Shown: piece by piece, positions 1 through 16,860 of the stretch
Numbering within the stretch: position 1 is the stretch's first letter
How the letters are laid out: the number at the start of each line of letters is the position of its first letter
Assembly (NCBI GenBank): GCA_048938895.1
Contig: JBHLLU010000072.1
Span: 1 to 16,860, forward strand
Reading direction: 5' to 3'
Source of the DNA: Promethearchaeota archaeon
GTDB taxonomy: Archaea > Asgardarchaeota > Lokiarchaeia > Sigyniarchaeales > SOKP01
DNA: 16,860 nt
Translations under genes and position numbers: made by a program
The notes under the pieces: generated by a model
Database searches by the model: none
The model's input: only the letters and a program-made list of their open reading frames with translations
Told to the model about the DNA's origin: nothing

Positions 1-387
1 CACCCAAAAGACCATAAATCTTTTGAGTGGGAAGTTCCTCCTAAACAGGGTCATTTTGGGGCTATTCATAGAGTAGATGAAGATATTGGTGGGATCACCA
101 CTACATTAAGAATCAGATGGGAAGATCCAAGTAGTTCACCAATACCTGTTGAGTTTGATCACATAGTAGCGGCGAGTGTACTTGATGATGATGACAATCC
201 AACCAGTTGGTTATTACATGAATATAAATCTATTGAAAATGGAGTAAAGTTACGCTCAACGTTTCGATTACCTGCTAGAGCTCCCAAACAGTTTATCGAA
301 GCGTTACGTAAGCATAACATTGAAGAGATAGGTGAATTTATAAACTTTTTACCAAAGTTGTATGAAGAAAATAAAAGTTCAAAGTAA
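1..387 (+). CDS. DAPG hydrolase (PhlG) family protein, 5'-truncated by window edge
   Basis: Not in the ORF track. Frame +1 is open from base 1 to TAA at 385-387: HPKDHKSFEW...GAIHRVDEDIGG...WLLHEYKSIENGVKLRSTFRLP...ALRKHNIEEIGEFINFLPKLYEENKSSK*. It matches, from memory, the PhlG-family motifs (W)HPxxH, HxxxExIG, HxxxxxxxGxxxRSxF and HxxxExxxxxxFLPxLY, which carry the His/Glu metal ligands. Confidence 0.8.
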   Translation, partial: HPKDHKSFEWEVPPKQGHFGAIHRVDEDIGGITTTLRIRWEDPSSSPIPVEFDHIVAASVLDDDDNPTSWLLHEYKSIENGVKLRSTFRLPARAPKQFIEALRKHNIEEIGEFINFLPKLYEENKSSK

Positions 388-416
388 AAATATAGACACC
401 TTTTGTAATAATATAG

Positions 417-435
417 AAAAAAGAAAAGATTTTTT
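417..435. terminator. Putative bidirectional oligo(T) terminator between convergent genes
   Basis: An A-rich tract AAAAAAGAAAA (417-427, T-rich on the - strand) and T6 (430-435, + strand) lie between the stops at 387 (+) and 449 (-). Archaeal intrinsic terminators are oligo-T tracts. Confidence 0.4.
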
Positions 436-448
436 ATATAATTATATG

Positions 449-1096
449 CTAAAGTTTTGCTTCTTCTTCAATCTTTATTGTTTCTGCCTTTTCCTCGACT
501 TTTTGGATTGATTGAAGAATCTTTTCGTGATAAGCACGTTCAATTTCTACAATTTTTTTAAGAACATTTTGCATTGTCTCAAGCTTCTTTTTATTGAATT
601 CTTCCGTGGCCATTTTTACATCCGCTTCTTCTTTAGCGGCTTTTTCTTGCGCAGCCTTCAATTTACTTTCAGCAGTTTCTAACTCATTTGGTTTTAGCTT
701 TTCTTTTGGTTTACTTTTTGACTTATTTAGGCTTTTTTCTGCCTTTTCAAGCTCTTTTGCTGCTTTTTCAGATTCACTTTGCTCTGTTTGGAGTTTTTTC
801 AAGTTAACTACAAGATCATTCAATGGTGCGATGTATTCATCTCGAAGTTTTGTTACTTTATCTAAACGTTCTTTTTCAATAGCTTCAAAAGTGTTTGCTA
901 ATGAACTTATTGCTTGTCCCAAAGAGGGAGTTTCGGTTTCAGCATAACTTTTTAATGCAGTAACAGAATCCTTAATTTCTTTGGAAACAGTTTCTTCTGC
1001 ATTGATATATCGATTACTCTCTTTGATTATTTCACTGATTTTATTATTTGCGATTCCCAAAGAATCGGATACATTATCTAAAAACTTTTTAAACAC
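449..1096 (-). CDS. BAR-domain-like three-helix coiled-coil protein (FAM92/CIBAR-like)
   Basis: 215 aa with all-helical heptad character. LKSYAETETPSLGQAISSLANTFEAIEKERLDKVTKLRDEYIAPL and FNKKKLETMQNVLKKIVEIERAYHEKILQ resemble recalled human FAM92A segments (INAYAATETPHLKLGLMNFADEF...[41 protein letters not shown]). The GTG start is preceded by AGGTGA (1108-1103) with 6-nt spacing. Confidence 0.75.
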   Translation of the reverse strand: MFKKFLDNVSDSLGIANNKISEIIKESNRYINAEETVSKEIKDSVTALKSYAETETPSLGQAISSLANTFEAIEKERLDKVTKLRDEYIAPLNDLVVNLKKLQTEQSESEKAAKELEKAEKSLNKSKSKPKEKLKPNELETAESKLKAAQEKAAKEEADVKMATEEFNKKKLETMQNVLKKIVEIERAYHEKILQSIQKVEEKAETIKIEEEAKL

Positions 1097-1363
1097 GATA
1101 TTTCACCTTTTACCGAATTTCAGTTAGAATAAGAAGTCAAGCTTAATAATTTTTTTGTCTAAAAATTATAAGCTGGGAAAAAATAGTGATAAATTATTTT
1201 GATACATTTTTCTACTCAAATTTTTATTAGTAAACTATAATCAATATTTTAAGAAAGAACTTGATAAATAGACTAGAACAGATATTATATTCATATAAAT
1301 ACCTATAAAATAATAACTTCAGTTGGGAGTGTAGTTACTAGTAATAAAAGAGGTTGTTTAAAT

Positions 1364-4300
1364 TTGAGAATGTTAGTTTTAAGTCATCGGAGTTCGTATT
1401 TCTCACCATCTATATTTTTAAAAATGCCTGAAACAATTCAGAGAGAAGACATCAATCAGGTTCCATTATTAATTGATATTTATGAAAAAGGTTTTTTTAT
1501 ACATACGTTTGGAACGTTTAAAACAGCAAATCTAATTTTTAACATCCCAAGTGAATATTCAAAAACAGGAAGTGAACGTCTTTTAATTTCATTAGTTGTT
1601 GATAGTGATGCTAAAATCAAATCGACGTTAGCTGAAGACTATTTAGAAGGTATAGTGGAAGAAATCAAAAAAATTAAAGATATTTTCAAAGCATTCTACG
1701 TAGATTCTATGTTTGATAAAGGAGATCCTATTAAATTTGGGGAATTAAAAAAATTGCTTGAAGTATTTTATAATTCTTTTTCTGAAGAAGAGGTCATATT
1801 TGAGCAGAAAGAGGCGAGAGTATTAATTTTCGGGCTTTCTCAAGCAGGAAAAACAACAATCATTAAAACCCGAAGAAAATCTGTAACAAAAACAACTTTT
1901 CCAACTATAAATGTGGACATCTCAAAAATTATAGTCAATAATGTATCTATGTTAACCTATGATATTCCTGGAAAGTATAAAGCGAAAGAAATTTGGAAAC
2001 CCTATCTTAAAAATCAGGATGGATTGATTTTTGTTTTGGATGTTACGGACACCATAAGATTTTCATATGCTCGTGAACTATTGCATGAAATTGCTGAGAA
2101 ACCAGGATTAAGCGAGTTGCCACTCCTAATCCTTTTTAACAAGACTGATAGAAAACGAGTAGATATAAAAGATCTAGAAGAAGCTATGGGTGTAAATGAT
2201 CTCAGATATAGACCCATGAAAACATTTTTGACTAGTGGGATTATGAATCAAAATATTGATGAGGCGTTTAATTGGCTTTCATTAAAAATTGCTGAACGAG
2301 CAGAATTATATACTCCCCGAACAGAAATTGGGTTAATTTTTTGCAAATGGGATGAAAATTTAGGGATTAAAATCGAAGCAGTGTATCCTAAAAATGCTTT
2401 TGAAAATCCTGAATTGATTTCTGTTAAGAGTTTTTCAATATCACAGTATCTTTTTGGTGGTGATGTATTTAGGCCAACCTCAGTAATTCTTCCATTTCCA
2501 CACCTAAAATCAAATGCAGCGATCTATTTTGATTCTGTTTCAGACGAAAGTATTAGGGGTGGAGCATTACCGTTATCCTTAATAGTTTATTACAATGAAA
2601 AAATTCCTAAAAACATAATTAACCAATTTAGCGCATTCATTCTTAAACATTTTGAAGACATAAAAAATAATTATCTAGATAAAAATCAGGTTATAAATAT
2701 TCTTGAGACTATCCATAGTGCTATAAATCATCAAATAAGTATATATCAACCATCGATTGAAGCACTTAAAACAGCAGAATTGCGTTATGAAGCTTTGTTT
2801 AAAGCTGCTCGCGATGCAATTTTGATAATAGATAGAAAATCAGGCATTATTATGGATGTGAACCAAGAAGCAGAACAATTATTTCAACGACCTTTTGAAG
2901 ATTTTATTGGATTGCACTCAAGTCAAATATTAAGTGGTATCATTGACATTGATTTTAACGAGGAAGTCTTTGAACAGCTTAATTATCCCTTTCCATTGAG
3001 GTTAGAAGTCATTGATAATGCAGGAAATTTAATTCCTGTTGAAATTAACCTGAGTGAAGTTCAAATAGGAGGTCAAATTTATATTCAATATATTATTCGA
3101 GATATTCGTAAGAGAATAGAAGCAGAAATTAAATTGAAGCATTCTGAAATAAAATATCGTTATCTCTTTAAAGAATCGCCTTATTCTGTTCTACTTATTG
3201 ATCCTAAAGGTGCTTTGGTAGATTTTAATCCTGTTTTAGAGAAAACATTAGGATATGTAAGAGAGGAATTAATCGGAAGAAAATTTGTAGATCTTTCAAT
3301 TATACATCAAGATTATATTGTCGATGTTCTTAGAAGATTGAAAAAAGAAGAAAGAGGCAAGCAATTTCCTCCATTAGAAATCCAAATTTATCAAAAAAAT
3401 GGTAATCTTATTTGGGTAAATATGCAAACTTCTTTTGTCGATATTGGTGATGATACTTTTTATCAAATTATTTGTCAAAACATAACTGAAGAGAAAAAAA
3501 TTGAGCAGGAACTAATGAAGATTTCAAGGTTTAAAGCGATTATTACAGCAATTACATCAAGGTTTGTAGGAATACAGGATTTTAGTCAAGCCATTATTGA
3601 ATCACTTAGAGATATAGGTGAATTTGTAAACGCAACGCGAGTCTATCTTTATATTCTCAATGAAAATTTTAATTTCATAAAAAGAAATTATGAATGGTAT
3701 AGAAAAGTTATGCATCCTCAAATATCTTTACCTGAAAATATAGAGATGAATAATTTTCCTTGGTTAACAGAGAAACTGTTAGAATCTGATTATTTGTATG
3801 TGAAAAGTGTAGACTACCTTCCTACAGAAGCGGTTAATTTGAAATATTTTCTTGAAAATCAAAGAGTGAAGAATCATTTAACCTATTCAGTAAAAATAAA
3901 TGGAATCTTAGAAGCATTAATCTGTTTTGATGATATTAATGATAGGGATTATTGGATTGAAGAAAATCTTGATTTAATAGGCATAATTTCAGACATTTTG
4001 AAAAATGTATTATTACGAAAATTAGCAGAAGAGTATTTACGCGTAAGTGAAGAAACTATTCATCAAGAATTTGATAGAGAGTATTTTTACAAGGAATTAT
4101 TTGTTAATGATATGAATTCTATCATAAACAACATTCAATTATCACTAAACGAATATGAAACGGTTGATAACCAACTTATATTGAAAAGTAAAAAAGAGAT
4201 ATTGGATTCAATTAAGGATCAATGCATTAACAGCAAATTTTTAATAGATATAATACATAAATTAACAATCTTAGACCAAACAAAATTCTTAATTGAGACC

Positions 4301-4735
4301 GTAAATTTAAATAATGTCATAAGTGATGTTAAGGAATTTATCACAAATAGTTATTCAAGTAAAAAAATTATTATAAATGTAGAACAACCTCCTGAAATTC
4401 TTTATGTAAAAGCAGATAAATTTCTAATTGATGTTTTTGTCAATATACTTATGAGTTCTATTAGATATAATATCAATCCAACTATTGAACTTAAAATTAT
4501 CGTCTTTAGAAGCTCACAGGATAAAATAAATTATATTAAAGTTGAATTCATCGATCACCAAAAAGAAATTCTTAATATCGGAAAAGATATGATCTTCAAA
4601 AAGGAAAGAGAAAAGGATAGTAAGATAAAAGAAATAATATTAGGATTTTTATTAGTTGAAAAAATTCTAAATAACTACAATGGCAAAATTTGGGTTGAAG
4701 GAGATTCCTTTGTTATATTATTACCTGAAGCTTAA
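1364..4735 (+). CDS. Multidomain signalling protein: longin/uDENN-like + Arf-like small GTPase + longin/uDENN-like + 2xPAS + GAF + degenerate histidine kinase (HisKA/HATPase_c)
   Basis: GTPase at aa ~150-310: G1 GLSQAGKTT, G2 PTI, G3 YDIPGK, Arf-like IWKPY and GLIFVLD, G4 NKTD, AFNWLS. Residues ~321-460 carry IFCKWDENLGIKIEAVYP...DESIRGG..LSLIV. PAS domains at aa ~471-583 (RYEALF..ARDAILIID...VN...RDI) and ~594-710 (KYRYLF..SP...LID..G...FN...LGY.REELIG...NIT). GAF at aa ~735-885 (RVYLY...EW...FPW...W.EE..DL). Kinase-like tail at aa ~900-1123 ending GKIWVE...FVILLPEA. TTG start with GAGGT 9 nt upstream; alternative ATG at 1370. Confidence 0.88.
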   Translation: MRMLVLSHRSSYFSPSIFLKMPETIQREDINQVPLLIDIYEKGFFIHTFGTFKTANLIFNIPSEYSKTGSERLLISLVVDSDAKIKSTLAEDYLEGIVEEIKKIKDIFKAFYVDSMFDKGDPIKFGELKKLLEVFYNSFSEEEVIFEQKEARVLIFGLSQAGKTTIIKTRRKSVTKTTFPTINVDISKIIVNNVSMLTYDIPGKYKAKEIWKPYLKNQDGLIFVLDVTDTIRFSYARELLHEIAEKPGLSELPLLILFNKTDRKRVDIKDLEEAMGVNDLRYRPMKTFLTSGIMNQNIDEAFNWLSLKIAERAELYTPRTEIGLIFCKWDENLGIKIEAVYPKNAFENPELISVKSFSISQYLFGGDVFRPTSVILPFPHLKSNAAIYFDSVSDESIRGGALPLSLIVYYNEKIPKNIINQFSAFILKHFEDIKNNYLDKNQVINILETIHSAINHQISIYQPSIEALKTAELRYEALFKAARDAILIIDRKSGIIMDVNQEAEQLFQRPFEDFIGLHSSQILSGIIDIDFNEEVFEQLNYPFPLRLEVIDNAGNLIPVEINLSEVQIGGQIYIQYIIRDIRKRIEAEIKLKHSEIKYRYLFKESPYSVLLIDPKGALVDFNPVLEKTLGYVREELIGRKFVDLSIIHQDYIVDVLRRLKKEERGKQFPPLEIQIYQKNGNLIWVNMQTSFVDIGDDTFYQIICQNITEEKKIEQELMKISRFKAIITAITSRFVGIQDFSQAIIESLRDIGEFVNATRVYLYILNENFNFIKRNYEWYRKVMHPQISLPENIEMNNFPWLTEKLLESDYLYVKSVDYLPTEAVNLKYFLENQRVKNHLTYSVKINGILEALICFDDINDRDYWIEENLDLIGIISDILKNVLLRKLAEEYLRVSEETIHQEFDREYFYKELFVNDMNSIINNIQLSLNEYETVDNQLILKSKKEILDSIKDQCINSKFLIDIIHKLTILDQTKFLIETVNLNNVISDVKEFITNSYSSKKIIINVEQPPEILYVKADKFLIDVFVNILMSSIRYNINPTIELKIIVFRSSQDKINYIKVEFIDHQKEILNIGKDMIFKKEREKDSKIKEIILGFLLVEKILNNYNGKIWVEGDSFVILLPEA

Positions 4736-4866
4736 ATAGGTGTCTAAATAGAAATTTATTCTTATTTTCTTGCGTTAGATTTAAAATCGTATATTGCTTA
4801 TATTTACAATGCTGTATACAAAAATGTCGTTGATTAAGACATTTAAATTTAAAGAAGGTGATAAAA

Positions 4867-5385
4867 ATGGAACAAAAAATGATGGATATCAATTCCAAAT
4901 TTGATGAATTACTGGAAGATCTAACAGAATCTTTACCCAAACAAATGCCTGCTGGTTGTGCTGAAGCAACCCTGAGAAATATATTAAAAGTACTAAATAT
5001 CGAGGATAATTTGATAAATAATATAATGGTGCCTTTATCAGGGGGATTAGGAGGCTATAAATCTGAAGAAGGGTGGTTTGGTCCCTGTGGAGCTGTGGTC
5101 GGAGGTTGTGCTGCAGTAGGGGCAATTTTGGCAGGAAAAGAACCCATGACGCAAGATGTAGTCATGCCGGCTTATATGAAATCTGCTCAATTTGCAAAAG
5201 AATTTGAGAAGGAATTCGGTACAGTTCTCTGTCCAAATTTATCTGGTTATGATTTTAGTGACCCCGCTGCCATGATGGAATATATGAAAGAGAATGTATG
5301 GGGAAAGAAGTGTTATAAGTATGTTCTTTGGGCTATTGATAATGTAAGAAAAATGATGAGTACAGAATTAAAAAAGAATTGGTAA
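4867..5385 (+). CDS. C_GCAxxG_C_C family putative redox-active protein
   Basis: Family pattern GCAEA...GGLG...GPCGAVVGG...FGTVLC...KKC. I moved the start from GTG 4858 (ORF track) to ATG 4867 because that GTG is part of the AGGTGA Shine-Dalgarno (4856-4861), 5 nt upstream of the ATG. Confidence 0.85.
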   Translation: MEQKMMDINSKFDELLEDLTESLPKQMPAGCAEATLRNILKVLNIEDNLINNIMVPLSGGLGGYKSEEGWFGPCGAVVGGCAAVGAILAGKEPMTQDVVMPAYMKSAQFAKEFEKEFGTVLCPNLSGYDFSDPAAMMEYMKENVWGKKCYKYVLWAIDNVRKMMSTELKKNW

Positions 5386-5404
5386 TCTTAACTAAACTAA
5401 ACCA

Positions 5405-5411
5405 TTTTTTT
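5405..5411 (+). terminator. Putative oligo(T) terminator
   Basis: T7 tract about 20 nt after the stop at 5385. Confidence 0.4.
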
Positions 5412-5482
5412 ATCTATATCCTTATTAACTCAATTCAATTATAATCAAATTAGGATCTTATTAGAAATTAAGGTGAAATTAA

Positions 5483-6520
5483 ATCACAGAAAATCAAAAA
5501 GTCACTAAAAAATCCCCTTTTGCAAATCTACTAACGTATATAGCAGGAAAAACTTATACACATGTAATATCTGTTGCCGCTAAATTGAATATTGCAGATT
5601 TACTAGCCAACGGATCAAAGTCAGTAGATGAACTCTCTATTGCCACAAAGACTCATGCTCCAAGTCTTTATCGAGTTTTACGAGTTTTGGATCGTATGGG
5701 TATATTTTTTGAAGAATCACCAGAAATTTTTTCATTAACAGAGGCTTCAGAGTTCCTAAAGACAGATTCTCCTTTTTCTGTAAAAGATTGGGCTATATTA
5801 AATGGTAGTGAATGGCACAGTAGATCTTGGATGAATCTTTTATATAGTGTAAAAACTGGGAGGCCTTCTTTTTGGGAAATATATGGAATGAAAGGTTTTG
5901 AATATTTTCAAAAGAATCAAGAAGATTATGAAGTTTTAAGTAAAGCGATGACGTTTTTCTCCAAAGGTCAAGCAAGACGAATAGTAAATTCCTATAATTT
6001 TTCTAATTTCAGAACTATCGTGGATATAGGAGGTGGGAATGGGTATCTTTTAGCAGCGATCTTAAAGAATAATCCCTCACTTAGGGGTATCCTATTTGAG
6101 TTACCCGAAGTGGTTGACGGAGCACGAGAAATACTAGAAAAGGAAAATTTATTAGACAGGTGTAGTATTATGGCAGGTGATTTCTTTCAAAGCGTTCCTA
6201 AAGGAGCAGATGCGTATATAATGAAATATATTATGCATGATTGGAGTGATGAAAATGCAAGAAAAATTTTACAAAACTGCAGAGAAAACATCGCTCCTGA
6301 TGGTAAGTTATTAGTTGTTGATAAGGTAATCTCTTTAAAGAATGGACTAAACGATGAAATAATGGGAGATATTGAAATGATGATACTTGGAGAAGGACGT
6401 GAACGTACAGAAGGTGAATTTCGAGAATTGTTTTATAGTGCTGGATTTAAATTGACTAAAATTATACCCACTGATTTACCTTTATTTATTATCGAAGGTG
6501 AAAGTATGAAATACTCTTAA
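5483..6520 (+). CDS. SAM-dependent O-methyltransferase (Methyltransf_2 plus N-terminal dimerisation wHTH; ASMT/CrtF/COMT-like)
   Basis: SAM motif VDIGGGNG, plus ILFELPEVV, GDFF..VP.GADAYIMKYIMHDW and G.ERT..EF..L...AGF. The ORF track starts at TTG 5585, but the frame is open from 5483 and encodes the conserved helix LLTYIAGKTYTHVISVAAKLNIADLL. The start is placed at ATC 5483 after AGGTGA (see findings). Confidence 0.9.
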   Translation: MTENQKVTKKSPFANLLTYIAGKTYTHVISVAAKLNIADLLANGSKSVDELSIATKTHAPSLYRVLRVLDRMGIFFEESPEIFSLTEASEFLKTDSPFSVKDWAILNGSEWHSRSWMNLLYSVKTGRPSFWEIYGMKGFEYFQKNQEDYEVLSKAMTFFSKGQARRIVNSYNFSNFRTIVDIGGGNGYLLAAILKNNPSLRGILFELPEVVDGAREILEKENLLDRCSIMAGDFFQSVPKGADAYIMKYIMHDWSDENARKILQNCRENIAPDGKLLVVDKVISLKNGLNDEIMGDIEMMILGEGRERTEGEFRELFYSAGFKLTKIIPTDLPLFIIEGESMKYS

Positions 6521-6571
6521 GGATCCTCTAGTATTGTAAAATCAATTCAGAGAAAAGAGGCTTGAAAATAT

Positions 6572-7669
6572 TTATCCTTGATTAATAAATGCTGCTTTTC
6601 TCATAACTTTTTCATTTGAGAATTTTGTTAATAGACTGTTTATCTCATTTAACTGTTGAGCATTAACTTTTAAAGATTTGATTGCTCCTGCATCGAGTAT
6701 CTTTCTAAAAAGATCATCCCCTTTCTTAGTACGGGTTATAACCGTTGTAAATTTATCAGGAGACCCTAAGCCGCCAAATGAAATGTCAGCATATATATTA
6801 GTAAAATCATTACAGGCATTACATGCAGATCGCATATAGTTATTTAATTTTTCAAAGGGAATATGAAGAGTCTTCCCATTCCTCAATTTTATGATTAAAT
6901 CTTCTTTAATATTGATTTTTTCAACATCTTCAAATTTGATTTTAAAATTATTTTCAAATTGTTCACTTTTAGCTTTATCAAAGAAGAAATTCTCATAACA
7001 AAATAAACCAAGGCACAAATCAATATTTTGTGAAGGAATTATTCCCAAATCTTGCATGCAGCGTATTGTATAAATTTGACAGGGTGTTCCCACAATTGCA
7101 AGCCTATCAAACTTAATTTTTTTCAACTCTGAGATGGAACTAGTGTATGTATGGAATTTTTGCACTTCTGTTACTTGGTGAGCTAAATCTAATCTAACTC
7201 CAGATGAATCAATTAGATCTTTTCTGTTCTTAGCAATACTAGACTCTCTCGAGAATGCAGTTTTAGTTTTTGCTACAATCGCTCCATCAATCATCTTTCT
7301 TTCTAATAAAAAATTAATGAATGTATTAACAACTCCTCCATCAATTCCACACTCCAGAAATTCTGGATCATTCGTTTGACAAATATAAAGATTTCTAATA
7401 TGACCTAAAGGCATCGATGAAAAATCTGAAAAATTATAAATCTCGTCAAGATCATCATCTAAAAAATGTGTTTGTGGACAAATTGCATAACAAATCCCGC
7501 ATTCAAGGCAGCTGTCTTCGTTCAAAAATTCTGGGGGGCCTCTAGAGGTTTTAAATCCAATTACTCCACTTTCAATAGCGTTACAAAAGCTTACACATCC
7601 CCCACATTCTTGGCAAATGCCTTTATTATGTACTTCTGTGATTAAATCTCTAAAGTTTTTAATAGTCAT
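6572..7669 (-). CDS. Coenzyme F420 hydrogenase/dehydrogenase beta-subunit family protein (FrhB/FdhB/FpoF-like) with N-terminal 2x[4Fe-4S] ferredoxin domain
   Basis: CQECGGCVSFC and CLECGICYAICP ferredoxin motifs, followed by the FrhB signatures DGGVV, IDGAIV, AIVGTPCQI, LGLFCYENF, CNACNDF...ADISFG and VITRTKKG. Confidence 0.92.
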   Translation of the reverse strand: MTIKNFRDLITEVHNKGICQECGGCVSFCNAIESGVIGFKTSRGPPEFLNEDSCLECGICYAICPQTHFLDDDLDEIYNFSDFSSMPLGHIRNLYICQTNDPEFLECGIDGGVVNTFINFLLERKMIDGAIVAKTKTAFSRESSIAKNRKDLIDSSGVRLDLAHQVTEVQKFHTYTSSISELKKIKFDRLAIVGTPCQIYTIRCMQDLGIIPSQNIDLCLGLFCYENFFFDKAKSEQFENNFKIKFEDVEKINIKEDLIIKLRNGKTLHIPFEKLNNYMRSACNACNDFTNIYADISFGGLGSPDKFTTVITRTKKGDDLFRKILDAGAIKSLKVNAQQLNEINSLLTKFSNEKVMRKAAFINQG

Positions 7670-7758
7670 TTAAAAAATTATCTAAATTTCCCAGTATTTT
7701 TTTGATTATATAAATAGTGTATTTAATTTATAGATTATGGACTCTGCTGTTATATGAA

Positions 7759-7795
7759 ATTTATAAAAATTGGTATTATTAGAATTTTTGTAAAT
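7759..7795. promoter_or_regulatory. Inverted repeat (13-bp arms, 11-nt spacer) in divergent promoter region; candidate operator
   Basis: ATTTATAAAAATT (7759-7771) matches the reverse complement of AATTTTTGTAAAT (7783-7795), which is ATTTACAAAAATT, at 12/13 positions. The AT-rich context lowers significance. Confidence 0.35.
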
Positions 7796-7839
7796 ATATA
7801 TATTTCTTTTTAACTTAATTTAATCTACCAAATCCAATT

Positions 7840-8058
7840 GTGAGTAAATTGAGAATAGAATTTGATGAAGCACTAGAGCTTTGTGAACAAGTTCGACTTG
7901 ATAATAAAAATAAACGACTTTCCTTTAACAAATTATGGTGTTGGGGCTGTTTAAAGTTCGCTAAAAGCCCTGATAAACGATGTTTCGCAAATGCAGAATA
8001 CGGAGCTAATACTGGCTGTGCACAAGTAAATAAATTGTACAAAAAATTAATGGAATAA
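7840..8058 (+). CDS. Small Cys-rich hypothetical protein (probable metal binding)
   Basis: 72 aa, GTG start, five Cys in the pattern ALELC...WCWGC...KRCF...GCAQVN. It has protein-like composition, fills an otherwise empty gap, and is divergent from the FrhB-like gene. Confidence 0.7.
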   Translation: MSKLRIEFDEALELCEQVRLDNKNKRLSFNKLWCWGCLKFAKSPDKRCFANAEYGANTGCAQVNKLYKKLME

Positions 8059-8085
8059 AGCTATAATTATGAACTCAAGCCGTAC

Positions 8086-8129
8086 AATTATGTCAAATTG
8101 AAATGTATATAAAGTCAATTAACATAATT
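8086..8129. promoter_or_regulatory. Imperfect inverted repeat bracketing a TATA-like box
   Basis: AATTATGT (8086-8093)/ACATAATT (8122-8129) and AATTGA (8096-8101)/TCAATT (8115-8120) flank TGTATATAAA (8104-8113), about 50 nt upstream of ATG 8162. Confidence 0.35.
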
Positions 8130-8195
8130 CTTATAAGAATCCATTATTAGAGGGAAGTAAAATGAATGAATTAAGTAAGGTAGATGATGTAATTT

Positions 8196-8423
8196 ATGTA
8201 TTTCAGAGAACAAGAACGACAATTACTTAGAAATATTGATGGAGAGCTCAAGAATCCTCATCCATCTAAAGAACGTATTATAAATTGTTTATATGATTTA
8301 CGCACTAAAGAGAATTTCCAAGATCTTTCTGATTCAAAATTCTATAATATTTTCTTTCTACTAGGTACAATTTGTATTATAACAGTTATCTTGAGTAAAA
8401 AATTCAAAAGTTTGAAAGTATAA
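8196..8423 (+). CDS. Hypothetical small protein with C-terminal hydrophobic segment; possibly frameshifted (true start 8162)
   Basis: 75 aa ending IFFLLGTICIITVILSKKFK, which looks like a TM segment plus basic tail. There is no RBS before 8196, whereas GAGGGA-6nt-ATG lies at 8150-8164 in another frame. Confidence 0.45.
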   Translation: MYFREQERQLLRNIDGELKNPHPSKERIINCLYDLRTKENFQDLSDSKFYNIFFLLGTICIITVILSKKFKSLKV

Positions 8424-8475
8424 TATTATATTTAAAGAATTTTTAAAATTATCACAAAAAAAGAGCGAAAAGAAA

Positions 8476-9552
8476 ATGAAATTAGAAATTAAAAAAAAAA
8501 TAATAATCTTATTCACTTTGGGTATCTTTTTCGTGTTTTCACCTATAATTACTGGAGTGCTTAGTTTCCCTAAGAATACCTCACACAATTGTCTAGAGCT
8601 TAAAGATAATGTTTGTATCAGCAATGAAGATTTAAAAATCTCAGAAAAGATCCATATAAATAATAATTGGACCGATGCTAAAGCAGCGGGAATCTGTACG
8701 GGTAATGGGACTTATTCTGCTCCCTATATTATAGAGAATCTGATAATAGATGGAAGAGGTTTTGGAAGTTGTATTTTAATCGAACATTCTACTGCCGTAT
8801 TCATGATTCAAAACTGTGTTTTATTTAACTCAACAGGACAATGGGACGCTGGAATTCTACTGAATTATGTCAATAATGGGTTCTGTATTGATAATGATTG
8901 TTCTTCTAATTATTATGGGATTCGGCTAAGATTTTGCTATGATTCGGTAATTGCTAATAACTCTCTAGAAAAAAATATTGATGGGATATACTACGAATAT
9001 GGAGCTAATAATACTATTTCAGGTAATAAAATAAGATCTAACAATCAAGATGGAATAGATATAAGTGTTGGATTTTATAGTCAGATATCCAAAAATAGTA
9101 TAATCGATAATGGTAATAGAGGAATATTTTTAGTTAGTGTACTTTGCCATGATAACAACATTACAGATAACTTAATTAAAAGGAATGGTTTTGATTTTGG
9201 GATGGAAGGATTGTATATATTAGATGGTGTCTTTAATTTTATCTACCACAATTGTTTTGTTCGTAATTATTTAAATGCTCATGATAGAGGATCGAATAAC
9301 AGTTGGGATAGCGGAGTGATGGGGAATTATTGGAACAATTACACAGGCTCTGATGAAAATCATGACGGTATTGGTGATATATCCTATAATATAATTGGTT
9401 CTGCGGGAAGCAAGGATAATTTTCCGTTAATGAAATGTCCGTTTTCAATAATAGATGATAAAGCAATTTTCAGTTATGATCTCATATTTCTAATCGGAGT
9501 ATTATCTGTTGTATCATTTATTCTAATTAAAAAACGCAAGGATGTGTTATAA
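8476..9552 (+). CDS. Secreted/cell-surface right-handed parallel beta-helix protein (NosD/CASH-like) with Loki-CTERM-like C-terminal anchor
   Basis: N-terminal basic plus hydrophobic signal (MKLEIKKKIIILFTLGIFFVFSPII); GNGT...PYIIENLIID; repeated GIxL...NxIxxNxIxxN units; GNYWNNYTGSDENHDGIGD (Ca-binding-like). The C-terminus AIFSYDLIFLIGVLSVVSFILIKKRK is motif + TM + basic tail. Many N-x-S/T sequons. Confidence 0.88.
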   Translation: MKLEIKKKIIILFTLGIFFVFSPIITGVLSFPKNTSHNCLELKDNVCISNEDLKISEKIHINNNWTDAKAAGICTGNGTYSAPYIIENLIIDGRGFGSCILIEHSTAVFMIQNCVLFNSTGQWDAGILLNYVNNGFCIDNDCSSNYYGIRLRFCYDSVIANNSLEKNIDGIYYEYGANNTISGNKIRSNNQDGIDISVGFYSQISKNSIIDNGNRGIFLVSVLCHDNNITDNLIKRNGFDFGMEGLYILDGVFNFIYHNCFVRNYLNAHDRGSNNSWDSGVMGNYWNNYTGSDENHDGIGDISYNIIGSAGSKDNFPLMKCPFSIIDDKAIFSYDLIFLIGVLSVVSFILIKKRKDVL

Positions 9553-9567
9553 TTAGCAATAAAGCAA

Positions 9568-9574
9568 TTTTTTT
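9568..9574 (+). terminator. Putative oligo(T) terminator
   Basis: T7 tract about 15 nt after the stop at 9552. Confidence 0.35.
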
Positions 9575-9618
9575 AATTCAATTATATAAGTTTAAAGAAG
9601 ATTTGATTAATTACAATC

Positions 9619-10515
9619 ATGAAAGAAGATTCTGCTTTATTATTGAAGAAATCTTATGAAAAAGGTGAGAAGATAAGTACAGAAGAAACTCAAAAAATGC
9701 TTAAGCAATCAGATCTTATAAAAATGCTTTTAGAACCACCTAAACGTCCTCCTACTACATTTGTGGGCATTCGTGCCCTCGAATGGCGCTTATTAGAACT
9801 TTCAGAAATACCATTTTCATATACCTTAAACGAAGTACAAAATTGGATTAAAATTCTCGTAGAAAAGTCATTTATACAAGAAGGCTTTTCCTTGGAAGGG
9901 ACTAAAGACAATTTACTTGCATGCCACAATTCACTGATAACTACAATCCTTTTAAAGATGCCATATGACGATAAAGAAAAAATCGATGCAGGGATAGATT
10001 GGATATTAAAATATCAATCAATTGAGAGGGGAAAAGAATGCACTTGGCCAGGTAAAGACCTTTACACTAGGTTTGGGGGTTGCATGAAAAAAATTCCTTG
10101 TTATTATGGCGTAATCAAGGCCATGATCACACTTACTGAGTATAAGAAACGGTATGGTGACTCTGATGAGCTCAATAACAAACTTTCACAAGGATTAGAA
10201 TATATCCTAAAACATAGAGTGTTTATGAAATTATCTTCAGATAATCCGATAGAAGATTCAATTATCTTAAATTTTTACCCTTATACCTATAGATCGAACA
10301 TAATAGAAATATTATCATTACTTAAAGCAAATAATTTACTTAGAGATGAACGCTGTAATGATGCTTTAAAGATTTTAAAAAAAAAACAACGATCTGATGG
10401 ATACTGGCAGGCCGATACTTCTTACATGAAATCTACATGGATAGATTTCGATATACCTAAGAAACCGGGATTATGGATAACATTCATAATAAAAAAACTA
10501 TTTACATCCAAATAA
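9619..10515 (+). CDS. Conserved hypothetical protein, terpenoid cyclase/prenyltransferase-like alpha-alpha barrel superfamily
   Basis: PFTB/squalene-cyclase-like repeats IDAGIDWILKYQ, LSQGLEYILKH and DALKILKKKQRSDGYW. Family-like motifs LACH, GGCM...PCYYG..K, YPYTYRSNIIEIL, DER and KPGLWIT. No DxDD cyclase motif. Confidence 0.65.
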   Translation: MKEDSALLLKKSYEKGEKISTEETQKMLKQSDLIKMLLEPPKRPPTTFVGIRALEWRLLELSEIPFSYTLNEVQNWIKILVEKSFIQEGFSLEGTKDNLLACHNSLITTILLKMPYDDKEKIDAGIDWILKYQSIERGKECTWPGKDLYTRFGGCMKKIPCYYGVIKAMITLTEYKKRYGDSDELNNKLSQGLEYILKHRVFMKLSSDNPIEDSIILNFYPYTYRSNIIEILSLLKANNLLRDERCNDALKILKKKQRSDGYWQADTSYMKSTWIDFDIPKKPGLWITFIIKKLFTSK

Positions 10516-10578
10516 TAATATTAAAATTACAAATTATCAAATTTAGTAATAATTCGAAATCCCATCAGAATTAACGGA

Positions 10579-11421
10579 GTGATTAGAATTCCAATATTCA
10601 TAAAAAATGGTATCAAAATCAATTATGTAGAACAAGGAGAGGGTGAACCTCTCGTATTAGTTCAGGGATATTGCTGTAAATTAGAGAGTTGGAATTATCA
10701 AATATCGTTTTTTAGCAAGAAAATGAAGGTTATTGCATTAGATCTTCGAGGTTTAGGGAAGAGTTCAAGAACAGATGATTCTTATACGATACACACCTTT
10801 GTAGAGGATATTAAAGATCTATTGGAGTATTTAAATATAAAAGAACGAATCCATCTATGTGGTTTTAGTAATGGAGGGACCATTGTTGAATCATTTGTGC
10901 TAAAATATCCAAATTTAGTAAAAACTCTCATGCTTTTTGGAACTGCTGCAGATATTCCTGATGAGGAATATGAACAACAGCTTAAATTGCTCGATCAGAA
11001 TTTTAAAGAATATACGCCAGAGCAGTTGATCGATATTACACTTCCTATTATGTTCTCAACTTCATTTCGGAGGAAATTAAGGAAAGATGAAAAACTATTT
11101 GAATTATACAAAAACGACATGGGTTTAGTTGCTCACTTGAGGGATCCTCCGCGATACCAGGATTATGTCAACCATTGGAAAGCGATTAAGAATTTTGACG
11201 TTCGAAAGTTATTACCTTCAATTACTCAACCAACACTAATACTTGTTGGTTCTAAAGATCAAGGCAACTTGATGGCATCCAAAGATATGCATGAAAAAAT
11301 AAAAAATTCCACTATGGAAGTACTTGAGGGAATCGGACATGGTTTAATAATCGAAGCACCAGAAAAAACTAACGAACTAATGTGGAATTTCATAAAAGGA
11401 CATTTAGATCAAAAAACATAA
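10579..11421 (+). CDS. Alpha/beta fold hydrolase (enol-lactonase/MenH-like)
   Basis: NGIKINY..QGEGEPLVLVQG, ALDLRGLGKS, nucleophile GFSNGG (GxSxG), PTLILVGSKD (acid) and GIGHG (His) give a complete triad. The start may be ATT 10588 (see findings). Confidence 0.93.
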   Translation: MIRIPIFIKNGIKINYVEQGEGEPLVLVQGYCCKLESWNYQISFFSKKMKVIALDLRGLGKSSRTDDSYTIHTFVEDIKDLLEYLNIKERIHLCGFSNGGTIVESFVLKYPNLVKTLMLFGTAADIPDEEYEQQLKLLDQNFKEYTPEQLIDITLPIMFSTSFRRKLRKDEKLFELYKNDMGLVAHLRDPPRYQDYVNHWKAIKNFDVRKLLPSITQPTLILVGSKDQGNLMASKDMHEKIKNSTMEVLEGIGHGLIIEAPEKTNELMWNFIKGHLDQKT

Positions 11422-11432
11422 TTTTAGTGACA

Positions 11433-11439
11433 TTTTTTT
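11433..11439 (+). terminator. Putative oligo(T) terminator
   Basis: T7 tract about 12 nt after the stop at 11421. Confidence 0.35.
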
Positions 11440-11464
11440 AAATAAAACAGCATTTCTTTATTGA

Positions 11465-12757
11465 ATGAACGTTCCTGCAATACTTTTGATCTTAATTTTG
11501 TTTGCTATTCTGATGGCTTTCTTTTCACAAAATAAGATCGATTATTTTCCTATTGCATTAATTATAGGAGCAGTTGCAGTGGTTTCAATGCTCATTATTG
11601 GTGTGAAAGAACAAGAGATTCTTGGATTTATCAATTTTAGCACCTTAATCTTCATATTTGCTATTCAAATTATCATTTTTTATGCAACAGATGACCATGT
11701 ATTAGAATATGTAGCCATTAAAGTAATACATCTAACAAAAGGGAATAATAGATTATTCTTCTATATCATTTGTTTATTTACTGGGATAATCGTAGCGTTC
11801 ATAGAGGATCTTACCTTATCGTTAATTTTAGTTCCGTTGATATTCCGAACTTGCAGAGTATTAAAGATACCTGCAGGAACCTATATGATGGGAATGACAA
11901 TTACTATAAATATTGGGGCAATTCTTACGCCAATCTCAAGTTTAAAGAACTTGATAATTGGAGAAGAATTTGGATGGGGATTTGGCGAGTATTTCGCAAA
12001 TATGGGAATTTTGTTTGCGATAGCATTAATATCTACCATTTATTTGATGGATAGATTAATAATTAGGAAAGAACAGAAACCAACAGAGGAGGATAAGAAT
12101 ATCCTTTTATCAGTATTGGATCCAAGGATTTTAATAGAGAATAAAAAATATTTTTTAACGACAATCATCATTATCTTAGCCACATTTGCGTTGATGATCA
12201 TAGGATTAGATCCAGCCCTGGTTGCTATTATAGCAGCAGCTATTCTTCTTCTTATTCACTCTAAGAAATCAACTTTTGCAGAAATAAAAAATGAAATAAC
12301 CTGGAGAATCCTAATTATATTCGCGATTTTATTTATCCTATCGAATTCTCTAGCTAGTTTTGGATTTTCAGAATTGATCTCTTCAAGCTTAGCAGATTTG
12401 TCAGGTAATAACCTCTTTCTTGCAGTATTGATAACCCTAGGTCTTTCTTCTTTATTATCGGCATTCCTTGCAGGTACTCCAGTTACAATTATCCTTCTTC
12501 CAATAATTGCAAGTTTTATTGGTGAAGGCTTTTTTCCCAATCCCATCATAATTGCTTTCATAAGTGGGGTAAATATGGCGGGAAATTTCTTACCACAAGG
12601 TTCAGCATGCGATCTCCTTACACTTTCAATGGCAAGAAAATATAATGTAGTTAATTTAGATTATAAACGCTTATTAAAAAATGGATCTTTTTTCGCAACG
12701 ATTCATTTCCTAATAATCTTAGGGTATACTATGATTTACATTTTAATATTAGGTTAA
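11465..12757 (+). CDS. Ion-transporter (IT) superfamily permease (ArsB/NhaD/CitMHS/SLC13, P-protein-like)
   Basis: 430 aa with about 11-13 hydrophobic segments in two repeats, and family motifs AFIEDLT..LILVP, NIGAILTPIS..KNLII, LLSAFL...P...ILLPII and GVNMAGNFLPQGSA. Confidence 0.88.
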   Translation: MNVPAILLILILFAILMAFFSQNKIDYFPIALIIGAVAVVSMLIIGVKEQEILGFINFSTLIFIFAIQIIIFYATDDHVLEYVAIKVIHLTKGNNRLFFYIICLFTGIIVAFIEDLTLSLILVPLIFRTCRVLKIPAGTYMMGMTITINIGAILTPISSLKNLIIGEEFGWGFGEYFANMGILFAIALISTIYLMDRLIIRKEQKPTEEDKNILLSVLDPRILIENKKYFLTTIIIILATFALMIIGLDPALVAIIAAAILLLIHSKKSTFAEIKNEITWRILIIFAILFILSNSLASFGFSELISSSLADLSGNNLFLAVLITLGLSSLLSAFLAGTPVTIILLPIIASFIGEGFFPNPIIIAFISGVNMAGNFLPQGSACDLLTLSMARKYNVVNLDYKRLLKNGSFFATIHFLIILGYTMIYILILG

Positions 12758-12768
12758 GATCAAAAATG

Positions 12769-13299
12769 CTAAGAAATTGTTGACTTAATGTTACTTACCA
12801 TACTTTTCGTAAGGTCCAGAAATGCTTTTTCTACATTATCACCTGTTTTTGCAGAAGTTTCCTTATATAAACACTTTTCACTTTTTGCGTAATTTTCAGC
12901 TTCAGTTCTGTCTACTATTTGACCGATTTCAGGAATTAAGTCAGATTTATTTCCAATTATAACTTTAGGGATGTCCTTATTCATAATACTACGCATTTCT
13001 GATAACCACGTTTTCATGCCGGAATAAGTATGCTGTCTTGAGAGATCAAATACGATTAGAGCACCTTGAGCACCTTCAAAAAAGCTACGATGCAAGAATT
13101 TAAACCTTTCTTGCCCACCAATATCCCAAATGTGGAGTTTTGCGATTTTTGAAGGTTCATATTCAAGAGTTTTAGTTAAAAAATCAACCCCTATAGTCAT
13201 TTTATATTTTAATTCAAATTCATTATGGACGAACCGGTTTAATAAGCTGGTTTTACCAACTGCACTAGGACCGACAATAATTACTTTAAAGGCTTCCAT
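12769..13299 (-). CDS. Rab-like small GTPase (Ras superfamily)
   Basis: FKVIIVGPSAVGKTS (G1), TIGVDF (G2/RabF1), KLHIWDIGGQERF (RabF2/G3), FFEGAQGALIVFDLS (RabF4/F5-like), GNKSD (G4), ETSAKTG (G5). No C-terminal Cys or hypervariable tail. Confidence 0.95.
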   Translation of the reverse strand: MEAFKVIIVGPSAVGKTSLLNRFVHNEFELKYKMTIGVDFLTKTLEYEPSKIAKLHIWDIGGQERFKFLHRSFFEGAQGALIVFDLSRQHTYSGMKTWLSEMRSIMNKDIPKVIIGNKSDLIPEIGQIVDRTEAENYAKSEKCLYKETSAKTGDNVEKAFLDLTKSMVSNIKSTIS

Positions 13300-13452
13300 A
13301 TCACACTAACATCAGTTTTTTCCTTAGATCTATAATCATACATTATATTTTTAAATTTAATTAAAAGTGAATTAGTTGTTTTAATAAAAAGAGTTTTAAA
13401 GGAAAATTATCATTAATGGATTAAAATTTAATAATAAATCGGATATGATTTT

Positions 13453-14394
13453 ATGGAAGTACAAATAGGAAAAATGATATTGTATGGGATTCTTTCTGCA
13501 GTATTTTACCTTGTGGTCCCATTAGTATTATTTGAAATTCTTCAAGCCTATGATATTATGACATTCAGTGCTACTTATAAAACTGCGATTATAATATTTG
13601 GAATAATAGGTGTTGCGTTTTCAATGGCAAGACATCTATTTCCAAAGAATACTCCGGCAAATAAATTAGTTGCTTTTGGGGCTGTAGTGTACTCAGGCAT
13701 TTATCTGTTCTATATGTTTGGTGGATTTACTCCAGGTGTATCTCTAGGGACTTATCGAATAGACATCCCTGGTTTATTACAGGTTTTATTAGGATTGCAA
13801 TTAATTGCGTGGTTATTATTAGCGTCCTCCGGAATTAGAGCTCTACAATATTTAATAGAGGCCCTAGAGCTTCGCGGGGAAAAAGAATACTCCGTAACTG
13901 TAAGAAAAAAGTTTAAACTTAGCATGCTATTTAAAATCCTTGGGATAATAATGAGTTTAGGTATTGCAGGATACTTTGGTTCACTGGTTTATAGTGGTAT
14001 GAATCTCGATTTTAATTTGGGCACTTTTTCTCCCGGAATTGATACTCAAGGAACCCCAAGTCCGGCTGATGATACTTTAACAAATGTAACGATATCATTT
14101 GATGTGGACAATCAAGGATTATATGCTATTTATGACATTAAGATAGATTTTTATCTATATAATATATCAGCTGTCCCTGCAGTTAAAATTGGTGAGAGTT
14201 TAAATAATGATTTTGGTACATTTCACTCCTTTAGTTCACAACTTAATAATGAGGTCACTGTAGATATAGTCCCAGCTATTTTGTTTGCAAATGCTTCAAC
14301 TACAGATGTGGAATTTAAAATAAATTTTTCAACATTGTACGCTGGAATTTTTGTGGATTTGAATATTTCCTTTGAATTTAACCTAATTCCTTAA
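13453..14394 (+). CDS. Hypothetical membrane protein (about 5 TM helices plus C-terminal beta-sandwich-like domain)
   Basis: Four hydrophobic segments at aa ~8-135, a charged linker, a fifth TM at aa ~156-180, then alternating beta-strand patterns (NVTISFDVDNQGLYAIYDIKIDFYLY; VEFKINFSTLYAG) with N-x-S/T sequons, reminiscent of LEA_2/Ig-like folds. Confidence 0.8.
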   Translation: MEVQIGKMILYGILSAVFYLVVPLVLFEILQAYDIMTFSATYKTAIIIFGIIGVAFSMARHLFPKNTPANKLVAFGAVVYSGIYLFYMFGGFTPGVSLGTYRIDIPGLLQVLLGLQLIAWLLLASSGIRALQYLIEALELRGEKEYSVTVRKKFKLSMLFKILGIIMSLGIAGYFGSLVYSGMNLDFNLGTFSPGIDTQGTPSPADDTLTNVTISFDVDNQGLYAIYDIKIDFYLYNISAVPAVKIGESLNNDFGTFHSFSSQLNNEVTVDIVPAILFANASTTDVEFKINFSTLYAGIFVDLNISFEFNLIP

Positions 14395-14420
14395 ATCGTA
14401 ATTTAACTATTTTCCTTATC

Positions 14421-14428
14421 TTTTTTTT
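14421..14428 (+). terminator. Putative oligo(T) terminator
   Basis: T8 within a pyrimidine-rich run about 27 nt after the stop at 14394. Confidence 0.45.
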
Positions 14429-14530
14429 CTTAATATTAAAATTAGTCTCTCTTTAATAATTTAAAATATCACCAAGGGGTTGTTTTTTAATATAAGTGAG
14501 TAGTTTAGTATTGCTAGTGATCAAAAAAAT

Positions 14531-16860
14531 TTGAAAGTTAATCAGGAGCAAAAGGAATTCCACATTTCTATAAAAGATGTTGTATTTGCCTCATCTGAAC
14601 GAAGATCTTACACATCTGCGATCCCCTTGCGCATGCGTGGATTAAAAGGAACAAAGCTTCATCAAAAATTTCAAGAAAGTCGAAAATCAAATCAAAAAGG
14701 ATTTCAACGAGAAGTTTTGGTACAGTATCAGATAAATATCCAAGGTTGGACTTTTATTATTTCTGGACGAGTAGATATCATTTACGAAAAAGATGGGATA
14801 TTGATTATTGAAGAAATAAAGTCAATAATAAACCTAGAGGAGTTTTCTCTTGAATCTCAAGCAGCAGAAGAGTATTGTTTACAATTGTTATTATATGTAC
14901 ATCATTTTATCCAATTTGAGAAACCTATTAAGAGCCGCCTTGTATTAATTGATATTTATACTGAAGAAATAAAAATTATTGAAGTTCCCCATAAAGATCT
15001 TTCAGATTATATAAAACAACAATGTGAACTTATTTTAACCACATGGGAAGATGAACAAAGATTAAAAGCTGAACAACGTAATCGTGTGAAAACTCTTGTA
15101 TTTCCTTTTGAGGATTATCGTCCATATCAGAAAGAGATTATCCAAAAAACCGCAAAATGCATCCAAAATCGAGATCGCTTAATGCTTTTAGCTCCTTCTG
15201 GTTTAGGAAAGACTATTGGAACTCTTTTTCCTGCTCTAAAATTTGCGTTAAAGGAAAACCTACGTGTGTTTGTAGTAACGTCAAAGACTACTCAACAGCA
15301 TATCTATCGACAGACATTACAATTTTTTACTACTAAAAAAGCGAAGTTTAATTCGATTATTCTCACTGCTAAAGAAAAAATGTGCGTAAATGATTTCTTT
15401 ATTTGCGAAAAATCGTTATGTCCCTACCTTAAAAACTATGAAAATGTCCCATTGGACAAAATCGTCTCTGAGATGCTTACAAAACAAGTCATTGATGCTC
15501 GGTACATAAGAAAAACAGCAAAAGCTCATATAGTATGTCCATTTGAAATTTCTCTTGATTGTGCTCTTTACTGTGATCTAATTGTAGGAGATTATAATTA
15601 TGTATTTCATCCTTACATCAAATTAAAACGGTTTTTTGACCAACCTTATGATGATATCATATTGATTGTTGATGAAGCGCATAATTTACCTTTCCGAGCT
15701 ATGACGTATTATTCTCCAGAAATTACCTTACAATCTGTAAAAAATCTTAACAATTATTTACATTCACTTCACATAGCGCCATCCATTGAGAAAAAAGGTA
15801 TTGTTTTATCTGAACAAATTGCTCAGTATATTATGGAATTGAAATCTCAATTCACTGATTTTGATGGAAAAAAGCCTATTCTCGTGAAAATTGATAAAAA
15901 ATTCTTTCGGAGGGTGTTGAAGGAATTTGAAGAATTTCTTTTTTCTTTTATCGAAGCCTATTCTTTTCAAAAAGGAATTCAACCAAGAGGGAAAGATAAA
16001 GTCATAGAATTTACCCTAAATTTACGTCATTTCACAAATATTTTGAAAGAAAGTGATGATCCTGAGTTTAGTGAGTTACTATATAGTAAAGAGGGAAAAA
16101 TCAAAATATTGTGCAAATCTGCTGCACCAAAACTTGAAAAACAAATAGCAGGTTTCCATTCGGTTATTATGCAATCTGCTACCTTATTTCCACCTGACTA
16201 TTTCCAAAAAATGTTAGGACTTCCCCCATCAACACAAAAATTTCAATTTGATTCTCCTTTCCCTCAACAAAATCGATTATACTTACTTATCCCTAATCTC
16301 TCGACTCGATATGAGGATCGACAGGAATCTTATGATCAAATTGCTAGGATAATTTGTAATACAATTAAGATTAGAAAAGGTAATTATTTATCTTTTTTTC
16401 CTTCATTTGCGTATCTTAGGGCTGTACAACGTGAAATTGAAGATCTTTCATTCCCAGCTGAACTTATAGTACAAGAACGTAAAATGAGCGAAAGTAAACG
16501 GAGAAATATTTTAAAAAAGTTAAAGTCTGCTGATGGAAATTATCTACTCTTAGCAGTGCATGGAGGAATCTTTAGTGAAGGTGTGGATTTTATTGGAGAT
16601 ATGGCTATTGGTGCATTTATTATTGGTCCCGGGCTCCCTTCATATTCAAAAGAACAGGATTTAATGCAGAAATATTTTGAATTAAAATGGAAGAGAGGAT
16701 TTGAGTATGCTTACCGAAATCCTGGGATGATGAGAGTTATTCAAGCTGCGGGACGTATTTTCAGGACATCTACTGATCGAGGATTTGTCATGTTAATTGG
16801 CCATCGATTTAATACGCAGTATTATAATAGTGTTCTTCCAAGAGATTGGAAAATTGAATA
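14531..16860 (+). CDS. PD-(D/E)XK (Cas4/RecB-like) nuclease fused to DinG/XPD (Rad3)-family Fe-S DNA helicase; 3' end at window edge
   Basis: Not in the ORF track. I translated it by hand from TTG 14531 (upstream in-frame TAG at 14501) and found no stop to the window end. Nuclease motifs: GTKLHQKFQ, REV, SGRVDII (14762), IEEIKS (~14807), QLLLY (14882). Helicase motifs: Q motif FPFEDYRPYQ, Walker A APSGLGKT (15191), Fe-S Cys at 15383/15404/15419/15536 (CPFE), GDYNYVF, DEAH (15671), QSATL, FFPSF, GGIFSEGVDF, QAAGRIFR. It ends ...LPRDWKIE, so it is almost complete. Confidence 0.93.
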   Translation, partial: MKVNQEQKEFHISIKDVVFASSERRSYTSAIPLRMRGLKGTKLHQKFQESRKSNQKGFQREVLVQYQINIQGWTFIISGRVDIIYEKDGILIIEEIKSIINLEEFSLESQAAEEYCLQLLLYVHHFIQFEKPIKSRLVLIDIYTEEIKIIEVPHKDLSDYIKQQCELILTTWEDEQRLKAEQRNRVKTLVFPFEDYRPYQKEIIQKTAKCIQNRDRLMLLAPSGLGKTIGTLFPALKFALKENLRVFVVTSKTTQQHIYRQTLQFFTTKKAKFNSIILTAKEKMCVNDFFICEKSLCPYLKNYENVPLDKIVSEMLTKQVIDARYIRKTAKAHIVCPFEISLDCALYCDLIVGDYNYVFHPYIKLKRFFDQPYDDIILIVDEAHNLPFRAMTYYSPEITLQSVKNLNNYLHSLHIAPSIEKKGIVLSEQIAQYIMELKSQFTDFDGKKPILVKIDKKFFRRVLKEFEEFLFSFIEAYSFQKGIQPRGKDKVIEFTLNLRHFTNILKESDDPEFSELLYSKEGKIKILCKSAAPKLEKQIAGFHSVIMQSATLFPPDYFQKMLGLPPSTQKFQFDSPFPQQNRLYLLIPNLSTRYEDRQESYDQIARIICNTIKIRKGNYLSFFPSFAYLRAVQREIEDLSFPAELIVQERKMSESKRRNILKKLKSADGNYLLLAVHGGIFSEGVDFIGDMAIGAFIIGPGLPSYSKEQDLMQKYFELKWKRGFEYAYRNPGMMRVIQAAGRIFRTSTDRGFVMLIGHRFNTQYYNSVLPRDWKIE

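Follow-up and report, generated by a model that had tools for sequence, protein, structure and literature searches.

A FAM92/CIBAR-related BAR-domain protein with a conserved lysine-rich tip in a Lokiarchaeia genome

Gene organization at the locus

The sequence analysed here, hereafter the window, comprises 16,860 nt (positions 1 to 16,860 of contig JBHLLU010000072.1, assembly GCA_048938895.1) from a Promethearchaeota archaeon of the class Lokiarchaeia. Close to its left end, the minus strand carries a gene for a BAR-domain protein that is present as a single copy in its genome. In eukaryotes, BAR domains pair into crescents that sense and bend membranes. The gene and its putative flanking signals, the latter read from the sequence, are as follows:

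449..1096, minus strand: complete coding sequence of the 215-aa BAR-domain protein, with a GTG start (1096-1094) and a TAG stop (451-449)
1103..1107, minus strand: GGTGA, a candidate Shine-Dalgarno-like word 6 nt 5' of the GTG
411..430, minus strand: T-rich run about 20 nt past the stop, a possible archaeal oligo-T terminator

The T-rich run sits inside the 61-nt gap that separates the BAR gene from the convergent upstream gene. From stop to stop the open frame spans only 217 aa, so a longer amino terminus is impossible. The encoded protein contains 17 % lysine and 17 % glutamate, and its overall charge is slightly negative (net -2, pI 5.85). An antisense ORF at 594-947 on the plus strand (117 aa) is taken as a by-product of the many lysine and glutamate codons in the BAR gene. 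No match emerged from Rfam or tRNA scans of the window.

The neighbours on the contig are of archaeal type, and the divergent neighbour encodes an Arf-family GTPase fusion (Arf-PAS-kinase) that is kept only in the closest relative (L002). Clustering of the three ORFs on each side of 26 loci yielded no conserved neighbourhood, the largest cluster accounting for 4 of the 26. The genome displays 89 Ras-family matches in 4.65 Mb, from which a Ras-like gene within 6 kb would be expected at about 21 % of loci; one was found at 9 of 29, indicating no clear excess of nearby small GTPases. No fused forms of the BAR protein were identified in a profile search among longer proteins, itself weak evidence, and tandem forms exist.

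Sequence relationship to FAM92/CIBAR proteins

The initial annotation had proposed an archaeal FAM92/CIBAR-like BAR protein on the basis of several short motifs. All of these are present in the minus-strand translation of 449-1096 at exact positions, including YAETETPSL (residues 51-59), IAPL (89-92) and the third-helix string (F167...H190...L194), as are the segments MFKKFLDNVSDSL (residues 1-13) and LNKSKSKPKEKLKP (residues 123-136). The first motif defines a family signature:

920..946, minus strand: Y-A-x-T/S-E-T-P-x-L at the turn between helices 1 and 2 (residues 51-59), aligning with the CIBAR1 motif

Within the signature, Y51, E55, T56, P57, S58 and L59 were invariant in 21 of 21 relatives, and position 55 was acidic (D/E) in 90 % of 42 clan representatives. 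P91, F167, K171, L172, H190, K192 and L194 were likewise invariant among the 21 relatives. FAM92A has aligned counterparts of Y51, T54, E55, T56, P57, P91 and H190, all of which are invariant in the archaeal family apart from T54, which is T or S.

Scanned on its own, the window protein matched the Pfam FAM92 family (PF06730) with 23.9 bits (E=3.3e-5), passing the cut-off of 23.6 marginally. The match was general among its kin: all 21 aligned relatives matched FAM92 (E<=0.01, best 1.3e-11), with only four matching BAR_3 and three matching BAR. A phmmer search of the PDB returned CIBAR1 (2.8e-9 and 5.4e-7), followed by histidine kinases at 0.38 or worse, and the family profile retrieved CIBAR1 over nearly the full length (6.2e-13 and 1.3e-11). 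These were the sole significant sequence matches, and no other BAR chain in the PDB was found by the profile at E<=1. Profile-profile comparison, a kind of check suggested in the initial annotation, also matched FAM92, with an hhalign probability of 98.7 % against 23 eukaryotic FAM92 sequences (E=1.6e-16, 173 columns). An HMM built from 23 eukaryotic FAM92 sequences scored the window protein at 61.1 bits and its reversed sequence at -6.1 bits. Shuffled versions scored no higher than 6.0 bits when the full sequence was permuted (2000 shuffles) or 16.5 bits when blocks were (2000 shuffles), which rules out composition as the source of the match. In the reciprocal direction, the archaeal family profile drew 118 matches from 1.84 billion representatives, of which 99 were Pfam-scanned (the other 19 being short fragments and one 5692-aa protein). 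Of those scanned, 39 were strong FAM92 members (93-352 bits), and other eukaryotic BAR families had no strong member among them.

Identity to eukaryotic FAM92 sequences is about 20 %. Across Pfam, PDB sequence, profile-profile and fold comparisons, the window gene nonetheless encodes a genuine BAR-domain protein whose closest eukaryotic relatives are FAM92/CIBAR, as had been proposed. Within the same genome (98.7 % complete), a search for Chibby (CBY1, PF14645), the partner of FAM92/CIBAR, gave no match at E<=0.1, and among other BAR families the best PF03114 match reached 14.9 bits, under its cut-off, with none for PF09325.

Predicted fold and homodimer

The AF2 model of the protein is all-helical (pLDDT 91.1, pTM 0.74), with three long helices:

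941..1093, minus strand: helix 1 (residues 2-52), in which residues 15-51 form the predicted antiparallel helix 1/helix 1' contact
713..928, minus strand: helix 2 (residues 57-128), with the kink proline P91 at nt 824-826
455..685, minus strand: helix 3 (residues 138-214), with residues 165-215 forming the predicted antiparallel helix 3/helix 3' zipper around H190

P91 aligns with the kink proline Pro167 of mouse FAM92A. Foldseek ranked FAM92A first (TM 0.89/0.90, r.m.s.d. 1.7 A), and among its 98 matches at E<=0.001 the top rows were nearly all of the BAR superfamily, spanning classical, N-, F- and I-BAR proteins. Structural alignment with VIA-align also placed FAM92A highest (Z 19.1, r.m.s.d. 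1.8 A), ahead of arfaptin (17.7/17.6), endophilin (17.3) and amphiphysin (16.8). Over FAM92A, arfaptin, SNX1, endophilin, amphiphysin and APPL, Z spanned 19.1 to 14, all above the value of about 13 below which matches of long-helix models can be unspecific.

The dimer model that the initial annotation had called for was predicted to pair antiparallel through helices 1 and 3, with a FAM92A-type interface. The homodimer score was 0.79 in the best run (0.79, 0.78 and 0.79), against 0.00 for the best of three controls, and the runs agreed on at least 97 % of contacts with a partner pLDDT of at least 89. In the calibration of the tool, 20 of 30 proteins solved as homo-pairs and 1 of 23 solved as single chains attained the homodimer mark; because a custom alignment was supplied, these counts apply only approximately here. 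The score may also stem from solved BAR dimers that the model has memorized, and it speaks for likeness, not binding.

The predicted interface comprises residues 15-70 and 165-215, with its tightest contact between H190 and H190'. The crystallographic dimer of FAM92A (PMC12269497) served as reference, and 22 of 22 positions homologous to its interface fall within the predicted one (10 in helix 1, three at the start of helix 2 and nine in helix 3). Those in helices 1 and 3 are:

Residues 23, 26, 27, 30, 33, 37, 40, 44, 48 and 51, helix 1: homologous to FAM92A interface 2
Residues 179, 182, 183, 187, 190, 194, 197, 201 and 204, helix 3: homologous to FAM92A interface 1

Mutating the FAM92A counterparts of Y51, L48, H190, I182 and V183 broke the FAM92A dimer (PMC12269497).

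Amino terminus

The amino terminus had been read as an amphipathic segment resembling the H0 helix of N-BAR proteins. The amphipathic character stood up to analysis, the N-BAR reading did not:

1055..1096, minus strand: residues 1-14, the amphipathic basic-hydrophobic start of helix 1 (MFKKF...) in the AF2 model, with no separate H0

The hydrophobic moment of residues 1-14 is 0.57, ranking 18th of 202 windows along the protein, and says little alone because every helix of the bundle is amphipathic. M1, F2, K3 and K4 each reach at least 90 % conservation within the family, although some relatives are short of four or five amino-terminal residues, and the periodicity of hydrophobic and basic residues is kept across the 42 clan representatives. 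In the model, these residues form the first turns of helix 1 (pLDDT 87) and lie outside the predicted dimer interface, which starts at residue 15. In superpositions, residue 1 of the model falls on the point where helix 1 of FAM92A begins (chain residue 8), and on residue 28 of endophilin, 34 of amphiphysin, 41 of BRAP1 and 38 of BIN2. The H0 helices of endophilin, amphiphysin and BIN2 lie upstream of these superposed residues. FAM92A1 itself is described without an additional helix (PMC11266426).

Lysine-rich tip and basic surfaces

In a BAR arm, the distal tip is formed by the turn that joins helices 2 and 3. The initial annotation had placed a basic loop at this point, and the AF2 model and the conservation of the loop across the archaeal clan agree:

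683..736, minus strand: lysine-rich distal tip (residues 121-138), the loop between helices 2 and 3 of the model

Lysines alternate at 125, 127, 129, 131, 133 and 135, with prolines at 130 and 136, and the net charge over residues 121-138 is +5. The tip lies outside the predicted dimer interface. Conserved basic positions in the 42 clan representatives cluster at 114-135, with a basic share of 95 % at K125, 85 % at K129 and K133, and 76 % at K135, and the tip motif is kept clan-wide. The archaeal tip aligns with the R-x-R-x-R tip of FAM92A, designated region 2 in PMC12269497, whose arginines contribute to lipid binding; it is basic too, but lysine-based and six residues longer.

The basic lipid-binding clusters on the concave face of FAM92A are numbered as regions 1-5, with region 1 central and the most positive (PMC12269497). 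None of the five window-protein positions aligned to region 1 is basic (N32, A33, T36, S38 and E40), and across the clan K/R accounts for 0-16 % at four of these columns and 52 % at position 36. For regions 3 and 4 the mapping varies between alignments, and region 5 is not alignable. By sequence mapping, charge is distributed as a basic tip and a non-basic centre.

Distribution and phylogeny

The archaeal clan is nearly confined to the class of the window genome. Carriers number 55 of 400 genomes of the phylum, and 29 loci were found in named Asgard MAGs and chromosomes; some sources label relatives as Thor-, Hermod- or Hodarchaeota. Within the genus, 20 of 53 other genomes carry the gene and none of five re-searched genomes of 95-100 % completeness does, indicating that it is dispensable.

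A quick tree of 71 rows, comprising archaeal and FAM92-like sequences only and no other BAR family, separated 48 archaeal from 23 eukaryotic rows (SH-aLRT support of the dividing branch, 99 %), and no eukaryote fell within the archaea. FAM92-like matches were found in Opisthokonta, Rhizaria (Mataza) and Metamonada (Blattamonas), a spread that would fit an origin predating the last eukaryotic common ancestor. The near-restriction of the archaeal clan to one class fits ancient transfer or many losses equally well.

Archaeal BAR proteins have reportedly been noted since 2015, by Spang and colleagues. The view that prokaryotic BAR proteins are rare and little characterized holds, yet the annotation 'BAR domain protein' has been in use since the first Lokiarchaeum genome, and published work on Lokiarchaeum mentions its BAR domains (PMC4917890). 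A literature search outside subscription journals found no biochemistry or membrane experiment on any member of the archaeal clan, no publication linking FAM92 or CIBAR1 with Asgard archaea, none of apparent relevance among those listed for FAM92 or CIBAR and archaea in general, and no publication joining Lokiarchaeum with BAR and IMD.

Proposed function and alternative explanations

We favour a reading in which the protein is a stand-alone classical BAR dimer that binds anionic lipid through its tips and senses or stabilizes curved membrane, possibly with Lokiactin, and put its probability at roughly 60 %. Each 215-aa chain would fold into three long helices, and two chains would pair antiparallel via helices 1 and 3 into a six-helix core, leaving two arms that each end in the conserved lysine- and proline-rich tip. 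The dimer would lie against the cell membrane from the cytoplasmic side, with the two tips and the distal, basic stretch of helix 2 as its main contacts to anionic lipid head groups. It might thereby sense or stabilize curvature, for example at the necks, bases or branch points of actin-filled protrusions, with a possible partnership with the Lokiactin cytoskeleton. A concave classical BAR domain suits membrane that bulges toward the cytoplasmic protein and not the inside of a protrusion tube, so any link to protrusions would not be straightforward.

Cultured Lokiarchaeia have actin-filled, fast-remodelling protrusions (PMC13716822). Bar2 of Lokiarchaeum ossiferum, a member of the archaeal clan, is an abundant protein that ranks 429th in the proteome table of that study, which gives 3,061 expressed proteins. 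In Lokiactin co-immunoprecipitation, Bar2 displayed log2 fold changes of 2.96, 1.47 and 0.55; both Bar1 and Bar2 were present in the pull-down at enrichments that were not significant in the reported data (p=0.18 and 0.075, respectively), and an Arf GTPase was significantly enriched (PMC13716822).

The same pull-down also suits an arfaptin-like scaffold, in which the dimer would serve as a docking platform for a small GTPase, an actin regulator or some other protein and do little membrane bending of its own. Such a role is in keeping with arfaptin as the second-best structural match, with the net acidic protein and its lack of the central basic patch of FAM92A, and with the many Ras-family matches in the genome and the Arf-family fusion next door. 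That fusion is, however, shared only with the closest relative, no neighbour is conserved, and Ras-like genes are not clearly enriched nearby; moreover, the most conserved surface feature is the lysine-rich tip, which is typical of lipid binding. We consider a scaffold unlikely. A smaller chance, and a distinctly poor one, falls to an N-BAR mode of action, in which residues 1-13 would insert into the membrane as an amphipathic wedge and drive curvature. The amphipathic, conserved residues at the amino terminus are free of the predicted dimer interface, but the open frame has no room for an extra segment. In the model the residues concerned belong to helix 1, superposed on that of FAM92A and downstream of H0 in endophilin, amphiphysin and BIN2; any helix in a bundle would be amphipathic in this way, some relatives are missing several of the residues, and FAM92A1 is described without such a helix.

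Least credible by far is that no native archaeal BAR protein is involved, and that the gene encodes a generic lysine- and glutamate-rich coiled coil or came from a eukaryote by contamination or recent transfer. Its composition, the marginal single-sequence Pfam match and the additional matches of several weak coiled-coil families would be explained in this way. The shuffle control, however, excludes composition, and the archaeal-type neighbours, the recurrence across Asgard loci and genomes, the well-supported split between archaea and eukaryotes and the low identity to eukaryotic FAM92 all argue against this reading.

Few of the modules with which eukaryotes shape membranes have clear counterparts in Asgard archaea, and BAR proteins are one of them. 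If the relationship to FAM92/CIBAR holds against other BAR families, one BAR lineage would predate eukaryotes. More tentatively, and on balance doubtful, the archaeal clan and FAM92/CIBAR may descend from one pre-eukaryotic BAR protein, such that FAM92/CIBAR, today associated with cilia and mitochondria, would be the surviving eukaryotic line of an Asgard curvature module and the archaeal form a tip-anchored or tandem dimer coupling curved membrane to Lokiactin in dynamic protrusions. The window protein is small and soluble and consists of a single domain; with its predicted dimer interface of FAM92A type and its conserved lysine tip, it offers an easy biochemical entry point.

Comparison with known BAR proteins

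Arfaptin, amphiphysin and endophilin share the fold of the window protein (Z 15-18, r.m.s.d. 2.3-3.3 A over about 180-208 residues) but have no significant sequence match to it (family profile versus PDB, E<=1). Unlike this group, the window protein is without an H0 helix, SH3 or other partner domain.

CIBAR1/FAM92A and CIBAR2/FAM92B (PF06730; PDB 9uhd and 8ceg) are the best match in both sequence and structure. They have a three-helix BAR monomer of equal length, and share the Y-A-x-T-E-T-P-x-L turn, the kink proline, the F-x-x-x-K and F/Y-H-x-K-x-L motifs of helix 3 and a basic tip. They differ in that the window protein has no carboxy-terminal tail (215 aa versus 209-430 aa for FAM92 matches) and in that its archaeal host has neither cilia nor mitochondria.

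Among archaeal proteins, Bar2 of L. ossiferum (NEF87_003839, UYP47554.1; P0125) belongs to the same clan and was number 5 in the family profile search (E=1.7e-54). It is a 451-aa tandem BAR protein whose halves display 35 and 30 % identity to the window protein, and one half superposes on FAM92A with a TM of 0.90 (normalized to the target). In contrast to the single unit of the window protein, which must pair with a second copy, Bar2 has two BAR units per chain that are predicted to pack together (pTM 0.75). Closer still are the 'BAR domain protein' of Candidatus Lokiarchaeum sp. GC14_75 (P0030; 73 % identity over the full length) and the 'BAR domain-containing protein' of Promethearchaeota MAGs (P0003; 89 % over the full length). 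Both are 215-216 aa long and carry precomputed PF06730 matches, with no difference of substance from the window protein. As it stands, the gene is one more well-supported copy of a family already listed in databases as 'BAR domain protein'.

Gene and genomic context

The window represents an entire contig (~30 % G+C). Its source genome comprises 4.65 Mb in 174 contigs, at 98.7 % completeness and 7.5 % contamination. The window carries the following features:

449–1096 (−): BAR gene, a single long ORF with a GTG start encoding 215 aa (from the ORF list)
1364–4735 (+): 1123-aa protein with an Arf-family small GTPase domain (residues 146–307), two PAS domains and a histidine-kinase-type ATPase domain
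7670–8475: 800-nt stretch without an ORF of at least 90 aa; Rfam and tRNA scans gave no hit there
9619–10515 (+): 298-aa ORF without a Pfam match at E≤0.001; a partial copy, 76 % identical, is present at one relative's locus (L012)
12769–13299 (−): stand-alone Ras-family small GTPase, 176 aa
13453–14394 (+): 313-aa ORF without a Pfam match at E≤0.001
14531–16858 (+): XPD/Rad3-type helicase (DEAD_2, HBB, Helicase_C_2), running off the contig end

The stop-to-stop frame of the BAR gene spans only 217 aa, making a longer N-terminus impossible. Direct reading of the sequence revealed a GGTGA word 6 nt 5′ of the GTG and a T-rich run 3′ of the stop, whilst ORFs antisense to the gene are what the opposite strand of a K/E-rich gene yields. 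All motif strings quoted by the initial annotation, which had likened the product to FAM92/CIBAR proteins, were present in this translation in the positions described. The gene is single-copy in the source genome, where we found no PF03114 match above the cut-off, no Vps5-type BAR match and no Chibby match. No conserved gene neighbourhood was found around the loci of its relatives. The Arf-PAS-kinase gene and the BAR gene are divergently oriented, 267 nt apart, and the former was kept nearby only in the closest relative (L002, 88 % identity). Ras-family matches numbered 89 across the 4.65 Mb of the source genome.

Sequence similarity to FAM92/CIBAR

Searched alone, the protein barely exceeded the Pfam FAM92 threshold (23.9 bits, cut-off 23.6, E=3.3e-5), and an NCBIfam scan gave no match. 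A phmmer search of the PDB returned CIBAR1 (FAM92A) at 2.8e-9 (9uhd) and 5.4e-7 (8ceg) with everything else at 0.38 or above. These values improved to 6.2e-13 and 1.3e-11 over positions 10–205 with a profile of 21 relatives, which detected no other BAR chain in the PDB at E≤1. All 21 relatives matched Pfam FAM92, with four additionally matching BAR_3 and three BAR. Profile–profile comparison with 23 eukaryotic FAM92 sequences gave 98.7 % probability (E=1.6e-16, 173 columns, 21 % identity), and an HMM built from those 23 sequences scored the protein at 61.1 bits, while the best of 2000 shuffles reached 6.0 bits and the best of 2000 block shuffles 16.5 bits. The similarity to FAM92/CIBAR is therefore not due to composition.

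Searching the 21-relative profile against 1.84 billion representatives produced 118 matches at E≤0.001, of which 99 were covered by a Pfam scan that set aside 19 (short fragments plus a single giant protein). Among those scanned, 39 were strong FAM92 members (93–352 bits, led by one at E=1.3e-9), the remaining 60 had weak, mixed BAR-family matches or none, and no other eukaryotic BAR family was strongly matched by any of the 99. Five of the 60 were looked up by name, yielding one Promethearchaeota MAG protein and three eukaryotic proteins. Organism names were sought for 30 matches and were missing for 13. Those named include molluscs, amphioxus, a bird, a bat, a fish and an acoel, as well as Pigoraptor (Filasterea), Amoeboaphelidium (Fungi, Aphelidiomycota) and Chromosphaera, an ichthyosporean. 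Two weaker FAM92-like proteins came from Mataza (Rhizaria) and Blattamonas (Metamonada). In a quick IQ-TREE phylogeny (71 rows, 226 columns), the branch that separates 48 archaeal rows from the other 23 had an SH-aLRT support of 99 %. All 23 were eukaryotic by FAM92 score or name, two of them forming long branches. The tree excludes a recent transfer. Its rows comprised only archaeal and FAM92-like proteins, and it does not prove FAM92 to be the closest eukaryotic BAR lineage.

Predicted fold and dimer

The AF2 model built on the 21-relative alignment (mean pLDDT 91.1, pTM 0.74) comprised three helices at residues 2–52, 57–128 and 138–214. Foldseek matched it best to the mouse FAM92A BAR domain (TM 0.89/0.90, rmsd 1.7 Å, 205 columns, 19 % identity), followed by human FAM92A1, APPL, endophilin, arfaptin and amphiphysin. 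In VIA-align, FAM92A again ranked first (Z 19.1, rmsd 1.8 Å, 207 residues aligned), ahead of arfaptin (17.7), SNX1, FAM92A1 and endophilin (all 17.3) and amphiphysin (16.8). The predicted fold is thus a classical BAR with FAM92A as its best match, albeit by a modest margin in Z.

Three homodimer predictions scored 0.79, 0.78 and 0.79, the best of three controls scoring 0.00, with 181–189 contacts each, partner pLDDT of at least 89 and contact agreement of at least 97 %. In the predictor's calibration, 20 of 30 proteins solved as one-chain pairs attained the mark used, as did one of 23 solved as single chains, counts that hold only roughly here because our own alignment was supplied to the prediction. 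The predicted interface involves residues 15–70 and 165–215, with the tightest contact at H190–H190′. We mapped the FAM92A crystal interface reported in PMC12269497 onto the protein through ungapped alignments with CIBAR1.

FAM92A interface residues and their counterparts in the archaeal protein
Helix 1: L99, I102, F103, Y106, K109, L113, K116, L120, I124, Y127 correspond to 23, 26, 27, 30, 33, 37, 40, 44, 48, 51
Start of helix 2: L139, F142, F146 correspond to 63, 66, 70
Helix 3: L253, F256, I257, M261, H264, L268, F271, Y275, I278 correspond to 179, 182, 183, 187, 190, 194, 197, 201, 204

All 22 counterparts were named in the predicted interface. FAM92A has a salt bridge, E131–K245. Its counterparts, E55 and K171, are both invariant; K171 lies within the predicted interface, yet E55 is not named there. 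The FAM92A kink proline P167 likewise corresponds to an invariant P91. The dimer score may stem from the predictor's memory of solved relatives, and we read the model as resembling a FAM92A-type dimer, a likeness rather than a demonstration of binding.

Charge, tip and N-terminus

The most positive patch of FAM92A, given as R108, K109, R112, R114 and K116 in PMC12269497, aligns with N32, A33, T36, S38 and E40, none of which is basic. Across 42 archaeal representatives these columns were 0–16 % basic, except position 36 (52 %). The mapping of two further FAM92A basic clusters shifted between alignments. The protein has a net charge of −2 and a pI of 5.85, and the conserved basic positions among the 42 representatives (K114, K118, K121, K125, K127, K129, K133 and K135) sit in distal helix 2 and the tip, bearing out the lysine-rich tip proposed initially. 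The tip motif with its two prolines was retained among representatives sharing only 20–50 % identity. Although six residues longer, it corresponds in the alignment to the R-x-R-x-R tip of FAM92A, which PMC12269497 lists among the lipid-binding clusters.

The initial annotation also proposed an N-BAR-like amphipathic H0 helix, which our analysis did not support. The N-terminus is amphipathic, with a pattern conserved among the archaeal relatives, but it forms the first turns of helix 1. An added H0 was rejected given the 217-aa frame, the placement of these residues at the start of helix 1 in the model and the superposition on known BARs. PMC11266426 describes FAM92A1 as being without additional helices.

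Distribution and tandem relatives

A 90 %-clustered protein collection contained 217 relatives at E≤0.001 (65–100 % identity among the 120 listed), some named by their sources as 'BAR domain protein' (Lokiarchaeum sp. GC14_75) or 'BAR domain-containing protein' (Promethearchaeota). Species-representative genomes contributed 29 loci with the gene. In the phylum, the 21-relative profile matched 55 of 400 genomes, all within the window's order (44/134, 1/1, 6/14 and 3/4 by family) and including 20 of the genus's 53 other genomes, while a wider profile of 41 representatives matched 63 (59 in the order, two from a different family of the class and two weakly, at 7e-5 and 7e-4, in other classes); absences in both surveys are soft because only seven candidates were scored per genome. 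Five genus genomes lacking a match (95–100 % complete) were re-searched with every candidate scored, and none held a credible match (best E=0.029). Genomes that have the gene conserve it strongly (65–97 % identity), yet it is patchy in the genus and without a fixed neighbourhood; the patchiness could reflect loss or mobility. One library protein (P0161, 467 aa) carries HEAT repeats in its first half and matches the family profile at 248–440, where Pfam finds no domain.

Published mentions of BAR domains in Lokiarchaeum go back to 2016 (PMC4917890), and a Vps5-type BAR has been described in Asgard archaea (PMC10307638). Two BAR-domain proteins of Lokiarchaeum ossiferum were present in a Lokiactin co-immunoprecipitation, neither significantly enriched in the data reported: Bar1 with log2 fold changes of 1.95, 0.41 and 0.44 (p=0.18) and Bar2 with 2.96, 1.47 and 0.55 (p=0.075), ranking 327 and 429, respectively, in the proteome table of a study whose main text gives 3,061 expressed proteins (PMC13716822). 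The Bar2 tag, NEF87_003839, is the name of a 451-aa tandem BAR protein (P0125) that was the fifth-best match of our family profile. Its two halves share 35 and 30 % identity with the window protein (E ~1e-23). Its AF2 model (pTM 0.75) shows a pair of three-helix units connected through a linker of low confidence and suggests that the units pack on each other; one superposes on FAM92A. Single-chain tandem proteins of 448–547 aa (P0125, P0127 and P0258–P0260) occur among relatives in the same order, with tandem frames also present in genomes G134, G135, G137, G138 and G139. Such proteins may represent ready-made asymmetric 'dimers'.

Relation to known BAR proteins

The family is already annotated as BAR, and the window gene adds a further member, of moderate interest chiefly as a clean biochemical target. 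Membrane curving, as the initial annotation proposed, is a putative activity. Compared with FAM92, the protein is without the central lipid patch and Chibby was not found in the host genome; because both fail, we consider it FAM92-like rather than a FAM92 orthologue. The initial observation and the core of its reading are upheld by the Pfam, PDB, profile and model comparisons: the gene encodes a classical BAR protein native to Lokiarchaeia, the nearest eukaryotic relatives of which are FAM92/CIBAR.

Follow-up and report, generated by a model that had tools for sequence, protein, structure and literature searches.

Predicted longin domains on both sides of an Arf-like GTPase in an Asgard archaeal signaling protein

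Gene and domain organization

We analyzed a 16,860-nucleotide window (i.e., the whole stretch of Promethearchaeota archaeon contig JBHLLU010000072.1 that is presented here), in which an open reading frame (ORF) at positions 1364..4735 on the + strand, with a TTG start, encodes a product of 1,123 amino acids (aa), as read from the ORF list and the translation. This product is an Asgard (Promethearchaeota, Loki-type) signaling protein with the domain order longin, Arf-like GTPase, longin, helix, PAS, PAS, GAF-like region, and degenerate histidine kinase. Residues are counted from the TTG at 1364. The N terminus of the product is conserved, given that all 30 rows of the homolog alignment A3 had a start codon in the position 1 column. 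The features of the gene and the evidence for each of them are as follows.

1364..4735, + strand: whole ORF (ORF list, translation, Pfam and NCBIfam domains)
1364..1789, + strand: N-terminal longin domain, aa 1-142 (AlphaFold2 strand-helix order, profile search, motif table)
1799..2311, + strand: Arf-family GTPase domain, aa 146-316 (Pfam Arf, solved relatives, motif columns)
2312..2680, + strand: C-terminal longin domain, aa 317-439 (AlphaFold2, Foldseek, VIA, conservation)
2681..2770, + strand: long helix, aa 440-469, from the C-terminal longin to the first PAS domain (AlphaFold2, continuous helix H440-469)
2783..3514, + strand: two PAS domains, aa about 474-590 and 593-717 (Pfam, NCBIfam)
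4085..4729, + strand: degenerate histidine kinase core (H-box, weak HATPase_c match at aa 1020-1122)

The longin-GTPase-longin module was detected in 133 database proteins (E values down to 1e-116; identity, 42 to 96%) and is kept at 64 Asgard genome loci. The cluster members of 10 relatives were named just "hypothetical" or "ADP-ribosylation factor-like." Both neighboring genes (a BAR-like one upstream and another downstream) recurred beside a homolog solely at the closest locus (L009), and no conserved operon partner was found in the homolog gene neighborhoods.

The helix at aa 440-469 may be a signaling or dimerizing helix. The PAS domains were identified by Pfam PAS_9 (E value, 2.4e-25), by PAS_8 (aa 474-514), and by the TIGR00229 sensory box (E value, 1.1e-34; aa 593-717). 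Regarding the kinase core, the H-box reads ELFVND, with Asn915 (nucleotides [nt] 4106-4108) at the site of the phosphoacceptor His; among 107 long homologs, this triplet contained His in 19 and Asn in 70. The HATPase_c match (20.6 bits) was under the cutoff (26.4), and the N-box and G-box (G1) columns read SSIRYN and IDHQKE.

Longin-type flanks of the GTPase

A preliminary description of this DNA had proposed that two "uDENN/longin-like" domains sandwich the GTPase. The four strings quoted in it were all found in the translation of 1364-4735 (+), with IGLIFCKWDENLGIKIEAVYP (aa 322-342; nt 2327-2389) and FDSVSDESIRGGALPLSLIVY (aa 389-409; nt 2528-2590) in the C-terminal flank and MLVLSHRSSYFSPSIFLKMP (aa 3-22) and FNIPSEYSKTGSERLLISLVV (aa 59-79) in the N-terminal flank. 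The presence of two related longin-type flanks was borne out by the Pfam Arf match between them, by the longin order of elements in the AlphaFold2 models, and by the profile paralogy described below. The likeness goes beyond coincidence, as the three-domain module is conserved and the flanks are related at the profile level. The term "uDENN" is valid just as a longin fold, because no DENN domain comes after either flank (i.e., the GTPase follows the N-terminal longin, and the helix and PAS domains follow the C-terminal one).

Longin folds were defined as in PMC10933270; this and the other sources are cited here for the available parts of their text. In the AlphaFold2 models, both flanks had the order strand-strand-helix-strand-strand-strand-helix-helix, without an N-terminal helix. 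The elements of the N-terminal flank were E2-8, E16-21, H28-39, E43-48, E52-62, E70-80, and H87-102 (block pLDDT mostly 78 to 92), and those of the C-terminal flank were E322-330, E334-341, H349-364, E372-378, E383-393, E401-411, and H416-435. Folded alone, aa 317-445 had a pLDDT of 87.5 and a pTM of 0.83.

Structural searches with the C-terminal longin retrieved known longin complexes, as the preliminary description had anticipated for FLCN and NPRL2/3-type complexes. The Foldseek matches were 9v0j_A (GATOR1-KICSTOR; E value, 1.8e-4), 9h4q_T (SEAC; 9.7e-4), 8yqg_B (Loki longin; 1.0e-3), 4zy8 (Lst4; 1.4e-3), 7t3b_B (GATOR1; 2.3e-3), and 6ulg_N (FLCN-FNIP2; 4.9e-3). Thus, FLCN-FNIP2 (Lst7-Lst4) and the NPRL2-NPRL3 pair of GATOR1 (Npr2-Npr3 of SEACIT) were among its best structural matches. 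In the VIA comparison, 8yqg_B was the top match (Z score, 12.2; rmsd, 2.8; 118 residues aligned), accompanied by 4zy8_C (10.3), 6nzd_H (10.2), 8fw5_B (9.6), 6ulg_N (9.6), and 7o2w_A (C9orf72-SMCR8; 9.1). Roadblock chains scored nearly as high (3kye_A, 9.3; MglB, 8.6 to 8.7). An assignment of this flank as a roadblock domain was set aside, as it has no N-terminal helix of its own and 114 to 118 residues were aligned with longins versus about 100, with Z scores that were close.

This likeness did not extend to the sequence level: HMM searches assigned neither flank to Pfam Folliculin or NPR2 and found no solved chain close to either of them. With the C-domain profile, neither the solved-structure sequences nor Pfam gave a significant match to a longin, Folliculin, or NPR2, and neither the N-domain profile nor the broader profile A5 had a significant longin match among the solved-structure sequences. 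PF11704 (Folliculin) was matched by 1 of 30 N-domains (E value, 0.099). Among 120 members of the wider N-longin family, none matched Folliculin PF11704 or NPR2 PF06218 at an E value of ≤0.001, and none of 28 stand-alone N-type longins (profile A5) matched Folliculin or NPR2 at an E value of ≤1. The N-terminal flank was assigned as a longin on the basis of its predicted strand-helix order and the hhalign comparison of its family with the C-terminal flank.

In that comparison, the C-longin profile (A2) and the stand-alone N-type longin profile (A5) were aligned over 106 columns (probability, 82.3%; E value, 1e-5), with W329-D330 paired with F-D, G334 with the G of the "GP" motif, and R398 with the R of the "ARG" motif. 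The direct hhalign comparison between the two flanks of the subfamily was weak (probability, 4%; E value, 0.01). An atlas feature search placed the same Promethearchaeota longin clusters closest to both flanks (scores of 0.85 and 0.89, which are leads only), and 19% of the members of one of these clusters carried Pfam NPR2. The C-longin profile also matched two further longin-GTPase genes of the same genome in their N-terminal longins (E values, 4.8e-6 and 4.6e-5). At the search sensitivity used, no stand-alone C-longin was found among 5.8 billion proteins of 70 to 228 aa, which yielded merely three short pieces of the same family. Judged from these profiles, both flanks are paralogous longins of one Asgard longin family. 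This family is characterized by a Gly(-Pro) at the turn between beta1 and beta2 and by an Arg-Gly in the loop between beta4 and beta5; in the FLCN, NPRL2, and SMCR8 GAP complexes, GP and the loop Arg distinguish the catalytic longins (PMC12290439).

The profile search with the N-terminal longin recovered 486 representative proteins (E value, ≤1e-3). Among 120 representatives of this family, G14, R67, and G68 were each at least 90% conserved, an Arf-type GTPase domain was present in 39, and a PAS domain was present in 27. The copy studied here has Ser14-Pro15 (nt 1403-1408) where the family has GP and Lys67-Thr68 (nt 1562-1567) where the family has the Arg-Gly of the ARG loop, in agreement with the earlier remark that the N-terminal pattern is "more degenerate." Pro15 was present in 37 of 38 aligned rows and Gly14 in 20 of 38, and position 67 was Arg in 75 of 120 scorable homologs.

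GTPase and loop arginines

Pfam Arf matched aa 146-307 (E value, 7.8e-37; 126.8 bits versus a cutoff of 22.3), and Arf1 was the closest solved relative of the domain (E value, 7.9e-25). The nucleotide-binding motifs are intact (i.e., P-loop GLSQAGKT, switch-I Thr181, DIPG, and NKTD). The N-terminal amphipathic helix for membrane binding is absent, and the GTPase is instead preceded by the 142-residue longin and a low-confidence linker. The catalytic Gln is replaced: Lys204 (nt 1973-1975) aligns with the Gln of the Arf1 DVGGQ motif (Arf1 Gln71). Across 38 aligned rows, this position was Q in 27, K in 7, Y in 2, and H in 2. Given Lys204 in place of the catalytic Gln, the usual hydrolysis assisted by an arginine finger is doubtful in this copy. 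Most likely, GTP is bound by this protein with slow or no hydrolysis, and the protein would serve as a nucleotide-dependent scaffold or sensor.

In the C-terminal longin, Trp329-Asp330 (nt 2348-2353), Gly334 (nt 2363-2365), and Arg398 (nt 2555-2557) occupy the motif positions, with Arg398 within the beta4-beta5 loop (aa 394-400) of the AlphaFold2 model. W329, G334, and R398 were invariant in all 38 aligned rows. In the larger motif table of 121 homologs, R398 was conserved in 119 and W329 had one exception (P0021); R398 was kept at 57 of the 58 loci covering the site. The invariant Gly334 is followed by Ile, at a position where 4 of 38 rows have Pro. The preliminary description had suggested that Arg398 could be an arginine finger for the fused GTPase. 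The conservation of R398, its loop position, and its alignment with the Arg of the ARG motif agree with this idea, whereas Lys204 at the position of the catalytic Gln and the conservation of R398 irrespective of the presence of Gln204 do not.

The corresponding N-terminal arginine behaved differently from R398 in this regard. Arg67 was present in all 61 homologs with Gln204 and was lost in 44 of 58 scorable rows without it. On the tree, Gln204 was lost four times and Arg67 twice, each time after the loss of Gln, and a sub-lineage (P0015 and P0018) carries both residues. Because R398 is independent of Gln204 and Arg67 was lost only in Gln-losing lineages, the N-longin Arg is at least an equal candidate for an ancestral finger. 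The association between Gln204 and Arg67 is based on few independent events and was not significant in a sign test of independent pairs (5 pairs; median p, 1). In the wider family, the Arg was absent in 3 of 25 Gln-bearing fusions, and it was also retained in proteins with a degenerate GTPase and in longin-PAS proteins that lack a GTPase.

The AlphaFold2 model of aa 1-470 had a mean pLDDT of 79.6 and a pTM of 0.45, with pLDDT values below 50 in the linkers (aa 141-148 and 314-316). Given this low interdomain confidence, the model is silent on a pseudodimer and on action in cis versus trans, and it cannot place R398 relative to the nucleotide. A three-chain complex prediction (aa 1-142, aa 317-445, and the partner aa 146-316, with GTP) yielded scores of 0.01 and 0.00, with the mark set at 0.32; as a prediction without controls, it has no bearing either way. 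A Foldseek search with the full 470-residue model returned exclusively Arf/Arl chains, including the Asgard HodArfR1, and was thus uninformative regarding the N-terminal flank. In summary, a built-in longin-pair regulator of the fused GTPase is likely, but R398 is no more than a candidate for a working finger.

Proposed function and relation to known longin systems

We modestly favor a reading in which the longin pair holds or regulates the embedded GTPase, the ancestral module was a GAP in cis, and the present copy is a nucleotide-dependent scaffold or sensor. The two longins would form a platform that holds and regulates the GTPase, as the longins of SMCR8 and C9orf72 cup ARF1 (PMC8213707). 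In the family ancestor, this platform may have stimulated GTP hydrolysis in cis, with one or both loop arginines as the finger, and the nucleotide state would be relayed from the C-terminal longin via the helix to the PAS/sensor-output half. In the present copy and its close clade, the losses comprise the catalytic Gln (Lys204), Gly14 and Arg67-Gly68 of the N-terminal longin, and the His and ATP-lid motifs of the kinase; having lost Gly14 and Arg67-Gly68, the N-terminal longin of the clade resembles the non-catalytic FNIP2 and NPRL3. Trp329-Asp330, Gly334, and Arg398, which remain invariant in the C-terminal longin, would contact the active-site region of the GTPase, where Arg398 may act in catalysis or just bind phosphate or a switch region.

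The literal first reading (i.e., an intramolecular longin pseudodimer in which Arg398 is a working finger that speeds hydrolysis by the fused GTPase) appears rather unlikely to us. The conservation, loop position, and alignment of R398 speak for it, as does the fact that R398 is the sole loop arginine left in the clade, the N-terminal longin having Lys67. The VIA range of 8fw5_B (model 4-129/chain 6-130), which is presumably NPRL2 given its chain length, sets model residue 82 (i.e., R398) near chain residues 80 to 85; the NPRL2 finger is Arg78. Such an arrangement would also mirror the eukaryotic pairs of catalytic and non-catalytic longins (PMC12290439). However, Lys204 replaces the Gln that is the normal partner of an arginine finger, R398 is conserved independently of Gln204, unlike a purely catalytic residue, and the interdomain geometry of the model is of low confidence.

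Somewhat less probable still is a C-terminal longin that is mainly a dimerization domain, like the C-terminal roadblock of Rag or the homodimeric Asgard longins, and that pairs two sensor chains, with Arg398 and Trp329 being interface or structural residues rather than catalytic ones. Its top VIA match (8yqg_B) comes from a Loki longin that forms homodimers, and further matches included homodimeric roadblock proteins as well as Asgard Rag-like GTPases that carry C-terminal domains (9m28_A, Z score of 8.1; 8yl2_A, 7.8). The 30-residue helix after the longin runs into PAS and kinase modules, which usually work as dimers. Asgard Rag-like GTPases have been modeled as dimers via roadblock or longin domains (Tran et al., PMC10933270). 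Against this, the WD...G and RG motifs face the GTPase in C9orf72-SMCR8-ARF1 (PMC8213707; PMC12290439), and those of the C-terminal longin align with the N-type longin motifs; moreover, dimerization and GTPase binding are mutually compatible. We consider it quite improbable that the pair is not a GAP but an exchange factor, nucleotide-state reader, or effector of the embedded GTPase (cf. TRAPP, Mon1-Ccz1, and DENN): longin platforms are mostly GEFs (PMC10933270; PMC12290439), TRAPP, Mon1-Ccz1, CPLANE, BLOC-3, and DENND1 chains matched the C-terminal longin (VIA Z scores, 7.5 to 9.7), and the module is still under selection in a clade without the catalytic Gln, but, according to the available text of PMC12290439, only GAP-type longins have the GP and Arg motifs, which TRAPP, adaptin, and DENND longins lack, and the best Foldseek matches are chains of GAP complexes.

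The favored reading, a longin pair holding or regulating its own GTPase, can be compared with several known systems. In MglA-MglB, a dimer of the roadblock/longin superfamily on a small GTPase controls hydrolysis, and MglB resembles the C-terminal longin at the Z scores given above; MglA and MglB are separate proteins, and the topology is roadblock rather than longin. MglB is not known to contribute an arginine finger. FLCN-FNIP2 and NPRL2-NPRL3 each combine a catalytic longin (GP and Arg) with a non-catalytic one, and the clade studied here appears alike. The substrates of FLCN-FNIP2 and GATOR1 are Rag heterodimers in trans, in lysosomal complexes, whereas the Arf-like domain here lies in cis.

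The C9orf72-SMCR8(-WDR41) ARF GAP likewise has two longins for one Arf-family GTPase (PMC8213707), and 7o2w and 6lt0 were among the VIA matches. The SMCR8 longin has G68-P69 and R147, the GP and loop Arg type common to the N-longin family, and the C9orf72 longin has W-D-x-x-L-G (W33-D34...G38-P39), with the same spacing as W329-D330...G334 of the C-terminal longin (PMC8213707). The VIA range of 7o2w_A (model 3-129/chain 23-178) is compatible with W329 on residue 33, approximately, as judged from range ends only. In contrast to C9orf72-SMCR8, the present product is one chain (longin-GTPase-longin) without DENN or WDR41, its C-terminal longin combines the WD motif with the Arg, and its SMCR8-like longin lacks the Gly and Arg and its GTPase the Gln. 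No sequence relationship between the flanks and C9orf72-SMCR8 was found in the HMM searches.

The general outline of an Asgard longin-GTPase fusion is already published. Asgard fusions of longin or roadblock domains with GTPases were reported by Tran et al. in 2024 (PMC10933270), Asgard Arfs with N-terminal longin domains were noted by Zhu et al. in 2025 (PMC11914678), and Asgard longins that carry a GP motif together with an arginine finger were described, with their client GTPases posed as a question (PMC12290439). In the available text of these three papers, the second flank as a paralogous GP/Arg longin, the PAS-kinase output, and the co-loss of Gln204 and Arg67 are not described, and their supplementary data sets could list the family. 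In the literature, we found no description of a sensor-kinase fusion or of Gln/Arg co-loss for longin-GTPase-longin proteins.

The present copy has degenerate versions of the GTPase, the N-terminal longin, and the kinase. In the family, a construct of about 470 residues would make the longin-GAP mechanism testable without multisubunit assembly, and homologs that naturally differ in whether they retain the catalytic Gln and the N-longin Arg would be built-in controls. The identities of the regulators of Asgard Arf GTPases "remain to be established" (PMC11914678). The fusion of 39 of 120 N-longin family members to an Arf-type GTPase offers a Rosetta-stone answer regarding these regulators and the clients of the longins. 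Going further, we raise, with considerable reserve, the possibility that the module is a surviving one-chain prototype of the longin-pair GAPs of eukaryotes, in which paralogous longins of one gene would cup an Arf-like GTPase in cis and would have drifted, within the family, from two halves that both bear the arginine to a catalytic and a non-catalytic half, with this clade being a non-hydrolyzing GTP sensor that gates a PAS/pseudokinase scaffold. If this were true, Arf-like GTPases would be the native clients of the GP/Arg longins of Asgard archaea.

Gene layout and neighborhood

The longin-GTPase-longin module is encoded by the first 460 codons of a long ORF with a TTG start, from which residues are numbered here. 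The start codon aligned at position 1 in all 30 rows of an N-domain alignment and the first 20 residues were conserved, thus supporting TTG as the start. The G+C content of the window is 25 to 34%. The relevant features are as follows.

449-1096, reverse strand: ORF of 215 aa, helical and Lys/Glu-rich; Pfam FAM92 (BAR-domain family), E 3.3e-5
1364-4735, forward strand: ORF of 1,123 aa with the longin-GTPase-longin module
Same ORF, aa 1-142 (nt 1364-1789), forward strand: N-flank
Same ORF, aa 146-307, forward strand: Arf domain; Pfam E 7.8e-37, 126.8 bits (cut-off, 22.3)
Same ORF, aa 317-439 (nt 2312-2680), forward strand: C-flank
Same ORF, forward strand: two PAS domains (Pfam; NCBIfam agrees)
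4085-4729, forward strand: histidine-kinase core, H-box ELFVND, with HATPase_c below the Pfam cut-off (aa 1020-1122; 20.6 bits versus 26.4)
12769-13299, reverse strand: Rab/Ras-like small GTPase gene, 176 aa; Pfam Ras, E 2e-49
14531-16858, forward strand: XPD/Rad3-type helicase ORF (Pfam DEAD_2 and Helicase_C_2), continuing past the window end

The Pfam scan found no domain in aa 1-145 or aa 318-470, in agreement with NCBIfam. All of the sequence strings quoted in the preliminary description lie at the residues it named in the translation numbered from nt 1364, and Arg398 (nt 2555-2557) was confirmed there. The H-box has Asn in this protein (His in 19 of 107 long homologs), and the residues in its N-box and G1-box columns do not resemble those of kinases; together with the subthreshold HATPase_c, these residues make the histidine-kinase core look inactive. 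The FAM92-like ORF (23.9 bits, barely above the cut-off of 23.6) and the GTPase gene are divergently oriented; this ORF adjoins the ortholog again only in the closest locus (L009). A BAR-like protein next to an Arf-like GTPase may merit separate attention. The Arf model has 100 matches in this genome. The helicase ORF has an N-terminal extension of ~190 residues without a Pfam match.

The accessible main texts on Asgard Arf, Rag-like, and longin/roadblock proteins gave no account of a longin-Arf-longin-PAS-kinase protein, and our search found no paper on an Asgard histidine kinase combined with a small GTPase and a PAS domain. In the available text, N-terminal longins on Asgard Arfs are mentioned by Zhu et al. 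2025 (PMC11914678), for whom Foldseek gave no convincing Asgard homolog of the C9orf72 complex; fusions of this kind are not mentioned in the available text of the Vargova et al. preprint (bioRxiv, 10.1101/2024.02.28.582541).

Folds and kinship of the two flanks

The flanks had been described as longin/uDENN-like, and the AlphaFold2 model of aa 1-470 (38-row alignment; mean pLDDT, 79.6; pTM, 0.45) bears out the longin fold, with a predicted strand-strand-helix-strand-strand-strand-helix-helix order in both. Given this pTM and the linkers below pLDDT 50 (aa 141-148 and 314-316), the model can be relied on for the individual domains but not for how they are arranged relative to one another. The loop joining strands E383-393 and E401-411 contains R398. 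Modeled by itself (aa 317-445; 31-row alignment), the C-flank reached a pLDDT of 87.5 and a pTM of 0.83. Its leading Foldseek matches in the PDB were chains of longin-GAP complexes and a Loki longin, i.e., a GATOR1-KICSTOR chain (E 1.8e-4), an SEAC chain (9.7e-4), the longin domain of a Lokiarchaeota roadblock-longin protein (1.0e-3), and the Lst4 longin (1.4e-3), followed by additional GATOR1 and FLCN-FNIP2 chains. An aligner independent of Foldseek gave Z scores of 12.2 (8yqg_B), 10.3 (Lst4), 10.2 (6nzd_H), 9.7 (a CPLANE chain), 9.6 (8fw5_B and 6ulg_N), and 9.1 (7o2w_A, from a C9orf72-SMCR8 entry); roadblock chains scored 9.3 or lower, with fewer residues aligned. Subunits were inferred from chain lengths, since the matches carry entry titles alone. 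Foldseek with the whole 470-residue model returned Arf/Arl chains only and was thus uninformative on the N-flank.

An N-flank profile matched 486 of 1.84 billion representative proteins (E ≤ 1e-3), including stand-alone, longin-GTPase, and longin-PAS proteins and proteins with the domain at the C terminus. Among 120 family representatives, an Arf-type GTPase domain is present in 39 and a PAS domain in 27; conservation reaches at least 90% at G14, F45, N56, F59, R67, G68, and S76. The family consensus (...LSYFD...GP..FL..P......ARG..E.LMIS) has Gly-Pro before strand 2 and Arg-Gly before strand 5. Compared with a profile of 28 stand-alone members, the C-flank profile aligned over 106 columns (probability, 82.3%; E 1e-5), with W329-D330 at F-D, G334 at the Gly of GP, P342 at Pro, and R398 at the Arg of ARG. 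The same register recurred in a direct comparison of the two flanks within this protein's subfamily, which was weak (4%; E 0.01). Two other longin-GTPase genes in this genome also matched the C-flank profile at their N-terminal longins (E 4.8e-6 and 4.6e-5), and a local search with this profile gave weak matches to several N-type longins. As leads only, an atlas feature search placed both flanks beside the same Promethearchaeota clusters (scores, 0.85 and 0.89), in one of which 19% of members carry Pfam NPR2. Neither flank profile nor any single member significantly matched Pfam Folliculin or NPR2 or, by sequence, any chain of a solved structure. We conclude from the profile comparisons that the N- and C-flanks are paralogs within one Asgard longin family.

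Conserved and lost motif residues

A search with aa 1-470 retrieved 133 proteins (E ≤ 1e-3), nearly all matching across the full 470 residues, with identities of 42 to 96% among the 120 matches listed; a species-level scan (a single genome for each) matched 64 loci. All named relatives are Asgard archaea, with Promethearchaeota, Loki-, Hod-, Thor-, Hermod-, or Odinarchaeota labels. Three loci (L066, L067, and L069) hold distant relatives (37 to 42% identity) matching aa 1-311 only, i.e., the N-longin and GTPase, and the C-longin was undetectable in these matches. In P0153, a homolog of 632 aa with a truncated N terminus, the N-longin joins the C-longin directly and the C-longin starts straight after the first GTPase strand; either a natural deletion or an assembly artifact could account for this absence of the GTPase domain.

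Invariant residues in the 38-row alignment include the GTPase G-motifs and, in the C-flank, W329, G334, P342, Q361, P377, A385, F389, D390, and R398. Position 398, the site of the proposed arginine finger, is Arg in 119, Ser in 1, and Lys in 1 of 121 homologs. The sole homolog with Ser398, P0021 (locus L015:1952-1954), also has Ser at W329 and so differs at both of the most highly conserved C-longin positions.

The GAP-type longins FLCN, NPRL2, SMCR8, and C9orf72 are marked by an arginine finger and by a GP motif immediately preceding strand 2, both missing from FNIP2, NPRL3, and non-GAP longins; C9orf72 W33-D34, beside its G38-P39, is essential, and some Asgard longins share the GP and Arg, their client GTPases being posed as a question (PMC12290439, available text). 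By this comparison, the N-longin of our family is of the GP-plus-Arg type; the C-longin combines its own Arg with a W-D-x-x-L-G spaced as in C9orf72.

Several of these residues are lost in the present protein. Position 204, aligned with Arf1 Gln71, is Lys in this protein and its clade (Q, 27; K, 7; Y, 2; H, 2 in the 38-row alignment). Its N-longin has Lys at position 67 and Ser in place of the family's Gly14 and is otherwise well conserved (Y40, H47, N56, and F59 are invariant). Across the 121 homologs, every one of the 61 Gln204-bearing proteins has Arg67; of the 58 scorable rows lacking Gln204, Arg67 occurs in 14 and is missing from 44. In a 120-row FastTree tree, Gln204 was lost four times and Arg67 twice, both inside lineages already without Gln204, a background amounting to 6.3 of 21.7 branch-length units; the sub-lineage of P0015 and P0018 carries both residues. 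An independent-pairs test was not significant (5 pairs), and in the wider family the Arg is missing from 3 of 25 Gln-bearing fusions and is retained alongside degenerate GTPases and in proteins that have no GTPase. The joint-loss pattern is therefore suggestive only. The accessible main texts on Asgard longin-GTPase proteins gave no account of such co-loss.

A candidate mechanism and its alternatives

Domain order, flank paralogy, and motif positions and conservation are established here, as are the folds at the level of models. In the C9orf72-SMCR8 structure, ARF1 rests on both longins, SMCR8 Arg147 is directed to BeF3, and C9orf72 W33G/D34K abolished activity (PMC8213707, available portion). 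By analogy, the embedded GTPase would be held by the two longins, and in the ancestor hydrolysis may have been aided by one loop arginine or by both; coupling between the C-longin and the PAS modules would run through the helix at aa 440-469. Alternatively, the longin pair might act as a GEF or reader for the embedded GTPase, or the C-longin might be a dimerization domain like the Rag C-terminal domain.

Under the longin-held GTPase reading, Arg398 is a possible but unproven working arginine finger in this protein, and its conservation both with and without Gln204 speaks against a purely catalytic role. Because Gln204, Gly14, and Arg67-Gly68 are lost, the protein is probably a slow or non-hydrolysing GTP-binding module, in which the invariant W329-D330, G334, and R398 would form the remaining contact with the active-site region.
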